A DNA stretch of 64,000 nt from Eubacteriales bacterium. Its GTDB lineage: Bacteria > Bacillota > Clostridia > Oscillospirales > CAG-272. Every line of letters begins with the position of its first letter. The first letter of the stretch is position 1. The DNA is taken from the NCBI GenBank assembly GCA_045605765.1, contig JAZUQQ010000027.1:1095-65094 (forward strand), written 5' to 3'. Below, piece after piece: positions 1 through 64,000 of this stretch. The translations under genes were made by a program, and so were the position numbers. The notes beneath the pieces are model-generated. The model searched no databases and was not told the origin of the DNA. It saw nothing but the letters and a program-made list of their open reading frames with translations.

Positions 1-7892: not shown

Positions 7893-8972
7893 TTAAATAT
7901 ATCCCTTTTCGCAAAGGAGCTCTGCGATAAGGACTGCGCCGCCTGCCGCGCCGCGGAGAGTGTTGTGCGAAAGTCCGACGAACTTATAGTCGAACACGCT
8001 ATCCTCGCGCAGACGTCCAACGGTCACGCCCATTCCGCCATAAATATCGCGGTCGAGCTTTGCCTGAGGACGTGCGGGATCTTCAAAGTAGGTGATAAAC
8101 TGATCGGGTGCGCTCGGGAGCTCCTTTACAGGCGAACCGAAATCTACCCAAGCCCGCTTGATCTCGTCGATCGTCGGCTTATTTTCAAAGTTTACGAAAA
8201 CTGCCGCGGTATGTCCGTCGGTTACGGGAACTCTGATGCACTGAGTTGTGATCTGCGGTCCCTCCGAGGGAACGATCTCGCCGTCAACTACGCTTCCCCA
8301 GATACGGAGAGGCTCTTTTTCACTCTTTTCTTCCTCGCCGCCGATATAAGGAATGATGTTATCCATCATTTCGGGCCATTCGTTGAAGGTCTTACCTGCA
8401 CCCGATATTGCCTGATAAGTGGTAGCAACGACGAGTGTGGGTTTAAATTTCAGAAGAGGAGTGAGAGCGGGAACGTAGGACTGGATCGAGCAGTTGGGTT
8501 TTACCGCGATAAATCCCTTTTTCGTGCCAAGACGAGCTCTCTGAGCCTCGATAGCCTCGAGGTGAGATGCGTTGATCTCGGGAATTACCATAGGAACGTC
8601 GGGCGTCCAGCGGTTAGCTGAGTTATTGGAAACGACAGGGATCTCCGCCTTGGCGTAAGCCTCTTCGAGAGCCTTGATCTCTTCCTTTTTCATATCGACC
8701 GCACAGAATACGAAGTCAACGAGAGGCTTTACCTCGTCGATCTTCGACGCGTCCATAACGATCATCTTCTTATACTTTTCGGGCATAGCCGCCGTGAGCT
8801 TCCAACGCGATCCGACTGCATCTTCATAGGTCTTGCCTGCCGAGCGCGCAGATGCGACGAGCGCGGTAACCTCAAACCAAGGGTGATTTTCGAGAAGCGT
8901 TAAAAATCTCTGACCTACCATTCCGGTAGCACCGATAACACCGACCTTGTATGTCTTATGCTGATTTTGCAT
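7893..8972 (-). CDS. asd: aspartate-semialdehyde dehydrogenase
   Basis: VGVIGATGMVGQRF N-terminus, an active-site Cys region (KPNCSIQ) and typical length. Confidence 0.95.
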   Translation of the reverse strand: MQNQHKTYKVGVIGATGMVGQRFLTLLENHPWFEVTALVASARSAGKTYEDAVGSRWKLTAAMPEKYKKMIVMDASKIDEVKPLVDFVFCAVDMKKEEIKALEEAYAKAEIPVVSNNSANRWTPDVPMVIPEINASHLEAIEAQRARLGTKKGFIAVKPNCSIQSYVPALTPLLKFKPTLVVATTYQAISGAGKTFNEWPEMMDNIIPYIGGEEEKSEKEPLRIWGSVVDGEIVPSEGPQITTQCIRVPVTDGHTAAVFVNFENKPTIDEIKRAWVDFGSPVKELPSAPDQFITYFEDPARPQAKLDRDIYGGMGVTVGRLREDSVFDYKFVGLSHNTLRGAAGGAVLIAELLCEKGYI

Positions 8973-9194
8973 GATATTCTTCCTTTCTTATCATAGCATA
9001 TGAGTTAAAAACAGATTACCCTATATTATACACCGATATTTTGGATTTGTCAATAGAATAGGGCGTTTTATTTAAATACCGACAAATTCTTTTTTGTTTG
9101 TATGCGATTTTATAGTCATAAGTGCAAACATAAGTGTAAATTCTGAAAAAACAATATTTTTTATGATAACATTATTGTTTTTCCCCGATTTGTA

Positions 9195-9223
9195 TTGACG
9201 AAAGCACTTTTGTTGTATATAAT
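9195..9223 (+). promoter_or_regulatory. glnN promoter
   Basis: TTGACG (9195-9200), 17 nt, TATAAT (9218-9223). It lies inside the 5' end of the track ORF, which argues for the downstream GTG start. Confidence 0.6.
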
Positions 9224-9275
9224 AAGTAAACAAAAAGCGTTTTTAGCGCAAAACTTTGAAACGAGGCAAACAACA

Positions 9276-11360
9276 GTGGCAAATCTTAATTCGCTCTTCG
9301 GAAGCCGCGTCTTTAACGACTCGGTAATGAAGGAAAGACTCCCCAAGGAGACCTACATATCACTCAGAAATACGATATCCGAGGGTAAGGAACTTGATAT
9401 TTCGGTTGCGAACATCGTGGCAAACGCGATGAAGGACTGGGCTATCGACAACGGTGCAACGCACTACACGCACTGGTTCCAGCCAATGACAGGAATTACC
9501 GCCGAGAAGCACGATTCCTTTATGACCGTTCAAAGCGACGGCACGGTGCTCACCAAGTTCTCGGGCAAAAATCTCATTAAGGGCGAGTCGGATGCCTCGT
9601 CTTTCCCGTCCGGCGGACTTCGCGCGACCTTCGAGGCTCGCGGATACACCGCGTGGGACCCGACCTCTTACGCCTTCATAAAGGACGACACGCTCTGCAT
9701 TCCCACCGTATTCTGCTCTCACGGCGGAGAGGTTCTCGACAAAAAGACTCCTCTGCTCCGCTCTATCGAGGCGTTTTCGCATCAAGCGCTCCGCGTTATC
9801 AAGCTTCTTGGAGATAACGAATCCACAAGAATTACCCCGATGGTCGGTGCAGAGCAAGAATATTTCCTCGTTGACAAGGATATGTACGAAAAGCGCAGCG
9901 ACCTTATCTTCACAGGAAAGACCCTTTTCGGTGCTCGTCCTCCCAAAACACAGGAGCTTAACGACCAGTATTACGGAACCATCAGCCCCAAGGTGAAAAA
10001 TTATATGGCAGACCTCGACCGCGAGCTTTGGGCGCTCGGAGTCTACGCCAAGACCGAGCACAACGAGGCAGCTCCCGCACAGCACGAGCTTGCTCCCACA
10101 TATTCAAACGCAAACACAGCAACCGACCACAACCAGCTTATGATGGAGACTATGAAAACGGTCGCGCTCCGTCACGGATTCGTATGTCTGCTCGGAGAAA
10201 AGCCGTTCGACGGCATCAACGGAAGCGGAAAGCACAACAACTGGTCGGCATCGACGAACACCGGCACAGATCTCTTCAAACCGGGCAAGGAGCCTTACGA
10301 AAACACGCGTTTTCTTCTCTTCCTTGCTGCTATGATAAAAGCGGTTGACCAGTATCAGGATCTTCTGAGAATTTCGGTAGCGTCGGCGTCCAACGACCGC
10401 CGTCTTGGAGGTCACGAGGCTCCGCCCGCGATACTTTCTATCTTCCTCGGAGAAGAGCTTACCGATATAATAGACTCGATAATTACCGGTAAAAAGTACG
10501 GTGGAAGCAAGAAAATGAACATGGAAACCGGTGTAAACACCCTTCCCGAATTCGTTCGTGATAACACCGACAGAAACCGCACCTCTCCCTTTGCATTCAC
10601 GGGCAACAAGTTCGAATTCCGTATGCCGGGCGCATCGCAGTCGATAGCAGACCCTAACATCGTGCTCAATACGATAATGGCAGAGGCACTCTGTGAGTTT
10701 GCCGACAAGCTCGAAAAGAAGTCCGACGACATAGAAAACGCCGCTCGCCGTCTTATCAGGGACACCTTCAAAAAGCACCGCCGTATTCTCTTTAACGGTA
10801 ACGGCTACGCCGAGGAGTGGATAACGGAAGCCGAGGCGCGCGGTCTTTGCAATTATCGCACCACGGCAGACGCAGTCCCTCACCTTACAGATGCGAAAAA
10901 TGTGTCGCTCTTCGCGCGTCATCACGTTTACACCGAAGCCGAACTCATCTCGCGCCGCGAGATAATGTTCGGAGATTACGTTAAGGTAACACATATCGAG
11001 GCGTCGACGATGCTCGATATGGCAAAAAAAGAGATAATACCCGCTGCTCTGTCTTATATGAAGGAGATCTCGGAAATGGTTGTCAACTTCTGTGAGATCG
11101 GACTTGATGCATCGTCCTATAAGGCGCTTGCGAGTAAAATCTCGGAGAACACGGCAAATCTTTCGGCTTCTCTCGACGGGCTCACCTCTTGCCTTGAAAA
11201 GCTCGATTCGATCAAAGCGGTTTCCGAGCAGGCGGAGTTCTGCCGCGACGGAGTTCTCCCGAAGATGAACGAGATCAGATACTACGCCGACGAGCTAGAA
11301 ACACTCGTTGCAAAGAAATACTGGCCCTTCCCCACCTACGGCGAGATGCTGTTTGTTTAA
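9276..11360 (+). CDS. glnN: glutamine synthetase type III
   Basis: About 700 aa GSIII architecture (…THYTHWFQPMTG…, …NGSGKHNNWS…). GTG at 9276 is preceded by acgagg. The start is uncertain. Confidence 0.9.
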   Translation: MANLNSLFGSRVFNDSVMKERLPKETYISLRNTISEGKELDISVANIVANAMKDWAIDNGATHYTHWFQPMTGITAEKHDSFMTVQSDGTVLTKFSGKNLIKGESDASSFPSGGLRATFEARGYTAWDPTSYAFIKDDTLCIPTVFCSHGGEVLDKKTPLLRSIEAFSHQALRVIKLLGDNESTRITPMVGAEQEYFLVDKDMYEKRSDLIFTGKTLFGARPPKTQELNDQYYGTISPKVKNYMADLDRELWALGVYAKTEHNEAAPAQHELAPTYSNANTATDHNQLMMETMKTVALRHGFVCLLGEKPFDGINGSGKHNNWSASTNTGTDLFKPGKEPYENTRFLLFLAAMIKAVDQYQDLLRISVASASNDRRLGGHEAPPAILSIFLGEELTDIIDSIITGKKYGGSKKMNMETGVNTLPEFVRDNTDRNRTSPFAFTGNKFEFRMPGASQSIADPNIVLNTIMAEALCEFADKLEKKSDDIENAARRLIRDTFKKHRRILFNGNGYAEEWITEAEARGLCNYRTTADAVPHLTDAKNVSLFARHHVYTEAELISRREIMFGDYVKVTHIEASTMLDMAKKEIIPAALSYMKEISEMVVNFCEIGLDASSYKALASKISENTANLSASLDGLTSCLEKLDSIKAVSEQAEFCRDGVLPKMNEIRYYADELETLVAKKYWPFPTYGEMLFV

Positions 11361-11427
11361 CGGGACAGATAACCACCTGCTTTTTCTTATTTGAAGTTTA
11401 AAAAAAGAAGGAAATTTTCCTATAAAT

Positions 11428-11460
11428 AAATCCGACGGAATTCCGTCGGATTTTCGTTTT
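11428..11460. terminator. bidirectional intrinsic terminator after glnN
   Basis: tccgacgg-aatt-ccgtcgga flanked by A-run and T-run. Confidence 0.8.
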
Positions 11461-11721
11461 AAGCAGTTTTGATCAAGTTTTTTGAAGGTCACTGAAACTT
11501 CCCTTTTCACAACCAAAGATCCAACCGCGCGGTCAAGCCTTTCAACGTCATCCTTTTCCACCGTGAGAGAATGCCCGTATTATCAAAGAAAACATCCATT
11601 ACGATAAATAAAATAAACAGCCTATCAAATGCTATCTAACACCTGCTTTTTACTGCTTTTCCCGCCTCTGTCCGTTTTTATATTATGCCGTAAACAGGAG
11701 AAAACGTCAATACGCCATATT

Positions 11722-12705
11722 TTACTGTGCGCCTGTTGACGACGCGGCGATCGCCTGATTTTTATTTCCTTTATCCGCAAGACTTATGGAATTCTGCGAT
11801 AGCACCTCTGCCTCTCCCACAACGCAGCTCGCTCCGACTACCGAGCCGCTCGAAACTCCCGCACATCTGCCTATATGTGCGCCCGAGCAGATCACCGCAT
11901 CGCGCACGACCGCTCCCGCCTCAATTGTAACGCCGTCGAAAATAATGCTTCCGCTTATGTCGGCATCGGGTGAAATATTGCAGTTTTTACCGATGATGTT
12001 CTTACCCATCGAATAGCGCATATTGCATTCGAGATAGGAGGAAGGTGTTCCCATATCGCACCAATAGCTCTCGCTCCTCCAAGCCATCATCTTTTTGTTT
12101 TTTATTATTTTCGGGAAAACGTCGAGAGAAAAATCGAGCTTTTCTTTATCGGGAAGAGTGTCGATTATCTCGCGCGAGATAATATAAATACCGATATTAA
12201 CAAGCTTAGAGTCGCACTCACCCACCGTCGGCTTTTCGCAAAATCCGACTATTTTTCCGATTTTATCTGTAACGAGCACGCCAAATCTCGAGGTATCCTC
12301 GACCTCAGTGCAGGCGACAGTCAGATCGGCCGAGCTTGCATAGTGACTTTTTATCATATCGCAAAGATCACCCTCAAATACCGCGTCACCGCTTATGACG
12401 AGCAGATCACCGTCAACAAGCTTTGAGGCGTTTTTTACTCCCCCCGCACTTCCGAGCGGTCTGTCCTCGCTCGCATATTTGACGTCAACGTCGTAAACGC
12501 TCGGTCCAATACCCTTTTTCAGCTCGTCACCTAGATATCCTGTCGTAACTACCGCTTTTTTGATACCGCATCTGCTCACTTCACCGAGTATTTTTATTAC
12601 GTTGGGAACGTTATTTACAGGCAGAAGAGGCTTGGGTGTCTTTTCGGTGATCGGATAAAGACGGCTTCCCTTTCCTCCTGCCATAATTACTGCACTTAAT
12701 TTCAT
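11722..12705 (-). CDS. sugar-phosphate nucleotidyltransferase with C-terminal hexapeptide (LbH) domain
   Basis: N-terminal MAGGKGSRLYPITEKTPKPLLPV signature and a C-terminal left-handed-helix repeat region. Confidence 0.85.
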   Translation of the reverse strand: MKLSAVIMAGGKGSRLYPITEKTPKPLLPVNNVPNVIKILGEVSRCGIKKAVVTTGYLGDELKKGIGPSVYDVDVKYASEDRPLGSAGGVKNASKLVDGDLLVISGDAVFEGDLCDMIKSHYASSADLTVACTEVEDTSRFGVLVTDKIGKIVGFCEKPTVGECDSKLVNIGIYIISREIIDTLPDKEKLDFSLDVFPKIIKNKKMMAWRSESYWCDMGTPSSYLECNMRYSMGKNIIGKNCNISPDADISGSIIFDGVTIEAGAVVRDAVICSGAHIGRCAGVSSGSVVGASCVVGEAEVLSQNSISLADKGNKNQAIAASSTGAQ

Positions 12706-12837
12706 AAAACAAGTCCTTTCAAATGAAAATTATCAGTTTTATTTTTTCCGACATGTTTATGATTATTCCTCTTGAAAAAAAAGAGCTTTCGTGTTATACT
12801 TTCATAAAGTAATATATACGCGAAAGTTGATAATGAT

Positions 12838-13275
12838 ATGAAAAAAGTAGAAATATATACCGACGGCGCGTGCCGGGGTAATCCGGGTCCTGGAGGCTGG
12901 GGAGCTATCCTTGTTTATAACGAACACGAAAAGGTTCTGTGCGGCGGCGAAAAGGATACCACAAACAACCGCATGGAGCTTTTAGGCGCAATTTCGGCAT
13001 TCGAGGCTCTCAAAGAGCCCTGCGAGGTCTCCTTTTGCTCGGACTCCAAATACGTCATAGACGGTCTTTCAAAGGGCTGGGCGCAGTCGTGGAAAGCAAA
13101 GGGCTGGAAAAAGTCGGACGGCAAAGCCGCGCTCAACCCTGAGCTATGGGACAGGCTTCTCACTGCCATAGCCCCTCACGAGATAGAGTACGTATGGGTA
13201 AAGGGTCACGTCGGACATGAGTATAACGAGCGTTGCGACGCTCTCGCAACAACCGAGGCAGACAAGCTAAAATAA
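12838..13275 (+). CDS. rnhA: ribonuclease HI
   Basis: IYTDGACRGNPGPGGWG … TTNNRMEL … KGHVGHEYNERCD catalytic DEDD pattern. Confidence 0.95.
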   Translation: MKKVEIYTDGACRGNPGPGGWGAILVYNEHEKVLCGGEKDTTNNRMELLGAISAFEALKEPCEVSFCSDSKYVIDGLSKGWAQSWKAKGWKKSDGKAALNPELWDRLLTAIAPHEIEYVWVKGHVGHEYNERCDALATTEADKLK

Positions 13276-13427
13276 TATCAAATTCACAAGTTATATATTG
13301 ATTTATGCTTTTATATGTGGTATTATTAGTAAAAATAGGATTTTAAGTAAAAAAGATTATAAGACGCCTGTTTTTGGGCGTATAATTATAAAAAGCAGTT
13401 TCAAATGTACCTAGGGAGGAAAATCCA

Positions 13428-14447
13428 ATGGCAGAAAACTCAAAGAATATGCACCGTCACGGCACGGGCGGAATAATTTTTGCATCTATTCTTCTTATAT
13501 GTATTGCGCTCATATCTCTTATCATTACTTTCTCGGCGCTTTCAAGAGATGACGAGCCTGACCGAAAGCACCCCGATACAACACAAAATGACGAAAGCGA
13601 TGATGACGATAACGAAAACAACGATAATACCAACCCCGATAACGGAGAAGATGGTGGCGGATCCGACGAAGGAAACGATACTCCGAAAAACACGACCGTG
13701 GATAAGAAAAACGAGGCAGTTTACAGAGGCCCGCTTATCCAAATAAACGCAGACCATCCGTACAACCGCCCCGAGGAAGAAATTATTTCGCCCGCTCAAA
13801 TGGAAGCCCTTAGTCCCGGCGAGGTCCTTACTAAATACGACTTTATTAACATCGCAACCAGAAGTGACGGATACTTCAAGCCAAGAATCAGACGTTTTTT
13901 CCTCAACTCTGATGCAGCAGATGCGTTCTATGCAATGATGAAGGCGTACAACGAAGAAACGGGCATCTCGTATATTCAGCTGACCTACGCTTACGTCAAC
14001 GAGGGTCTTTACAGTATCAAATCCACAGGATTGTCGGTAGATATTAACATCTACGACAACGGGAAAAATTATCCTCTTAAAAATTTTTATCCGCAGTACC
14101 CGACAGCCCAGCACTACGGTTGGTTCGTCAGCAACTGCCACAAATACGGCTTCATTCACGTTCAGGACACAAGCTCTTACTCGACGTTCAGATATATCGG
14201 CGTTCCTCACGCGACGTATATGAAAAATAACAATCTTTCCTTTGATTCTTACCTCGAGCTTGTCAGAACAAAGACGGCAGACGACAGACTCGTTATGACC
14301 GATGCAAACGGCAACGAGTGGTGGGTATATTACGTTAAGGCGTCCGAAGGAGATACCACGAGCATCAAGATCTTCGGAAATAAATACTCTATTTCGGGAG
14401 ACAACTCGGGCGGATTTATCGTAGCGATAGATACGTCGGGAATATAA
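13428..14447 (+). CDS. membrane-anchored VanY/M15B-like D,D-carboxypeptidase homolog (metal-ligand His residues not evident)
   Basis: N-terminal TM segment, acidic low-complexity linker, and a C-terminal domain resembling VanY (…STGLSVDI…YGFIHV…FRYIGVPHA…). Confidence 0.7.
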   Translation: MAENSKNMHRHGTGGIIFASILLICIALISLIITFSALSRDDEPDRKHPDTTQNDESDDDDNENNDNTNPDNGEDGGGSDEGNDTPKNTTVDKKNEAVYRGPLIQINADHPYNRPEEEIISPAQMEALSPGEVLTKYDFINIATRSDGYFKPRIRRFFLNSDAADAFYAMMKAYNEETGISYIQLTYAYVNEGLYSIKSTGLSVDINIYDNGKNYPLKNFYPQYPTAQHYGWFVSNCHKYGFIHVQDTSSYSTFRYIGVPHATYMKNNNLSFDSYLELVRTKTADDRLVMTDANGNEWWVYYVKASEGDTTSIKIFGNKYSISGDNSGGFIVAIDTSGI

Positions 14448-14451
14448 AACA

Positions 14452-14494
14452 GAAAATACCTATGAAACACAAACGTGTATCATAGGTATTTTTT
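14452..14494. terminator. bidirectional intrinsic terminator
   Basis: aatacctatga … tcataggtatt stem followed by tttt, between convergent genes. Confidence 0.8.
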
Positions 14495-14509
14495 AATCTT
14501 TACTAAAAT

Positions 14510-15889
14510 TTAATCCTTGTTAAATATCTTTAACGCATCAAATATTCCGCCCACACCGATAATCTCGACCTCATTCGGCAGCTTCGAGCTATCAAATCTC
14601 GCAAGGTCTTTTTTGGGCAGAATTATCTTAGTAAACCCAAGACGAACCGCCTCGTTTATTCTTATCTCGGGTGCGGAAACCGAGCGGCATTCTCCTGCAA
14701 GTCCGACCTCGCCAAAGGCGATAAGCTCGTCGGGAACGGGGATATCCTTCATGCTCGAAAGCAGAGAAAGAGCAATCGCCATATCTGCGGCAGGCTCGTC
14801 CAGACGAAGTCCACCGATGACGTTGAGATATGCGTCACAGGACGAGAAACGCAGTCCGAGACGCTTTTCAAGCACGGCGAGTATGAGGTGCATTCTGTTG
14901 TAATCTATACCGTTTGACGTTCTTCTCGGCGAGGAAAGAAAACTGTTTGATGTGAGTGCCTGAATCTCGGTTATCATCGGACGGCTGCCCTCCATAACGC
15001 AGACCGCGCAGTTGCCCGAGATATTTCGCGGACGTCCCGCAAGGAGCATTTCGGACGGATTTTCGACCTCGCGGAGTCCCTCGCCCGTCATTTCAAAAAC
15101 TCCTATCTCATTAGTCGAGCCATAGCGATTCTTCGATGCTCTTATAACTCTGAAAAGCTGTTGCCTGTCACCCTCGAAGGAAAGGACAGCATCAACCATA
15201 TGTTCAAGCACCTTGGGTCCTGCAATGCTTCCCTCTTTGTTCACGTGACCCACCATAAGCACGGCAATCCCCTTGGTTTTTGCAAGAGAGATAAACCTCG
15301 CTGCGCACTCCTTGACCTGGGTAATGCTTCCCGCAGAAGCGGTCACCGAATCTGCGTACATTGTCTGTATCGAGTCAACGACAACGAAATCGGGCGAGAT
15401 ATTTTCACACTCGTAAATTACTTTGTCAAGCGAGGTCTCGGTCATAATATAGAACATATCTCCCGAAACACCAAGACGCTTCGCGCGGTATTTTAGCTGT
15501 CCTGAAGACTCCTCTCCCGAAACGTAAAGTACCTTTTTGCTTTGTCCGAGAACGCCGCAGATCTGCATAAGCAAAGTCGATTTACCGATGCCAGGCTCGC
15601 CCGCGATAAGCACCGCAGAGCCGTCAACGATACCGCCGCCCAGAACTCTGTCAAGCTCTCTCATTCCGGTCAGCGCGCGCATATATTCGGGCATTTCGAG
15701 CTCAGAGAACTTGACTGCCCTGCTTTCTCCCATAACCACCTGTGCGCTTCTGTGAGATGCGGCAGGTGCGCTCTGAGTCACGTGTTCCTCAAGTGTATTC
15801 CATTCTCCACAGGACGGACATCTGCCCATCCATTTTGCGCTTCTGTATCCGCACTCTGAGCATTCGTAGTAAGATTTTCCCTGTTTCAT
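14510..15889 (-). CDS. radA: DNA repair protein RadA/Sms
   Basis: Zinc finger CSECGYRSAKWMGRCPSCGEWNT, Walker A GEPGIGKST, KNRYG motif and a Lon-like C-terminus. The start was moved to ATG 15889 because the track ORF N-terminus overlaps cwlD. Confidence 0.95.
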   Translation of the reverse strand: MKQGKSYYECSECGYRSAKWMGRCPSCGEWNTLEEHVTQSAPAASHRSAQVVMGESRAVKFSELEMPEYMRALTGMRELDRVLGGGIVDGSAVLIAGEPGIGKSTLLMQICGVLGQSKKVLYVSGEESSGQLKYRAKRLGVSGDMFYIMTETSLDKVIYECENISPDFVVVDSIQTMYADSVTASAGSITQVKECAARFISLAKTKGIAVLMVGHVNKEGSIAGPKVLEHMVDAVLSFEGDRQQLFRVIRASKNRYGSTNEIGVFEMTGEGLREVENPSEMLLAGRPRNISGNCAVCVMEGSRPMITEIQALTSNSFLSSPRRTSNGIDYNRMHLILAVLEKRLGLRFSSCDAYLNVIGGLRLDEPAADMAIALSLLSSMKDIPVPDELIAFGEVGLAGECRSVSAPEIRINEAVRLGFTKIILPKKDLARFDSSKLPNEVEIIGVGGIFDALKIFNKD

Positions 15890-15914
15890 ATCTTGAAAGT
15901 CCTTTTCTTTAATT

Positions 15915-16688
15915 TCAGCCTTTTTCCTGTGGTGCCGACGAGAGATAGTCGTCGATCGCCATAAACAGCATCGTTGCAAGGTCTCGCCTGTACTCTTTAT
16001 CGCAAAGCTTTTGGGTCTCAGCGGCGTTCGACAGAAATCCGCACTCGACGAGCACCGCAGGAACGACCGCCTTGTCAAGAACATATATCTTATAATCGGC
16101 TTTCTTTATTTTCCTGTTATTATCGTTTTGAAGCAGATCTTTAGCAAAGCTTTGTATATTATCGGCAAGCTGTTGACCGCCCTCAACATTTGCCGAATAG
16201 TAAACTTGAAGTCCGCTGTATCTTTCACTGGCAAATTTATTCATATGAATACTGACAAATATACAGTTTTCATATTCCTTCGTGATATCCACCCGTCTGA
16301 AAGTATCCTGCGCTTTTTTCGAAAGCGTCGAATTTTCATCGTAATACATACTGTCGTCCACTCGCGTCATAACAACATTATACCCCTTGAACACGAGCAT
16401 ATCGCGGAGCATAAGCGCAATATCGAGATTAAGCTCCTTTTCGAGAACTCCACCGATACCGACCGCTCCTCCGTCCGCTCCTCCGTGACCGGGATCGAGC
16501 ACGATGGTCAACCTGTCGTTTTTGGCATCGCTATTGACATCGACGATATTTTCTGATAAAATGTTTTGTGAAGTACTACCCGAAAATCCGCTTACAAAAG
16601 CCGCGGCAACGAGGATAAAAGCCGCACACAAAACCAAGGACAGTGCATCCTTTAAACCAAAAAATTCGCGTATCTTTTCACTTTTCAT
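15915..16688 (-). CDS. cwlD: N-acetylmuramoyl-L-alanine amidase (Amidase_3; CwlD-like)
   Basis: IVLDPGHGGADGGAVG … SIHMN motifs, N-terminal TM segment and a sporulation-gene context. Confidence 0.8.
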   Translation of the reverse strand: MKSEKIREFFGLKDALSLVLCAAFILVAAAFVSGFSGSTSQNILSENIVDVNSDAKNDRLTIVLDPGHGGADGGAVGIGGVLEKELNLDIALMLRDMLVFKGYNVVMTRVDDSMYYDENSTLSKKAQDTFRRVDITKEYENCIFVSIHMNKFASERYSGLQVYYSANVEGGQQLADNIQSFAKDLLQNDNNRKIKKADYKIYVLDKAVVPAVLVECGFLSNAAETQKLCDKEYRRDLATMLFMAIDDYLSSAPQEKG

Positions 16689-16782
16689 ATACAAATCACC
16701 CGCCTGAAACATAGATGCGTTTTTACATATATATGCTTTGGCGGGTGCAAAAAGTAGAGTTTTTTATGTTTTTTGTAAGTTT

Positions 16783-17373
16783 TCAGTCCTTCTTCTTGGG
16801 TACGGATATCTTGGGCGCATATCTGTCCTCTTTTTTCTTGGGCTTCTTTATACCGTGACAGTATTTTACGCCGAGGATATAGGCAAGTGTGCACACAATA
16901 ATTCCGGGAATAGGAGTTAACAGGTTTGCGTAGCTTGCGTCCATAATGAGAGTAAGGATAGCAACGTACATTCCTTGAACGAACTTCGCAATAGCGTTAA
17001 CGACTCCGTAAAGCTGACCTGCCCAAAGCGCTCCGCTTATATCAAACACGGTTTTTCCAATAAAGCTGAGAATGCCAAGAAGTATATTGAGAGAGTTCGC
17101 CGCAAGCGCGAGCCAAAAGCCTGTGAGCGGCTTGTACTTACGTTTTCCCGCCTCTATTCTGATACCGTCCTTCTGACCAAGCTCATACACTAGCGTGTAT
17201 ATCAGATACAGATAAAAGATCGCCGAGAAAATACCTGCCCCGAGAAATAGCGGTGATCTTGGATTGCTCTCCGAATAGGTTGCCATTGATACCACAAGTC
17301 CAAAAAGCGTAAGTCCAAATTGATAAAGGCAAAGTCTTACGACCTGATAGCCATGTTTTCTGTAAAGATCCAT
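16783..17373 (-). CDS. integral membrane protein, unknown function
   Basis: 196-aa ORF with about 5 hydrophobic segments. No family recognised. Confidence 0.65.
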   Translation of the reverse strand: MDLYRKHGYQVVRLCLYQFGLTLFGLVVSMATYSESNPRSPLFLGAGIFSAIFYLYLIYTLVYELGQKDGIRIEAGKRKYKPLTGFWLALAANSLNILLGILSFIGKTVFDISGALWAGQLYGVVNAIAKFVQGMYVAILTLIMDASYANLLTPIPGIIVCTLAYILGVKYCHGIKKPKKKEDRYAPKISVPKKKD

Positions 17374-17489
17374 AAAGTTCTCCTAGGTAAGATTTAGCTA
17401 TGTTTATTTTAACACACAAATATGAACAAAGAAACAATTATATAATAATTATTATTAAGTAAATTATACCCCAAGGGAGAAAAACTCTT

Positions 17490-18485
17490 ATGATAAATAT
17501 TCCGAATGTTATAACGCAGTTTTCAGCATATAAACAGCTTATACAAAACCGTTCGCCCAAAACGGTAGAGCAGTACGAAATAGACCTCACCCTTTTTCTT
17601 AAATACGTCAAGGCTATGCAACACGGAGTGCGTGAGAGTGACGTCGAGGCTGTCGACAAGACCGACATTTCGGATGTTGATGTAAATTTTCTCTCAGGGA
17701 TAACTCCCGATATGATAATGAATTTTCTTATGTACGCCGCTCGCAGACGCGGCAACAAATCGTCTGTCACCGCGCGTAAGCTCTCGGCAATACGCAGCTT
17801 TTTCAGATATTATACGGTAACAAAACGCCTTCTAAGCGACAATCCCGCAAAGGATATAGACTCTCCTGCCGTAAAACGCGCTCTGCCCAAATATCTTACC
17901 GTGGATGAAAGTATTGCACTTCTCTCGGCTATTGAGAACGATGTTGACTCCAAATTCAGGGAACGCGATTTTGCCATAGTCACCCTCTTTCTAAACTGCG
18001 GAATGCGTCTTTCCGAGCTTGTAGGAATCTCCTTTTCAGACATCGACCCCGATATGCGCTCGCTGAAAGTTACTGGTAAAGGAAGTAAAAACAGAATAGT
18101 TTATCTGAACGAAGCCTGCAAAAGCGCGCTTAAAAACTATATTGCCGTAAGAGGAAGGGTCGAGGTGCACGATAAAAACGCTCTCTTTATCAGCCGTCTA
18201 GGAACGCGTATATCGAACAAAACAGTCCAGTGGATGGTCGAAAAATATTTGAAGCGCGCAGGGCTTGAATACCGAAACTTCTCGGTGCATAAGCTCCGCC
18301 ATACCGCCGCCACGCTTATGTATCAGAGCGGTCAGGTCGATATCCGAGTACTAAAAGACATTCTCGGTCACGAGCAGCTCAATACCACACAGATATACAC
18401 GCATATCAGCAATACTCAGATGGAGCAGGCGATGAGCGCAAATCCTCTTTCTGATATAACGCTTAAAAACAAGACCGAGGAGTAA
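17490..18485 (+). CDS. tyrosine recombinase XerC/XerD family
   Basis: C-terminal catalytic signature HKLRHTAATLMY … LGHEQLNTTQIYTH. Confidence 0.9.
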   Translation: MINIPNVITQFSAYKQLIQNRSPKTVEQYEIDLTLFLKYVKAMQHGVRESDVEAVDKTDISDVDVNFLSGITPDMIMNFLMYAARRRGNKSSVTARKLSAIRSFFRYYTVTKRLLSDNPAKDIDSPAVKRALPKYLTVDESIALLSAIENDVDSKFRERDFAIVTLFLNCGMRLSELVGISFSDIDPDMRSLKVTGKGSKNRIVYLNEACKSALKNYIAVRGRVEVHDKNALFISRLGTRISNKTVQWMVEKYLKRAGLEYRNFSVHKLRHTAATLMYQSGQVDIRVLKDILGHEQLNTTQIYTHISNTQMEQAMSANPLSDITLKNKTEE

Positions 18486-18583
18486 AAATTACACAAAAAC
18501 GAATGTAAATTCACTCTGTGTTAATAAATATATTATATATTAAAAGCAGTAAAAGATTAACTTTTCTTAAAACGGAGAATAAA

Positions 18584-19765
18584 ATGGCTGAAAACAAGGC
18601 AAAAAAGACATCTATCGGCGGTCAGGCACTGATAGAAGGAATTATGATGCGCGGTCCAGAAAAGACTGCGATGGCGGTCCGCGATACTAAGGGTGAGATC
18701 GTAATGAAGGAATGGAAGAACAAAAAAATACAGTCAAAGGTGTATAAGATACCCTTCGTCCGCGGAATTTTCAACATGGTTTCCGCGCTCGTTTCGGGCT
18801 ATAAATGCCTTTCCGACTCTGCCGAGATAGCTATGGATCTCGAAGAATTGGAGCGTCAGGAAGCTGAAGAGAAAGAGCTAAAAGCTCTCAAAAAGAGAGC
18901 AAAAAAGGAAGGCCGACCTTATGAGGAGCTTCTTGCAGAACGCAGTGCACAAATCAAAGCCAAGACCGCTGAAAATTATATCTTGGCACCCGAAGCGCCT
19001 ACCGAAACCGAGAACGAAGCTCTCGAGGATGAAGCTCCGATGTCAGTAGAAGAAACGCCCCTCGAAAACGCTGAGGAAGAAATCAAGGAAGATATAAAAA
19101 AGGCAGCCAAAACCGAGAAAAAAAGTGGCGAAATGGGCTGGATAATGCTGATTAGCATAGCTCTCGCGCTCGTGCTCGTGGTCGGACTTTTCGTATTCCT
19201 TCCCGAATTCTTATATAACCTGATATTTGGAGAGCTTTCGGTACGTGCGACGTATCTCGACCAGCTCGGAAGAAGCGCATTTACGGGAGTTATCAAGCTC
19301 GTATTGCTTATTCTTTATATGTGGGCAGTTTCCTTTATGAAGGATATCCGCCGCACCTTTATGTATCACGGTGCAGAGCACAAGACCATATTCTGCTACG
19401 AGCAAGGTCTTGAACTTACAGTCGAAAACGTCAGAAATCAGAAAAGATTTCACCCGAGATGCGGAACTTCTTTTATAGTTCTCGTCGTTCTCGTCGGAAT
19501 AATTATCGGAAGCTTCATACAGTTTGACAGCGTCGCGCTGCGCGCTGCAATGAGGATTATCCTCGTTCCCATTATAGTAGGAGTTGGATACGAGCTTATC
19601 AAATTTGCGGGACGTCACGACAACATCGTAACGAGAATAATCTCCGCTCCCGGCGTATGGCTCCAACATATAACGACCAAGGAGCCGACCGACGATATGA
19701 TCGAGTGCGCGATAAAGGCGATAAGTGCTGTCATTCCCGAGGACAAGGAAAGCGATAATTGGTAA
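18584..19765 (+). CDS. DUF1385 (YqhQ-like) membrane protein
   Basis: IGGQALIEGIMMRGP N-terminus and HGAEHK motif. ATG 18584 has SD acggaga. Confidence 0.85.
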   Translation: MAENKAKKTSIGGQALIEGIMMRGPEKTAMAVRDTKGEIVMKEWKNKKIQSKVYKIPFVRGIFNMVSALVSGYKCLSDSAEIAMDLEELERQEAEEKELKALKKRAKKEGRPYEELLAERSAQIKAKTAENYILAPEAPTETENEALEDEAPMSVEETPLENAEEEIKEDIKKAAKTEKKSGEMGWIMLISIALALVLVVGLFVFLPEFLYNLIFGELSVRATYLDQLGRSAFTGVIKLVLLILYMWAVSFMKDIRRTFMYHGAEHKTIFCYEQGLELTVENVRNQKRFHPRCGTSFIVLVVLVGIIIGSFIQFDSVALRAAMRIILVPIIVGVGYELIKFAGRHDNIVTRIISAPGVWLQHITTKEPTDDMIECAIKAISAVIPEDKESDNW

Positions 19766-19778
19766 AACAAAAACCGAA

Positions 19779-19817
19779 AAGGTCACAGAACTGTTAAAGT
19801 TCCGTGACCTTCTTTTT
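19779..19817. terminator. intrinsic terminator (bidirectional)
   Basis: aaggtcacagaac-tgttaaa-gttccgtgacctt followed by ctttttatt. Confidence 0.7.
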
Positions 19818-20064
19818 ATTCCTGCAAGTCATCGCTCGAACGTAATACTCTAGATGCTTCTTTTGCTGACTCAGAGAGCATTTCAAGCGCCTTGGAGTCA
19901 AGCTTTCCTTCGGTAATTACGTACGTAACAGGGGCAATAAACGCCGCCACTACCGAGCATATCGCGCCGATCTCTCCGCCCGCGCCGCTGAGCGCAAGGA
20001 CTACTGCAAAAACTGCGGCAACAAGCGCAAGAATAAATTTTCTTGATAAAAGCTTCTTGATGAT
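19816..20064 (-). CDS. candidate 82-aa small membrane protein with a non-canonical (ATC) start
   Basis: Strong SD agggaggag 7 nt upstream of ATC ATC AAG. The open frame reads IIKKLLSRKFILALVAAVFAVVLALSGAGGEIGAICSVVAAFIAPVTYVITEGKLDSKALEMLSESAKEASRVLRSSDDLQE. There is an in-frame TAA 12 codons upstream with no ATG/GTG/TTG in between. Confidence 0.4.
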   Translation of the reverse strand: MIKKLLSRKFILALVAAVFAVVLALSGAGGEIGAICSVVAAFIAPVTYVITEGKLDSKALEMLSESAKEASRVLRSSDDLQE

Positions 20065-20305
20065 CTCAGTTCTCCTCCCTTGCGAAAATTCTCCTTAAAG
20101 GCAGGGCGCAACCTTCCGCGCTTCTTTTGCCAAAGATAAATTTGTACAGCTCAGCATAAAAAAGCGTACGCTTTTAAGGCAAATTCTCCTCTCTTTGCCG
20201 CTCCTTTGAAGGACTGCACTCATTTTACACCGCATACAACTTTCAAAAAGTAGCGAAAGGTATTATTTAGTATTTTGTTAAAGAAAAATGACTTTCGGAG
20301 CCGTT

Positions 20306-21010
20306 TCACGCATTTCCTATTTCCCGCCTCAACCGATCAATGCTCCTCTTCTCAAGGCGTGATATGTATGACTGCGATATACCAAGCATAGTAGCCACGT
20401 CCTTTTGAGTATACTCCTTACCGTCTCTCAGTCCGAATCTGAGTTCAATTATCTCACGCTCTCTCGAAGAAAGACATCTGAGCGCAGAGCGGAGTGTCTT
20501 TTTTTCCTCTGCCATTTCCAGACCGGCGCCGACTGTGTCCTCGTCGCTGCTCAAAACATCCGAAAGAAGAAGCTCATTTCCGTCCCAATCGACGTTAAGC
20601 GGCTCGTCTATTGAGATCTCAATGTACTTGGACGTCTTACGCAGATACATCAGTATCTCGTTTTCTATACACCGCGACGCGTATGTGGCAAGCTTTATAT
20701 TTTTGTCCGCGCGGAAGGTATTTATTGCCTTGATAAGTCCTATCGTCCCGATTGAAATGAGGTCCTCAATGCCCACGCCCGTGTTTTCGAATTTCTTTGC
20801 GATATATACAACGAGTCGGAGATTTCGCTCAACGAGCACAGAGCGAAGTCTGTCGTCACAGTCAAAACGTGAGAGTATATCCGCCTCTTCCTCAGGCGTA
20901 AGAGGAAGAGGAAGGGTGTCTGAGCCGTTCACATAATAAATTCTGCCGTCTCCTTCAAAAATGCGAATAAGCAGAGCGCGAAGCATAGAATTCATAATAT
21001 TTTTTCTCAT
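20306..21010 (-). CDS. sigE: sporulation sigma factor SigE (pro-sigma-E)
   Basis: Near-collinear with B. subtilis pro-sigma-E as remembered ([42 protein letters not shown]). It follows spoIIGA. Confidence 0.9.
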
Positions 21011-21040
21011 AAATCAGACTTTTTCCTTTCCGCTGTAAAT

Positions 21041-21946
21041 TTATTTTATAAGACAGTTTGGGAGCAGAGACTCGCATCCACCAAATCTGCTGCTGCCCGT
21101 ATCAAGCGCAATACAAGCTCTCACCTCGCTTCCGTCGAGGAGTATCTTGTCGGGAACGTATCCGAAAAGTATTCGCGCTCCGCCCGTACCAACAGGCATT
21201 ATCGGAATAATACGTACACGTTTTGCGTCAGAAAGACTCGGTTCATTCAAGCTACTTTTCGACAAAAAAAAGACGTTATGCAGCGACTCGGGCACGATAT
21301 TTTTCATCTTTTCCATACCCGTAATTATGACAGGGAGACCGCCTATCGGCTCCCTCAGCAGATTTCCACTGTCGCAGTAAGCGCTCATCTCAACGGCTTT
21401 GCCGTCCGAGATAACGGTCAGTGTTGTTTTCAGCGTTTTTTTTCGTTTCTTTATGCGTTTTGCTATGTACGATACGATTCCCGAAAGTATCGTTGCCCCT
21501 CCGCAAATAACAAGCGGGATTATTCCCCCCGAGCCTTTACTCGGCTCTGCGACAAACGAAAACTTATCCAGATAAATGTAAAGCTTTGTAAGTAGTTCGG
21601 ATATCACCGTCGAAAGCGTAGAAAAAAGGACAAAAGAAAACGAAAGCTTTATAAATCCAAGTCCTTCAAATGCTATCACACACGCCGTAAAGGAGGTTAT
21701 AATAGATATAACGAAGCTAATCCCAGAGTTTCCCGGAAAGAACATTTGAGCTATCGGAAGCGCCGCCGTAACTATAGCCGCCACAAAAAGTCTGGGAATT
21801 TTTTTCTTTGCACGAAGCACTGCCGCAACAAGCAAAAAGATGAGAAGGTCCATACATAGATTTATTATAAAAAATATATCAGCGTATATCTTAGAGCTGT
21901 CCGAAAGAAAAGCGAGTGCAAATACGAGAGGGCTCAAAAACGACAA
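21041..21946 (-). CDS. spoIIGA: sigma-E processing peptidase SpoIIGA
   Basis: Polytopic N-terminal domain plus a C-terminal aspartic protease motif DSGN. Located upstream of sigE. Confidence 0.9.
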   Translation of the reverse strand: MSFLSPLVFALAFLSDSSKIYADIFFIINLCMDLLIFLLVAAVLRAKKKIPRLFVAAIVTAALPIAQMFFPGNSGISFVISIITSFTACVIAFEGLGFIKLSFSFVLFSTLSTVISELLTKLYIYLDKFSFVAEPSKGSGGIIPLVICGGATILSGIVSYIAKRIKKRKKTLKTTLTVISDGKAVEMSAYCDSGNLLREPIGGLPVIITGMEKMKNIVPESLHNVFFLSKSSLNEPSLSDAKRVRIIPIMPVGTGGARILFGYVPDKILLDGSEVRACIALDTGSSRFGGCESLLPNCLIK

Positions 21947-22098
21947 TTTTACTTTCCTCTCTTTCCTGCAATGTTCGCTAATTAAATTATATTAGATGGG
22001 GTGCGTAAATTATGTCACATTTAGATGCACTAAAAAGCCTTTTATTGCAATTTAAAGGCAAATAAATGTAAAATTTATGATATTTTTTGCTTCTATAC

Positions 22099-22127
22099 TT
22101 GAAAAGCTCTAAAATATGGTGTATAAT
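22099..22127 (+). promoter_or_regulatory. promoter of ireB-ribF
   Basis: TTGAAA, 17 nt, TATAAT. Confidence 0.5.
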
Positions 22128-22165
22128 ATCTTAAACAGAAACTTATGTAAGGGAGAAATAGTGTT

Positions 22166-22426
22166 ATGATGCTACCCGAAAATGAAAATACCATAAAATT
22201 TGCCATAAGGGATGATAAGGAGCTTAAAATCCGTCACACGCTCTCGCAGGTCTATTCTGCGCTCAAAGAGAAAGGCTACGATCCGATAAACCAGATAGTA
22301 GGCTATATTCTCTCCGAAGACCCCACCTATATCACCAGCCACAATAACGCGCGCAGTCTTATATGTAAGATTGACAGAAACGAGCTTCTCAACGCTCTCG
22401 TGCGCTTCTATCTCACAGGAAAGTGA
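22166..22426 (+). CDS. ireB: IreB-family regulatory phosphoprotein (UPF0297/DUF965)
   Basis: 86 aa with the signature GYDPINQIVGYILSEDPTYITSHNNAR. Confidence 0.85.
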   Translation: MMLPENENTIKFAIRDDKELKIRHTLSQVYSALKEKGYDPINQIVGYILSEDPTYITSHNNARSLICKIDRNELLNALVRFYLTGK

Positions 22427-22472
22427 TCTGATATTTTCTCGACAAAGAGTTAACTTACAGAATACAAGCCTT

Positions 22473-23384
22473 ATGATAATCAAAAATATTTGCGACACAG
22501 AGCCTTTTGATCACGGGCGACTCACGGTAGCGCTCGGAAATTTTGACGGTGTGCATTTCGCGCACGCCCAGCTTATAAAAAAAGCCAAAGAGATCACATC
22601 CTCGCTCTGCAACTCGGCGGGAGAGAAAATTCTCACCGCCGTTTTTACTTTTTCCGATCTGAAAAAACCTTATATAACGACTGCCAACGAAAAGCTCGAT
22701 ATCTTTAAAAAGCTCGGCGTTGACGTTGTCGTTTTGTGCCCTTTTGACAGCGTAAAGGATATGTCACCCGAGGATTTTGCACGTGAGATACTTGTCGAAA
22801 GGCTATCCTGTATCCACGCCGTATGCGGATTTAATTACCGCTTTGGAAGAGGTGCTGTCGGCTCTGCCGATACGCTGAAAGAGCTTTCGCGAAAGCTCGG
22901 ATTTGGCTGCACTGTTGTAAATGAGATACCGCGTGTAAGCTCAACCAGAATACGTGAGCTTATCTCGTCGGGTGATATTGAAAACGCAAGCGACCTACTT
23001 GGCAGACCCTTTTCACTCAGCGGAAGGATAGTCAGAGGCAAGGGTCTCGGTCACACATTCGGCTGTCCGACACTCAACATTGATATTGCAGACGGAAAGC
23101 TTCTTCCCGCTCACGGCGTTTATTTCACAGCGTGCAGAATAGACGGCAAGACATACCCGTCAATAACCAACATAGGCGTTTGCCCTACCTTTGGCGGAGA
23201 AAAAACAACCTGTGAGATCCATCTTCTCGACGTAAACTGTGAGCTTTACGGAAGGAACGCCGAGGTGACATTCCTGCGTTTCAGACGAGGTGAGATGAAA
23301 TTCTGTTCACCTGAGGAACTTTACGAAACGATCCGAAAAGATATTTCCGCGGCGCGTGATTTTTACCTGTCACAAACAGAATAA
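22473..23384 (+). CDS. ribF: bifunctional riboflavin kinase / FMN adenylyltransferase
   Basis: ALGNFDGVHFAH motif and a C-terminal riboflavin kinase domain (PTLNI … GVY…). The start was set to ATG 22473. Confidence 0.9.
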   Translation: MIIKNICDTEPFDHGRLTVALGNFDGVHFAHAQLIKKAKEITSSLCNSAGEKILTAVFTFSDLKKPYITTANEKLDIFKKLGVDVVVLCPFDSVKDMSPEDFAREILVERLSCIHAVCGFNYRFGRGAVGSADTLKELSRKLGFGCTVVNEIPRVSSTRIRELISSGDIENASDLLGRPFSLSGRIVRGKGLGHTFGCPTLNIDIADGKLLPAHGVYFTACRIDGKTYPSITNIGVCPTFGGEKTTCEIHLLDVNCELYGRNAEVTFLRFRRGEMKFCSPEELYETIRKDISAARDFYLSQTE

Positions 23385-23427
23385 AATAAATTGACAAATA
23401 ATTTGATTTAAAAAGGAGGAAGATAAT

Positions 23428-24786
23428 ATGCAACGAAAAAAAATCGTCAGCATTACTGCGGCAGTAATACTTATGCTCGCTTTTATATTATCTCTTCCCT
23501 TTTCGGTAAAAGCGGAGGGCGAGCTAACCTACAATGACGCTGTTGCAGCATTCAAGGAGGACATGAAAGACCCAACACATATCGATTCTGTGCAGTCGGC
23601 ATACTTATACTGTATCTCGACCGAGGCCGAGCTTCTTTCGTTTGATGCTTCTCCCGAGATGCGCGAATCCCCCGCAGATACTGCAAAGCTTCTCACCGCG
23701 CTTACAGCGTACGATCTTATTGAAGACCTTTCGCAAACAGTAAAAATAACACAAAAAATGATAAACGATTCTCCCGGTTCGAGATTCGGATATAAAAACG
23801 GCGATGAGGTAACCTATTCAGACCTTCTTTGCACTCTGCTTATGCGTACAGCGGACGATTCAGCCACCGCACTCGCTTATTCGCTTTGCGGAAACATGAC
23901 CGTTTTCGCTCAGAAAATGAATGAGAAAGCCTCTGAGATCGGAATGACCGAAAGCGTTTTCACCAACGCCACGGGTGCTTACGACGAAAGAATGACGACA
24001 ACCGCCAAGGATATATTTATCCTTGCAAACGCATTTTACAACAACGATGAGCTTATGGGCTACGTAGGTTCACGTTATCTCAGACTTGATTCGGGCTCAC
24101 TTGTTTTCAGTAACAACTATCTGGTCAGTGAATACTATAACTCAACCGGCAAGGATTACCGCGACAGTTCTGTAAACGGAATGATAGTCGGAAGATCCTC
24201 TCAGCAGGGCGACGTTATCGTCCGCTCAGCAAACTACAACGGCTATGAGTACATTTGCGTCATTCTCGGCGCAAAGCGAGACGGTCATCTTCTTTATTCT
24301 TACGAGGTGTCGGGAGAGCTTATAAAATGGGGATCAAAAAACTACTCCTTCCTGAATATTCTAAGTCCGAAGATTCCCGTAACGTCTCTCCCTGTAAAGA
24401 GTGCAAGGGAGACCGATATGGTACCGATAGTTCCCTCGGAAAGCTTTTCAAAATATGTCCTGAACAATGCTTATGTAAGCGGAAAGCTAGTAAAAGATAT
24501 ACGTCTGGACGTTGAAAAACTCAAAGCTCCGCTCGCAAAAGGAACTGAGGTCGGGGAGATCACGATATATTATGAAGGTGAACTTGTAGCAAAAAGTACG
24601 CTCACGACCGCGTTTGAACTTACAGAGAACACCACAAGCTCACTCATAGTTTCGATGTGGGAGATCATATCTTCAAAAAAGGCAATAAACGTATATATCG
24701 CTGCCACCTCTTGCGTTGTGATCTACGTTTTTATAAACTCGATAATAAGACACAGCCGCAAGGTCAAACGAGAGACCTCTGCATAA
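23428..24786 (+). CDS. PBP5/DacB-like (S11) D,D-carboxypeptidase homolog with degenerate catalytic motifs
   Basis: Signal peptide, overall collinearity with the S11 fold including the C-terminal beta domain and a TM anchor. The SxxK, SxN and KTG positions read ADTAK, TAD and IVG. Confidence 0.75.
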   Translation: MQRKKIVSITAAVILMLAFILSLPFSVKAEGELTYNDAVAAFKEDMKDPTHIDSVQSAYLYCISTEAELLSFDASPEMRESPADTAKLLTALTAYDLIEDLSQTVKITQKMINDSPGSRFGYKNGDEVTYSDLLCTLLMRTADDSATALAYSLCGNMTVFAQKMNEKASEIGMTESVFTNATGAYDERMTTTAKDIFILANAFYNNDELMGYVGSRYLRLDSGSLVFSNNYLVSEYYNSTGKDYRDSSVNGMIVGRSSQQGDVIVRSANYNGYEYICVILGAKRDGHLLYSYEVSGELIKWGSKNYSFLNILSPKIPVTSLPVKSARETDMVPIVPSESFSKYVLNNAYVSGKLVKDIRLDVEKLKAPLAKGTEVGEITIYYEGELVAKSTLTTAFELTENTTSSLIVSMWEIISSKKAINVYIAATSCVVIYVFINSIIRHSRKVKRETSA

Positions 24787-24833
24787 AATAAAAATAAAAC
24801 AAGGATAACAAGGATATAAAAGGAAATAACATT

Positions 24834-25469
24834 ATGTTTGACACTATAAAAGAAGATATCGCCGCAATAAAAAACCGCGACCCTGCGGCTCGCTCAACTC
24901 TTGAAATAATGCTACTTTATTCGGGATATAAGGCTATACGCTCATATCGACTTGCCCACTGGCTGCATAATCGCGGATTTATTTTTCTCGCACGTTGGGT
25001 CTCTCAGCGATGCGTAAGAAAGACCAACATTGAGATACACCCCGCCGCGAAGATCGGCAGACGCGTGTTTATAGATCACGGAACGGGCGTTGTTATCGGT
25101 GAGACTGCCGTCGTCGGAGACGATTGCACCATATATCAGGGCGTTACACTCGGAGGTACGGGTAAGGACAAGGGCAAGCGCCACCCGACGCTCGGAAACG
25201 GCGTTATGGTGGGCGCAGGTGCGAAGGTCCTCGGACCTATAAATATCGGAGATAACACGAGAATTGCCGCAGGTGCGGTGGTTTTAGCGGACACCCCGAG
25301 CGACTGCACGGCGGTCGGTGTTCCCGCAAGAGTGGTGCGCGTTGGCGGCGAAAAGGTCAAAAACCTCGACCAAATCCACGTATCCGACCCTATATCTCAG
25401 GAGCTTTGCCGTCTCGAACATCGCATTTCCGAGCTTGAAAAGCAGCTCGAAGAAGCGAAAGGCGAGTGA
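24834..25469 (+). CDS. cysE: serine O-acetyltransferase
   Basis: DPAARS…LLYSGYKAI…IHPAAKIG…hexapeptide repeats. Confidence 0.95.
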
Positions 25470-25517
25470 CGCTCAGGGTGCCGCCCTGAGAACCTGCCAA
25501 AAACCTTAATTAAAAGC

Positions 25518-25549
25518 AAAACCGCAAGGGATTTGTCTCTTGCGGTTTT
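25518..25549. terminator. bidirectional intrinsic terminator
   Basis: aaaaccgcaag … cttgcggtttt. Confidence 0.8.
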
Positions 25550-25553
25550 AATT

Positions 25554-26111
25554 TTAGGTAACGTGTTTTTTCGTGACAAGTCTTTCAAGAACCTCGCTCA
25601 GAGGAACGATGAGCAGTCCTGCGGCTAAGTTTCCCACCGAGTGAGCCACGTCAAAGGGGAAGCCCGCCACTATCCAGGCGAGTGTCTGCTGAAAATTCAT
25701 TCCGAACATAAGCGCCTGTGCAGGAGCGTAGAGCGCCCCATAGGCGAGTCCGTGAAAGGCGCATACGGCGGGATATACGATACATTTAAGCCATTTCGGC
25801 ATTCTTTTTGGGAGTATCATCGTAATTGCCCACAGGACCGTCCAGATATAAAGATAGGGTATCCACCAAAAAGAAAATCCCGCATACAGACCGTTTATCA
25901 TTATGTAAACATATATCGGTATGAGTGCCTTTTTACGAAAGACTATCGTAAAGACCATCGTGAACATTCCGAGCAGGTGAATGTTGGGGAGTACTTCCAT
26001 AATGATCTTAGAGCAGAACATGACCGTGCCGAGCATCGCAAACACGACCATTTCACGTATCTTTAAAGACGCACCCGTTCTTTTTTCATCTTTACTATTT
26101 TGTGTAAACAA
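25554..26111 (-). CDS. ECF-transporter S-component-like membrane protein (CbrT-like candidate)
   Basis: 185 aa with about 6 TM segments. It overlaps the upstream DUF4430 gene by 17 nt and lies downstream of a cobalamin-riboswitch-like leader. Confidence 0.6.
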   Translation of the reverse strand: MFTQNSKDEKRTGASLKIREMVVFAMLGTVMFCSKIIMEVLPNIHLLGMFTMVFTIVFRKKALIPIYVYIMINGLYAGFSFWWIPYLYIWTVLWAITMILPKRMPKWLKCIVYPAVCAFHGLAYGALYAPAQALMFGMNFQQTLAWIVAGFPFDVAHSVGNLAAGLLIVPLSEVLERLVTKKHVT

Positions 26112-26520
26112 GCTGATATATTGCTCCCTCGCTTATTTCGGTGCCGTCCACGCCCGTCATAGCATACTCGCCGTCAATATAAAACGCCCAATAGGTCTGA
26201 TCAATGTCGTAATCGGCGTTAATGCCGTTGACGACCTTGATGTACAAACCGAACTCGCTATCCTCGCCGGCAATCAGACTGTGTTCGAGCAGAGCCTCCC
26301 CCACGGTGTCCGCATCGGTCTTGATAGTAAAGGTAATCGTCTTATTCTCAGCTTTTACCTCGACCGTCATGGTCTTTGCACCCTCGCCAAGCTCGGTGTT
26401 TTCGGTATAAGTCGCACTGTCCCATACGTTTGTTTTATCTGCGCCCTTGCAGGAAAAGAAACACACCACAAGCGCGAGTACAAGAATCACCGAAATAGAT
26501 AAACTTAATCTTCTTTTCAT
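26095..26520 (-). CDS. DUF4430-like lipoprotein (transcobalamin-like fold family)
   Basis: Lipobox LVVCFFSCKG. SD aaagga before ATG 26520. The track ORF N-terminal extension was rejected. Confidence 0.75.
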   Translation of the reverse strand: MKRRLSLSISVILVLALVVCFFSCKGADKTNVWDSATYTENTELGEGAKTMTVEVKAENKTITFTIKTDADTVGEALLEHSLIAGEDSEFGLYIKVVNGINADYDIDQTYWAFYIDGEYAMTGVDGTEISEGAIYQLVYTK

Positions 26521-26555
26521 TTTCTTATCCTTTCTTTTGTTTTTTTGCAAAAGGA

Positions 26556-26843
26556 TAAAATAAAAGCGCTCTCCAAGAGAGCGTGTGCAAACAAGACCCT
26601 GATATCCTGCCATATCAAGGTATAAAAGCTTCACGATCTCTCCATATTGCCCAAGAGACTTTTATGAGTCGCGAGAGCGATAAGCATTCCGACTCGACCT
26701 GCTTTAAAGAGCAGAAGATACGGTAATGGCTGTTGCTACGGATTCTCACCGTGATTTCCTTATCCCCGAACGTGCCGTCTGTACAGCGCGCCCGACAACG
26801 AATATGATTTTCATATTCAGATGCTCCGCGTTTATTCTTTTGT
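26556..26843 (-). promoter_or_regulatory. cobalamin-riboswitch-like leader with terminator
   Basis: The minus-strand core AAGGAAATCACGGTGAGAATCCGTAGCAACAGCCATTACCGT (26759-26720) resembles the cobalamin aptamer core GGTGAGAATCC…ACTGT as remembered. The terminator is cgctctc-ttg-gagagcg plus a U-run at 26556-26585. The B12 box is not clearly identifiable. Confidence 0.45.
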
Positions 26844-26849
26844 GGGTTT

Positions 26850-26878
26850 ATTATAGTATATTTTTGTTAGAATGTCAA
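26850..26878 (-). promoter_or_regulatory. consensus promoter of the riboswitch-DUF4430-ECF-S operon
   Basis: On the minus strand: TTGACA (26878-26873), 17 nt, TATAAT (26855-26850). Confidence 0.6.
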
Positions 26879-26927
26879 GGCTTTTCAAAACAGTTTGCAC
26901 TTTCGGCGTCAGCCATTCATTTTGCGG

Positions 26928-27147
26928 AGCAAAATGTACCTATTAGAGATTCGACTATATCCAAAGGGCGCAAAAAACGCACTCTTTTGAGTGCGTTTTC
27001 CTGCCAAACGACGCTTCGCACGAGATTTTTGTTTTTTATTTATTTGCGTAAGCAAATGTACCTATTAGAAATTTGACTCTATCCGAAGGGCGCAAAAATC
27101 GCACCCTTTCGGGTGCGATTTCTTGCTAAGCGATGCCTTCGGCATCG
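26928..27147. repeat. tandem direct duplication (period 123 bp) of a ~95-bp hairpin/terminator-containing module
   Basis: agcaaaatgtacctattagagattcgactatatccaaagggcgcaaaaaacgcactcttttgagtgcg (from 26928) versus agcaaatgtacctattagaaatttgactctatccgaagggcgcaaaaatcgcaccctttcgggtgcg (from 27051). The stem differences are compensatory. Confidence 0.7.
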
Positions 27148-27151
27148 GTTT

Positions 27152-30100
27152 TTATTCGTAGAGCTTACCGATCTTGGTGAGTCTGTCGTACTTAGCCTTT
27201 GCATTAGCCTCAGCCTGAGCGAAGAGCTTTTCTGCTCTCTCGGGGAATGCCTGAGCAAGACGTGTGTAACGAGCTTCACCGGTAATGAATTCCTTATAAT
27301 CAGCAGTGGGCTCCTTGCTGTCGAGAACGAACTTGGTCTCTGCAGCAGGATTGTATCTGAACATATGCCAGTAGCCTGCGTCAACAGCTTTCTTCATCTC
27401 TGCCTGGCAGTTAGCCATACCGCCCTTGATCGAGTGCATTTCGCAAGGTGCGTAGCCAATGATGAGCGAAGGTCCGGGATATGCCTCAGCCTCAGCAAGC
27501 GCTTTGAGGGTCTGGTTCATATCTGCGCCCATTGCGATCTGTGCAACGTAAACGTAGCCGTAGGACATTGCGATCTCTGCAAGGTTCTTCTTGCCGATTG
27601 CCTTACCTGCTGCCGCAAACTGTGCAACCTGTCCGACCTGCGACGCCTTTGATGCCTGACCGCCGGTGTTAGAGTAAACCTCGGTATCGAATACCATTAC
27701 GTTTACGTCCTCACCCGAAGCAAGTACGTGGTCGAGACCACCGAATCCGATATCGTATGCCCATCCGTCACCACCAAATATCCATACCGACTTCTTGGAG
27801 AGGTAGGTCTTCTCTGCGAGTATCGCGGGAGCCACGGGGCAACCCTCTGCTGCTGCCTTTTCAAGCTCAGCAACAAGAGCCTTGGTAGCCGCTTCGTTCT
27901 TGGTGCCGTCGTCCTTGGTTGCGAGATATTCTGCCGCTGCTGCCTTGAACTCATCGGAAGCCTTATCGGATGCTGCCATCTCTTCTACCTTGCCAATGAG
28001 CTTCTCGCGGATAACCTTCTGTCCGATGAACATACCAAGACCGTGCTCAGCATTGTCCTCGAAGAGCGAGTTCGCCCATGCGGGTCCGTGTCCGCTTTCG
28101 TTGTTTACGGTGTAAGGCGTTGCGGGAGCCGAGCCACCCCAGATCGAAGAACATCCGGTAGCGTTCGAGATATACATTCTCTCACCGAAGAGCTGGGTGA
28201 TAAGACGAGCGTAAGAGGTCTCTGCACAGCCTGCGCAAGATCCCGAGTACTCGAGAAGCGGCTGCTTGAACTGCGAGCCCTTAACCGAAACGTTGATAAG
28301 CTCCTTCTTCTCTGCAACCTTTGCAACTGCATAGTCGTAAGCTTCCTGCTGGTCGAGCTGAGTAGCGATAGGCTTCATCTCGATAGCGGTACCGAGCTTT
28401 TCGTTCTTGTTTACAGGGCAAGCCTTTACGCAGAGCGTACAACCCATACAGTCAAGAGGCGAAACTGCCATCGTGAACTTGTAAGCGGTCTTGATAACAG
28501 GCTTAGCTGCGAACTTGGTAACTGCGGGAGCCTCTGCTGCCTCCTCTTCGGTCATAGCAAAGGGACGAATACAAGCATGGGGACATACGAACGCACAGTT
28601 GTTACACTGGATACAGTGCTCGGGGTTCCACTGAGGAACGGTAACTGCAACGCCGCGCTTCTCGTATGCTGCCGAGCCCTGAGGGAAGGTACCGTCAACG
28701 TACTTGGTGAACGCCGAAACCTTGAGCGAGTCACCCTTCATAGCGCCTACGGGGATAACGACGTCGTTAACGAAGTCAACGAGGTCCTCTCTGTTTCCGG
28801 TAGCCTTAGCTACGGGAGCGGTCTCGCCTGCGTTTGCCCACTCTGCGGGAACGTTTACGAGGTTGAGAGCATCTTTACCTGAGTCGATAGCAGCGTAGTT
28901 GAGATCAACGATTGCCTGACCCTTCTTAATGTAGGATTTGTAAGCTGCCTTCTTCATATACTCGATAGCCTCGTCGATGGGGAGGATCTTAGCGAGTGCG
29001 AAGAATGCGGACTGAAGAACAGTGTTCTTAACTTTTGCATTACCGAGGTCGATAGCGATCTTGGTAGCGTTGATGGTGTAGAACTTGATATTATTCTTAG
29101 CAATATAGGTCTTTACAGAAGCGGGAAGGTGAGCGTCGAGCTCGGCATCGCTCCAAGGACAGTCGAGAAGGAAGGTTCCGCCCGGCTTAACGTCCGAGAT
29201 CATATCATACTTGGTAAGATATGCGTTGTTGTGGCAAGCAACGAAGTCTGCCTTATTAATGTAGTAAGAGGACTTGATGGGACTATCACCGAAACGAAGA
29301 TGAGAAATGGTGATACCGCCAGTCTTCTTGGAGTCATACTGGAAGTATGCCTGAATGTACTTGTCGGTGTGGTCACCGATGATCTTTATAGAGTTCTTGT
29401 TAGCACCAACGGTACCGTCTCCGCCGAGACCCCAGAACTTGCACTGAATCATATCGGAGGTAGCAGTATCGGGAGCAGCCTTCTCGTCAAGAGAAAGTCC
29501 GGTAACGTCGTCTACGATACCGATAGTGAAGTGAGCCTTGGGAGTTTCCATAGCAAGGTTCTCGAAGGTTGCGAAGATAGAAGCGGGGGTGGTGTCCTTC
29601 GATCCAAGACCGTAACGTCCACCAACGATCTTCATGCCGCCTCTGCCGACTTCAGCAAGACCTGCAACTACGTCGAGGTAGAGAGGTTCGCCAAGCGAAC
29701 CGGGCTCTTTGGTTCTGTCGAGAACTGCGATAGCCTTAACGCTTGCAGGAATAGCCTCTGCGAGCTTTGCAGCTACGAAGGGTCTGTAAAGTCTTACCTT
29801 GATAAGACCAACCTTCTCACCCTTAGCGGTGAGGTAATCAACAACTTCCTCTGCAACGTCACAAACCGAGCCCATAGCGATGATAACGCGGTCAGCATCG
29901 GGAGCACCGTAGTAGTTGAAGAGCTTATAGTCGGTTCCGAGCTTTTCGTTAACCTTGTCCATATACTCTTCTACGATTGCGGGAAGCTCATCATAGTATG
30001 TATTGCATGCTTCTCTGTGCTGGAAGAAGATATCTCCGTTTTCAGCCGATCCGCGAAGAACAGGGTGCTCAGGGTTGATCGAACGTGCGCGGAATGCCGC

Positions 30101-30724
30101 AACTGCATCCATATCTACCATTTCTGCGAGATCCTCATAGTCCCAAGCAGCAACCTTCTGAATCTCGTGAGAGGTACGGAAGCCGTCGAAGAAGTTGAGG
30201 AAAGGAACTCTGCCCTTGATGGTAGCAAGGTGTGCAACTGCGCCAAGGTCCATGATTTCCTGCGGGTTGGTTTCTGCCATCATAGCGAAACCGGTCTGAC
30301 GGCAAGCGTAAACGTCGGAGTGGTCTCCGAAAATATTGAGTGCGTGCGATGCAACGCAACGAGCCGAAACGTGGATTACGCAAGGGAGAAGCTCACCGGC
30401 GATCTTATACATATTCGGGATCATAAGGAGAAGACCCTGAGATGCGGTATAGGTCGTGGTGAGAGCACCTGCTGCAAGAGAACCGTGAACGGCACCTGCG
30501 GCGCCTGCCTCTGACTGCATTTCAGTTACCTGTACGTTCTGCCCGAAAATGTTCTTTGCGGGCTCACCGAAAATGTTTTTGTCGGAAGCCGACCAAGTAT
30601 CCGTTACCTCTGCCATAGGAGACGAAGGAGTAATAGGATAAATAGCAGCAACTTCCGTGAACGCATACGAAACGTGTGCGGCGGCGGTATTACCGTCCAT
30701 TGATACTTTTCTTCTGTTTATCAC
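27152..30724 (-). CDS. nifJ: pyruvate:ferredoxin (flavodoxin) oxidoreductase
   Basis: About 1190 aa PFOR architecture: MDGNTAAAHVSYAF N-terminus, two 4Fe-4S ferredoxin motifs (CIQCNNCAFVCPH, CMGCTLCVKACP) and TPP domain GGDGWAYDIG. The GTG start at 30724 lies 8 nt after GGAGGT. Confidence 0.95.
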   Translation of the reverse strand: MINRRKVSMDGNTAAAHVSYAFTEVAAIYPITPSSPMAEVTDTWSASDKNIFGEPAKNIFGQNVQVTEMQSEAGAAGAVHGSLAAGALTTTYTASQGLLLMIPNMYKIAGELLPCVIHVSARCVASHALNIFGDHSDVYACRQTGFAMMAETNPQEIMDLGAVAHLATIKGRVPFLNFFDGFRTSHEIQKVAAWDYEDLAEMVDMDAVAAFRARSINPEHPVLRGSAENGDIFFQHREACNTYYDELPAIVEEYMDKVNEKLGTDYKLFNYYGAPDADRVIIAMGSVCDVAEEVVDYLTAKGEKVGLIKVRLYRPFVAAKLAEAIPASVKAIAVLDRTKEPGSLGEPLYLDVVAGLAEVGRGGMKIVGGRYGLGSKDTTPASIFATFENLAMETPKAHFTIGIVDDVTGLSLDEKAAPDTATSDMIQCKFWGLGGDGTVGANKNSIKIIGDHTDKYIQAYFQYDSKKTGGITISHLRFGDSPIKSSYYINKADFVACHNNAYLTKYDMISDVKPGGTFLLDCPWSDAELDAHLPASVKTYIAKNNIKFYTINATKIAIDLGNAKVKNTVLQSAFFALAKILPIDEAIEYMKKAAYKSYIKKGQAIVDLNYAAIDSGKDALNLVNVPAEWANAGETAPVAKATGNREDLVDFVNDVVIPVGAMKGDSLKVSAFTKYVDGTFPQGSAAYEKRGVAVTVPQWNPEHCIQCNNCAFVCPHACIRPFAMTEEEAAEAPAVTKFAAKPVIKTAYKFTMAVSPLDCMGCTLCVKACPVNKNEKLGTAIEMKPIATQLDQQEAYDYAVAKVAEKKELINVSVKGSQFKQPLLEYSGSCAGCAETSYARLITQLFGERMYISNATGCSSIWGGSAPATPYTVNNESGHGPAWANSLFEDNAEHGLGMFIGQKVIREKLIGKVEEMAASDKASDEFKAAAAEYLATKDDGTKNEAATKALVAELEKAAAEGCPVAPAILAEKTYLSKKSVWIFGGDGWAYDIGFGGLDHVLASGEDVNVMVFDTEVYSNTGGQASKASQVGQVAQFAAAGKAIGKKNLAEIAMSYGYVYVAQIAMGADMNQTLKALAEAEAYPGPSLIIGYAPCEMHSIKGGMANCQAEMKKAVDAGYWHMFRYNPAAETKFVLDSKEPTADYKEFITGEARYTRLAQAFPERAEKLFAQAEANAKAKYDRLTKIGKLYE

Positions 30725-30944
30725 TTTGTGATACCTCCGGAAAACAATTATTTTTTCATACACCGCTATTCTAGCACTTTATCGTCAAAATGTAAAGACC
30801 TTTTGACAAATTTCTAACGATTTTCTTTGTGAATTATTGATAAATTTTTTGTAAATTATAATTTTTATGGTAAAAAGCGATTGTCAAACACAAAAAAAGT
30901 GATACAATTAGATTACACAAAGTAATTTAGGAGGAACTATCCGA

Positions 30945-31187
30945 ATGCTTACCGTCGATACCGAAAAGGAGCTCACTGCCGAAAATGCAGAAGAAAAAGA
31001 GCTTCCCACCGAAATCAGTGAAAATCTCAAAACCGTTAACGCGCTTTTTTCACAGCTCACCCTTTCAGAGCTTGAAAACGCACTTATGGTCACGAGCGAC
31101 AGAAGCGAAAAAGTTCTTTACAGAACTCTTCTCAACCTTAAAATGCAACTCGATCAGGAAAAGATAATAAATCAGACTCTTCTCTGA
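30945..31187 (+). CDS. small acidic protein, candidate antitoxin of the downstream zeta-like kinase
   Basis: 80 aa, SD aggagg, 43 nt upstream of the toxin-like gene. No family recognised. Confidence 0.5.
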   Translation: MLTVDTEKELTAENAEEKELPTEISENLKTVNALFSQLTLSELENALMVTSDRSEKVLYRTLLNLKMQLDQEKIINQTLL

Positions 31188-31230
31188 TCCAGTCAACCAA
31201 GTCACATAACTTATCGAGGTCAAAGTTAAG

Positions 31231-31836
31231 ATGAACGAGATCCAAGTAAAGCCTAACTATATAATATTTGCGGGAATAAACGGTGCCGGAAAGACCGCTC
31301 TATACAACGTTCTTTCGCCCAACACCGATCTCGGAGTAAGAGTGAGCGTTGACGATATTGCCGCCTCACTCGGCGATTGGCGAGATACGCTCGTCCAGCT
31401 TAAAGCCGCGCGCGGGGCTATGCGCCTTCTTGCTGAATCCATAGAGAAAAGAGTCAGCATAAATCAAGAGACCACTCTTCCCGGCGAAGCTATCGTGCGT
31501 TATGCAAAGCAGGCACGTGATGCGGGATATCACATAATACTTTACTTCGTGGGAATAGAAAACGTCGAAATGGCAATCGAGCGCGTAAAAGAGCGAGTTG
31601 CCAAAGGCGGTCACGGAATAGAAGAAGCGGTTATACGCAAAAGATTTGACTCTATGTCGGCAAATCTTTCACGCCTTCTTCCCTACTGCGACGTTGCATA
31701 TTTTTACGATAATTCGCGAAAATTCAGACAAGTCGCCGTGATGCGCGGAGGAGCTTTTGTCGATATGGACTCAAATCTTCCGCTTTGGCTCAAATGCGTG
31801 CCGGGATCTCCCGAATACACAGGAAACGTCGTATAA
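31231..31836 (+). CDS. zeta-toxin family P-loop kinase-like protein
   Basis: Walker A GINGAGKT near the N-terminus. About 200-aa short zeta/AAA_33-like layout (…INQETTL…YFVG…RVKERVAKGGHGI…). Confidence 0.75.
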   Translation: MNEIQVKPNYIIFAGINGAGKTALYNVLSPNTDLGVRVSVDDIAASLGDWRDTLVQLKAARGAMRLLAESIEKRVSINQETTLPGEAIVRYAKQARDAGYHIILYFVGIENVEMAIERVKERVAKGGHGIEEAVIRKRFDSMSANLSRLLPYCDVAYFYDNSRKFRQVAVMRGGAFVDMDSNLPLWLKCVPGSPEYTGNVV

Positions 31837-31838
31837 TA

Positions 31839-31871
31839 AAATTGGGAAATTGCGTTGCAATTTCCCAATTT
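31839..31871. terminator. bidirectional intrinsic terminator
   Basis: 15-bp perfect stem aaattgggaaattgc / gcaatttcccaattt. Confidence 0.85.
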
Positions 31872-31883
31872 ATCTAAATTCAT

Positions 31884-32405
31884 CTAAGCTCCTATCATTA
31901 AAATAAGACCGAGAATGAGCATTATCTCATCGTCGTAGTCGCCCGAACTTCCAAGCATAAGAAGTCCCGTGAGCATCATATCTTCGAGCGTCATATTTCT
32001 CACAGAGGACGATATCTCTCCCATTTTTCCATAAACATTTTCGTCCGGAGGCAAGTCGTGACCGGTTTGCTCGTTTTCGGAAACATCGACCGTAGGAGTA
32101 GGCGGCATAGGAGACTCCTCGGGATACACAGAAGTCTCTCCGTCATTTTGTCCAAAAGAGCGATTCTCCTCAAAAAACTCTTTTTCGGGAAGAAAGTCTC
32201 TCGGGTCTAAATACCGGCGAGGCGCGTTAGGCGTACCGTCCGTTACAGGAATGTAAACAGCCCATTTAGGAAAAGTATCCGTGTCATTCCTTTCACTCTT
32301 TTCTGTCTTTTCTGTCACTCTTGCCCTTTCCAGAGTACTTTGCGGTGCAGGAGCCGACCTGCTGCGCTGAGCGCGGTCTGTGTTGTAGAATCTTCTGCTA
32401 TACAA
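31884..32405 (-). CDS. hypothetical protein (Pro/Glu-rich, hydrophobic C-terminus)
   Basis: ORF only. Third gene of a three-gene minus-strand cluster. Confidence 0.55.
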   Translation of the reverse strand: MYSRRFYNTDRAQRSRSAPAPQSTLERARVTEKTEKSERNDTDTFPKWAVYIPVTDGTPNAPRRYLDPRDFLPEKEFFEENRSFGQNDGETSVYPEESPMPPTPTVDVSENEQTGHDLPPDENVYGKMGEISSSVRNMTLEDMMLTGLLMLGSSGDYDDEIMLILGLILMIGA

Positions 32406-32419
32406 CTCTCACCCTCCCG

Positions 32420-32866
32420 TCACTTTTTAATGCCGTAAAGACCACCTGCGGCATCCGCAAGTCCGAGGATCTTTATAACCACTTCAAGCTTATCCCGCTT
32501 ATCCTCACTGAGGAAGGGGCGCATCGCTTCAAGCAAACGTATCCTATCGCAAGATCTTATCTTATGACCCTGTTTTCTATTGGAGTTTCCGTCGTGTTTC
32601 ATCTCCTGATATGTTTGTTTTGTTCTCTCGTCAGTCTGCATATGATCGCCAGTGATAGCCCGCTTATTACTTTCCTCGTTTTGAAAAGATCCGTCGTCAT
32701 TATTTATACTGTTTAACCCTGCGTTTCCGAGAGAAAGACCGCTGAGTGCTCCCGACGAGGAAAGGGCACTTGCAATGTTCATAACCTTTCCGAGCGACTC
32801 GGGATCTTCAAGCAGCTTTGACAGCACGGATCCCATATCACCCATATTTCCGATATTACCGTTCAT
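32420..32866 (-). CDS. hypothetical low-complexity protein (Gly/Asn/Ser-rich N-terminal half)
   Basis: ORF only. Its C-terminus reads RIRLLEAMRPFLSEDKRDKLEVVIKILGL. Confidence 0.55.
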   Translation of the reverse strand: MNGNIGNMGDMGSVLSKLLEDPESLGKVMNIASALSSSGALSGLSLGNAGLNSINNDDGSFQNEESNKRAITGDHMQTDERTKQTYQEMKHDGNSNRKQGHKIRSCDRIRLLEAMRPFLSEDKRDKLEVVIKILGLADAAGGLYGIKK

Positions 32867-32888
32867 ATGATATCATACCTTTCAAAAA

Positions 32889-33173
32889 TTATGTCGTTTT
32901 TTCGTCGTCAGACACAACACCGACGATATCGAGTATCTCACTCGTCTTTTGCGGGCCGAGACGGTACGCCAGCTTTTTTATATCATTGTCACTTGCATTT
33001 GCAAGCATCGCCCGTATTGCCGAGCTGTTTGACCTCATCATAGCCGTCTGATTTCTCGAAGCGCCCAGCGCGCTCAGAACCGACGAAAGCATTGCGGAAA
33101 AGGTCTCGTCATCAAGCGTTGCGATCTGTCTCAGCTTCTGAGCTTCCTCGGCTGTTATATCGTATTTTCTCAT
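32889..33173 (-). CDS. hypothetical small protein (start uncertain, 33173 or 33194)
   Basis: ORF only. First gene of the cluster. Confidence 0.5.
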   Translation of the reverse strand: MRKYDITAEEAQKLRQIATLDDETFSAMLSSVLSALGASRNQTAMMRSNSSAIRAMLANASDNDIKKLAYRLGPQKTSEILDIVGVVSDDEKTT

Positions 33174-33276
33174 ATTTCCAACTGTTCCTTTCAATTTTCA
33201 GAGTAGGCTTTACCTTTCAAGGACAGTATATGCGCATTTTAACCAGTTGACATTTCATACTTAAAGAGAGTTGTTT

Positions 33277-33795
33277 ATGGAAAGAAAAATAATAGTGGTG
33301 TCCGATTCACACGGAGTTATCACAAATCTGAGCAAGGTATTTGATATGCACAGGGACGCCGATGCGTTCATACATCTCGGGGACGGTGCGAGAGAATTCG
33401 ATGCGCTCTGCCGTCAGAGAGAGGCCGTCGGATATTCCCTGCTCGGAAACTGCGATCTTGCCTTTATGTGTCCGGGCGCACAAACGCCGCACGCGATATA
33501 CACAATCGGCGGCAAGAGATTTTTTATGACTCACGGAAACACGTACGGAGTAAAATCAAACAGAGAAACGCTCATCTCGATCGCAAAGAAAAAAGCTCCC
33601 GATGTTGATATCATCCTGTATGGTCATACTCACATACCCGAAAATAAATACCTTTCTCCCGAGGGCAACTCGGATAAAGGTATATATATCATAAATCCGG
33701 GAAGCATCTCCTGCCCGAGAGATCTGAACAGACCATCGTACGCTCTGATACTTATTAAAGGAGATAGCATTATCACAAACGTTGCCTATTTATAA
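33277..33795 (+). CDS. YfcE/MJ0936-family metallophosphoesterase
   Basis: VVSDSHG … HLGDG … GHTH motifs. Confidence 0.85.
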   Translation: MERKIIVVSDSHGVITNLSKVFDMHRDADAFIHLGDGAREFDALCRQREAVGYSLLGNCDLAFMCPGAQTPHAIYTIGGKRFFMTHGNTYGVKSNRETLISIAKKKAPDVDIILYGHTHIPENKYLSPEGNSDKGIYIINPGSISCPRDLNRPSYALILIKGDSIITNVAYL

Positions 33796-33810
33796 AGAAA
33801 GGAAACACCG

Positions 33811-34341
33811 ATGCTGAAATATAAACCCAAACGTTACACAAAAACCGCGATGACCATCGAAATAATACTTTTTACACTTCTTGCCGTTTTAGCCGTAGTT
33901 ACGGCATTTCAGACAAGCTACAAGCTTATAGGACAATCTCTCGTTTTTGTCATAGTTGCAGGAATGCTGTACATCGCCGCAAGATATATGATCTACGAGT
34001 ACACCTACGCTATATCGGACGACAGATTTGAGGTCAGTCGAGTGGCGGGCAGAGTACCGAGCACGCTTATAAGTATAGACATTGAAGCAAGCGATCTCCT
34101 AGTTCAAATAGAAGATAAAAAGGATCTCAAAAAGCACGCGGTCGTAAGGACTGAAAACGTGTGCGCGAACCTTTCTCCGCGCGGACGTCTGTACGCGTAT
34201 ATAACCACCGTAAACGACAAAAGAACGGCAATTCTTATCGAGGCAGACGAGCTTTTTGCTCTCGCCGTAGCAGAACGTATAAATATGAAAAAATTCTCTC
34301 AATCTCAAGAAGATGACGAAAACAATGACACGGAGGACTGA
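33811..34341 (+). CDS. membrane protein, unknown function
   Basis: Two N-terminal TM segments. No family recognised. Confidence 0.6.
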   Translation: MLKYKPKRYTKTAMTIEIILFTLLAVLAVVTAFQTSYKLIGQSLVFVIVAGMLYIAARYMIYEYTYAISDDRFEVSRVAGRVPSTLISIDIEASDLLVQIEDKKDLKKHAVVRTENVCANLSPRGRLYAYITTVNDKRTAILIEADELFALAVAERINMKKFSQSQEDDENNDTED

Positions 34342-34346
34342 CATAC

Positions 34347-36089
34347 ATGGCTTTTGACGCAGGAATGATCCTCGCCGTAGCAAGCGAGCTTCGTGAAAAG
34401 ATTGTCGGTGCGAGAGTTGAAAAGGTCCATCAGCCCGAGCGTGATGAGATAGTTTTACTGCTCCATCTCGGACGGGAAAATTTCCGACTTTCCATATCGG
34501 CGTCTCCGAACAATCCTCGAATACATTTATCTACCAGTAACAAGGAAAATCCCGCCTCTCCGCCAATGTTCTGTACGATGCTCAGAAAATATCTGACAGG
34601 CGCTAAAATAACAGAGGTCAGAACGCTTGGATTTGAAAGAATAATATTCATCGACTTTGAAGCTCACGACGATCTCGGATACTCCTTCAAGGTAACTCTC
34701 GTTGCCGAGATCATGGGAAAATACAGCAACATAATATTCTGTCGCAACGAAAACATGAAGATACTCGGCGCAGCCCGTCCTGTCGATTTCACGACCAGCC
34801 GTGTCCGTCAGGTGATTTCCGGAATGCTATACGAGGCACCGCCTGCGCAGGACAAGAAAAATCCGCTTGAGGAAACGAGGGAAGGCTTTCTCGCGTCGGC
34901 AAAGGACTCCGAAAAACGCTCGGACAGGTTTATTATCGACACCTATCTTGGAATCTCCTCGACGGTTGCAAGAGAGATCGCGCACAGGAGCGTGCAGAAC
35001 GTTTGTGACTCTCCTGAGGCTCTTTGCAACGCCTTTTTCGAGTTTGTAGAGATACTTAAAACGAAGAGCTTTGAGGCGGTAATGATCGTCGATGAAGGCT
35101 CGCGTCCGATAGAATATTCATTTTTCGATCTTTTGCAATATTCTGGAATGAAAAAGCAGACCTTCGGTAGCGTTTCCGAGCTTATTGAAGCCTTTTTCCT
35201 GAGCCGTGATAACACCGAGCGTGTAAAGCAGCGTGCCGCCGATATTTTCAAGCTTCTTTCGAACACGAAAAGCCGTCTTGAAAGAAAGACCGCACTTCAG
35301 CTCTCCGAGCTTGAAGATTGCGAAAAGAAGGAAGAAATGCGTAAATTCGGTGAGCTTATAACTGCAAGCATCTACACTCTTAAAAAGGGTATGTCGCATG
35401 CGAGAGTCATCGACTACTACGTTGAGGATACTCCCGAAATACTTATCCCTCTCGACGCCCGTCTCTCTCCGGCGCAGAATGCGCAGGCGTATTATAAAAA
35501 ATACACCAAAATGAAGAATGCCGAGCGCGAAATATCAAAGCAGATCAAGCAGACTGATCGCGAGATAGCGTATATTGATTCGGTTCTTGACAGTCTGACG
35601 CGTGCGTCCGGTCAAAGCGAGCTCGACGAGATAAGACGAGAGCTTGCAGAGGCAGGCTACGCCTCTGCACAGAAAAAGCAGAGCGGTATGAAAAAGCCGC
35701 AGAATACGGGTAAACCGATCGAATACGTCACCTCGGGCGGATACCGTCTGCTATGTGGAAAAAACAACCTGCAAAACGATTATCTTACCACGAAATTTGC
35801 CGAGAAGAGCGACTGGTGGTTCCACGTCAAGGGCGCACCTGGCAGTCACGTCATAATGCTGCTTGACGGCAGAGAGGAGCCGCCCGCCGAGGACTTCACC
35901 GAGGCGGCAACAGTTGCGGCGTTCAACTCTTCCCTTTCGGAATCGAAGAACGTTTCGGTTGACTATACGCTCGTGCGCCACATTAAAAAGCCGCAGGCTT
36001 CAAAGCCCGGGTTTGTAACCTACAATACCTATTGGAGCGCAGTAGTCACTCCCAACGCCTCGCTTTGCGAAAGGCTTCGTAAAAAGTAA
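34347..36089 (+). CDS. rqcH: Rqc2/NFACT-family ribosome quality-control protein (FbpA/RqcH)
   Basis: MAFDAGM…VEKVHQPERDEIVLLLH N-terminus, coiled-coil middle region and a C-terminal DUF814-like WFHVKGAPGSHV. Confidence 0.9.
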   Translation: MAFDAGMILAVASELREKIVGARVEKVHQPERDEIVLLLHLGRENFRLSISASPNNPRIHLSTSNKENPASPPMFCTMLRKYLTGAKITEVRTLGFERIIFIDFEAHDDLGYSFKVTLVAEIMGKYSNIIFCRNENMKILGAARPVDFTTSRVRQVISGMLYEAPPAQDKKNPLEETREGFLASAKDSEKRSDRFIIDTYLGISSTVAREIAHRSVQNVCDSPEALCNAFFEFVEILKTKSFEAVMIVDEGSRPIEYSFFDLLQYSGMKKQTFGSVSELIEAFFLSRDNTERVKQRAADIFKLLSNTKSRLERKTALQLSELEDCEKKEEMRKFGELITASIYTLKKGMSHARVIDYYVEDTPEILIPLDARLSPAQNAQAYYKKYTKMKNAEREISKQIKQTDREIAYIDSVLDSLTRASGQSELDEIRRELAEAGYASAQKKQSGMKKPQNTGKPIEYVTSGGYRLLCGKNNLQNDYLTTKFAEKSDWWFHVKGAPGSHVIMLLDGREEPPAEDFTEAATVAAFNSSLSESKNVSVDYTLVRHIKKPQASKPGFVTYNTYWSAVVTPNASLCERLRKK

Positions 36090-36215
36090 AAATTTACCCC
36101 TGCTAATTCTGCGGGGGTTTTCTCGTTAAGAACACTTTTTTATTTAGTAACTGTAAAGCCTGAATTTTTTTCGCATATAATGATAGCGCAGCTTATACGG
36201 AAAGGACGGTAAAAT

Positions 36216-36794
36216 ATGACTCTTCACGACATATCACTCACGCGAAAAAGCGGCAAAATATCTCATCTTGGGCGAGAGATGATCATCTATTCGCTTGAAA
36301 TCCCCGAGATCGCCGACGAAGGATTTCCAAACTCACTTTTCACGGATACGGCGCATGGCTATTTAAAGTATCTTGAAGCCTTTGCCGAAAAAGAGCTTAT
36401 TCCCAGGCTCGAAAGGCTTGTTTCCGAGCAAAAACGCCTGCGCGAGATAAAACGCGAACTCGGTATCCCGACAAACGCTTTTCTTGTGTGGAAATTCTCG
36501 GTATTTAATGAAAAATACCTTTCGGCGATATGTGAAACAAGGCTTGAATATTCAAATTCAAAAAAGCTTTACACCCTGAAAGCTCTGACCTTTGACATGG
36601 AAACTATGACCTTAAAAAAAGCACGTGATTTTTCAAAAAGCTCAAAAAGGCACAAATATTCCTTTTACATTTCATCATCGAAGCTTTATACCTTTGACAA
36701 AAATAGCGTATATGCTGAAAATTTCGACAATGCCATGTCAAATATGGGTATTCGTATTTGCAAAATAGACAAGATAAAGTGTCAAAATTTGTGA
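36216..36794 (+). CDS. hypothetical protein
   Basis: 192-aa ORF. No family recognised. Confidence 0.55.
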   Translation: MTLHDISLTRKSGKISHLGREMIIYSLEIPEIADEGFPNSLFTDTAHGYLKYLEAFAEKELIPRLERLVSEQKRLREIKRELGIPTNAFLVWKFSVFNEKYLSAICETRLEYSNSKKLYTLKALTFDMETMTLKKARDFSKSSKRHKYSFYISSSKLYTFDKNSVYAENFDNAMSNMGIRICKIDKIKCQNL

Positions 36795-36947
36795 AAATAA
36801 TAGAAATTTTCCTTATTTTATAAAGCCTATTTAATTCTCAGGTGATATATGATATAATGTAATAAATTTATACTGATCTAGTTTTTGCTGTCGGTAGAAT
36901 TAATATATTTGACCTGATTTGCGGGTCAGATGAAAGGAATGATTTGT

Positions 36948-37268
36948 ATGACGGGTAAAATACTCGATGAAATACTCGAAGCCGAGGATCGTGCAGCCGA
37001 GATAAAGAGATCTGCAAGCGCAAAAGCATCAGATATTGTCTCAAAAGCAAGGCTTGACGGTGAGATGCTCTGCCGTGAGGTTCGTGAGCACGCCGCCTCA
37101 AAAAAGCGAGAGCTCGCTAGTGAAGTCTCTCGTGTGAGCGACGAAGCGCTTGCTTCGGCACGTGCCGAAGCAGAAAACAAGACTCTTATCGTATGCGCGG
37201 CTGCCTCAGCCAACATACCCGATGCAGTAAACTTCATAATCGGGAAGGTAGGAAGTATATGGCAATAG
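36948..37268 (+). CDS. V-type ATPase small peripheral-stalk subunit (G/H-like)
   Basis: Coiled-coil protein of about 106 aa. First gene of the ntp operon, with SD aaagga. Confidence 0.7.
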   Translation: MTGKILDEILEAEDRAAEIKRSASAKASDIVSKARLDGEMLCREVREHAASKKRELASEVSRVSDEALASARAEAENKTLIVCAAASANIPDAVNFIIGKVGSIWQ

Positions 37269-39220
37269 TCAAAATGAAAAAGCTCTCGCTTGCCGCCGCT
37301 TCCTGCGATGCAGACGAGCTTATGCAAAAGCTTATGTGGACAGGCAGCGTTGAGGTCTCGAACGCGACCGAGTCGGTTTCCGGAGACTCTCGTCTTTCTC
37401 CCGACGAGCGCTTTTCACAAAGACTTGCAGAGCTCTCCGAAAAGCTAGCTCGGTATGAGAGGACGCTTTCTATTCTGAAAGCCCACGAAAAGGCGAGAGG
37501 CAGTCTTTTTGCAAAGAAAAAAGGATATGGCAAAGAGCTTTATGACAGTCCCGACGACACACTAGCGAAGGCAGATGCGCTGACAGTACGCGTCTCAGAT
37601 ATCATAGGAAGCATCGATGCCATTATTTCCGAAGAAACTCGGATTCGCATCTCGCTCGAAGTCCTTTCTCCTTGGAAGGCTTTTAATGTAAAGCTTTCGA
37701 TAAAAGGTACGCCTTCCACACAAATGATACTGGGTTCTTTGCCACTAACGGTAAATTCCAAAGCGTTGCTCAACGAACTAGCTCTCGAATGTGAAAACGC
37801 ACTGCTCGAAGTAATTTCCGAGAGCGAAAACGCATCTTATATCTGCGTATTTGCACTAAATGAGGATATCGACAAGGTAACTTCTCTGCTCTCTCGTAAG
37901 GGATTTATACGCGCTGACTTTTCGGCGTATGAGGATTCTGCCGCGCAGGAATATGAAAAGCTCATATCAAGAAGTGCCCAGCTCGACTCCGAGCGGATCG
38001 GTCTTGAAGCCTCTTTGAAAAAGCTTGCTCAGTCAAATGATATTCTGCGACTCGCCTGTGACGTAGTCGATTCGCAGATAGCCAAGGTCGAGGCAGAAAA
38101 AAGACTGATCTGCACGAAATCAGCAGTAATTCTTTCAGGTTGGGTTCCCGAGAAAAAAACGGATGCGATAGAAAAAATACTTACAAATTACGACTGTTTT
38201 TACCAGTTTACAGATCCCGAGGATGGTGACGACGTTCCCGTCCAGCTTTCAAACAAGTCGATATTTACTCCCTTTGAAAGCATAATAGATATGTACGTTC
38301 TTCCCGCTTACGGATCGTTTGACCCAACCGCGATAATGGCGGTGTTCTATTTCATCATATTCGGAATGATGCTTGCCGACGTGGTTTACGGACTTATCCT
38401 TGCACTCGGCGGACTCTGGGCAGTAAAAAAGCTTGATCTTCCGAAGGGTGTAAAACAACTGGTCAAGCTATTTGCGATATGCGGAGTATCCTGTACGGTA
38501 TGCGGAGTTTTCTTCGGAAGCTATCTCGGCGACCTGCCCTCGGCTCTCGTTCAGGCTTTTGGCGGCGAGGCGTTCACGATGCCGCTCACGCTTATCGACA
38601 CGCTCGGAGATCCGATAACGCTTATCGTCGTTTCGCTTGCAGTCGGACTTATCCATATGCTCGCAGGTCTTGCAATACAGTTCTACGTAGTCTGCCGTGA
38701 CAGATCGTTCATCTTCGCCTTCTTCGACGTCGGCGGTTGGTTCATAGTCTTTGCTGGTGCGGGACTTTATTTCATCATCAGAAACGTCGGACTTATCATT
38801 ATCGGTGTGGGCATCGTAGTTATGATGATAGGCGGAGCACTTAAAAAGACTGGAGTTTTCGGAAGAATAGTCGGAAGCCTCGGTGCCGTGTACGGATTTG
38901 TCGGATTTGCCTCCGACCTTATATCCTACTCACGAATTATGGCGCTCGGTCTTACCTCGGCGATTATCGCAAGCGTGTTCAATATTCTGGCGACGATAGC
39001 TCTGCCGAATCCGATAGGATTCCTGCTTTTCATTGTGGTAATCATCATCGGACACGTTCTTAACCTCGGTATCAACATTATCGGAACCTTCGTACACGCG
39101 AGCCGTCTGCAATATATCGAATTTTTCGGAAAATTCTACGAGGACGGAGGACGTAAATTCTCACCCCTCACCACGCGTGAGAAATACACTAAAATAACAG
39201 ATCTCGAAGACAGAGATTGA
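37259..39220 (+). CDS. ntpI: V-type ATPase subunit I
   Basis: MAIVKMKK N-terminus, a soluble N-terminal half plus a polytopic C-terminal half. Confidence 0.9.
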   Translation: MAIVKMKKLSLAAASCDADELMQKLMWTGSVEVSNATESVSGDSRLSPDERFSQRLAELSEKLARYERTLSILKAHEKARGSLFAKKKGYGKELYDSPDDTLAKADALTVRVSDIIGSIDAIISEETRIRISLEVLSPWKAFNVKLSIKGTPSTQMILGSLPLTVNSKALLNELALECENALLEVISESENASYICVFALNEDIDKVTSLLSRKGFIRADFSAYEDSAAQEYEKLISRSAQLDSERIGLEASLKKLAQSNDILRLACDVVDSQIAKVEAEKRLICTKSAVILSGWVPEKKTDAIEKILTNYDCFYQFTDPEDGDDVPVQLSNKSIFTPFESIIDMYVLPAYGSFDPTAIMAVFYFIIFGMMLADVVYGLILALGGLWAVKKLDLPKGVKQLVKLFAICGVSCTVCGVFFGSYLGDLPSALVQAFGGEAFTMPLTLIDTLGDPITLIVVSLAVGLIHMLAGLAIQFYVVCRDRSFIFAFFDVGGWFIVFAGAGLYFIIRNVGLIIIGVGIVVMMIGGALKKTGVFGRIVGSLGAVYGFVGFASDLISYSRIMALGLTSAIIASVFNILATIALPNPIGFLLFIVVIIIGHVLNLGINIIGTFVHASRLQYIEFFGKFYEDGGRKFSPLTTREKYTKITDLEDRD

Positions 39221-39266
39221 TTATAAATTTAAAAACATTCATCTATAAAATTTGGAGGACAAAACA

Positions 39267-39794
39267 ATGTTTACAATTCTTACAGAAGTAGGCTCTATCT
39301 CGTTCGGTCAATATCTTTCCAACATTACTTTTGGCTCGGCACTCGCTCTTCTCGGAGCATTCCTTGCAGTCGGTCTTGCAGGCTGGGGCTCAGCAAAGGG
39401 CGTTGGTATGGTAGGTCAGGCAGCAGCAGGTGTTATTTCCGAGGATCCCTCGGTAGCAGGTAAGGCGATAATCCTTCAAGCTCTTCCTGCAACTCAGGGT
39501 CTTTACGGCTTCGTCGTTGCCTTTCTCGTAATGCTCAAAGGCGGTGCTCTCAGCGGAAACATATTCACCCTCTCACTCGAACAGGGTATGTTCTTCTTTG
39601 TCGCTTGTCTCCCCATCGCATTCGTTGGCTTATTCTCGGCCATCCATCAGGCAAAGGTTGCGGCAGCAGGCGTTCAGATGATCTCGAAACAGAAGGATAA
39701 ATTCGGTACCGCTATCACCAGTGCGGCTCTCGTTGAGACCTATGCGCTCTTCTCGCTCCTGGTATCGGCACTTCTCATCCTTCTCTACAAATAA
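39267..39794 (+). CDS. ntpK: V-type ATPase proteolipid subunit K
   Basis: Duplicated c-subunit hairpins, Gly/Ala-rich TM helices. Confidence 0.9.
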   Translation: MFTILTEVGSISFGQYLSNITFGSALALLGAFLAVGLAGWGSAKGVGMVGQAAAGVISEDPSVAGKAIILQALPATQGLYGFVVAFLVMLKGGALSGNIFTLSLEQGMFFFVACLPIAFVGLFSAIHQAKVAAAGVQMISKQKDKFGTAITSAALVETYALFSLLVSALLILLYK

Positions 39795-39845
39795 TTTGAG
39801 AGTTTATAATCAGATGGACACAAATTGTCAGAAAGGACGGCTTTT

Positions 39846-40499
39846 GTGAATTCAAGTGAAAAGATAATCGGAAGGATAATCTCGGTAGCTCAAAGCGAGG
39901 CTGACGAGATACTGTCGGCTGCTCAAAAAGAAGCTGACGGCATCACCGAAGAATATAAGAAAAAAGCCGCACAGATCGCAGCAAGCGCAGAAGCCGAGCT
40001 TAGCGCCGACACCGAAAACGCGCGTGCGCGTATAAAAACCTCGGCGGAAAAGCTTGCGCGCAACATCATGCTAGATGCAAAAAGCGCCAAAATTGACGAA
40101 GCGTTTGAAAAAGCACGTATCAGACTTATATCCATACCCGACGAAGATTACGAAAAAATGCTCTCAATTATGCTCGTATCTACCGTAAAAACTCAGATCG
40201 AGTCGGAAAAGCGTGCGCTTGAACAGGATACCGACGGCGAGCTCGCTGCTTGCGAGACTTACGAGGTACTCCTTGCGGCAAAGGACAAGTCAAGAGTCGG
40301 AGCGTCTATGATAAAAGAAGCTGCAGATATTGCAAAGAGCGCCGGAAAGAGGCTTTCTGTTTCAAGTGGCGATGCAAATATCGACGGAGGCTTTATTCTC
40401 CGCGCAGGCGATATTGAGATAAACTGCTCGATAGGTCTTATCCTGTCACAACTCAGAAACGATCTCGAAGGCGACGTTTATCGCATACTCTTCTCGTAA
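39846..40499 (+). CDS. ntpE: V-type ATPase subunit E
   Basis: Ala/Glu-rich coiled coil followed by a globular C-terminus. GTG start after aaagga; start uncertain. Confidence 0.8.
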   Translation: MNSSEKIIGRIISVAQSEADEILSAAQKEADGITEEYKKKAAQIAASAEAELSADTENARARIKTSAEKLARNIMLDAKSAKIDEAFEKARIRLISIPDEDYEKMLSIMLVSTVKTQIESEKRALEQDTDGELAACETYEVLLAAKDKSRVGASMIKEAADIAKSAGKRLSVSSGDANIDGGFILRAGDIEINCSIGLILSQLRNDLEGDVYRILFS

Positions 40500-40513
40500 G
40501 TGGGAGGATCGCA

Positions 40514-41527
40514 ATGATAAACGACAAGAAAAAAAGAAACAAGGGCGAAAGAATCTCAGGCGAAGATTATATCTACGCTTCAGCTATGGTCCGCACCAGA
40601 GAAACACACCGTATAAATTACGACGCACTTCTCCGTATGGCAGAGGCAAGGGACGTTTACGAGATCTGCAAAATGCTTCCCGAATACTCGATAGAACCGA
40701 TATATTCTCAAAACGGAACTATTAACGCCGAGGAAACGGTAACGGCTTATCTTTCTGAGGAGTTCAGAGTTGTCGGCAAGGCGATGCCTCAAAGCGCGAT
40801 ACTGAATTTTCTCAGAGTTTCATACGATTGCCATAACCTAAAAAGCGTGATCAAATGCGTCGCGCGCGGACGAGAGAACTGTGAAGATTTGTTTATTGAT
40901 CTGGGAACAGTTCCTTCACATGAGGTGATCGAAAAAATCAAAAACGAAAAGCTCTCGGCATTCCCCAAAAACATGGCAGATGCTTACGAAAAAGCAGAAA
41001 AAGCCTATGCTCAGAGCGGCGATCCCAAGCTCATCGACTCGATTCTCGACGAGGCTTGCTATGCCGATATGCTTGAAGCTACGCGTTCATATCGCAAGGA
41101 CTATTTTAAAAAGCTGGTCGAAATAAAGATCGACACTACGAATATAACGACCGCCGTCAGGGTACTGCGTATGGGCGATATCACAGGACTTTTTGAAAGT
41201 ATGTTCATAAGTGGCGGCTCACTTGATATTGAGTTTTTCAAAAAATCTATGCAGTCAGGAGAAAAAGGACTGTTTTTCGCTCTTAAGGGCAGCGGCTACG
41301 ATTTTCCTGAGAGCGACGGTATTTCGCTCACTACTCTCGCAAAGCTCTGCGAGGCTATCTATGTGAACTATGTCAGCCGCGCAAAGGACGTCGATTTCGG
41401 AGCGGAGATATGCGTGGAGTATCTGATAAAAGCAACCTATGCAACCAAAATGCTCAGAATGGTAATCGCCGCAAAGCAGACAGGCGTTTCAAGCGAAAAG
41501 ATCAAGGAAAGCATCGGAAAGTTCTGA
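40514..41527 (+). CDS. ntpC: V-type ATPase subunit C (d-like)
   Basis: Operon position and about 337-aa helical protein. Confidence 0.8.
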   Translation: MINDKKKRNKGERISGEDYIYASAMVRTRETHRINYDALLRMAEARDVYEICKMLPEYSIEPIYSQNGTINAEETVTAYLSEEFRVVGKAMPQSAILNFLRVSYDCHNLKSVIKCVARGRENCEDLFIDLGTVPSHEVIEKIKNEKLSAFPKNMADAYEKAEKAYAQSGDPKLIDSILDEACYADMLEATRSYRKDYFKKLVEIKIDTTNITTAVRVLRMGDITGLFESMFISGGSLDIEFFKKSMQSGEKGLFFALKGSGYDFPESDGISLTTLAKLCEAIYVNYVSRAKDVDFGAEICVEYLIKATYATKMLRMVIAAKQTGVSSEKIKESIGKF

Positions 41528-41568
41528 TATTTCAAACAACTAAACGTAAAAAGGTTGGTGACCTTAAA

Positions 41569-41886
41569 ATGAACAAGATCGCTATAATAGGCGATACCGA
41601 AAGCACGCTTGGCTTTCTTGCGGTCGGTTTTTCGGTTTTCCCTGCCACTTCGGGCGAAGAGGCGGCGAAAACGCTCGTAAGGCTTGCCGCAGATGGATAC
41701 GCGATAGTTTATATAACCGAGGATCTCGCCTGCGAGATCACCGAAACAATATCGCGCTACAAGGACTGCCCCACCCCTGCGGTCATTATGATCCCCGGAA
41801 AATCGGGAAGCCGAGGGATCGGTATGCACAATATCAAAAAATCGGCAGAGCGCGCCATCGGTGCAGATATACTTTTTAAAGAATAA
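41569..41886 (+). CDS. V-type ATPase subunit F
   Basis: MNKIAIIGDTESTLGFLAVG signature. Confidence 0.85.
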   Translation: MNKIAIIGDTESTLGFLAVGFSVFPATSGEEAAKTLVRLAADGYAIVYITEDLACEITETISRYKDCPTPAVIMIPGKSGSRGIGMHNIKKSAERAIGADILFKE

Positions 41887-41940
41887 ATTTTAACTCCTAT
41901 AAGTCAGAAAGGAACCGTTTTCAGCGGGGTACTATTTAAA

Positions 41941-43713
41941 ATGGTAGAAGGAAGAATAGTCAAGGTATCCGGCCCTCTGGTCATCGCAGAGGGTATGAGA
42001 GAGGCTAATATGTTCGACGTCGTGCGCGTCGGAGAAGCAAAGCTCATCGGAGAAATAATAGAAATGCACGGAGACAGAGCCTCTATACAGGTCTACGAGG
42101 AGACCGCCGGTATTGGTCGCGGTGACAAAGTCATCTCGACCGGAGCTCCCCTTTCGGTTGAGCTCGGTCCCGGTCTTATCACCGGTATTTACGACGGAAT
42201 TCAGCGTCCTCTCGACGTTATTTATGAAAAATACGGCACGAACATAATCAAGGGTATCGACGTTCCTGCTCTTTCTCAGGAAAAACTCTGGAGTTTTGAG
42301 GCAAGCGTAAATGTCGGTGACGAGGTAGTCGGCGGAGACGTTTACGGAACCGTCCGCGAAAACGAGCTCGTAGTTCACAAAATACTCGTTCCGCCCAAGA
42401 CTTCCGGTAAAATAGTCGCTATCGAAAGCGGAGAATACACCGTAAGTGACGTTATCGGAAAGCTCGAGACGGCAAGCGGTGAGATAATCGACATCACCCT
42501 TTCGCAGAAGTGGCCGGTACGTATCGCACGTCCCTACTCGGAAAAGCTTCCTCCCGTAACTCCTCTTGTAACCGGTCAGCGCTCGATAGATACCCTTTTC
42601 GCTCTCGCAAAGGGCGGTACAGCCTGTGTCCCCGGTCCTTTCGGAAGCGGAAAGACTGTCGTTCAACATCAGCTCGCAAAGTGGAGCGACGTTGACATCG
42701 TTGTTTACGTCGGCTGCGGAGAGCGCGGAAATGAAATGACAGACGTTCTTCTCGAATTTCCCGAGCTTCGCGACCCCAAAAGTGGCGAGTCGCTTATGAA
42801 GCGTACAGTACTTATTGCTAATACCTCGGATATGCCGGTTGCAGCTCGTGAAGCCTCGATTTACACCGGTATAACGATAGCAGAATATTTCAGAGATATG
42901 GGATACTCGGTCGCGGTAATCGCCGACTCGACCTCGCGCTGGGCAGAAGCACTACGCGAGATGTCCGGCCGTCTCGAGGAAATGCCCGGCGAAGAAGGAT
43001 ATCCCGCATACCTTACCTCACGTCTTGCTCAGTTCTACGAAAGAGCCGGACAGGTCGTTTGTCTCGGAAACGACAAACGAGTAGGCGCGGTATCTGCAAT
43101 CGGAGCGGTTTCCCCTCCCGGCGGTGACCTTTCCGAGCCGGTCGCTCAGGCAACGCTTCGTATAGTGAAGGTATTCTGGGGGCTTGATGCCTCTCTTGCA
43201 TACCGCCGTCACTTCCCTGCAATCAACTGGCTTTCCTCCTATTCACTCTATCGCGACCGCTTTGCGGAGTGGTTTTCGACTAACGTTTCTCCCGAATGGA
43301 ACGATAATACTGCCAAGTTTATGAAGATACTCCAAGAGGAAAGCGAGCTTGACGAGATCGTAAAGCTCGTCGGTATGGACGCGCTTTCCGCAAACGACAG
43401 ACTCACTCTTGAAGTCGCACGCTCTATCCGCGAGGACTATCTCCAACAGAATGCCTTTGAGGACGTTGACTCGTACACTCCTCTTGAAAAGCAGGATAAG
43501 ATGATGAAGCTTATCCTTTACTTCCACGAAAAAGCCTCGGAGGCTCTTTCTAAGGGCGCAGACATCGAGGATATTGCAAGCCTCGCGGTCAGAGAACAGA
43601 TCGGACGCGCAAAGGGTATAGAAAGTGAGAACTTTGCCTCGGCGTTTGACGCTATTATGAAGGATATAGACAAAGAACTCGACAAAGCTGTTTCCAAAGC
43701 GTCGCAGATCTAA
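41941..43713 (+). CDS. ntpA: V-type ATPase catalytic subunit A
   Basis: Walker A GPFGSGKT. About 590 aa. Confidence 0.95.
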
Positions 43714-43743
43714 AAATTCATAAGTTGCTTATATGGAGAAATT

Positions 43744-45123
43744 ATGATAAGAGAATATAGAACAATAGAAGAAGTCGCCGGACCCCTGATGCTTATAAAG
43801 CAGATCGACGGCGTAAAATACGACGAGCTCGGAGAGATCGAGCTTGAAAACGGCGAGATCCGCCGTTGCCGTGTGCTTGAAGTAAACGGCTCGAACGTGC
43901 TGGTTCAACTCTTTGACAACGCGGCAGGACTCAACCTCTCGACGAGCAAGGTGCGTTTTTCGGGTCACGGAGTTCAGCTTCCCGTTTCGCAAGATATGCT
44001 CGGCAGAGTATTTAACGGAATGGGCGAGCCTATCGACGACGGCCCGCGCATCATTCCCGAAAAAACACTTGACATAAACGGAACGCCGATAAATCCTGCG
44101 GCGCGTATGTATCCCGACGAATTTATCCAAACGGGAATCTCGACCATCGACGGACTTAACACCCTTGTTCGAGGACAGAAGCTCCCGATATTCTCGGGCT
44201 CAGGTCTCCCCCACGCAAACCTTGCGGCGCAGATAGCGCGTCAGGCGAAGGTTCGCGGAAAGGACGAAAAGTTTGCGGTCGTTTTCGCAGCTATCGGTAT
44301 CACCTTTGAGGAAGCGGATTTCTTTATTTCCGACTTCAAAAAGACGGGCGCTATAGACAGAACCGTACTTTTCATCAACCTCGCAAGCGACTCTGCTATC
44401 GAGCGAATAACCACGCCCCGTATGGCACTGACCGCCGCAGAGCATCTCGCGTTTGACTGCGGTATGCACGTTCTCGTAATAATGACAGACATTACCAACT
44501 ACGCAGAGGCTCTCCGCGAGGTATCGGCGGCGCGTAAGGAGGTTCCCGGACGCCGCGGATATCCCGGAAATCTTTATACAGACCTTGCAACTATGTACGA
44601 GCGCGCAGGAAGAAAGAAGGGCTCGGACGGAAGTATCACTATGATCCCGATACTCACGATGCCCGAGGACGACAAGACTCATCCGATCCCTGACCTTACC
44701 GGATATATCACCGAGGGACAGATAATTCTCTCACGCGATCTTTACAGAAAAGGAATGGCTCCGCCCGTTGACGTTCTTCCCTCCCTTTCCCGTCTTAAAG
44801 ACAAGGGTATAGGTGACGGAAAAACCCGCGCGGATCATGCAAACGTAATGAACCAGCTCTTCTCGAACTATGCGCGAGGCAAAGAGGCCAAGGAGCTTAT
44901 GGTGGTTCTAGGAGAGGCGGCGCTTTCTCCTATGGATCGCCTTTACGCTAAGTTCTCTGACGAGTTCGAGACCCAGTATATAAATCAGGGTTTCTATGAG
45001 AACCGTGACATTGAGAAAACTCTCGACATCGGTTGGAAGCTGCTTTCAATACTCCCAAAGAGCGAACTCAAAAGGATCAAGCCTGAATTTATCGAGAAGT
45101 ATTATCAGGATCAAAAAGATTAA
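43744..45123 (+). CDS. ntpB: V-type ATPase subunit B
   Basis: Conserved B-subunit sequence (…[18 protein letters not shown]…). Confidence 0.95.
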
Positions 45124-45152
45124 AAATCCATTAGAAACCGAGGAAAAAGCCT

Positions 45153-45830
45153 ATGGCTGAAATTCGCGTAAATCCCACGCGTATGGAAATGAAGCGCATA
45201 AATGCGAGGCTGACCACCGCAAGACGCGGTCACAAGCTTCTCAAAGACAAGCAGGATGAACTTATGAAGCTTTTCCTTGAAGTCGTGCGCCAGAACAAAG
45301 CCCTGCGCGAGGATATAGAAAAAAGAATAATGTGCGTCCATCAGAGCTTCACTCTCGCTTCTGCTGTAAGCTCTCCGAAAATGCTTGAAGAAGCGCTTAT
45401 GCTTCCAAAAAGCCGGTGCAACCTCGACGTCGAATACAAAAATATGATGAGCGTAAACGTTCCCGTATATAAATTCGACATCGTAGGAAGCGAAGGAGGC
45501 GGTTATAACTACGGCTTTGCCTTTACTCCGGGTGAACTTGACGACGCGGTAGGAGAACTCACTGAGCTTCTCCCCGATATGATAAAGCTGGCAGAAACAG
45601 AAAAAACCGCACAGATGCTCGCAGAGGAGATCGAAAAGACACGCCGACGCGTCAACGCGCTTGAATACATTATGATCCCTCAGTACGAGAAAACCATAAA
45701 GACTATAAAAATGAAGCTTGACGAGGTGGAGCGCGGTAATACCACCCGTCTTATGAAGGTAAAGGATCTTATGCTCGAAGCACAGCTTGCGCAAAAGCGT
45801 AGGAGCGACGGTCAGACAGATCAGTATTAA
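45153..45830 (+). CDS. ntpD: V-type ATPase subunit D
   Basis: NPTRMEMKR N-terminus, coiled coil. Confidence 0.9.
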   Translation: MAEIRVNPTRMEMKRINARLTTARRGHKLLKDKQDELMKLFLEVVRQNKALREDIEKRIMCVHQSFTLASAVSSPKMLEEALMLPKSRCNLDVEYKNMMSVNVPVYKFDIVGSEGGGYNYGFAFTPGELDDAVGELTELLPDMIKLAETEKTAQMLAEEIEKTRRRVNALEYIMIPQYEKTIKTIKMKLDEVERGNTTRLMKVKDLMLEAQLAQKRRSDGQTDQY

Positions 45831-45969
45831 AGTCACGCCCTCTGCCCTGAAATCGGACAGGGGGCTATAACTACTTATAATATTTGAAAATTTACGGAAT
45901 ACGGACAAACAAAGCAAAATATAATTTATTACAGTTCTCTATAATTTATTTTGCGGAGGTTTATCTGAA

Positions 45970-46440
45970 ATGTTCGTTTATTCTTTCAAGGCAACGAGTC
46001 TTAAAGCCGCCGTCACGCTTAGCGTCGCCGCGCTTATACTCGTTGCTCTCATTCTTGCCGTTCCGTCCTACGGAGCGATCGAAACCGATACCGACGGCAT
46101 ATCCTATTCGGGCGTAAAAAGCGCATCTGACGCAGCCGAGTTTTTAAAGCAATTCGGTTGGGAAGTGTCAGGCGAGCCGACAGAAAGTGTCGAGATCAAA
46201 GTTCCTTCCGATTTCGACAGCGTGTTCACTGAGTACAACGAGATTCAAAAAAGGCAGGGGCTTGATCTAGCAAAATACCGTCGCAAATCGGTAACGAGAT
46301 ACACCTTTGAGGTGAAAAACTTCGATGGCGCGAGCGGAGAGGTCCTTGCAAGCGTCATCGTTTACAGGGGCAACGTCATAGCAGGCGACCTTTGTCAAAG
46401 CGGAGAAAACGGATTCGTTGTCGGCTTTGAAGGAAAATAA
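45970..46440 (+). CDS. membrane-anchored DUF4830-like protein
   Basis: N-terminal TM segment. The C-terminal domain has …YNEIQKRQGLDLAKYRRKSVTRYTFEV…. The family name is recalled from memory. Confidence 0.6.
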   Translation: MFVYSFKATSLKAAVTLSVAALILVALILAVPSYGAIETDTDGISYSGVKSASDAAEFLKQFGWEVSGEPTESVEIKVPSDFDSVFTEYNEIQKRQGLDLAKYRRKSVTRYTFEVKNFDGASGEVLASVIVYRGNVIAGDLCQSGENGFVVGFEGK

Positions 46441-46476
46441 AATCCAAACGTTCAAAAGAAAGGGAAGAAGAAAAAA

Positions 46477-47637
46477 ATGGAGCTTACCTACGTTGCTACC
46501 TGTCTTTTCGGACTTGAAAAATTTTTAGGAGAAGAAATTGACGCTCTCGGTTACACGCGTATATCGACCATTGACGGTCGCGTGACCTTCATCGGAGATA
46601 TATCGGCGATCGCGCGCTGCAATATCGGTATGCGCTTTGCCGAGAGGCTGTACATAAAGCTCGGAGAGTTTACAGCCGACACCTTTGACTCACTTTTTGA
46701 GGGAACGAAGGCTCTCCCTTGGGAGAATTTTATAGGGGAAAACGATACCTTCCCCGTTTCGGGACATTCTGTGAAAAGCAAGCTTTTCAGTATTCCCGAC
46801 TGTCAGTCGATAGTTAAAAAGGCGATAGTAGAACGCCTTAGAATGAAATATCATCTCTCTTTTTTCCCCGAGGACAAAACTCTTTACAGAATCGAATTTT
46901 TCATTCTAAACGATACTGCAAGTCTTATGATAGACACATCGGGCGTCGCCCTTCACAAAAGAGGCTACCGTCCCTCGTCGAATGCGGCACCTCTGCGCGA
47001 AACTCTCGCCGCCGCACTCGTCAAAATAGCACGCCCGAGAGAGGACGTGCTATTCTGGGATCCCATGTGCGGATCGGGAACTATTGCGATCGAAGCCGCG
47101 CTGATGCAGACAAACCGCGCGCCCGGTATGAATCGCCGTTTTGACAGTGAAAAATTCCCTCAGATAGAGGCAAATATATGGAAAATGGCGCGCGAAGAGG
47201 CACAGAATAATATAAAAGTAGACTCTACATTTGAGGTCTACGCCTCGGATATTGATATGAGCTGTGTCGAGCTCACTCGCGAAAATATACGCCGTGCAGG
47301 AGTCGGCGCACACGTCAAGGCGTTCGAGAGAAACGCTCTTGAAATAAAGACCGGCGGCAGACGCGGCACGGTTGTGTGCAATCCACCCTATGGTGAAAGA
47401 CTTTTTTCTATGGAACAGGCGGAAGAACTCTATCGAAACATGGGACGAGCCTTCTCGCATCTCGACAATTGGCAGATATACGTCCTCACCTCACACGAGG
47501 ACTTTGAGCGACTCTACGGACGTCGCGCGGACAAGGTCAGAAAGCTCTATAACGGTATGATAAAGTGTAATTTCTATCAATTTTTCAAAAAACGCGACGA
47601 CTTTTCGCCTAAATACAAAGGAAATTATAAGAAATGA
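46477..47637 (+). CDS. THUMP-domain class I SAM-dependent RNA methyltransferase (RlmK/L / YpsC-like)
   Basis: THUMP N-terminal domain, DPMCGSGT SAM motif and NPPYG catalytic motif. Confidence 0.85.
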   Translation: MELTYVATCLFGLEKFLGEEIDALGYTRISTIDGRVTFIGDISAIARCNIGMRFAERLYIKLGEFTADTFDSLFEGTKALPWENFIGENDTFPVSGHSVKSKLFSIPDCQSIVKKAIVERLRMKYHLSFFPEDKTLYRIEFFILNDTASLMIDTSGVALHKRGYRPSSNAAPLRETLAAALVKIARPREDVLFWDPMCGSGTIAIEAALMQTNRAPGMNRRFDSEKFPQIEANIWKMAREEAQNNIKVDSTFEVYASDIDMSCVELTRENIRRAGVGAHVKAFERNALEIKTGGRRGTVVCNPPYGERLFSMEQAEELYRNMGRAFSHLDNWQIYVLTSHEDFERLYGRRADKVRKLYNGMIKCNFYQFFKKRDDFSPKYKGNYKK

Positions 47638-48971
47638 AGAAAAACGATCTCTACACGGTAGAAATAAGCGATATGAATAACCTCGGCGCAGGCATCTGCA
47701 AGATAGACGGCAAGGTCGTCTTTGTGCGCGGCGGCGTTACGGGGGACAAGCTTGAAATCGGCATAATAAAAAATCTCTCTGACTATGCGGTAGCGAGAGT
47801 GAATAAGATAATCGAGCCCTCTCCTATCAGAACAGAAAACGATTGCCCGTCCTTTAAGCGTTGCGGCGGTTGCTCCTTCCGCCACGTCAGATACGAAAGC
47901 GAAAAGCTTTTCAAGAAAAACTACGTCGAAAACGCCTTCAAAAAGGTCGGACTGTCTGTAAAGATCGAGGACGTGATCTCGACCGAGTCGCCCGACGGCT
48001 ACCGAAACAAGGTGCAATACCCTGTCGGAGAAAATTGGAAGATCGGCTTTTTTGCCGAGCACTCGCACGATATAGTCGAGGTTTCTGACTGCGCAGCGCA
48101 GGATAAAGAATTTTCCGCAATTCTCGATGAAATAGTTAAATTCGGCAAGGCAAACAAGATCCCGACCTACGATTTCGAAAGCGGCAAAGGGCTCGTGCGC
48201 CATGTTTACCTACGTAAAGGTCGCGGAAGCGGCGAGATCATGGTCTGCCTCGTTGTAAACGGGGAGAGCCTTCCAAGCTCGGACAAGCTTTGCAAAGCCC
48301 TTGCCGAGCGCTTCCCCGCCATCAAATCCATAATTTTGAATATAAACGAAAAGCGCACGAACGTCATTCTCGGCGAAAAAAACATCACCCTTTGGGGCAA
48401 GGATACGATAGAGGATATTTTCTGCGGACTGAAAGTAAAAATCTCGCCGAAATCATTCTATCAGGTCAATCGAGAGTGTGCTGAGCTTATCTGTAAAAAA
48501 GCTGCAGAGTTCGCAGAGCTTATATCTGGGGAGCGGCTCGTCGACCTTTTCTGCGGCATCGGAACGATCGGTCTTTCAATGATAAAGGACTTTCCGGACG
48601 CCGAGCTTCTAGGAGTCGAGATAATTCCCGAAGCGGTCGAAAATGCAAAAGAAAACGCTACGGCAAACGGAATGACGAACGCGAAATTCATCTGCGGCGA
48701 TGCAAATTCTCCCGAAATTACGGGCGCAGACGTCGTCGTTGTCGATCCCCCTCGCAAGGGCTGCTCGAGCGAGCTTATAAAGCGCATCTCGGAAATCTCG
48801 CCATCGCGTGTGATCTACGTTTCCTGCAATCCTGACACCCTCGCGCGTGACTGTAAGCTCTTCGACGCCGAAGGATACAAGGTCACACGAGCACTGGCGG
48901 CGGACATGTTTTCACGGACAGGGCACGTTGAGAGTGTCGTTTGTCTGACGCGGTCAGACAAAGCGACGTGA
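47634..48971 (+). CDS. rlmD: 23S rRNA (uracil-C5)-methyltransferase RlmD/RumA family
   Basis: TRAM domain, Cys cluster CPSFKRCGGCSF, DLFCGIGT, DPPRKG. The last six codons (RSDKAT) come from the inserted DNA. Confidence 0.9.
   Translation: MKKNDLYTVEISDMNNLGAGICKIDGKVVFVRGGVTGDKLEIGIIKNLSDYAVARVNKIIEPSPIRTENDCPSFKRCGGCSFRHVRYESEKLFKKNYVENAFKKVGLSVKIEDVISTESPDGYRNKVQYPVGENWKIGFFAEHSHDIVEVSDCAAQDKEFSAILDEIVKFGKANKIPTYDFESGKGLVRHVYLRKGRGSGEIMVCLVVNGESLPSSDKLCKALAERFPAIKSIILNINEKRTNVILGEKNITLWGKDTIEDIFCGLKVKISPKSFYQVNRECAELICKKAAEFAELISGERLVDLFCGIGTIGLSMIKDFPDAELLGVEIIPEAVENAKENATANGMTNAKFICGDANSPEITGADVVVVDPPRKGCSSELIKRISEISPSRVIYVSCNPDTLARDCKLFDAEGYKVTRALAADMFSRTGHVESVVCLTRSDKAT
48924..48950 (+). 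repeat. left 27-bp direct repeat (rlmD 3' end)
   Basis: cacgttgagagtgtcgtttgtctgacg, identical to 50407-50433. Confidence 0.9.
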
Positions 48972-49186
48972 TATAACGCCTTACGGCGCGTGATATGGAC
49001 ACCTGCGGTGTCGTGATATAGAACGCTTCGCGTTCGTGATATGTCGCTTGCGCGACGTAAGGCGATAGCGTTCCACGCGCACAAAGTGCGCATATCACGA
49101 AAGCCAACGGCTTTCCATATCACGCGCGACGAAGTTGCGCTATATCACGACGGCAACGCCGTCCATATCACTCCACCGTAGGTGGA
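48936..49186. repeat. heptamer-linked hairpin ladder (GTGATAT x4 … ATATCAC x4, ten variable GC hairpins)
   Basis: GTGATAT at 48968, 48990, 49013 and 49036. ATATCAC at 49092, 49117, 49142 and 49165. Between them are hairpins with 4-7 bp stems and 3-4 nt loops, each with a different sequence. Confidence 0.85.
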
Positions 49187-49201
49187 CTAAAAGGAGTATT
49201 T

Positions 49202-49555
49202 ATGGCAAAAACCTCACACGGGCTCGCGATCGAATTTGCAGTTGAGATTACTGAATTGTGCTCAAAAATAAAGGGACGACCTGAATATACAAAACAACTT
49301 ATTCGCAGTGCTTCTTCGATCAGCGCAAACATTGCAGAAGCAAAATATGCCGAGAGTAATGCCGACTTTGTTCATAAGCTCGAAATAGCCCAAAAGGAAG
49401 CAAACGAAACCGAAACGTGGCTTAGTGTTTTGTGTAAGAGCGGTATTATTGATGAGCTCACTTTCAAATCCTTGCGAAACAAGTGTGGTAAGATCAGAAG
49501 AATGTTGATTGCTTCGATTACTACTGTTAAGTCCAAAATGAACGGACAAAAGTGA
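49202..49555 (+). CDS. four-helix-bundle protein (23S rRNA intervening-sequence protein / Avd-like family)
   Basis: 117 aa with the pattern …QLIRSASSISANIAEA…F..KL.IA.KEANETETWL…. SD aaaggag. Confidence 0.8.
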   Translation: MAKTSHGLAIEFAVEITELCSKIKGRPEYTKQLIRSASSISANIAEAKYAESNADFVHKLEIAQKEANETETWLSVLCKSGIIDELTFKSLRNKCGKIRRMLIASITTVKSKMNGQK

Positions 49556-49662
49556 TTTTTGAGCAAAACTCGAAAGTGCATTTTACAGCTGTTTAGTATA
49601 ACATATCGAAAGGCTTATCATATGATAGACAGAAGTAAACAAGAAGATAAGGAGAAATTAAA

Positions 49663-50382
49663 ATGAAAATTTTATCCATTGGAAACAGCTTTTCCCAAGA
49701 TGCGCAAAGATATCTGCATTGCCTTGCAAAACACGACGGTACAGAATTGAAGACCGTAAATCTTTATATCGGTGGTTGCCCTTTGCGAAAGCATTATCTT
49801 AATATGCTGGATAATAACACCGCGTATGATTTTGAATTTAACGGAGAACAAACAGGCATCAAGGTTTCCATCTGACAAGCACTTGTCAGCGATGATTGGG
49901 ATTTTATCACCTTACAACAGGCAAGTCCTTTGAGTGGACAATATAAAACCTTCTCGCCCTATATCGAGGCACTGGCTGAATATGTCAAAAATTATTGCCC
50001 TCACGCAAAAATTCTGATACATCAGACATGGGCATATGAAAATGGCTCTGAAAAACTGATGCGCTTGGGTTATGTTTCTCCCAAAGAAATGCTATCTGCC
50101 ATTTGCGATTGTTATAGCAAAGCGGCGCAGAATATCAATGCTTACGGAATCATCCCTTGCGGTGAAGCCATGATGCAGGCTTTGGATATGGGTATTGGAA
50201 AGGTACATCGCTATACTTTTCATGCATCTCTTGGAGTAGGCAGATATTTGTTGGCGCTTTGCTGGTATAAAATCCTGACGAAAAAGGATATCACAGGCAA
50301 CTCGTTTAACGATTTTGACGTGCCCGTAACCGAACAAGAAAGAGAAATCGTAATAAAAGCGGTAAATTCTATAATGGTATAA
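49663..50382 (+). pseudogene. SGNH/DUF4886-like hydrolase gene interrupted by one in-frame TGA (49873-49875)
   Basis: The two track ORFs (49663-49875 and 49930-50382) are in the same frame. The read-through sequence …IKVSI*QALVSDDWDFITLQQASPLSGQY… is continuous and family-like. The N-terminus has ILSIGNSFSQDA. Confidence 0.7.
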
Positions 50383-50406
50383 ATTATACCTTTTACTCTT
50401 TTTACC

Positions 50407-50433
50407 CACGTTGAGAGTGTCGTTTGTCTGACG
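50407..50433 (+). repeat. right 27-bp direct repeat
   Basis: Identical to 48924-48950. Confidence 0.9.
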
Positions 50434-50483
50434 AGAAAATAACCGTTCTTTTATTTACCAAGCACAAAGAAAGGACAATGCAA

Positions 50484-50816
50484 ATGGCAGAAATGAAACT
50501 CCACCACGCTCCGTTTGAGATGATAAAAAGCGGAGAAAAGACAATAGAGCTTCGTCTGTTTGACGAAAAGCGCAGACTTCTCGAGATCGGAGAAAAAATT
50601 GTATTTACCGACACCGCCACGGGAGAAAAGCTGACAAAAACAGTTTTGAAGCTGCATACATTTGACAGCTTTGACGAGCTATACAAAGCTCTGCCTCTTT
50701 TACAATGTGGTTACACCAAAGAAAATATTGGTACGGCGCATCCTCGCGATATGGAAGCGTATTATTCCGCGGATCAGCAAAAAAAATACGGTGTTATCGG
50801 AATAGAGCTTGAGTGA
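50484..50816 (+). CDS. ASCH-domain protein
   Basis: …HHAPFEMIKSGEKTIELRLFDEKRR… typical ASCH N-terminus. Start uncertain (50478 or 50484). Confidence 0.75.
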   Translation: MAEMKLHHAPFEMIKSGEKTIELRLFDEKRRLLEIGEKIVFTDTATGEKLTKTVLKLHTFDSFDELYKALPLLQCGYTKENIGTAHPRDMEAYYSADQQKKYGVIGIELE

Positions 50817-50923
50817 CAACTCCAAATACAATTACTTTTGACTCTCTTTACATCAAAGCCCATTGACAAAAGTACACTAAACATATAAAATATATATATC
50901 CAACTTCTCAAAGGAGAAAACAG

Positions 50924-51529
50924 ATGGAAAAGAATTTTGAAAAAGAGCTCCCCGAAGGATACACCGAGGTGCTTCACATAAACGCGAAAGATAAGAAGCT
51001 CGGTCTTATTTTCAACGCCATCGCGCTCGTAGTTATGGTCGCAGTGCTTGCTATTGCTTTTGTTCCTGTAATGATACGCGGAAATATGACCGTAGAGAGC
51101 GACGAGCTCTTTGCCGCTTACGTAGTCTTTATAGCTTCAATGCTTATTTACATAGTTCTTCACGAACTCGTACACGGAGTTGCATACAAGCATATGACCG
51201 GCGAAAAGCTCACCTTCGGTATGAGTTGGAGCTGCGCATTTTGCGGCGTTCCAAACATATACGTCTACCGCAGGACTGCGCTTATCGCTTGCGCCGCTCC
51301 GCTTGTACTGTTTTCGGTAATACTCATTCCGCTAACCGTTTCACTCTATTTCGCAAGCACGCTTTTCTACTTTATAAGCGCGTTCGTTTTAGGTCTGCAT
51401 CTTGGTGGTTGCTGCGGAGATCTCTATTTGATCGGTCTTTTGCTCTTCAAATTTAAAAATGAAAATGTGCTTGTGCGCGACACAGGTCCAGAACAGTTTT
51501 TATATGTTCCAAGCGATATGAAGCTTTAA
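50924..51529 (+). CDS. DUF3267-like putative membrane zincin peptidase
   Basis: HELVHG motif within a polytopic membrane protein. Confidence 0.7.
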   Translation: MEKNFEKELPEGYTEVLHINAKDKKLGLIFNAIALVVMVAVLAIAFVPVMIRGNMTVESDELFAAYVVFIASMLIYIVLHELVHGVAYKHMTGEKLTFGMSWSCAFCGVPNIYVYRRTALIACAAPLVLFSVILIPLTVSLYFASTLFYFISAFVLGLHLGGCCGDLYLIGLLLFKFKNENVLVRDTGPEQFLYVPSDMKL

Positions 51530-51538
51530 AAAGCCACT

Positions 51539-52321
51539 ATGAAAAGAACTTTGATGACTCCAACCGTTGCAAACTATCCGAGCGAGCTCAGATCTCTCTT
51601 CGATGGTGCAACGGTTTACGACAGTAGCTGTTCGCCAGAAGCTAAGGTGCTTTTTATCGACAAAGACCGCGGATATTATATCAAGTCGGCGGACAAGAGC
51701 TCTCTCGAATACGAAGCAAAGCTCACCAGATATTTTAACAAAAAAGGGCTCGGTGCCAAGGTTCTTGCTTATATTTCGCAAGAAAAAGACTTTTTACTCA
51801 CCGAGCGCGTGATCGGCGAGGACTGCACTCACACGGACTACATCTCCTATCCAAAAAGACTGTGCGACGTAACCGCCGAGCATCTTCGCGCTCTGCACGA
51901 GCTTGATTTTTCGGACTGCCCGATAGATCAAACCTCAAATTACATCGCCACCGCCGAGAAAAATTACAAGCTCGGAAACTACGATACCTCGCTTTTCCCA
52001 GACAACTGGGGATACAGGTCAGCAGAGGAAGCGTGGAAGATCATCTGCAATCACAAGGGCAATCTGAAAAACGAGGTGTTGCTTCACGGTGACTACTGCC
52101 TTCCGAATATTATACTCGATAACTGGAAATTTTCCGCATTTATCGACGTCGGAAACGGTGGAGTCGGAGATCGGCACGTCGATCTTTTCTGGGGCGCGTG
52201 GTCACTTCTCTTTAATCTTAAAACAGACAATTACCGCGAGAGGTTTTTTGATGCCTACGGCAGAGATCTCGTTGACACGGAAAAGCTGAAAATCATCGCA
52301 GCGTTCGAAGTTTTCGGATAA
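51539..52321 (+). CDS. aminoglycoside 3'-phosphotransferase family protein
   Basis: …HGDYCLPNIILD…FIDVGNGGVGDRHVDL… is collinear with APH(3') catalytic and Mg-binding motifs. Confidence 0.85.
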   Translation: MKRTLMTPTVANYPSELRSLFDGATVYDSSCSPEAKVLFIDKDRGYYIKSADKSSLEYEAKLTRYFNKKGLGAKVLAYISQEKDFLLTERVIGEDCTHTDYISYPKRLCDVTAEHLRALHELDFSDCPIDQTSNYIATAEKNYKLGNYDTSLFPDNWGYRSAEEAWKIICNHKGNLKNEVLLHGDYCLPNIILDNWKFSAFIDVGNGGVGDRHVDLFWGAWSLLFNLKTDNYRERFFDAYGRDLVDTEKLKIIAAFEVFG

Positions 52322-52376
52322 AAAGAAAAAAACGTAGCGCGGATCTCTCATCAGAACGTACGAAAGGAAAAAAGAT

Positions 52377-53120
52377 ATGGCAATTAAAGACGGACTTTCA
52401 AATGCATCGACCTCTATGAACTCTTTTCTTATGATAGGACAATCCAATATGGCGGGAAGAGGTCATTTTCACGAGGTAGAACCAATAAATAACAAGCTAT
52501 GTCATATGCTCCGTATGGGCAGATGGCAGAAAATGAGCGAGCCTATAAATCCAGACAGAGATATGTTTAACCCTGATTGGCACAGCGGTATAAGTCTTGC
52601 AGCAAGCTTTGCAGACGATTTCGCAAAGTATACTGATAAGCCCGTCGGACTTGTCCCATGTGCAGACGGCGGTACTAATATGGATCAGTGGGCAGTAGGC
52701 GGAGTGCTTTACGATCACGCGCTATTTATGACAAAACTAGCAATGCGCACATCAAATCTTTGCGGAATCCTTTGGCACCAAGGAGAGAGTGACTGCGGAA
52801 ATGACGATCGCGTTAACGCATACAAGGACAAGTTCATAACTATGATAACCACTCTCCGCCGCGATCTCGGTGACGAAAATATACCCGTAATTATCGGAGA
52901 AATCGGCACAAATATTGCCGATCGCTACGGTCTTGGCGACCGCCCTGTCAAAATAAACGCTGTTTTTGGCGAAATAGCAAAAGAACTTCCAATGTGTGCA
53001 GTCGCATCCTCAGAAGGTCTGACGCTCAACTCTGACTTTCTCCACTTTGATGCGGTATCACTCCGCACATTCGGTCACAGATATTTCAATGCCTACAAGA
53101 GTCTTCTGCATCAAGACTGA
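52377..53120 (+). CDS. sialate O-acetylesterase-like (DUF303/CE6) SGNH esterase
   Basis: GQSNMAGRG catalytic Ser motif near the N-terminus and …WHQGESD…. Confidence 0.8.
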   Translation: MAIKDGLSNASTSMNSFLMIGQSNMAGRGHFHEVEPINNKLCHMLRMGRWQKMSEPINPDRDMFNPDWHSGISLAASFADDFAKYTDKPVGLVPCADGGTNMDQWAVGGVLYDHALFMTKLAMRTSNLCGILWHQGESDCGNDDRVNAYKDKFITMITTLRRDLGDENIPVIIGEIGTNIADRYGLGDRPVKINAVFGEIAKELPMCAVASSEGLTLNSDFLHFDAVSLRTFGHRYFNAYKSLLHQD

Positions 53121-53377
53121 TAATATAAAGGCAGGGTGTCGTACACAATATCGTGAAGATGGCAGGGTTCCACCTCTTCTTTTGCCAGAAGATAAAGAAA
53201 TCGTTCGGCACTTTCTCTGTCGCAACAGATATCTTCAGCAAAAGATATGTCATCTGATGTCTCTATGCTCATCGAATATATATCGTCTTCACGCGTCTTG
53301 GAGATATAAAGTTTATACGTTATCAACATATTGATTGAATTTTGCTTATTTATTACAACTAACTCACGTAAATTCAT
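53111..53377 (-). CDS. small hypothetical protein (88 aa)
   Basis: SD agagga 5 nt before the ATG. No family confidently recognised. Confidence 0.5.
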   Translation of the reverse strand: MNLRELVVINKQNSINMLITYKLYISKTREDDIYSMSIETSDDISFAEDICCDRESAERFLYLLAKEEVEPCHLHDIVYDTLPLYYQS

Positions 53378-53639
53378 ATTTATCCTCTTTTTTCACTACA
53401 TATTGTGTCTTTCGTTCAGCATTTACAACATCATAATACCATATTTTGATATTTACGTCTCCTATCGTAACTATGCGTGCTTCGACAAGGAAACGCTTTA
53501 ACGCATCATTTTTGCGTTTTTTTGATGAATAATAAATTACGATTTGTATAAATATACCTGTTTTATAATAAAATTGTGAAGCTAAAAACGCCTGCAAACC
53601 ACACTATATATTGATTTATACTAACTAAAGGGAGGTACA

Positions 53640-54263
53640 ATGAAAAAAAATCAACAAAAAGAACCCACGAAAATGAGCAGAGTGCTCTCGCTTGCTTGGG
53701 TATTCTTCAAGATAGGTCTGCTCACCTTCGGTGGCGGATACGCTATGATACCGATAATTCAGTCAGAGGTTTCGGAGAAGCGGGGCTGGATAAGAGAAGA
53801 AGAGCTTATGCAAGTTATCACCATAGCCGAATCCACGCCCGGTCCTATAGCAATAAACTCGGCGACTTACGTCGGATATAAGATTTGCGGCGTGCTCGGC
53901 TCGATAGCGGCAACCGTTTCGGTCGTGCTCGCTCCCTTTACTATCATATATCTCATATCGCTTTTTCTCGAAGCCTTTATGCGCTTCACGGTAGTTGAAA
54001 ACGCTTTCAGGGGTATTCAGATAGCGGTTGCATTTTTGATACTGTCTGCGGGAATAAAGTTTATCAAAAAGCTTAAAAAAGAGATCTTCCCGATAGTAGC
54101 GGTATCTTTGACCGTCGCCATAATGCTCCTTCTCGACGTTTTCGCGCTTTCCTTCTCCTCGGTATATCTTATAATTATGGGAGCACTCGCAGGATTTGTC
54201 ATAACTGCGATCAGTCTTTCTCAGAAAAAGAAAGCAGATAAAAAGGGGGACAAGAACAAATGA
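53640..54263 (+). CDS. chromate transporter family protein (short CHR, first half)
   Basis: FGGGYAMIPI…ESTPGPIAIN signature. Confidence 0.85.
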   Translation: MKKNQQKEPTKMSRVLSLAWVFFKIGLLTFGGGYAMIPIIQSEVSEKRGWIREEELMQVITIAESTPGPIAINSATYVGYKICGVLGSIAATVSVVLAPFTIIYLISLFLEAFMRFTVVENAFRGIQIAVAFLILSAGIKFIKKLKKEIFPIVAVSLTVAIMLLLDVFALSFSSVYLIIMGALAGFVITAISLSQKKKADKKGDKNK

Positions 54264-54868
54264 TGGTATGTCTTGAACTTTTCCTCACATTCTTTAAAAT
54301 AGGCATCGTTTCCTTCGGCGGCGGATACGCGATGCTCGCTCTTATGACCGACGAAATACTCGCTCACGGCTGGCTTGAAAGCGAAATGATAAAGAACTTT
54401 ATCGGTATCGCGGAGTCCACCCCCGGTCCTATATCAATAAATATGTCAACCTTTGTCGGAAGCTCGCAGTACGGATTTTTGGGAGCTTTCTGCGCTACGC
54501 TCGGTATGGTTCTTCCCTCGTTTATTATCATTCTGATAATCGCTTCCCTACTCAAATCATTTCTTAAAAATCCTTACGTAAGCGGAACGCTCGCGGGAGC
54601 TCAGCCCGTAGCGGTCGGACTCATCGCGGCAACAGGTCTTAGCTTTATGATCGCGGTATTCTTCCCTGATTTCGGAAACACGAATATTCTGTCAGCTATA
54701 AAAAACGTACAGACCGACGTTGCGACCTATATCCTCGCCGCACTCATCTTCGCCTTTATGCTTATTTTCAGTAAAATAAAGAAAAAGCAGCCATCGCCAG
54801 TAATGCTTATACTTTTTTCCGCACTTATGGGAATTATCGTTTGCCCGATAGTTGAACTGATAAAATGA
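54260..54868 (+). CDS. chromate transporter family protein (short CHR, second half)
   Basis: FGGGYAMLAL…ESTPGPISIN signature. ATGA overlap with the upstream gene. Confidence 0.85.
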   Translation: MMVCLELFLTFFKIGIVSFGGGYAMLALMTDEILAHGWLESEMIKNFIGIAESTPGPISINMSTFVGSSQYGFLGAFCATLGMVLPSFIIILIIASLLKSFLKNPYVSGTLAGAQPVAVGLIAATGLSFMIAVFFPDFGNTNILSAIKNVQTDVATYILAALIFAFMLIFSKIKKKQPSPVMLILFSALMGIIVCPIVELIK

Positions 54869-55650
54869 AGGACTTTATTCCAACCAGCGCTATCCCGGGC
54901 GATAGCGGAAGGTTTAAAGAAGCGTGCGATCTCGCGCGAAGCTGCGCGTATGACGACGAGGCTCCAAGCGAAATAGGAACGCTTTCCGAGCGCAGACTCC
55001 ATAGCGTACTGAAATTTTATTACGAGAACGATATTTCTCTGCACGAGGTTAAGATCGGACGCTTTTTCGCGGACATCGTGAGCGGCAGTCAGATCGTCGA
55101 GATCCAGACAGGAGATCTCGGAAGGCTCAGGCGTAAGCTCGACGCCTTTTTGAAGGATCATACGGTCACCGTCGTACACCCTCTGGCGAAAAACTGCGTT
55201 ATTTCGCGCATTGATCCCGAAACGGGAGAGAGCATCAGCCGTCGTAAAAGTCCGTATCACGCCGACATTTACAGTGCGATACCGCAGCTCTACCGCATAC
55301 GACCGTATCTTTCAAATCAGAATCTTGCGCTTCGGCTCGTTTTCCTCTCGGTAGAAGAATTCCGCACTCCTAACTGCAAAAGGTGGGGATCTCATAGAGG
55401 CTCTGTTCGTTTAGAACGCTTCCCCGAGGCGATCCACTACGAGATAGACCTTTCAACTCCCGAAGATTACCGTGTTTTTCTGCCCGAATCACTACCCGAA
55501 AGATTTACCTCTGGCGATCTGAAAAGGGTAACGAAATGTCCGAACTCTTCCCTGCTTCTGAACATTCTCACAAGCGTCGGAACGGTCGAGCGCGTGGGGA
55601 AAACGGGCAATTCTTACATTTATGAGATAAAAAATAACCGCAGGACTTAG
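54865..55650 (+). CDS. hypothetical protein with a PD-(D/E)xK-like motif
   Basis: …GRFFADIVSGSQIVEIQTG… (a D…ExQ/K-type pattern). ATGA overlap with the upstream CHR gene. Confidence 0.5.
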   Translation: MKDFIPTSAIPGDSGRFKEACDLARSCAYDDEAPSEIGTLSERRLHSVLKFYYENDISLHEVKIGRFFADIVSGSQIVEIQTGDLGRLRRKLDAFLKDHTVTVVHPLAKNCVISRIDPETGESISRRKSPYHADIYSAIPQLYRIRPYLSNQNLALRLVFLSVEEFRTPNCKRWGSHRGSVRLERFPEAIHYEIDLSTPEDYRVFLPESLPERFTSGDLKRVTKCPNSSLLLNILTSVGTVERVGKTGNSYIYEIKNNRRT

Positions 55651-55662
55651 ATCCTGCAGTTT

Positions 55663-56874
55663 TTATATCCTTTTCGCTTTTTCCAAAAGTGCCTCTCTAC
55701 TGTTTTCCACCTCGCCTTCGATGACGAGTCCGAGAAGCTCTTTGAGTTTCTTTCCCATTTCGGGAGACTTGGGAATTCCTATCTCGGCGAGATCGCCTCC
55801 GCTTATCGCAAGCTGCTTTATAGAAATGCAAACGTTTTGCGCCTCAGCTTTATCGATCGCCGCAGACAGAGCGTCAAGCTCTCCCTTATCTGCTCCGAAA
55901 GCCCTTCTGAGCGAAATTATTCGCCTTAGATCATCGTATCCGTTCTCAGAAAGCAAATGAGCGACCTGCTTCTCAAAGCGATCGGATGAGCTCTTTGGCA
56001 GCTCACAGCCGAGCGATCCGACGAGCTTTTTGACAAGTCTGTGAGTTTCGTTATCGGTTTTCAGATCGCGCATCACTCTGCCCGCCTCTTCTTTATCAAG
56101 GTGGGAAAGAAGCGCGGCATATCTTACCGTGTGATCCCTCGGAGCGATGGCGGCGGCGTCTATATTTTCGCTTGGAATATCTCCGAAAATCTCTGAAAGC
56201 ACCAGATAAAATTCTCTTAGCATCTTATGTGCACCGTCACCGAGAATCATCTTCGTAAATTCGGAATATATGCGCTCCGCCGATATATTTTTGAGAAGGC
56301 TCCTATTTCTGACCACCGCCTCGGCGGTCTCTTTTTCTACCTTGAAGCCAAGCACGGACGCAAAGCGCATCGCGCGAAGTATTCTCAGTCCGTCCTCGTT
56401 AAATCTTGTATCCGCGTCACCGACACATTTGACTATCCTTCGTTCTATATCCTTTTCGCCCTCGAAAAGATCTATGAGCCCCTCGTCAGGATTATACGCC
56501 ATAGCATTGACCGTGAAATCTCTGCGCGAGAGATCCTCGGCTATATTTCTAACAAAAGTAACCTCTTTCGGGTGGCGGTTATCGAGATATTCGCCATCTG
56601 TACGGAATGTGGTTATTTCTATATTTTCGCCTTCATATACCACTGTGACCGTTCCGTGTTTAAGACCCGTGAGAATTATCTCGCAGTCGGGAAAGCATTC
56701 GATGGTTTCAGAAGGAAAAGCATCTGTTGTGATATCGAAATCGTGCGGTATTTTGCCCATAAGCATATCGCGCACACATCCGCCCACGGCGTACCCGCGA
56801 TATCCATATGCTTTAAGACGGTTTATTATTTCACTTATTTTTTTAGGAAGTATTATCTTACCGTATTCTGGCAT
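55663..56874 (-). CDS. cca: CCA-adding tRNA nucleotidyltransferase
   Basis: GYAVGGCVRDMLMGKIPHDFDITT signature. ATG 56874 follows aaaggag. Confidence 0.9.
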   Translation of the reverse strand: MPEYGKIILPKKISEIINRLKAYGYRGYAVGGCVRDMLMGKIPHDFDITTDAFPSETIECFPDCEIILTGLKHGTVTVVYEGENIEITTFRTDGEYLDNRHPKEVTFVRNIAEDLSRRDFTVNAMAYNPDEGLIDLFEGEKDIERRIVKCVGDADTRFNEDGLRILRAMRFASVLGFKVEKETAEAVVRNRSLLKNISAERIYSEFTKMILGDGAHKMLREFYLVLSEIFGDIPSENIDAAAIAPRDHTVRYAALLSHLDKEEAGRVMRDLKTDNETHRLVKKLVGSLGCELPKSSSDRFEKQVAHLLSENGYDDLRRIISLRRAFGADKGELDALSAAIDKAEAQNVCISIKQLAISGGDLAEIGIPKSPEMGKKLKELLGLVIEGEVENSREALLEKAKRI

Positions 56875-56992
56875 TTTCCGCACTCCTTTCAAAGCTTCTT
56901 ACCCTGTAATTATACATAAGAAAGTCATTTATGTCAAGAGAAGAAAACAAAAACGGAATATGCTGCAAGCGCATATTCCGTTTTGATTTTTA

Positions 56993-58021
56993 TTAGCCGG
57001 TAATACCCGAGCGCTCGATACCCTGAATAAGATATCTCTGGCAGAACAGGTAAACAATGATAAGCGGAGCAATTATAAGAAGTCCGCAGGTGTGCATAAT
57101 TGACTGTCTGTAAAGAGTACCACCCGTTTCCATAATAACTTCTTCAAGGGTAGCCGGTACGTCTGCGAAATATGCGAGAACATAGCTACTCGTGTTACTC
57201 GTATAAAGTAGCTGAGTATAGAAGTTATCCGTCCACTGCCACGAGAACGAGAAGAGGAAGATGGTTATCATCATAGGAATCGAAATCGGAAGAATGATCT
57301 TGAAGAAGGTCTTGATAGGACCTGAGCCGTCAATATAAGCCGATTCTTCAAGCTCATCGGGAACTCCGCGATAGAACTGTCTCATCATAAAGATATAGAG
57401 ACCATTTTTAAGTCCAAGACCTGTGAGAGATAGAATTATAAAGGGCCATATCGTATCTAGAAGTCTTATAGGACCAACGCCCATAAGCTCTAAGAGTCCA
57501 AAAATATCAAAGTCTTTAAACATAAGGAAGATAGAGAATCTGATAGTTTCAGGAGGAACCATCATCGTTATCATAACGCAAGCAAAGAGAAGTCCACTTC
57601 CCTTGAACTTATACTTAGCAAATCCGTAACCGATAAGGCTACATACGAATGTCTGTATAAGCGCACACGCCAGTGACAGAGTTCCTGTGTTAAACACACA
57701 TCTCCAATAAGAGTTCTGAACGATTATCTCTTTATAGGTATCAACATTCGGATGCTTGGGAATATACTTGACAGTTACGTCCATAAAGTCTTCGGGGCTC
57801 ATAAACGAGGATGCGATCTTCGAGAAGAAGGGGTTCAGGATTATGTAGCACATTCCGAGGAGTATTATGACACGGAAAAGTTTGAATATAACATCTGTAA
57901 GGAATCTTGTAGAAAGATATTTGATCTTGAATCTGGTCCAAGCGGAGGTTCTATCGAAATCCACGCGAATCTTGTTCTTGGATTCTTTAAGAACTTTAGA
58001 GTTTGTATTAGCAGAATTCAT
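56993..58021 (-). CDS. carbohydrate ABC transporter permease (MalG-like)
   Basis: Polytopic protein with an EAA-like loop …ESAYIDGSGPIKTFFKIILP…. Confidence 0.85.
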   Translation of the reverse strand: MNSANTNSKVLKESKNKIRVDFDRTSAWTRFKIKYLSTRFLTDVIFKLFRVIILLGMCYIILNPFFSKIASSFMSPEDFMDVTVKYIPKHPNVDTYKEIIVQNSYWRCVFNTGTLSLACALIQTFVCSLIGYGFAKYKFKGSGLLFACVMITMMVPPETIRFSIFLMFKDFDIFGLLELMGVGPIRLLDTIWPFIILSLTGLGLKNGLYIFMMRQFYRGVPDELEESAYIDGSGPIKTFFKIILPISIPMMITIFLFSFSWQWTDNFYTQLLYTSNTSSYVLAYFADVPATLEEVIMETGGTLYRQSIMHTCGLLIIAPLIIVYLFCQRYLIQGIERSGITG

Positions 58022-58034
58022 ATTTTCACCCCCA

Positions 58035-59009
58035 TTAATCCTTTCTCTGATAGAACACAAAGGTCTTTATCAGTCCCGCTATGATAATTACGATAAGCGC
58101 AACTACGAGAAAATACATCCATGCCATAGCGGTCGCCTCGGTCTGTGATTCTTGCGAGTAATGGTTCGCAATAAAGGACATTACAGAGTTGTCTGCCTTT
58201 GTAAACGAGTCGATTATCGTATATATCGAGTTAACGAGTATCATAGGGCTTATCATCGGGAAAGTAACCTTCCAGAAGGTCTCCCATGCCGTAGCACCGT
58301 CTATATCGCAGGATTCATAAATCGCAGGCGAGATAGATTGAAGTCCGGCTAGGAAGATAAGTATCTGAACGCCCGCGTCGTTAACAATATTATAAATATT
58401 GTTAACGAGCTTTGTAATGTAGGTGACGAGTTCAGTTCCTATCTTCATGTTGGAGAAAAGAACGGTAATATCAGTAGCGGATATTATTTCGTTTGCCGAA
58501 GATTCTCCAACGGCACCGGTATCAACGCCTTCGTTGCTCGACATATGCGAAAGCATTGCCGAGTTTTCAGCATCAAGACTGTCGATAAGACCTGTCGAAA
58601 GAATTACGGGAACGAAAAGTATTGCTCTGAACGCCGCACGTCCCACCATCTTCTGGTTGAGAAGAATGGCAAGGAAGAGCGAAAGGAACACTATTGCGGG
58701 GATATTGACTATCATATTTTCAAGCCCAGTGAGCAGTACCTGAGTAAAGTCAGCCTCTCCAAAGAGTACATCATTATAGTTTTGAAATCCCACGGGAAAT
58801 ATCTTACTTCCGACATATTCGTGAAAGCTGAGCTTCACAGAATTATATATGATAGGAATGTAAATAGTTATAAGTCCGATAAGAAAAGGAAGAATGAATA
58901 TCCATCCCGCTCGAGATTTCTTTCTATCAAGAGATATCGCCTTTTTGTGCTTCGGAGAAGATGCTTTTTTCTCAACAGTCTGAATTGATTTTGTTGCTAA
59001 TTTACTCAT
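58035..59009 (-). CDS. carbohydrate ABC transporter permease (MalF-like)
   Basis: Polytopic protein with an EAA-like loop …ESCDIDGATAWETFWKVTFP…. Confidence 0.85.
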   Translation of the reverse strand: MSKLATKSIQTVEKKASSPKHKKAISLDRKKSRAGWIFILPFLIGLITIYIPIIYNSVKLSFHEYVGSKIFPVGFQNYNDVLFGEADFTQVLLTGLENMIVNIPAIVFLSLFLAILLNQKMVGRAAFRAILFVPVILSTGLIDSLDAENSAMLSHMSSNEGVDTGAVGESSANEIISATDITVLFSNMKIGTELVTYITKLVNNIYNIVNDAGVQILIFLAGLQSISPAIYESCDIDGATAWETFWKVTFPMISPMILVNSIYTIIDSFTKADNSVMSFIANHYSQESQTEATAMAWMYFLVVALIVIIIAGLIKTFVFYQRKD

Positions 59010-59027
59010 TTAGTCATCTCTCCTTTC

Positions 59028-62000
59028 TTACTGTGCTTTGATCTTGATGAAAGAAAATTCATCAACTTCATAGGTTATTCCATCAATCTCGACCATTACG
59101 CCGAACGCATTATAGTTCAGGATAAAGGCCACGCCGTTTTCATAGGTCATATACACTATGGATCCGTCGTCTATTGTGAGATTAACAGAGTCTTTATACG
59201 AGAATTCTGCATATTCGAAGGGTGCTATTTCTTCACCGACATACTCCTCGCCTGCTGCCTCAGCTTCAAGTTTTTGTTTTTCAGCCTGAGCAAGCTTTCT
59301 GAGATAAGCAGTCAAAGCTTGTTCGCGTCCCTGCTTATATGTTGCAAGTTGTTTTTCGTATTCCGCATCGCGCATCTCGACTTCTTTGTCGGTGAGAACT
59401 CGCTGTCCTGATACGAACTTGTGATCTGTAACCTGAGCAGTCTGTACGTCTTTGAGAGCGTCATTTATCACGTTATATGTGTCTACAACATCTTCGTACC
59501 AGTTCTCGAAGTCTATCGAGTAATATTCAGAATAAACATAGTACTCTTTGAGCTCGGACGAATTCTGCATTACAAGAATGTAATACGGAGATGCTCCGTT
59601 TTCAATTATTTTAAGCATCTCACGCTCGATATTACCCTGCATATTGGTGGGTGTACCCGCTATATTGATATATCCGTGAAGCACCATTCCGATAAATGGA
59701 ATCGACTCGCTTGTTCTTATATAGTTGCTTCCGTCAAGAGAAACATTAAGAATATGATCAACATAGGGCCATACGTAAGCGTTACCCTGATTTACCATAA
59801 GTCCGTTGTAATCTCTGTTAAGCTTAGAGAGAAGTTCAACCGTATAACCCTTGCCGTCCTCTCTATTGAGCGGATTTTCCTCGTTAAAGTCGGTGTTAAC
59901 ATCGCTTCCGAGAGAGGAAACCGAGAGCCCGCCTTTATTGAACTTGTTCATAGCGCGAGAGAAGTAGTCGTACATTCTTTCGTAAGCCGCAGGAGATACG
60001 CAGGTGGATCCTACATACTGGAAGGACTGATATACCGAAGTATATGCTCTTTTACCTGTATAACGATCATCAACCGTCTTTGTCGCATCTCTGTGACTAC
60101 TGTACTTATCAAAGAACTTTGTTGCCGACACGTTCGCAAAATCGAATTCAGGGAATATTTCAAGGAGACCGTCCGTCTTTTCCGCATTGGAAATAAGAGT
60201 GTTATAGCCGTCCTTACCACCCACAACCTTTTCAAACTTAACCGTGGTAGGCGCAAGATTCATTTTCCAACCGCCCTCGGTAAAGCCCGTGAGCTTAACC
60301 TTTACGTTGTTTATTCCCGCTTCGTCGCTAAGACGGTTATACATTTTTTGTACGTCTTCAAACGTCGAAAGAGGGGTATCGACCCACGTAGGAATCGTCA
60401 TTATTATTTCCTGAACCTCGATCATACCGAAAGTTTCAAGGTAGAGCGGAATATCATCCTTAGCATCGGTTATCTTGCTTATAAATCCGTTATTTACAAG
60501 ATGATCGCGATAAGCATTTGCCATTCCAACATACGTAGCCTCGTACTTGGCATTTTGTTTATCACTCAGCATTACGTACTTAACGGTAAAGCGTCCTGTA
60601 TATTTTCTATCCGACGTGATTCTCCATTCCGTATTACCCTCCACAGCAATGGAATCGCCCAAATTGTACGAGTCCGAAGATCTCGGATAGAACACTGCGT
60701 AAGCCGAATTATAATTATGTCTTAGTCCGCAACCGTGGCTCGAAGTTATGTATGCAAGTGCATCTCCTTCGGTTATGATTGCAAATACGCCGTCCGTAGA
60801 AGTGCTTGTGATCTGTTCATATTCGTAGAACATTTCAGTTTTGATAACCGGACTTCCATCGGGATATATGAGAATTTCTCCGTTTTCATCTTTTTCATAG
60901 ACGTAGTACGGATCACCAGTATCGGGATCATACAGAATGTTTCCGTCGCTATCACGCTCGCAAACGAGCTCTTCCCACTGCGAAATAACCGCACCTTGTT
61001 CGGTCTTGGTGTTTTGGCTCACTATTCCAAATACGGGAGCTGTGAACACCTGGCTCTTGCCATCCGAAGAAAGCTTGTGATATGCATAGTCGGGTCCGTA
61101 AACCTGACCTGTGAGCGTATATGCTGATTTTACGTCGTCAATTTCCTCGTTACGGATTATAGTTCCGCTTCCGTCAGGAATAAAGGTATATCCCTTGTCT
61201 TTTCCGTTTGAGGTTCCCATATACGGAAGGAGAGAGATATTTACGAGCTCGTATTTTTCCTCGTCATAGGAAAGGCTTTTTCCGGGAATCGTTGCAACGA
61301 GTCCTTCGTCAGTTATATCATACTCTACCGCGAGATAGAATACTGCGTTGGCAGATGCGCTTCCGACATATCCCGTAAGCTCGTGGTCATATTCCACCTG
61401 CTCGTAGTTATAATGTGGGCAGAATCTTTTCAGATATCCTTCAAGAGTGTTAAGCTCTCTTTCGGAGGTCTCTGCCTTGGTATCGATAACGTATATCGCC
61501 ATCTTATCCTTGGGGAGATTGGTAACGGAAGAAACAAGTTCGGGCCCGAGCGTATTCTGTTCAAATTCGTCAAGACCGATATTTACCTGTTCCGTATAGT
61601 AATTTTGAGAGGTACAGGGGTAGGTCTTGTTGTATTCGTCTATAACCTCCATCGTAAGAGCTTCGGAGTTCGGATCCTTCAGTGAATAGAACGAAATGAT
61701 TTTTTCGTATATGTAAGACTCCGCTTCGGGGTCAATATACGACATTATCTCGTTTTCGAATCTCGTCGCCTCGATCCATCTGGGAACGAGAGAACGATTT
61801 GATTCTTTGCCGAGAGTGTATTCAACACGAATACCGCTCTTGATGTTTTTAATGTTTATCTGTGCGTAAAGAGCACTTTCCGTGTAACTGTGGAAGGTTC
61901 TTTCAACACCCTTGTTATCAAGGTCCTTAAACTTAACAACTACCTGAGAAAGAAGTTCTTCTCTTACGGTACTGTTAGTTACACTTGCAACGTCATACGG

Positions 62001-62312
62001 GTTAGAAAGAAGTATCTCTCCCGTAGAGACACACTGTACCGCAACTTCACCCGAATAAGGATCCATATAAAGTCTGTAATCTCCGTTGGGGCTCGACTTC
62101 TTATATTCCATCGTAGCAAGCTTTGCTTCCTTGCTTTCATAAACCGTAGTGAGATAGGTTGCAAGTATCTCGTCTGTGGTCATCAGGGCTCTGTCGCCCT
62201 CGCTTGACGTAGCACCGTCAGCCGAAACAGGAAGTAAAAATGTAAATGTCGCTACGATCATACAAACGAGTACGATCAGTGAAGCGTATCTTGTATTTCT
62301 TGTAATCATCAT
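59028..62312 (-). CDS. 1094-aa secreted protein of unknown function (possibly DUF5696-like)
   Basis: Signal/anchor sequence MMITRNTRYASLIVLVCMIVATFTFLL. SD aaaggagg. No catalytic motif recognised. The family name is recalled from memory only. Confidence 0.7.
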   Translation of the reverse strand: MMITRNTRYASLIVLVCMIVATFTFLLPVSADGATSSEGDRALMTTDEILATYLTTVYESKEAKLATMEYKKSSPNGDYRLYMDPYSGEVAVQCVSTGEILLSNPYDVASVTNSTVREELLSQVVVKFKDLDNKGVERTFHSYTESALYAQINIKNIKSGIRVEYTLGKESNRSLVPRWIEATRFENEIMSYIDPEAESYIYEKIISFYSLKDPNSEALTMEVIDEYNKTYPCTSQNYYTEQVNIGLDEFEQNTLGPELVSSVTNLPKDKMAIYVIDTKAETSERELNTLEGYLKRFCPHYNYEQVEYDHELTGYVGSASANAVFYLAVEYDITDEGLVATIPGKSLSYDEEKYELVNISLLPYMGTSNGKDKGYTFIPDGSGTIIRNEEIDDVKSAYTLTGQVYGPDYAYHKLSSDGKSQVFTAPVFGIVSQNTKTEQGAVISQWEELVCERDSDGNILYDPDTGDPYYVYEKDENGEILIYPDGSPVIKTEMFYEYEQITSTSTDGVFAIITEGDALAYITSSHGCGLRHNYNSAYAVFYPRSSDSYNLGDSIAVEGNTEWRITSDRKYTGRFTVKYVMLSDKQNAKYEATYVGMANAYRDHLVNNGFISKITDAKDDIPLYLETFGMIEVQEIIMTIPTWVDTPLSTFEDVQKMYNRLSDEAGINNVKVKLTGFTEGGWKMNLAPTTVKFEKVVGGKDGYNTLISNAEKTDGLLEIFPEFDFANVSATKFFDKYSSHRDATKTVDDRYTGKRAYTSVYQSFQYVGSTCVSPAAYERMYDYFSRAMNKFNKGGLSVSSLGSDVNTDFNEENPLNREDGKGYTVELLSKLNRDYNGLMVNQGNAYVWPYVDHILNVSLDGSNYIRTSESIPFIGMVLHGYINIAGTPTNMQGNIEREMLKIIENGASPYYILVMQNSSELKEYYVYSEYYSIDFENWYEDVVDTYNVINDALKDVQTAQVTDHKFVSGQRVLTDKEVEMRDAEYEKQLATYKQGREQALTAYLRKLAQAEKQKLEAEAAGEEYVGEEIAPFEYAEFSYKDSVNLTIDDGSIVYMTYENGVAFILNYNAFGVMVEIDGITYEVDEFSFIKIKAQ

Positions 62313-62326
62313 TTTTCCTCCTTTCG

Positions 62327-64000
62327 TTAACTACGGTATTGAATTTCTGTGATTATATTACTTATGAAGTTTGCCATCTTTGTGAAAAGTCCCGAGAAGA
62401 GCGCAAGAATAAACATGATAATTGCCATTCCGGCAATAGTAACGACAACCGTAAGGAAGTTCTTTCCAAGAGAGTAGTCGTGAGTTACCATCGTGGAGCA
62501 GAACAGAAGAAGTCCTACCCAAATGTAACAAACTGCTATTATAAGCGTTATAAACGTACCTTCGGTAAGCGTTACACAGTAACTAAGAAGCGTCGCGGGG
62601 AATATTATCAGTACGATAGGTGCAAGGCAATAGCAGCTTGCAATAAATATATCCTTAAAGCTTCCTTCGCCGTTAAATAGGGTGGTAATACACCAGTTGG
62701 CAAGAGCCCAGAGCACGAGCGGAACGGTAAGTCCGAGTATCTGTGAAACTACGCTCGACATCGCACCTCTCGGATTGAAGATAAACGCCTCACCGACCGC
62801 CTGATAGGTAAATACCAGACAAGCAAGTCCAAGCCACGCAAAAGCTCCTCGGAGTGATCCGCGCTTTTCGTGTTTGAGATCCCAGAATCCGTCAAAGGGA
62901 TGGAAGATCAGATGGAAAGCATAGAAGAATTCTTCCTTAAAGGTTCTTCTGCGGCGTCCCGATACCGCTGCCTTTTTGTTTACCTTAGCCGCCGTCTTAA
63001 ACAACCAGCCGATAAGGAATATGGCGATTACGGGAACGATTACAATAAGAAGTATATTCTGTTCGACGAAGTTCTTTCTCCAAAGCTGGAAGGTGTCGGA
63101 ATATCCTTCGGTATCATATGCCACCTTGTAATATTCCATTGCCTTGGTGTAGCTTCCACTTCTGTAATACGCATCTCCAAGACCGATATAAGCGGCATCA
63201 AAGTTATTGTTTCTTTGAAGCACCGCGTTCCAGTCGGAGATCGAGCGATCATACTTTCGGTTATTATCGTTTTCTATAGCTGAAAGAAGCAGGTCTCCGT
63301 ACTGTGTACGGCGGAATATCGTAAAGGAGTTATTATAGGTATCAAGAACGAGCATATTCGTTCCCTGATAGGTTATCGAGTGAGTATAGGTCTTTGCAAG
63401 ATCGGCATTCGGAGACTGTGCAAGGTTACCCAACTGAGATCCGGTATCACCAAAAGCGAAGAGGAGCTCTCCCTGATCGTTATAGGTGTATACCTTACAT
63501 CTTTTTTGGTCAATTATCGAGTAGGTTCCCTCAGGACCCATGGCAATACCAACGATATTCGAAGTACCGGTTGTCTGACCAACAGTCGAGGCCGCGTTTA
63601 GGTTGACTTTGATAGCAACCTCACCCATGGGAGAGAAGAAGCCGTTTCTCTTCATTATATCATCACCCGATGTGCTTATCTTCTTAACGGTAGCATAGTC
63701 AGGCTTTTTGTTTTTTAGAGCCGCCTCGCGATTCTCTTCTTTGATGGTGTCAGTCGTGATCCAAAGGAATCCCTCATCGTCAATAACTATATTATTGAAT
63801 GCGGTCGAAAGCACCTTTTCTGAGTTCGCGAGCTGCTCGGCAGTCTGGAAATTTCTCCAAATAATATCGAACAGGCTGTATGTTGCCTTGGTAGCTCCGA
63901 TATATCCACAGAACTCACCTTCGTTATTAAGGGTCATAACACCCTGATAAGTCGAAGGAGATACTACATAGATACGCATCGAACTGCTTACTGCGATAGA
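62327..64000 (-). CDS. beta-propeller/TPR plus Yip1-like polytopic membrane protein (5' end truncated by the window edge)
   Basis: The frame stays open to the window edge. TPR-like AYIGLGDAYYRSGSYTKAMEYYKVAY is followed by about 5 TM segments resembling the Yip1 domain. Confidence 0.7.
   Translation of the reverse strand, partial: SIAVSSSMRIYVVSPSTYQGVMTLNNEGEFCGYIGATKATYSLFDIIWRNFQTAEQLANSEKVLSTAFNNIVIDDEGFLWITTDTIKEENREAALKNKKPDYATVKKISTSGDDIMKRNGFFSPMGEVAIKVNLNAASTVGQTTGTSNIVGIAMGPEGTYSIIDQKRCKVYTYNDQGELLFAFGDTGSQLGNLAQSPNADLAKTYTHSITYQGTNMLVLDTYNNSFTIFRRTQYGDLLLSAIENDNNRKYDRSISDWNAVLQRNNNFDAAYIGLGDAYYRSGSYTKAMEYYKVAYDTEGYSDTFQLWRKNFVEQNILLIVIVPVIAIFLIGWLFKTAAKVNKKAAVSGRRRRTFKEEFFYAFHLIFHPFDGFWDLKHEKRGSLRGAFAWLGLACLVFTYQAVGEAFIFNPRGAMSSVVSQILGLTVPLVLWALANWCITTLFNGEGSFKDIFIASCYCLAPIVLIIFPATLLSYCVTLTEGTFITLIIAVCYIWVGLLLFCSTMVTHDYSLGKNFLTVVVTIAGMAIIMFILALFSGLFTKMANFISNIITEIQYRS

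Follow-up and report, generated by a model that had tools for sequence, protein, structure and literature searches.

A divergent, probably Gut-1-type double hairpin array ahead of an Avd-like PF05635 gene in an integrase-less cassette at the 3' end of rlmD

The window, by which is meant the whole 64,000-nt stretch of DNA that was analysed, carries a 1.48-kb cassette that lacks an integrase and has inserted into rlmD at its 3' end, where 27-bp repeats bound it. The left part of the cassette is an array of GC hairpins (H0 to H9) and constant heptamers, and this array is followed by the gene for a small four-helix-bundle protein. The features of the locus are listed here, the stems of H1 to H9 being read from the sequence.

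48924-48950, + strand: 27-nt direct repeat, copy 1; 3' coding end of rlmD and att-like cassette junction
48940-48962: H0, a perfect 10-bp palindrome, TTTGTCTGAC gcg GTCAGACAAA
48968-49056, + strand: left half of the array, four GTGATAT, each followed by a hairpin (H1-H4)
H1: 4-bp stem
H2 and H3: 6-bp stem each
H4: 5-bp stem
49057-49076: centre of the array, 20 nt, gtaaggcgatagcgttccac, kept in L071, L121-L123, L292, and L118
49077-49186, - strand: right half of the array, H5-H9 joined by four ATATCAC (GTGATAT on the - strand)
H5: 6-bp stem
H6: 7-bp stem
H7: six pairs, one of them G-T
H8 and H9: 6-bp stem each
49191-49204, + strand: ribosome-binding site AAGGAG and ATG of the four-helix-bundle gene; the string ggagtatttatggc is kept in all relatives
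49202-49555, + strand: PF05635/TIGR02436 four-helix-bundle gene, Avd-like, 117 amino acids (Pfam E = 8.4e-26; TIGR02436 E = 2e-28)
49556-49613, + strand: 58-nt conserved tail, leader of the next cassette gene
49663-50382, + strand: DUF4886 gene, cassette cargo, split by a stop codon into 49663-49875 and 49930-50382
50383-50433, + strand: cassette right-end motif (..ATTATACCTTTTACTCTTTTTACC), then 27-nt repeat copy 2 (50407-50433); the original rlmD end encoding ..TRK and stop comes after it

The array consists of four GTGATAT and four ATATCAC heptamers together with ten GC hairpins, a combination that lies far beyond chance. The heptamers start at 48968, 48990, 49013, and 49036 (GTGATAT, + strand) and at 49092, 49117, 49142, and 49165 (ATATCAC), exactly as given in the original prediction, and their period is 22-25 nt. 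The two strands of the 64-kb window hold 24 copies of the heptamer as against 6.5 expected from shuffles, and eight of the 24 crowd into 204 nt. The stems all differ in sequence and the loops are 3-5 nt in size. Perfect GC hairpins reach eight per 250 nt in the array, which is the maximum of the window, and at most four elsewhere. The predicted RNA fold of the array has an energy of -127.7 kcal/mol on the + strand and -134.1 kcal/mol on the - strand, with z-scores against dinucleotide shuffles of -9.6 and -9.7, respectively. The array had been described as running from the stop codon of rlmD; the order of heptamers and hairpins is indeed as described, but the stop codon is found at 48969-48971, inside the first heptamer. 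Similarly, H0 had been counted as one unit of the array. The hairpin itself exists, but rlmD contributes its left arm with its last bases and the cassette its right arm with its first, and it behaves as an insertion junction rather than as a unit.

The context had been read correctly as a repeat-bounded insertion in which the array ends 4 nt before the ribosome-binding site of the Avd-like gene. The first 27-mer is identical to 50407-50433, and cassettes with this 27-mer at their borders are also found in L293, in L123, and in L292, which has three copies of it. L292 is contig JAZOSN010000059 of assembly GCA_045657105.1. Identity to L071 rises at the 27-mer from about 45% to 86-94%, and no second copy was found within 7 kb in this relative. 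H0 is present at every 27-mer with an array behind it and absent at right-hand and native junctions, and it may be the recombination core. In L292, L293, L294, and L123, those 27-mers that are not native have the motif AATATACCTTTTG..ACC in front of them. The 58-nt tail that follows the stop codon of the four-helix-bundle gene is kept in L071 and L121-L123 and partly in L124, and it is also found ahead of an unrelated ORF in L292. The same module of array plus gene occupies the same rlmD site in lineages whose RlmD proteins are only 41-54% identical and, as judged by such sequence comparison, the cassette is mobile.

Like integron cassettes and integrase-less cis-mobilisable elements, the cassette is small, apparently promoter-less, tandem at one site and provided with a shared recombination end, and as in integron cassettes a hairpin-forming sequence makes up the junction, here between rlmD and the cassette. 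Unlike in integron cassettes, no inverted R''/R' core sites flank each hairpin and the site used is the coding end of rlmD. The inverted RYYYAAC ... GTTRRRY pair that closes the imperfect hairpin of an attC site is absent, the hairpins of the array being flanked by the same heptamer in direct orientation. The heptamers could still be arm-type or architectural sites of an att region acting at the DNA level, with the four-helix-bundle protein being excisionase-like or architectural. The array starts 17 nt after the 27-mer/H0 junction, its size of about 230 bp is near that of the arm region of lambda attP, the rlmD site is shared between distant lineages, the protein is small and basic, and all 17 of the 17 arrays adjoining tRNA genes point the same way with respect to the upstream gene. 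However, no integrase was found within 15 kb downstream in the window and none recurs near other arrays, most arrays have no adjoining att-like repeat, no direct repeat of a tRNA 3' end was found within 1-7 kb of the tRNA-linked arrays, and double-stranded sites would not need co-varying palindromic spacers. Such a role in recombination is considered distinctly improbable.

The original prediction held that no element of this architecture had been described. This did not stand, as Gut-1 (Rfam RF01706) has exactly this layout. At the gathering score of the model (50 bits) the window has no match in Rfam, and Gut-1 surfaced only in a permissive search, where the left half matched at 48966-49047 on the + strand (25.1 bits, E = 0.0075) and the right half at 49112-49193 on the - strand (18.3 bits). 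Both halves align to model positions 1-77, which is the full length. The array has the three or more consecutive short hairpins and the constant GUGAWAU-type heptamer of Gut-1. Related GTGATAT arrays do pass the threshold: those of L037, L036, L005, L009, L013, L016, L030, L097, and L115 score 52-63 bits, and one related array that passes has the same build as the one in the window. The close relatives of the window array and L146 score 33-43 bits. A match to a known repeat family, which had been named beforehand as an outcome that would speak against the prediction, was thus obtained, though for the window copy it lies below the Rfam threshold.

Gut-1 shares with the window array the tandem short hairpins with co-varying, sequence-free stems and the constant heptamer (consensus GUGAAAU), and its seed alignment already includes GUGAUAU-type composite elements. 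The hosts are likewise gut Clostridia, and tRNA genes and terminators are neighbours in both cases. The window copy differs in that its heptamers are followed by G or A instead of U, in that the TATATTCGCC/GGCGAATATA closing helix is missing, in that its halves are equal, and in being fused to an att-like junction and a ribosome-binding site. Taken together, the array is very probably a divergent, double copy of Gut-1 with four sense and four antisense units in convergent arrangement, that is, a copy of a multicopy intergenic repeat of gut Clostridia that resides in an integrase-less cassette. Rfam lists Gut-1 as 'Gene; sRNA', and the published description contains neither a function nor convergent pairing nor a protein partner (Weinberg 2010, PMC2864571).

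Several other identities were tried. A CRISPR array, which would have constant repeats of 24-40 nt, unique spacers that are not palindromic, and cas genes in the vicinity, was rejected on the 7-nt constant part, the palindromic variable part, and the period of 22-25 nt; the array had from the beginning been set apart from CRISPR and REP arrays on the first two of these properties, and rightly so. A ladder of terminators was rejected as none of the hairpins H0-H9 is followed by a T run, and a scan for intrinsic terminators gave three weak hits that did not exceed shuffles. No sigma-70-like promoter was found in or beside the array or between rlmD and the downstream gene. The suggestion that GTGATAT might be an extended -10 element thus fails, as the array contains no promoter-like site and such sites are not enriched upstream of arrays when compared to shuffles. 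The WATCACW heptads of omega (inc18) had been put forward as a possible parallel, and they resemble the array in their ATCAC core and in being 7-bp units that recur, both directly and inverted, ahead of genes. They are contiguous, however, while no two contiguous WATCACW units occur in the window array (spacing 22-25 nt) or in the composite arrays (16-25 nt), where co-varying palindromes lie between the heptamers; nor does the neighbouring protein have a ribbon-helix-helix fold. A phage link was rejected since only two of the 120 pattern matches in viral contigs were hairpin arrays, the rest being plain tandem repeats.

GTGATAT arrays were found at 120 or more genome loci in about 100 species-level genomes, nearly all from gut or rumen Clostridia, as compared to about ten loci expected by our own estimate from pattern length and collection size. 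Each array has three to 20 heptamers, spaced by 16-25 nt in the composite arrays. Four sense plus four antisense units is the usual layout and the commonest one among composite arrays as well, and many arrays are one-sided. The right half has three to six units in every close relative of the window array and always abuts the ribosome-binding site. Composite arrays adjoin tRNA, 5S/23S rRNA, and SRP RNA genes. Many of them abut a terminator, and most follow a terminator and precede no gene. New here is that a Gut-1 element is as a rule a convergent double array, whose polarity is constant where it follows a tRNA gene.

A perfect stem of at least 5 bp is found in 92% of the spacers as against 1.4% after shuffling. 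Among 1563 stem pairs, 1531 are Watson-Crick, six are G-T, and 15 are A-C, and the asymmetry between G-U and A-C (6 versus 15) is uninformative as to which RNA strand is functional. In 18 composite arrays, compensatory changes on both sides were seen at 14 pairs, which is the covariation expected of Gut-1. Of the changes seen among the close relatives, 58 lie in a loop or flank, two are compensated, and three break a pair. The hairpins are under selection, and the earlier description of a conserved structure with free stem sequence and constant linkers was borne out.

REP elements and BIMEs are dispersed extragenic palindromes of Enterobacteria and Pseudomonas, clustered in alternating orientation near the 3' ends of genes. 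REP has a conserved palindrome with a 5' GTAG, and RAYT is an HUH transposase; its single-copy gene, flanked by REP repeats, was the clue to the recognising protein. The arrays resemble these elements in having clustered palindromic units and a single gene beside the repeats that may point to a partner. They differ in that the palindromes vary while the linker is constant, with 311 distinct spacers in place of one conserved palindrome, and in that the associated gene encodes a four-helix bundle and no transposase recurs. A related explanation would be that the arrays are selfish or structural intergenic DNA that spreads or is retained near terminators, whose hairpins matter as cruciforms, single-stranded DNA, or passive structures at the 3' or 5' ends of RNAs, and that the PF05635 gene is a mere neighbour sharing the same permissive sites. 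The arrays are multicopy, as there are two each in L035, L041, and L109 and several loci from single MAGs, and many are found at contig ends. They are intergenic, their neighbours are unrelated housekeeping genes, and no recombinase recurs among them; only syntenic housekeeping genes and the four-helix-bundle gene do. The palindromes are near-perfect without an excess of G-U, promoters are not enriched, and close relatives differ from one another by gain, loss, and reshuffling of units. In 13 of 18 cases the distance from the 3' end of the tRNA to the first heptamer is 31-39 nt, and what we read as the same terminator hairpin is found beside different tRNA genes in L049 (Gln) and L061 (Arg), so that the terminator seems to travel with the element. 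On the other hand, neither a transposase, a RAYT-like gene, nor a target-site duplication was seen at the arrays, and the missing tRNA 3'-end repeat argues here as well. Seven loci with the same ABC-transporter neighbour look orthologous, and such retention suggests stability rather than active mobility. This explanation does not account for each distant PF05635 clade having its own heptamer array directly upstream of the gene, and we regard it as somewhat unlikely.

It had also been proposed that the left and right heptamers pair. In a single RNA or single-stranded DNA, the four GUGAUAU of the left half would then form 7-bp helices with the four AUAUCAC of the right half, separated by four-way junctions, and the stop codon of rlmD could be brought near the start of the downstream gene. 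Pairing of this kind is indeed predicted for the window copy, where the minimum-free-energy fold includes three of the four heptamer pairs, and the predominance of 4+4 arrays also among the composite ones would fit. As a requirement it does not hold. The left half is missing in L118 and L125, the counts are 4+5 in L122, L123, L292, and L293, and many arrays have one side only. The heptamers of composite sense halves are degenerate (GTTATAT, GTGGTAT, GTTCTAT) without compensation in the partner half, and the conserved 10-bp TATATTCGCC/GGCGAATATA pairing of the composite arrays topologically excludes the ladder. As a general structure of the arrays it is thus highly improbable.

The 117-amino-acid protein belongs to PF05635/TIGR02436 by both profile and four-helix-bundle fold. 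It matches PDB entry 2RLD with E = 6.5e-20, and its AlphaFold2 model (pLDDT 92.7) superimposes on 2RLD with a Foldseek TM of 0.84. The solved relatives 2RLD and 2GSC both have five chains per entry. The protein is basic, with 19 K+R against 13 D+E. The exact protein is not on record, and PADLOC places it in no defence family. Gene callers stretch the PF05635 ORF into the array, resulting in calls of 151-198 amino acids. The fold is also that of Avd (4DWL and 8UB7, TM about 0.7), the 8UB7 chains being the Avd of a solved ribonucleoprotein complex of a diversity-generating retroelement (DGR), but the sequence identity to Avd is only 14-17%. A DGR was rejected as a scan of the genes between 46.5 and 64 kb gave no reverse-transcriptase domain, and neither a template repeat nor a variable repeat was found there. 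To our knowledge, repeated heptamers are not a feature of DGR RNA. The ORFs of 23S rRNA intervening sequences, from which PF05635 has its name, encode proteins of the same family and likewise lie in or beside a structured element near stable-RNA genes. The window element is not situated within an rRNA gene, however, and no long RNase III-type stem surrounds the ORF.

All intact close relatives that were examined (L071, L121-L125, L292, L293, and L298) have the array immediately ahead of the gene. In the window-type relatives the last hairpin is a few nucleotides from the ribosome-binding site, and the distance from the last heptamer to the ATG is 31 nt. In a clade that is about 50% identical (L005, L006, L017, L074) the PF05635 gene has a composite array immediately before it in the same orientation, and in a clade of about 38% identity (L146, L158, L161) hairpin arrays with ATTTCAT/ATTTCAC are found upstream of it. 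More distant PF05635 homologues are preceded by AGTATY hairpin arrays or by up to 35 tandem heptamer copies, mostly [GA]TGAATT. A 6-mer repeated at least four times within 200 nt upstream was found for 14 of 44 PF05635 genes, but for only three of 79 control ORFs. This test uses exact 6-mers, as a version allowing one mismatch was dropped when the controls scored equally high. The link between gene and array is established by comparison of related loci. The orientation of the heptamers relative to the gene varies between PF05635 clades. No paper was found in the literature that ties either Gut-1 or PF05635 to heptamer arrays. As to the co-occurrence of arrays and PF05635 genes that the original prediction had asked about, about 95% of the retrieved GTGATAT arrays have no PF05635 gene within the fetched stretch of at most 8 kb.

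The array might instead be a cis-acting RNA leader without a dedicated protein, which serves to insulate, process, or stabilise the mRNA of a cassette gene that has no promoter. Local hairpins would then keep the ribosome-binding site free, an endonuclease, for example RNase Y, would cleave the single-stranded AU-rich heptamers beside them, and a 5' hairpin would protect the mRNA. The constant closeness of the last hairpin to the ribosome-binding site in the window-type relatives agrees with this, as do the missing promoter between rlmD and the gene and the four TGA codons of the left half, which from the heptamer positions cover all three reading frames. Furthermore, L118 has a homologous array and ribosome-binding site ahead of a DUF2310 gene and a GTGAAG array ahead of a third gene, and in L036 the GTGATAT units run into GTGAAAAAGGAGG and an ATG. 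Most composite arrays, however, are situated behind a terminator and before no gene, insulation needs no strict conservation of the heptamer, and its differing orientation in the PF05635 clades is not expected of a leader. In L017, L005, and L146 we read a promoter-like sequence between array and gene, which would place the array outside the mRNA of that gene. A leader function of this kind is unlikely.

The reading that we prefer, tentatively and with rather less than even confidence, is that the hairpins fold locally and thereby expose the heptamers as candidate sites for the Avd-like protein near the ribosome-binding site. The array would act as a folded single strand, in this case most likely a transcript reading through from rlmD, given that the DNA between rlmD and the downstream gene has no promoter-like site. 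Each GC palindrome would form its own hairpin, and the differing stems would stop mispairing between units. The constant heptamers would be left as the only exposed single-stranded segments, side by side, and would then resemble the uninterrupted tandem heptamers found before PF05635 genes in other phyla. They may be recognition sites for an oligomeric trans-acting factor, the best candidate being the Avd-like pentamer whose gene follows the array directly. Binding beside the ribosome-binding site would set the expression of the downstream gene or feed back on it, and solitary arrays at other places in the genome could be further targets of this protein, much as REP elements are of RAYT transposases. 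We infer the single-stranded state, the partner that binds, and the effect on regulation from the link between gene and array, the five-chain relatives, the Avd fold, the basic protein, and the promoter-free array. Several observations speak against this mechanism, namely the many arrays without a nearby PF05635 gene, the DUF2310 gene in L118, and the promoter-like sequence after the array in L017, L005, and L146. The near-pure Watson-Crick stems are unusual for RNA and would fit a constraint on both DNA strands, and the varying number of heptamers shows no fixed five. It is a still bolder proposal, and a doubtful one, that the Gut-1 arrays and the plain tandem heptamers of other phyla are cognate ligands of non-DGR Avd-like PF05635 pentamers, with one GTGAWWT-type heptamer per subunit and the hairpins serving as spacers.

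Gut-1 has been in Rfam since 2010 without a function, host, or partner, and PF05635 is a large family whose function is known only through its relative Avd in DGRs. The arrays before PF05635 genes in several Clostridial clades, the other heptamer arrays before distant homologues, and the mobility of the module join these two function-less annotations in a single hypothesis open to experimental test. The cassettes at the end of rlmD form a family of very small, integrase-less elements that are stacked at one site, with array and gene moving into it as one module. If the proposal is true, PF05635 and its repeat would be a widespread complex comparable to RAYT/REP or to Avd and DGR RNA, and both the orphan RNA motif and the orphan protein family, to which the ORFs of 23S rRNA intervening sequences belong, would gain a function.

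The eight heptamers predicted between rlmD and the next gene were all recovered, as were ten GC hairpins, each with a different stem, between and around them:

48968, 48990, 49013 and 49036: starts of the GTGATAT heptamers (sense half)
49092, 49117, 49142 and 49165: starts of the ATATCAC heptamers (antisense half)
48940-48962: H0, a 10-bp palindrome at the left edge of the cassette
49202-49555, + strand: PF05635 gene, 117 aa

The heptamer occurs 24 times in the window against 6.5 expected, eight of these inside 204 nt, and the same stretch holds the window's densest cluster of perfect GC hairpins. As RNA the array folds about 40 kcal/mol better than shuffled sequences on either strand (z about -9.6). 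Its first heptamer contains the rlmD stop codon, and no promoter-like site was found within the array. The order is rlmD, sense half, antisense half, next gene, which is the polarity of arrays linked to tRNA genes. When it comes to known systems, neither a CRISPR array, an attC site, a terminator array nor an omega operator fits.

The original prediction held this architecture to be undescribed. In a permissive Rfam search, however, both halves match the RNA motif Gut-1 (RF01706), each on its own strand and over the whole model, and the Gut-1 consensus, hairpin-GUGAAAU-hairpin-GUGAAAU-hairpin, is built exactly like the window array. Since the array belongs to this family, its architecture is no longer claimed to be categorically new. 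The halves score 25.1 and 18.3 bits, and because the curated gathering score of 50 is not reached the array is filed as a divergent subtype of Gut-1 rather than as a plain member. Its close relatives score 33-43 bits, and GTGATAT arrays elsewhere attain the gathering score, e.g. that of locus L037 (6+4 units, window-like build, 54.7 bits). The published seed alignment includes GUGAUAU-type elements adjoining tRNA genes. The sole published statement on Gut-1 concerns its occurrence in human gut metagenomes; no other paper on it was found.

The arrays form a family of structure-constrained, polar, multicopy elements. A genome search for three GTGATAT at 14-19 nt spacing matched at least 120 loci, against about 10 by chance (a figure we estimated from the length of the pattern and the size of the collection). 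Nearly all lie in MAGs of gut or rumen Clostridia, e.g. Oscillospiraceae and Acutalibacteraceae. About 100 of the matches listed are genuine hairpin arrays; of 120 viral-contig matches listed, only two are of this kind. Of the spacers, 92% have a perfect stem of 5 bp or more, compared with 1.4% of shuffled ones. The prevailing form, a composite 170-180 nt long, has four GTGATAT units followed by TATATTCGCC and then by three or four units of opposite orientation, ending in GGCGAATATAACTG; with degenerate heptamers counted, the usual layout is 4 sense + 4 antisense, as in the window. One expanded array (L107, 2490-2952) has 20 GTGATAT units with a 68-nt superperiod of three repeated hairpin types; an SRP RNA gene (L107, 97-364) is located some 2 kb away.

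In all 17 two-sided arrays adjoining tRNA genes the sense half precedes the antisense half in the direction of the tRNA, and the distance from tRNA end to first heptamer is 31-39 nt in 13 of 18 cases. Composites starting 31-52 nt 3' of various tRNA genes are found at loci L009, L013, L021, L027, L030, L043, L044, L048, L049, L061, L097, L111 and L120. A bidirectional terminator directly abuts the element in 15 of 54 composites. By our reading the identical terminator hairpin stands beside different tRNA genes, e.g. tRNA-Gln in L049 and tRNA-Arg in L061, and it thus appears to be a part of the composite Gut-1 element that travels with it. Promoters are not enriched upstream of the arrays in general. 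That the arrays are RNA leaders acting in processing, stability or insulation independently of any protein is considered unlikely.

It was also proposed that left and right heptamers pair to form a ladder. Such pairing is indeed predicted for the window copy, but conservation is lacking: L118 and L125 have no left half, left and right counts are unequal in several relatives, and sense-half heptamers degenerate without compensation. In the composites heptamer pairing is excluded by a conserved TATATTCGCC/GGCGAATATA helix, and we give the ladder hardly any credence as the working form of the element.

The hairpins themselves are under selection. RNAalifold of 18 composites gave both-sided changes at 14 pairs. 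Of the changes between closely related hairpins of the window type, 58 lie in loops or flanks, two are compensated and three disrupt a pair. The stem pairs are almost purely Watson-Crick (1531, with 6 G-T and 15 A-C), so that the functional strand is not readable from wobble pairs; the constraint could possibly act on both DNA strands. A role as att-arm or architectural DNA sites is judged improbable.

The gene behind the window array encodes a PF05635/TIGR02436 protein whose nearest solved relatives, 2RLD and 2GSC, have five chains per entry. Its predicted structure (pLDDT 92.7) matches 2RLD best (TM 0.84), followed by Avd, the four-helix-bundle protein of diversity-generating retroelements (DGR), both on its own and in the chains it contributes to the DGR ribonucleoprotein complex (TM about 0.7). 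Some loci were retrieved by this protein alone, independently of the array pattern. All intact close relatives found in this way carry 3-6 ATATCAC hairpin units in an array directly adjoining the ribosome-binding site. In a clade of about 50% identity (L005, L006, L017, L074) a composite lies directly upstream of the gene in the same orientation, and in one of about 38% (L146, L158, L161) there are ATTTCAT/ATTTCAC hairpin arrays, that of L146 matching Gut-1 on the opposite strand with 42 bits. Among homologues at greater distance, some are preceded by convergent pairs of AGTATY hairpin arrays and others by plain runs leading into the start codon, in which as many as 35 heptamers, mostly [GA]TGAATT, follow one another without interruption. 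For 14 of 44 PF05635-type genes, versus 3 of 79 control ORFs, the 200 nt upstream contain some 6-mer in four or more copies.

Several further features of these loci were observed. The plain runs in L129, L140, L151, L153, L154 and L168 have 5-35 copies, with GGGAATT at one locus, and reach the start codon or stop no more than about 20 nt short of it; every unit includes GTGA or ATGA, in which a start and a stop codon overlap. By our reading of translations, several of the distant genes stand immediately behind an hsdM-like gene of type I restriction-modification. Between array and gene, two distant clades (L005; L146, L158, L161) have a near-palindromic box, ATAGGAAAYATTAT(CC), which may be an operator. 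By eye, L017 has two overlapping divergent promoter-like sites between composite and gene (about 780-875), TTGACA-17-TATAAT toward the gene and TTGACA-18-TATTAT toward the array. Many database proteins among P0002-P0028 reach 151-198 aa, since gene callers carry the ORF on upstream across the hairpin array. Contigs with the gene are mostly shorter than 2 kb, as though assemblies broke there. Short repeat arrays upstream of such genes might be scored as CRISPR-like (cf. a figure legend in PMC10910872).

The link between array and PF05635 gene is not exclusive, since the gene is absent from the fetched stretch for about 95% of GTGATAT arrays and a homologous array in L118 lies upstream of a DUF2310 gene. 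Like REP/BIME elements the window element is dispersed, palindromic and near gene ends, but the logic is inverted, with variable palindromes and a constant linker. A REP/BIME-like repeat with a coincidental neighbour gene is a less probable reading, though one to be taken seriously.

One array subtype moves together with the PF05635 gene. Nucleotide identity between the window and locus L071 is 40-55% in rlmD. At about 48920 it climbs to 86-94%, a range it keeps across the array's left half; in the PF05635 gene it is about 88%, and past about 49555 it drops again. The module is also found behind rlmD where RlmD is only 41-54% identical and the downstream genes are unrelated. In the window it is part of a cassette, which contains H0, the array and the PF05635 gene together with the following:

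48924-48950 and 50407-50433: 27-nt repeat (CACGTnGAnAGTGTCGTTTGTCTGACG), the rlmD coding end
49556-49613: conserved tail of about 58 nt, tttttgagcaaaactcgaaa..tttacagc.gtttagtataacatatcgaaagg, 3' of the PF05635 gene (about 3040-3100 in L292)
49663-50382: DUF4886 gene (Pfam) in two parts, 49663-49875 and 49930-50382, with a stop codon at 49876
before the second repeat: right-end motif AATATACCTTTTG..ACC

The repeats start 1483 bp apart, and the original rlmD end (..TRK*) follows the second. GC content falls from about 50% in rlmD to 37-42% at 49200 to 51000, and a gene scan covering 46.5 to 64 kb found neither an integrase nor a reverse transcriptase. The DUF4886 parts match the N- and C-terminal portions of the Pfam model, respectively; the split gene is a pseudogene or a sequencing error. 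Cassettes bounded by 27-mers (window 48924-50433; L292 2884-5128; L293 3700-5239) are very small (1-1.5 kb), without integrase and stacked at the rlmD 3' end. L292, from a close relative whose RlmD is 90% identical to that of the window, has three 27-mers and two different cassettes with other cargo (a 237-aa ORF, DMP19), and L293 has two 27-mers. The right-end motif precedes every non-native 27-mer. The tail also occurs 5' of unrelated cassette genes, always leading into their ribosome-binding site, and may be a portable leader or promoter. H0 was counted among the ladder units in the original prediction; it stands at every array-bearing junction with the rlmD end as its left arm, and we therefore read it as part of the recombination junction. 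In L118 (3440-3530, - strand) a different hairpin array with GTGAAG linkers lies directly behind rlmD and leads into GTGAAGAAAAGGAG and the ATG of a 122-aa ORF without Pfam match.

We tentatively, and with some reserve, favour an element that would function in single-stranded, folded form. Local hairpin folding would leave the heptamers exposed as adjacent single-stranded sites, and Clostridial arrays would thereby amount to the same thing as the uninterrupted runs of heptamers in other phyla. The pentameric Avd-like protein would read these sites. In the window the relevant strand would most likely be the rlmD read-through transcript, and it is the following gene whose expression would be affected.

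Points of interest are the missing function of Gut-1, the convergent 4+4 layout with its constant polarity and the cassette system at rlmD. Foremost is the recurrent pairing of the arrays with an orphan Avd-like protein family, which is directly testable.

What the first reader, a model, noticed from the sequence alone, without database searches (positions are those of the whole stretch)
48924..50433. 1.46-kb cargo insertion in the rlmD/rumA 3' end, bounded by perfect 27-bp direct repeats, with no recombinase
The sequence cacgttgagagtgtcgtttgtctgacg occurs at 48924-48950 and again at 50407-50433. The left copy is the current end of rlmD and continues into inserted DNA, giving …HVESVVCLTRSDKAT*. 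The right copy continues as aga aaa taa, giving …HVESVVCLTRK*. That is what the uninterrupted gene end would look like just before the ASCH gene.

This is the signature of site-specific integration into a gene's 3' end with regeneration of the target. rumA 3' ends are known hot spots for integrative elements in Firmicutes. Here the 1456-bp insert carries only the hairpin ladder, a four-helix-bundle gene and a TGA-interrupted SGNH-like gene. It has no integrase or transposase, so it is either a decayed remnant or a non-autonomous element mobilised in trans. The left repeat also forms the 5' arm of a 14-15 bp hairpin (H0, 48936-48967) with insert DNA, so the junction itself is structured.
Basis: partly seen in the sequence, partly recalled or inferred. 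Interest (0 to 1): 0.6.

Follow-up and report, generated by a model that had tools for sequence, protein, structure and literature searches.

The report
Recombinase-less gene cassette in rlmD tail
The 1.46-kb insert is a small mobile gene cassette with no recombinase of its own, sitting in the last codons of the rRNA methyltransferase gene rlmD; it belongs to a previously undescribed, integron-like family of cassette arrays found at this known integration hot spot in gut Clostridia.

Summary
The 27-bp direct repeat is real and exact, and occurs only at these two places in the window. It is not a simple target duplication. The left copy is a surrogate rlmD 3' end carried by the cassette. The right copy is the displaced native end (…HVESVVCLTRK*).

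Close relatives (L001-L006) and more than 20 metagenome contigs carry arrays of one to at least five such cassettes after rlmD-family genes. Each cassette has:
- an RlmD-end mimic, with a coding-type substitution pattern;
- usually one ORF co-oriented with rlmD, often with its start overlapping the mimic's stop;
- a conserved 3' arm (…TATACCTTTTGGAGTCTTGACC) abutting CAYGTNGA.

The window's cargo (DUF4886) is 82-84% identical to copies that are also cassettes behind RlmD proteins only 35% identical to the window's. This shows horizontal transfer. The window copy is broken by Arg→TGA and by Asp→Tyr in the DxxH motif.

No recombinase lies in any array. The site is the known rumA hot spot used by large serine recombinases. 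A large element of that type occupies the same site in a relative with the same gene order. The enzyme that moves the cassettes is not identified.

This is a new variant of a known kind.

The parts
47634..48971 (+). rlmD (rumA-family 23S rRNA U-C5 methyltransferase). Its last codons, from 48924 on, are supplied by the cassette.
   Evidence: NCBIfam TIGR00479 rumA, 392 bits; Pfam PF05958; ORF.
48924..48931 (+). Shared core CACGTTGA (consensus CAYGTNGA; His-Val-Glu codons). This is the probable exchange region, left junction.
   Evidence: Present at all 47 junctions examined. In close relatives L004/L005, identity drops from 95-97% to 75% and then 63% starting here. Contigs from other contexts break at 48924. 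GA in the Glu codon is the crossover reported for streptococcal rumA elements.
48924..48971 (+). Cassette-borne surrogate RlmD C-terminus (E1: HVESVVCLTRSDKAT*). Its first 27 nt are the left copy of the repeat.
   Evidence: An identical 48-nt segment sits at an internal array position in L001, after a cassette-end arm. Coding-type substitution pattern across 47 copies.
48936..48967 (+). H0 hairpin: the RlmD-end segment paired with the first bases of the leader.
   Evidence: Predicted in the MFE fold. In L004 the variant AGTTTAGTTTGTCTGAC is matched by a compensating GTCAGACAAACTAAA.
48968..49195 (+). Hairpin ladder: 4 x (GTGATAT + small hairpin), a central part, 4 x (small hairpin + ATATCAC), and a final hairpin before the ribosome-binding site.
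   Evidence: Fold z = -7.7. 7-mer positions. Five different 7-mers in other ladders, each with its reverse complement in the 3' half. Weak Rfam Gut-1 match at 25 bits here and 32-38 bits in the GTGAAGT variants.
49202..49555 (+). Four-helix-bundle protein gene (PF05635 '23S rRNA intervening sequence protein', TIGR02436).
   Evidence: Pfam E = 8e-26; NCBIfam E = 2e-28. 92% nt identity to L001, where it sits in the second cassette, and 86% to L006.
49557..49613 (+). 'P60' conserved leader element (TTTTGAGCAAAACTCGAAAGTGCATTTTACAGCTGTTTAGTATAACATATCGAAAGG), just upstream of the cargo ribosome-binding site.
   Evidence: 17 copies in related arrays, always before a cassette ORF. Not a sigma-70-type promoter by the consensus scan.
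49663..50382 (+). Cargo: DUF4886 (SGNH-type hydrolase) gene, inactivated.
   Evidence: Pfam PF16227 on both halves. Intact 239-240-aa relatives up to 84% identical. Lesions: AGA→TGA at 49873-49875, and Asp→Tyr in HRDxFH at 50212-50214. Other metagenome contigs read G at 50212, which gives Asp.
50383..50406 (+). Cassette-end arm ('P-arm'), ATTATACCTTTTACTCTTTTTACC. It is a diverged copy of the family consensus ATATACCTTTTGGAGTCTTGACC.
   Evidence: Aligned with the arms behind the DUF4886 genes of L071 and L072 (AATATACCTTTTGTACTYTTGACC). Consensus from 33 junctions.
50407..50442 (+). Displaced native rlmD end (E0: HVESVVCLTRK*). Its first 27 nt are the right copy of the repeat.
   Evidence: The same ending terminates rlmD in L001-L003.
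50478..50816 (+). ASCH-domain gene, the neighbour on the distal side. It is probably ancestral here, but it is cargo at the same site in another lineage.
   Evidence: Pfam PF04266. 84% nt identity to L002, the same level as the flanks. Absent in L001. Lies between two RlmD ends in L078.

Best explanation
The 1456-bp insert is one non-autonomous gene cassette of an integron-like array system. The attachment site of that system is the codon block His-Val-Glu (CAYGTNGA) about ten codons from the end of rlmD/rumA-family genes.

A cassette has three parts, in order:
(i) A surrogate RlmD C-terminus with its own stop codon.
(ii) A leader and usually one ORF, co-oriented with rlmD. The leader here is ladder + four-helix-bundle gene + P60. 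In many other cassettes it is just a ribosome-binding site whose start codon overlaps the surrogate stop.
(iii) A conserved ~24-70-nt arm ending …TTGACC.

Proposed mechanism:
- A circular cassette recombines through arm + CAYGTNGA with the same core in rlmD.
- rlmD is then completed by the cassette's surrogate end. The previous end is pushed behind the cassette, which creates the 27-bp repeat.
- Repeated insertion at the rlmD-proximal site builds arrays with the newest cassette first. Distal ends decay.
- Cargo is probably expressed by read-through from rlmD and by translational coupling.
- The recombinase acts in trans. The most likely candidate is a rumA-specific large serine recombinase, of the kind carried by ICEs, prophages and islands that use this same site.

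Shown: the anatomy, the arrays, the conserved arm and core, the coding-type conservation of the surrogate ends, horizontal transfer of this cargo, and strain-level rearrangement at the junction.

Inferred: a circular intermediate, the identity of the enzyme, the exact crossover base, and the mode of expression.
For: Arrays and anatomy:
- Arrays of 1 to at least 5 cassettes lie between rlmD and conserved downstream genes in all six close relatives, and the content differs in each.
- 21 metagenome stretches carry the arm, and each is followed by an RlmD-end coding segment.
- There are 21 complete cassettes of 256-2469 bp, nearly all with one ORF on the rlmD strand.

Surrogate ends:
- Codon-position entropy is 0.45 / 0.24 / 1.08 bits. 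Cys, Leu and Arg are kept in at least 45 of 47 copies. Serine switches between AGT and TCN codons.
- Distal copies decay, for example HIKSVVTRTQK* in L002.

Mobility:
- DUF4886 cargo plus its arm is 82-84% identical (protein) in L071 and L072, behind RlmDs only 35-36% identical to the window's.
- The same holds in L073-L076, each with different synteny.
- Identical ladder-type tails occur on RlmDs that are ~50% identical.
- L074 and L075 are identical over 2246 bp and then diverge completely right after the junction.

Expression: 8 of 15 short-leader cassettes have an ATGA stop/start overlap.

Link to serine recombinases:
- The site equals the published GA/Glu-codon hot spot of serine-recombinase elements, which also supply look-alike RumA ends.
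- L077, which has the window's synteny, has a >10-kb element fused in frame at the same core.
- Its fused segment is homologous to sequence overlapping the 3' end of a 606-aa serine recombinase gene on plasmid pAPRE01. There the attP shows the same layout: arm + CATGTGGA + HVETVALLSK….
- The conserved arm + core + end spans about 55-60 bp. That matches the size of a serine-integrase att site (my own knowledge).
Against: - No recombinase was found in or within 8-10 kb of any array.
- No phage, plasmid or provirus carries the family's arm.
- No protein in the 5.8-billion set ends in the arm-encoded peptide except tiny junction ORFs. So the cognate enzyme is unidentified, and the arm is not demonstrably a relic of a recombinase gene.
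- No excised circle or same-species empty site was seen. The runs were low-depth contigs only, and the nearest RlmD is 91% identical.
- Apparent exchange points are not uniform. L004/L005 point to the 5' end of the core. L074/L075 switch to the right of a polymorphism after GA. So homologous exchange between repeats also contributes, or the crossover is not at GA.
- Dyad symmetry at GA is weak (0.38 against 0.25 expected).
- The metagenome loci were selected with a pattern that includes part of the arm and core. My junction filter required HVE + 3 residues, so conservation at those positions is partly imposed. The loci found through proteins (L001-L006, L071-L076) are independent of that pattern.
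Confidence: 0.7

Rival explanations
1. The cassettes are real and exchangeable, but they move by RecA-type homologous recombination after DNA uptake, not by a dedicated site-specific recombinase. The substrates would be the ~60-100-nt conserved inter-cassette repeats (arm + RlmD end + sometimes P60).
For: Exchange points look variable. Leaders are shuffled among cassettes: DUF4886 occurs with three leader types. No recombinase is linked to any array. Repeats of 27-100 nt flank every ORF.
Against: Homology alone does not explain how unrelated ORFs acquire the same arm and an in-frame RlmD end. It also does not explain why the arm ends at exactly the same base before CAYGTNGA in more than 40 junctions, or why cassettes sit behind rlmD genes with only 35% identity and unrelated flanks. 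The position coincides with a proven recombinase target.
Confidence: 0.12
2. The system is driven by a tyrosine recombinase, for example a Xer/integron-integrase-like enzyme such as the one at window 17490-18485. It would then be a distant analogue or relative of integrons rather than a serine-recombinase system.
For: The window encodes a 331-aa Xer-type tyrosine recombinase that scores below the XerC/XerD equivalog cut-offs. The array logic (promoterless co-oriented single ORFs, newest first) is integron-like. The arm contains two direct repeats of TATACCTTTTGGAGT that could be arm-type binding sites.
Against: That gene is 31 kb away, next to sporulation sigma-factor genes, and looks like a housekeeping gene. 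The cassette ends do not form attC-like single-strand hairpins (z -2.1 to +0.2). The target codon is the one used by serine recombinases. Complete integrons were not found in any Firmicutes genome surveyed (PMC4889954).
Confidence: 0.1
3. The insert is the decayed remnant of a once-autonomous ICE, prophage or island that integrated at rlmD and lost its recombinase and most of its genes.
For: Large elements do use this site in a close relative (L077). The cargo gene here is a pseudogene. GC content of the cargo part is 0.35-0.42 against 0.47-0.55 in the flanks.
Against: No fragment of a recombinase, conjugation or phage gene is present. The insert has the same compact anatomy as more than 20 other single-gene cassettes. 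The same cargo + arm unit occurs intact as a cassette in at least five other genomes.
Confidence: 0.05
4. The repeat is a local tandem duplication, an ancestral arrangement or an assembly artefact, with no foreign DNA involved.
For: The 27-mer copies are identical, and the assembly comes from a metagenome-type contig.
Against: The DNA between the copies is unrelated to rlmD. The cargo is absent from all six relatives but present behind distant rlmD genes. Independent assemblies show the same junction types. Contigs from four runs cover both junction regions.
Confidence: 0.02

Closest known systems
rumA-targeting integrative elements with a large serine recombinase (vanG elements, ICE-r, Tn1549/Tn5252-type ICEs, CTn5, '_rum' prophages; PMC4120198, PMC4701971)
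   Same: They share the target, the Glu codon region of the HVE motif ~10-11 codons from the rumA 3' end. Element left ends supply a look-alike RumA C-terminus, and the native end is displaced to the right junction. Short direct repeats (2-21 bp) and tandem insertions occur. The attP layout on plasmid pAPRE01 is arm + CATGTGGA + HVETVALLSK….
   Different: Those elements are 16-100 kb, carry their own recombinase whose 3' end contains attP, and carry transfer or phage genes. The cassettes here are 0.25-2.5 kb with usually one ORF, no recombinase and a short non-coding arm. They accumulate in arrays of up to at least five. Their surrogate end is only 9-18 codons with a stop that is often coupled to the cargo start.
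Integrons (IntI, attI, attC cassettes)
   Same: Both have arrays of small, mostly promoterless, co-oriented single-ORF cassettes of mostly unknown function at one chromosomal site. Each cassette ends in a conserved recombination element. The newest is probably first, and cargo is probably expressed from the platform's upstream transcript.
   Different: There is no intI next to the array. The cassette ends are not imperfect palindromes and do not fold. The attachment site lies inside a housekeeping gene, whose end each cassette must rebuild. The hosts are Clostridia, and complete integrons were not found in Firmicutes genomes.
SCC / pseudo-SCC elements at the 3' end of rlmH (orfX) in staphylococci, and CIMEs (cis-mobilisable elements) of streptococci (from my own knowledge, not tested here)
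   Same: These integrate in the 3' end of an rRNA methyltransferase gene and preserve the gene. Direct repeats bound each unit. Recombinase-less units are mobilised in trans by serine recombinases (Ccr) or by a neighbouring ICE. Tandem composite arrays form.
   Different: The target gene and site differ. SCC units are tens of kb with many genes. They have no family-wide single-ORF cassette format and no translational coupling to the target gene.
Rfam RF01706 Gut-1 RNA motif
   Same: Both are series of short GC-rich hairpins separated by a constant heptamer (GUGAAAU). The ladder 5' halves match at 25-38 bits, with E down to 0.001.
   Different: All matches are below the gathering score of 50. 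Gut-1 models only three hairpins. The ladders here have a second half with the complementary heptamer, so the whole can fold into stacked junctions, and they sit directly after an rlmD end.
PF05635 / TIGR02436 four-helix-bundle proteins (23S rRNA intervening-sequence proteins; Avd of diversity-generating retroelements, from my own knowledge)
   Same: The 117-aa protein is a clear family member. As in rRNA intervening sequences, it is embedded next to a highly structured RNA-like element.
   Different: It is not located in an rRNA gene or next to a reverse transcriptase. Its role in the cassette leader is unknown.

Membership tests
rumA-targeting serine-recombinase integrative elements | Insertion in the rumA 3' end at the Glu codon (GA) ~11 codons from the stop | tested here: met
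   The junction core CACGTTGA at 48924-48931 contains that GA. The displaced end ESVVCLTRK corresponds to the GBS end ECVALLQRSKG. The exact crossover base within the 8-bp core is not resolved.
rumA-targeting serine-recombinase integrative elements | Element encodes a large serine recombinase at its right end, with attP inside the gene's 3' end | tested here: not met
   No recombinase ORF in the insert or in any array. The arm-encoded peptide matches no recombinase.
rumA-targeting serine-recombinase integrative elements | Left end fused in frame to rumA and supplying a RumA-like C-terminus | tested here: met
   …HVESVVCLTRSDKAT* is read from cassette DNA. There is a coding-type substitution pattern across 47 copies.
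rumA-targeting serine-recombinase integrative elements | Conjugation, mobilisation or phage genes | tested here: not met
   Only PF05635 and DUF4886 genes are present in the insert.
Integron | intI tyrosine recombinase adjacent to attI | tested here: not met
   The neighbours are rlmL-like and rlmD upstream, then ASCH, DUF3267, APH and SASA downstream. The only tyrosine recombinase lies 31 kb away and is Xer-like.
Integron | attC: imperfect inverted repeats that fold as a single-strand hairpin | tested here: not met
   ssDNA folds of four cassette ends on both strands give z = -2.07 to +0.20. The arm contains direct repeats, not inverted ones.
Integron | Array of small, co-oriented, mostly promoterless single-ORF cassettes | tested here: met
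   21 complete cassettes of 256-2469 bp. No convincing promoter in the window cassette.
Cis-mobilisable / pseudo-SCC-type non-autonomous elements | Bounded by functional att sites, no recombinase, mobilised in trans | tested here: inconclusive
   The att-like boundaries and lack of a recombinase are shown. Horizontal transfer is shown. Mobilisation in trans is not demonstrated, and no circle or enzyme was found.
Rfam Gut-1 RNA (RF01706) | Score at or above the gathering threshold (50 bits) | tested here: not met
   25.1 bits in the window; 32.5-37.6 bits in related ladders.
PF05635 / TIGR02436 four-helix-bundle protein | Profile match above the curated cut-off | tested here: met
   90.7 bits against 33.8; 98.8 bits against 24.
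DUF4886 (PF16227) hydrolase | Full-length intact ORF with the catalytic DxxH motif | tested here: not met
   There is a family match, but an in-frame TGA replaces Arg and HRDxFH has become HRYTFH.

The most novel reading that the evidence does not exclude
Gut Clostridia (Oscillospirales and relatives) have a true functional analogue of the integron, built on a different enzyme class. The platform is the 3' end of a housekeeping rRNA methyltransferase gene, serving as both attachment site and expression signal. The units are minimal single-gene cassettes that each rebuild the gene's end and couple their translation to it. The catalyst is a serine recombinase supplied in trans. Because the surrogate end makes attL resemble attB and attR resemble attP, insertion would be repeatable and reversible without a directionality factor. 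The hairpin ladder with its four-helix-bundle gene (the orphan Gut-1 RNA class) would be an accessory leader module of this system.
Probability: 0.45. Interest if true: 0.85.

Novelty: new variant of a known kind. Interest (0 to 1): 0.75.

Why it matters
Integrons are the textbook device for stockpiling and shuffling single genes, and they have not been found as complete systems in Firmicutes. These arrays suggest that abundant gut Clostridia reached the same solution by another route, at a site previously known only for large ICEs and prophages.

Possible consequences:
- A new reservoir and traffic route for accessory genes in the gut microbiome. Cargo includes a DNA methylase, nuclease-like proteins, a DNA-mimic family, hydrolases and many small membrane proteins.
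- A natural example of minimal att sites for a serine integrase that keep the target gene intact. This is of interest for genome engineering.
- A genomic home for the orphan Gut-1 RNA motif and for one class of PF05635 proteins.
- An annotation caveat: RlmD C-termini, 'RlmD fusion proteins' and tiny junction ORFs in these genomes are by-products of cassette insertion.

Tried and rejected
- Exact-protein look-ups of the window's RlmL-like, four-helix-bundle and ASCH proteins found nothing on record. No same-species contigs were available.
- Laying contigs of four runs on the locus gave only fragmentary depth of 2-3. That is not enough to test excision. It did show multi-copy depth of the modules and breakpoints at 48924 and 50407.
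- Searches for the arm or for the RlmD-end segment in viral/provirus contigs found nothing. Annotated phages and plasmids also gave no match.
- The hypothesis 'arm = relic of a recombinase gene's 3' end' was tested with a 42-aa in-frame peptide. Only six tiny junction ORFs matched. In-frame open stretches upstream of the arm are short and not conserved. Not supported.
- An attC-like folding test was negative.
- P60 as a sigma-70 promoter: no acceptable -35/-10 pair within the conserved part. Rejected as a canonical promoter; its function is open.
- The dyad-symmetry test of the site was only weakly positive and is not used as strong evidence.
- ASCH as a further cassette in the window: there is a weak arm-like stretch after it, but divergence from L002 equals that of the flanks. 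It is left as 'probably ancestral here', although it is cargo in L078.
- Literature searches for rlmD/rumA cassette arrays, integron-like systems in Firmicutes, non-autonomous serine-recombinase cassettes and Gut-1 found no prior description.
- Rfam found no other family in the region.


Full report
**1. The observation**

The 27-mer CACGTTGAGAGTGTCGTTTGTCTGACG occurs exactly twice in the window, at 48924-48950 and 50407-50433. There are no other copies with up to 3 mismatches, and none is expected by chance.
- The left copy ends the rlmD ORF (47634-48971; TIGR00479 rumA, 392 bits), which reads …HVESVVCLTRSDKAT*.
- The right copy runs into AGA AAA TAA and reads …HVESVVCLTRK*.

Between the copies lie:
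- a strongly structured hairpin ladder (z = -7.7);
- a PF05635/TIGR02436 four-helix-bundle gene;
- a conserved 57-nt element that I call P60;
- a DUF4886 gene with one in-frame TGA.

GC content is 0.35-0.42 in the cargo part, against 0.47-0.55 upstream. The window has no tRNA genes. It has no other copy of any of these elements.

**2. Relatives show arrays, not a single insertion**

Six genomes have RlmD 80-90% identical to the window's and the same gene order (L001-L006). All of them carry something different between rlmD and the conserved downstream genes.
- L001 has three copies of the rlmD-end sequence, which bound two cassettes.
- L006 has five copies.
- L002 has a different cassette at exactly the window's position, followed by an orthologous ASCH gene.

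Every cassette ends in a conserved arm, …TATACCTTTTGGAGTCTTGACC, placed directly before a copy of the rlmD end. A metagenome scan with part of that arm returned 21 further stretches. In all of them the arm is followed by a segment encoding HVE-(S/T)-(V/I/L)-(V/L)-C-L-x-R…stop. Several contigs also show the rlmD gene of yet other species at the head of the array.

I delimited 21 complete cassettes of 256-2469 bp. Nearly all hold one ORF on the rlmD strand, starting about 40 nt after the junction.

Cargo proteins:
- a DNA methylase with an unannotated partner;
- a DUF4268/PD-(D/E)XK-like protein;
- a DMP19-like protein;
- many small membrane proteins or ORFans;
- no recombinase.

**3. What the repeat really is**

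Across 47 junctions the DNA left of CAYGTNGA is either rlmD or the arm. The DNA to the right varies mainly at third codon positions (entropy 0.45 / 0.24 / 1.08 bits). It shows AGT↔TCN serine switches, while Cys, Leu and Arg are kept in at least 45 of 47 copies. That pattern is expected only if these segments serve as the real end of RlmD. So each cassette carries its own surrogate rlmD end on its 5' side and the arm on its 3' side.

Supporting observations:
- The identical 48-nt surrogate end of the window's cassette is found at an internal position in L001.
- In L004 a variant end is matched by compensating changes in the leader that pairs with it. The end therefore travels with the cassette.
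- Between L004 and L005, identity falls from 95-97% to 75% and then 63% exactly from the CAY codon onward.
- Contigs from other contexts break at 48924 and 50407.

The window's 27-bp identity is thus the cassette's surrogate end plus the displaced native end. Distal displaced ends decay in other arrays, for example HIKSVVTRTQK* in L002. The window's is intact.

*Caveat:* the metagenome pattern and my HVE filter impose part of the conservation at the core. The loci found through proteins are free of that bias.

**4. Mobility**

The DUF4886 cargo is absent from L001-L070. It has 4448 homologues, the best at 84% identity and 239-240 aa long. The contexts of five of them (L071-L076) all place the gene first to third behind a RumA-family gene, with different synteny each time.
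- In L071 and L072 the gene ends in the same arm (AATATACCTTTTGTACTYTTGACC), followed by a displaced end (HVETIVLLCIK*, HVEIVVCLTIS*).
- The cargo is 82-84% identical between these genomes and the window, while the host RlmDs are only 35-36% identical.
- The same cargo occurs with three different leaders.
- L074 and L075 come from two samples and carry the identical protein. They are identical over 2246 bp and then diverge completely just after …GTCGTTTGTCTGACG. One continues into a second DUF4886 copy (a tandem duplication or a circle junction). The other continues into a ladder cassette.
- Among 120 RlmD homologues, the tails after HVE vary widely. Identical ladder-type tails recur on proteins that are about 50% identical.
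- The four-helix-bundle module is slightly more similar between genomes than the flanking genes are, and it sits at another array position in L001.

The window's cargo copy is dead. Arg (AGA) has become TGA at 49873-49875, and the Asp of HRDxFH has become Tyr at 50212-50214. Other metagenome contigs read G at 50212, which gives Asp.

**5. Which enzyme?**

No recombinase lies in or within 8-10 kb of any array. The window's only one is a Xer-type tyrosine recombinase 31 kb away. The cassette ends do not fold like attC sites.

The literature shows that the last ~11 codons of rumA are a hot spot. ICEs and related elements insert there through a large serine recombinase.
- Insertion is at a GA in a GAG codon.
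- The native GBS end is ECVALLQRSKG, and element left ends supply look-alike termini.
- Direct repeats are 2-21 bp, and tandem insertions occur.
- attP lies inside the recombinase gene's 3' end (PMC4120198 and PMC4701971).

The window's core contains that GA.

In L077, which has the window's synteny and an RlmD 85% identical, rlmD is fused at CATGTCGA to a ~100-codon segment. That segment opens an element of more than 10 kb. Its homologue overlaps, in another frame, the 3' end of a 606-aa serine recombinase on plasmid pAPRE01. The attP there reads arm-CATGTGGA-HVETVALLSK…. Gut phage-like contigs and '_rum' streptococcal phages also match. Serine recombinase genes also abut rumA ends in Planococcaceae loci.

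The cassettes therefore copy the attP layout of this element family, in miniature and without the enzyme.

Evidence against or incomplete:
- The family's own arm was not found on any phage, plasmid or provirus.
- No recombinase ends in the arm-encoded peptide.
- Exchange points look heterogeneous.
- Dyad symmetry at GA is weak.

I therefore put a serine recombinase acting in trans as the most likely catalyst, but this is not shown.

**6. Expression and leader modules**

No convincing promoter or terminator separates rlmD from the cargo. In 8 of 15 short-leader cassettes the cargo ATG overlaps the stop of the surrogate end (ATGA), and 4 more start within 15 nt. This points to read-through transcription and translational coupling.

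The window's leader is more elaborate.
- **H0 and the ladder.** Across loci the spacer heptamer changes (GTGATAT, GCGATAT, TGAATTG, GTGAAGT, TCGATAT), but its reverse complement always recurs in the 3' half. This covariation supports a nested fold. The 5' halves are below-threshold relatives of Rfam Gut-1.
- **P60.** It has 17 copies and starts with a small conserved hairpin. It is not a canonical promoter.

The functions of these modules are unknown. RNA processing or insulation is my guess.

**7. Comparison and verdict**

The insert works like an integron cassette, and like a pseudo-SCC or CIME element. It sits at the target of rumA-specific serine-recombinase elements. It fails the defining tests of integrons (no intI, no attC hairpin) and of autonomous rumA elements (no recombinase, no transfer genes).

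Complete integrons were not found in Firmicutes genomes (PMC4889954). Six literature searches found no description of such arrays.

I classify it as a new variant of a known kind. The main open point is the recombinase.

Noticed in passing
window 48968-49195; also L053 251-321, L067 86-156, L065 17-104, L058 1250-1321: The hairpin ladders directly after rlmD ends are below-threshold relatives of the orphan Rfam motif Gut-1 (RF01706; 25-38 bits against 50). Gut-1 may be the 5' half of such cassette leaders.
   Followed up: partly
window 49557-49613; 16 further copies in L001-L006, L053-L070: A conserved 57-nt 'P60' element sits just upstream of many cassette ORFs. It begins with the hairpin UUUUGAG-CAAAA-CUCRAAA. 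It is preceded either by the end of the four-helix-bundle gene (GGACAAAAGTGA) or by a look-alike (GGGACAAATGATGA) that follows a small hairpin. It is not a canonical promoter.
   Followed up: partly
L002 9320-9420, L003 6105-6205, L004 ~10590-10690, L001 11535-11615, L076 ~9815-9890: REP-like GC-rich palindromic elements (…CCCGTAGGGGCTGGCGCCCACGACAGCCCG…GGGACGTCGAAGGCGCCGTCCCCTAC) are inserted between the rlmD end and the cassette leader in several arrays.
   Followed up: no
window 17490-18485 (+): A 331-aa Xer-type tyrosine recombinase scores below the XerC/XerD equivalog cut-offs. It lies next to sporulation sigma-factor/SpoIIGA-like genes. It is the only recombinase in the window, and no link to the array was shown.
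   Followed up: partly
L078 1970-2420; proteins P0144, P0152: There are RlmD-ASCH 'fusion proteins'. In L078 ASCH lies in frame between two RlmD ends. Its right arm (…CAGACAACAGAT|GAGACGGTGG) resembles the attP arm in the serine recombinase gene of pAPRE01 (…AAAGACAACGCATGTG|GAGACGGTAG).
   Followed up: partly
L075 2258-2406 versus L074 10729-10880: The strain background is identical (0 mismatches in 2246 bp) but the continuation after the DUF4886 cassette differs. L075 runs into a second DUF4886 copy, which is either a tandem duplicate or the head-to-tail junction of an excised circle.
   Followed up: partly
L022 10629-12131, L025 1642-3195, L043 9364-10998 (all minus strand), L041 7039-8604: Large serine recombinase genes converge on, or lie just after, the rumA 3' end in Solibacillus/Ureibacillus and one Lachnospiraceae genome. 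Their C-termini diverge after …SKPSAFY(V/I)S, as expected if attP lies in the gene end.
   Followed up: no
L069 (oriented) cassette 0, 2469 bp: A two-gene cassette carries an N6/N4 DNA methylase (Pfam E = 1e-54) and a 362-aa partner with no family match. It may be a restriction-modification pair carried as a cassette.
   Followed up: no
window 50212: Contigs from three public gut/wildlife metagenome runs read G instead of T here. That restores Asp in the DUF4886 DxxH motif, so near-identical but intact copies of this cargo circulate.
   Followed up: no
window 53150-53750: A short stretch has very low GC (0.29-0.36) with strongly negative GC skew, downstream of the SASA esterase gene. It was seen in the composition profile only.
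   Followed up: no
proteins P0121-P0126: Public gene calls include 26-61-aa 'proteins' that are just translations across cassette-end arm + rlmD-end junctions. These are annotation artefacts of the arrays.
   Followed up: no
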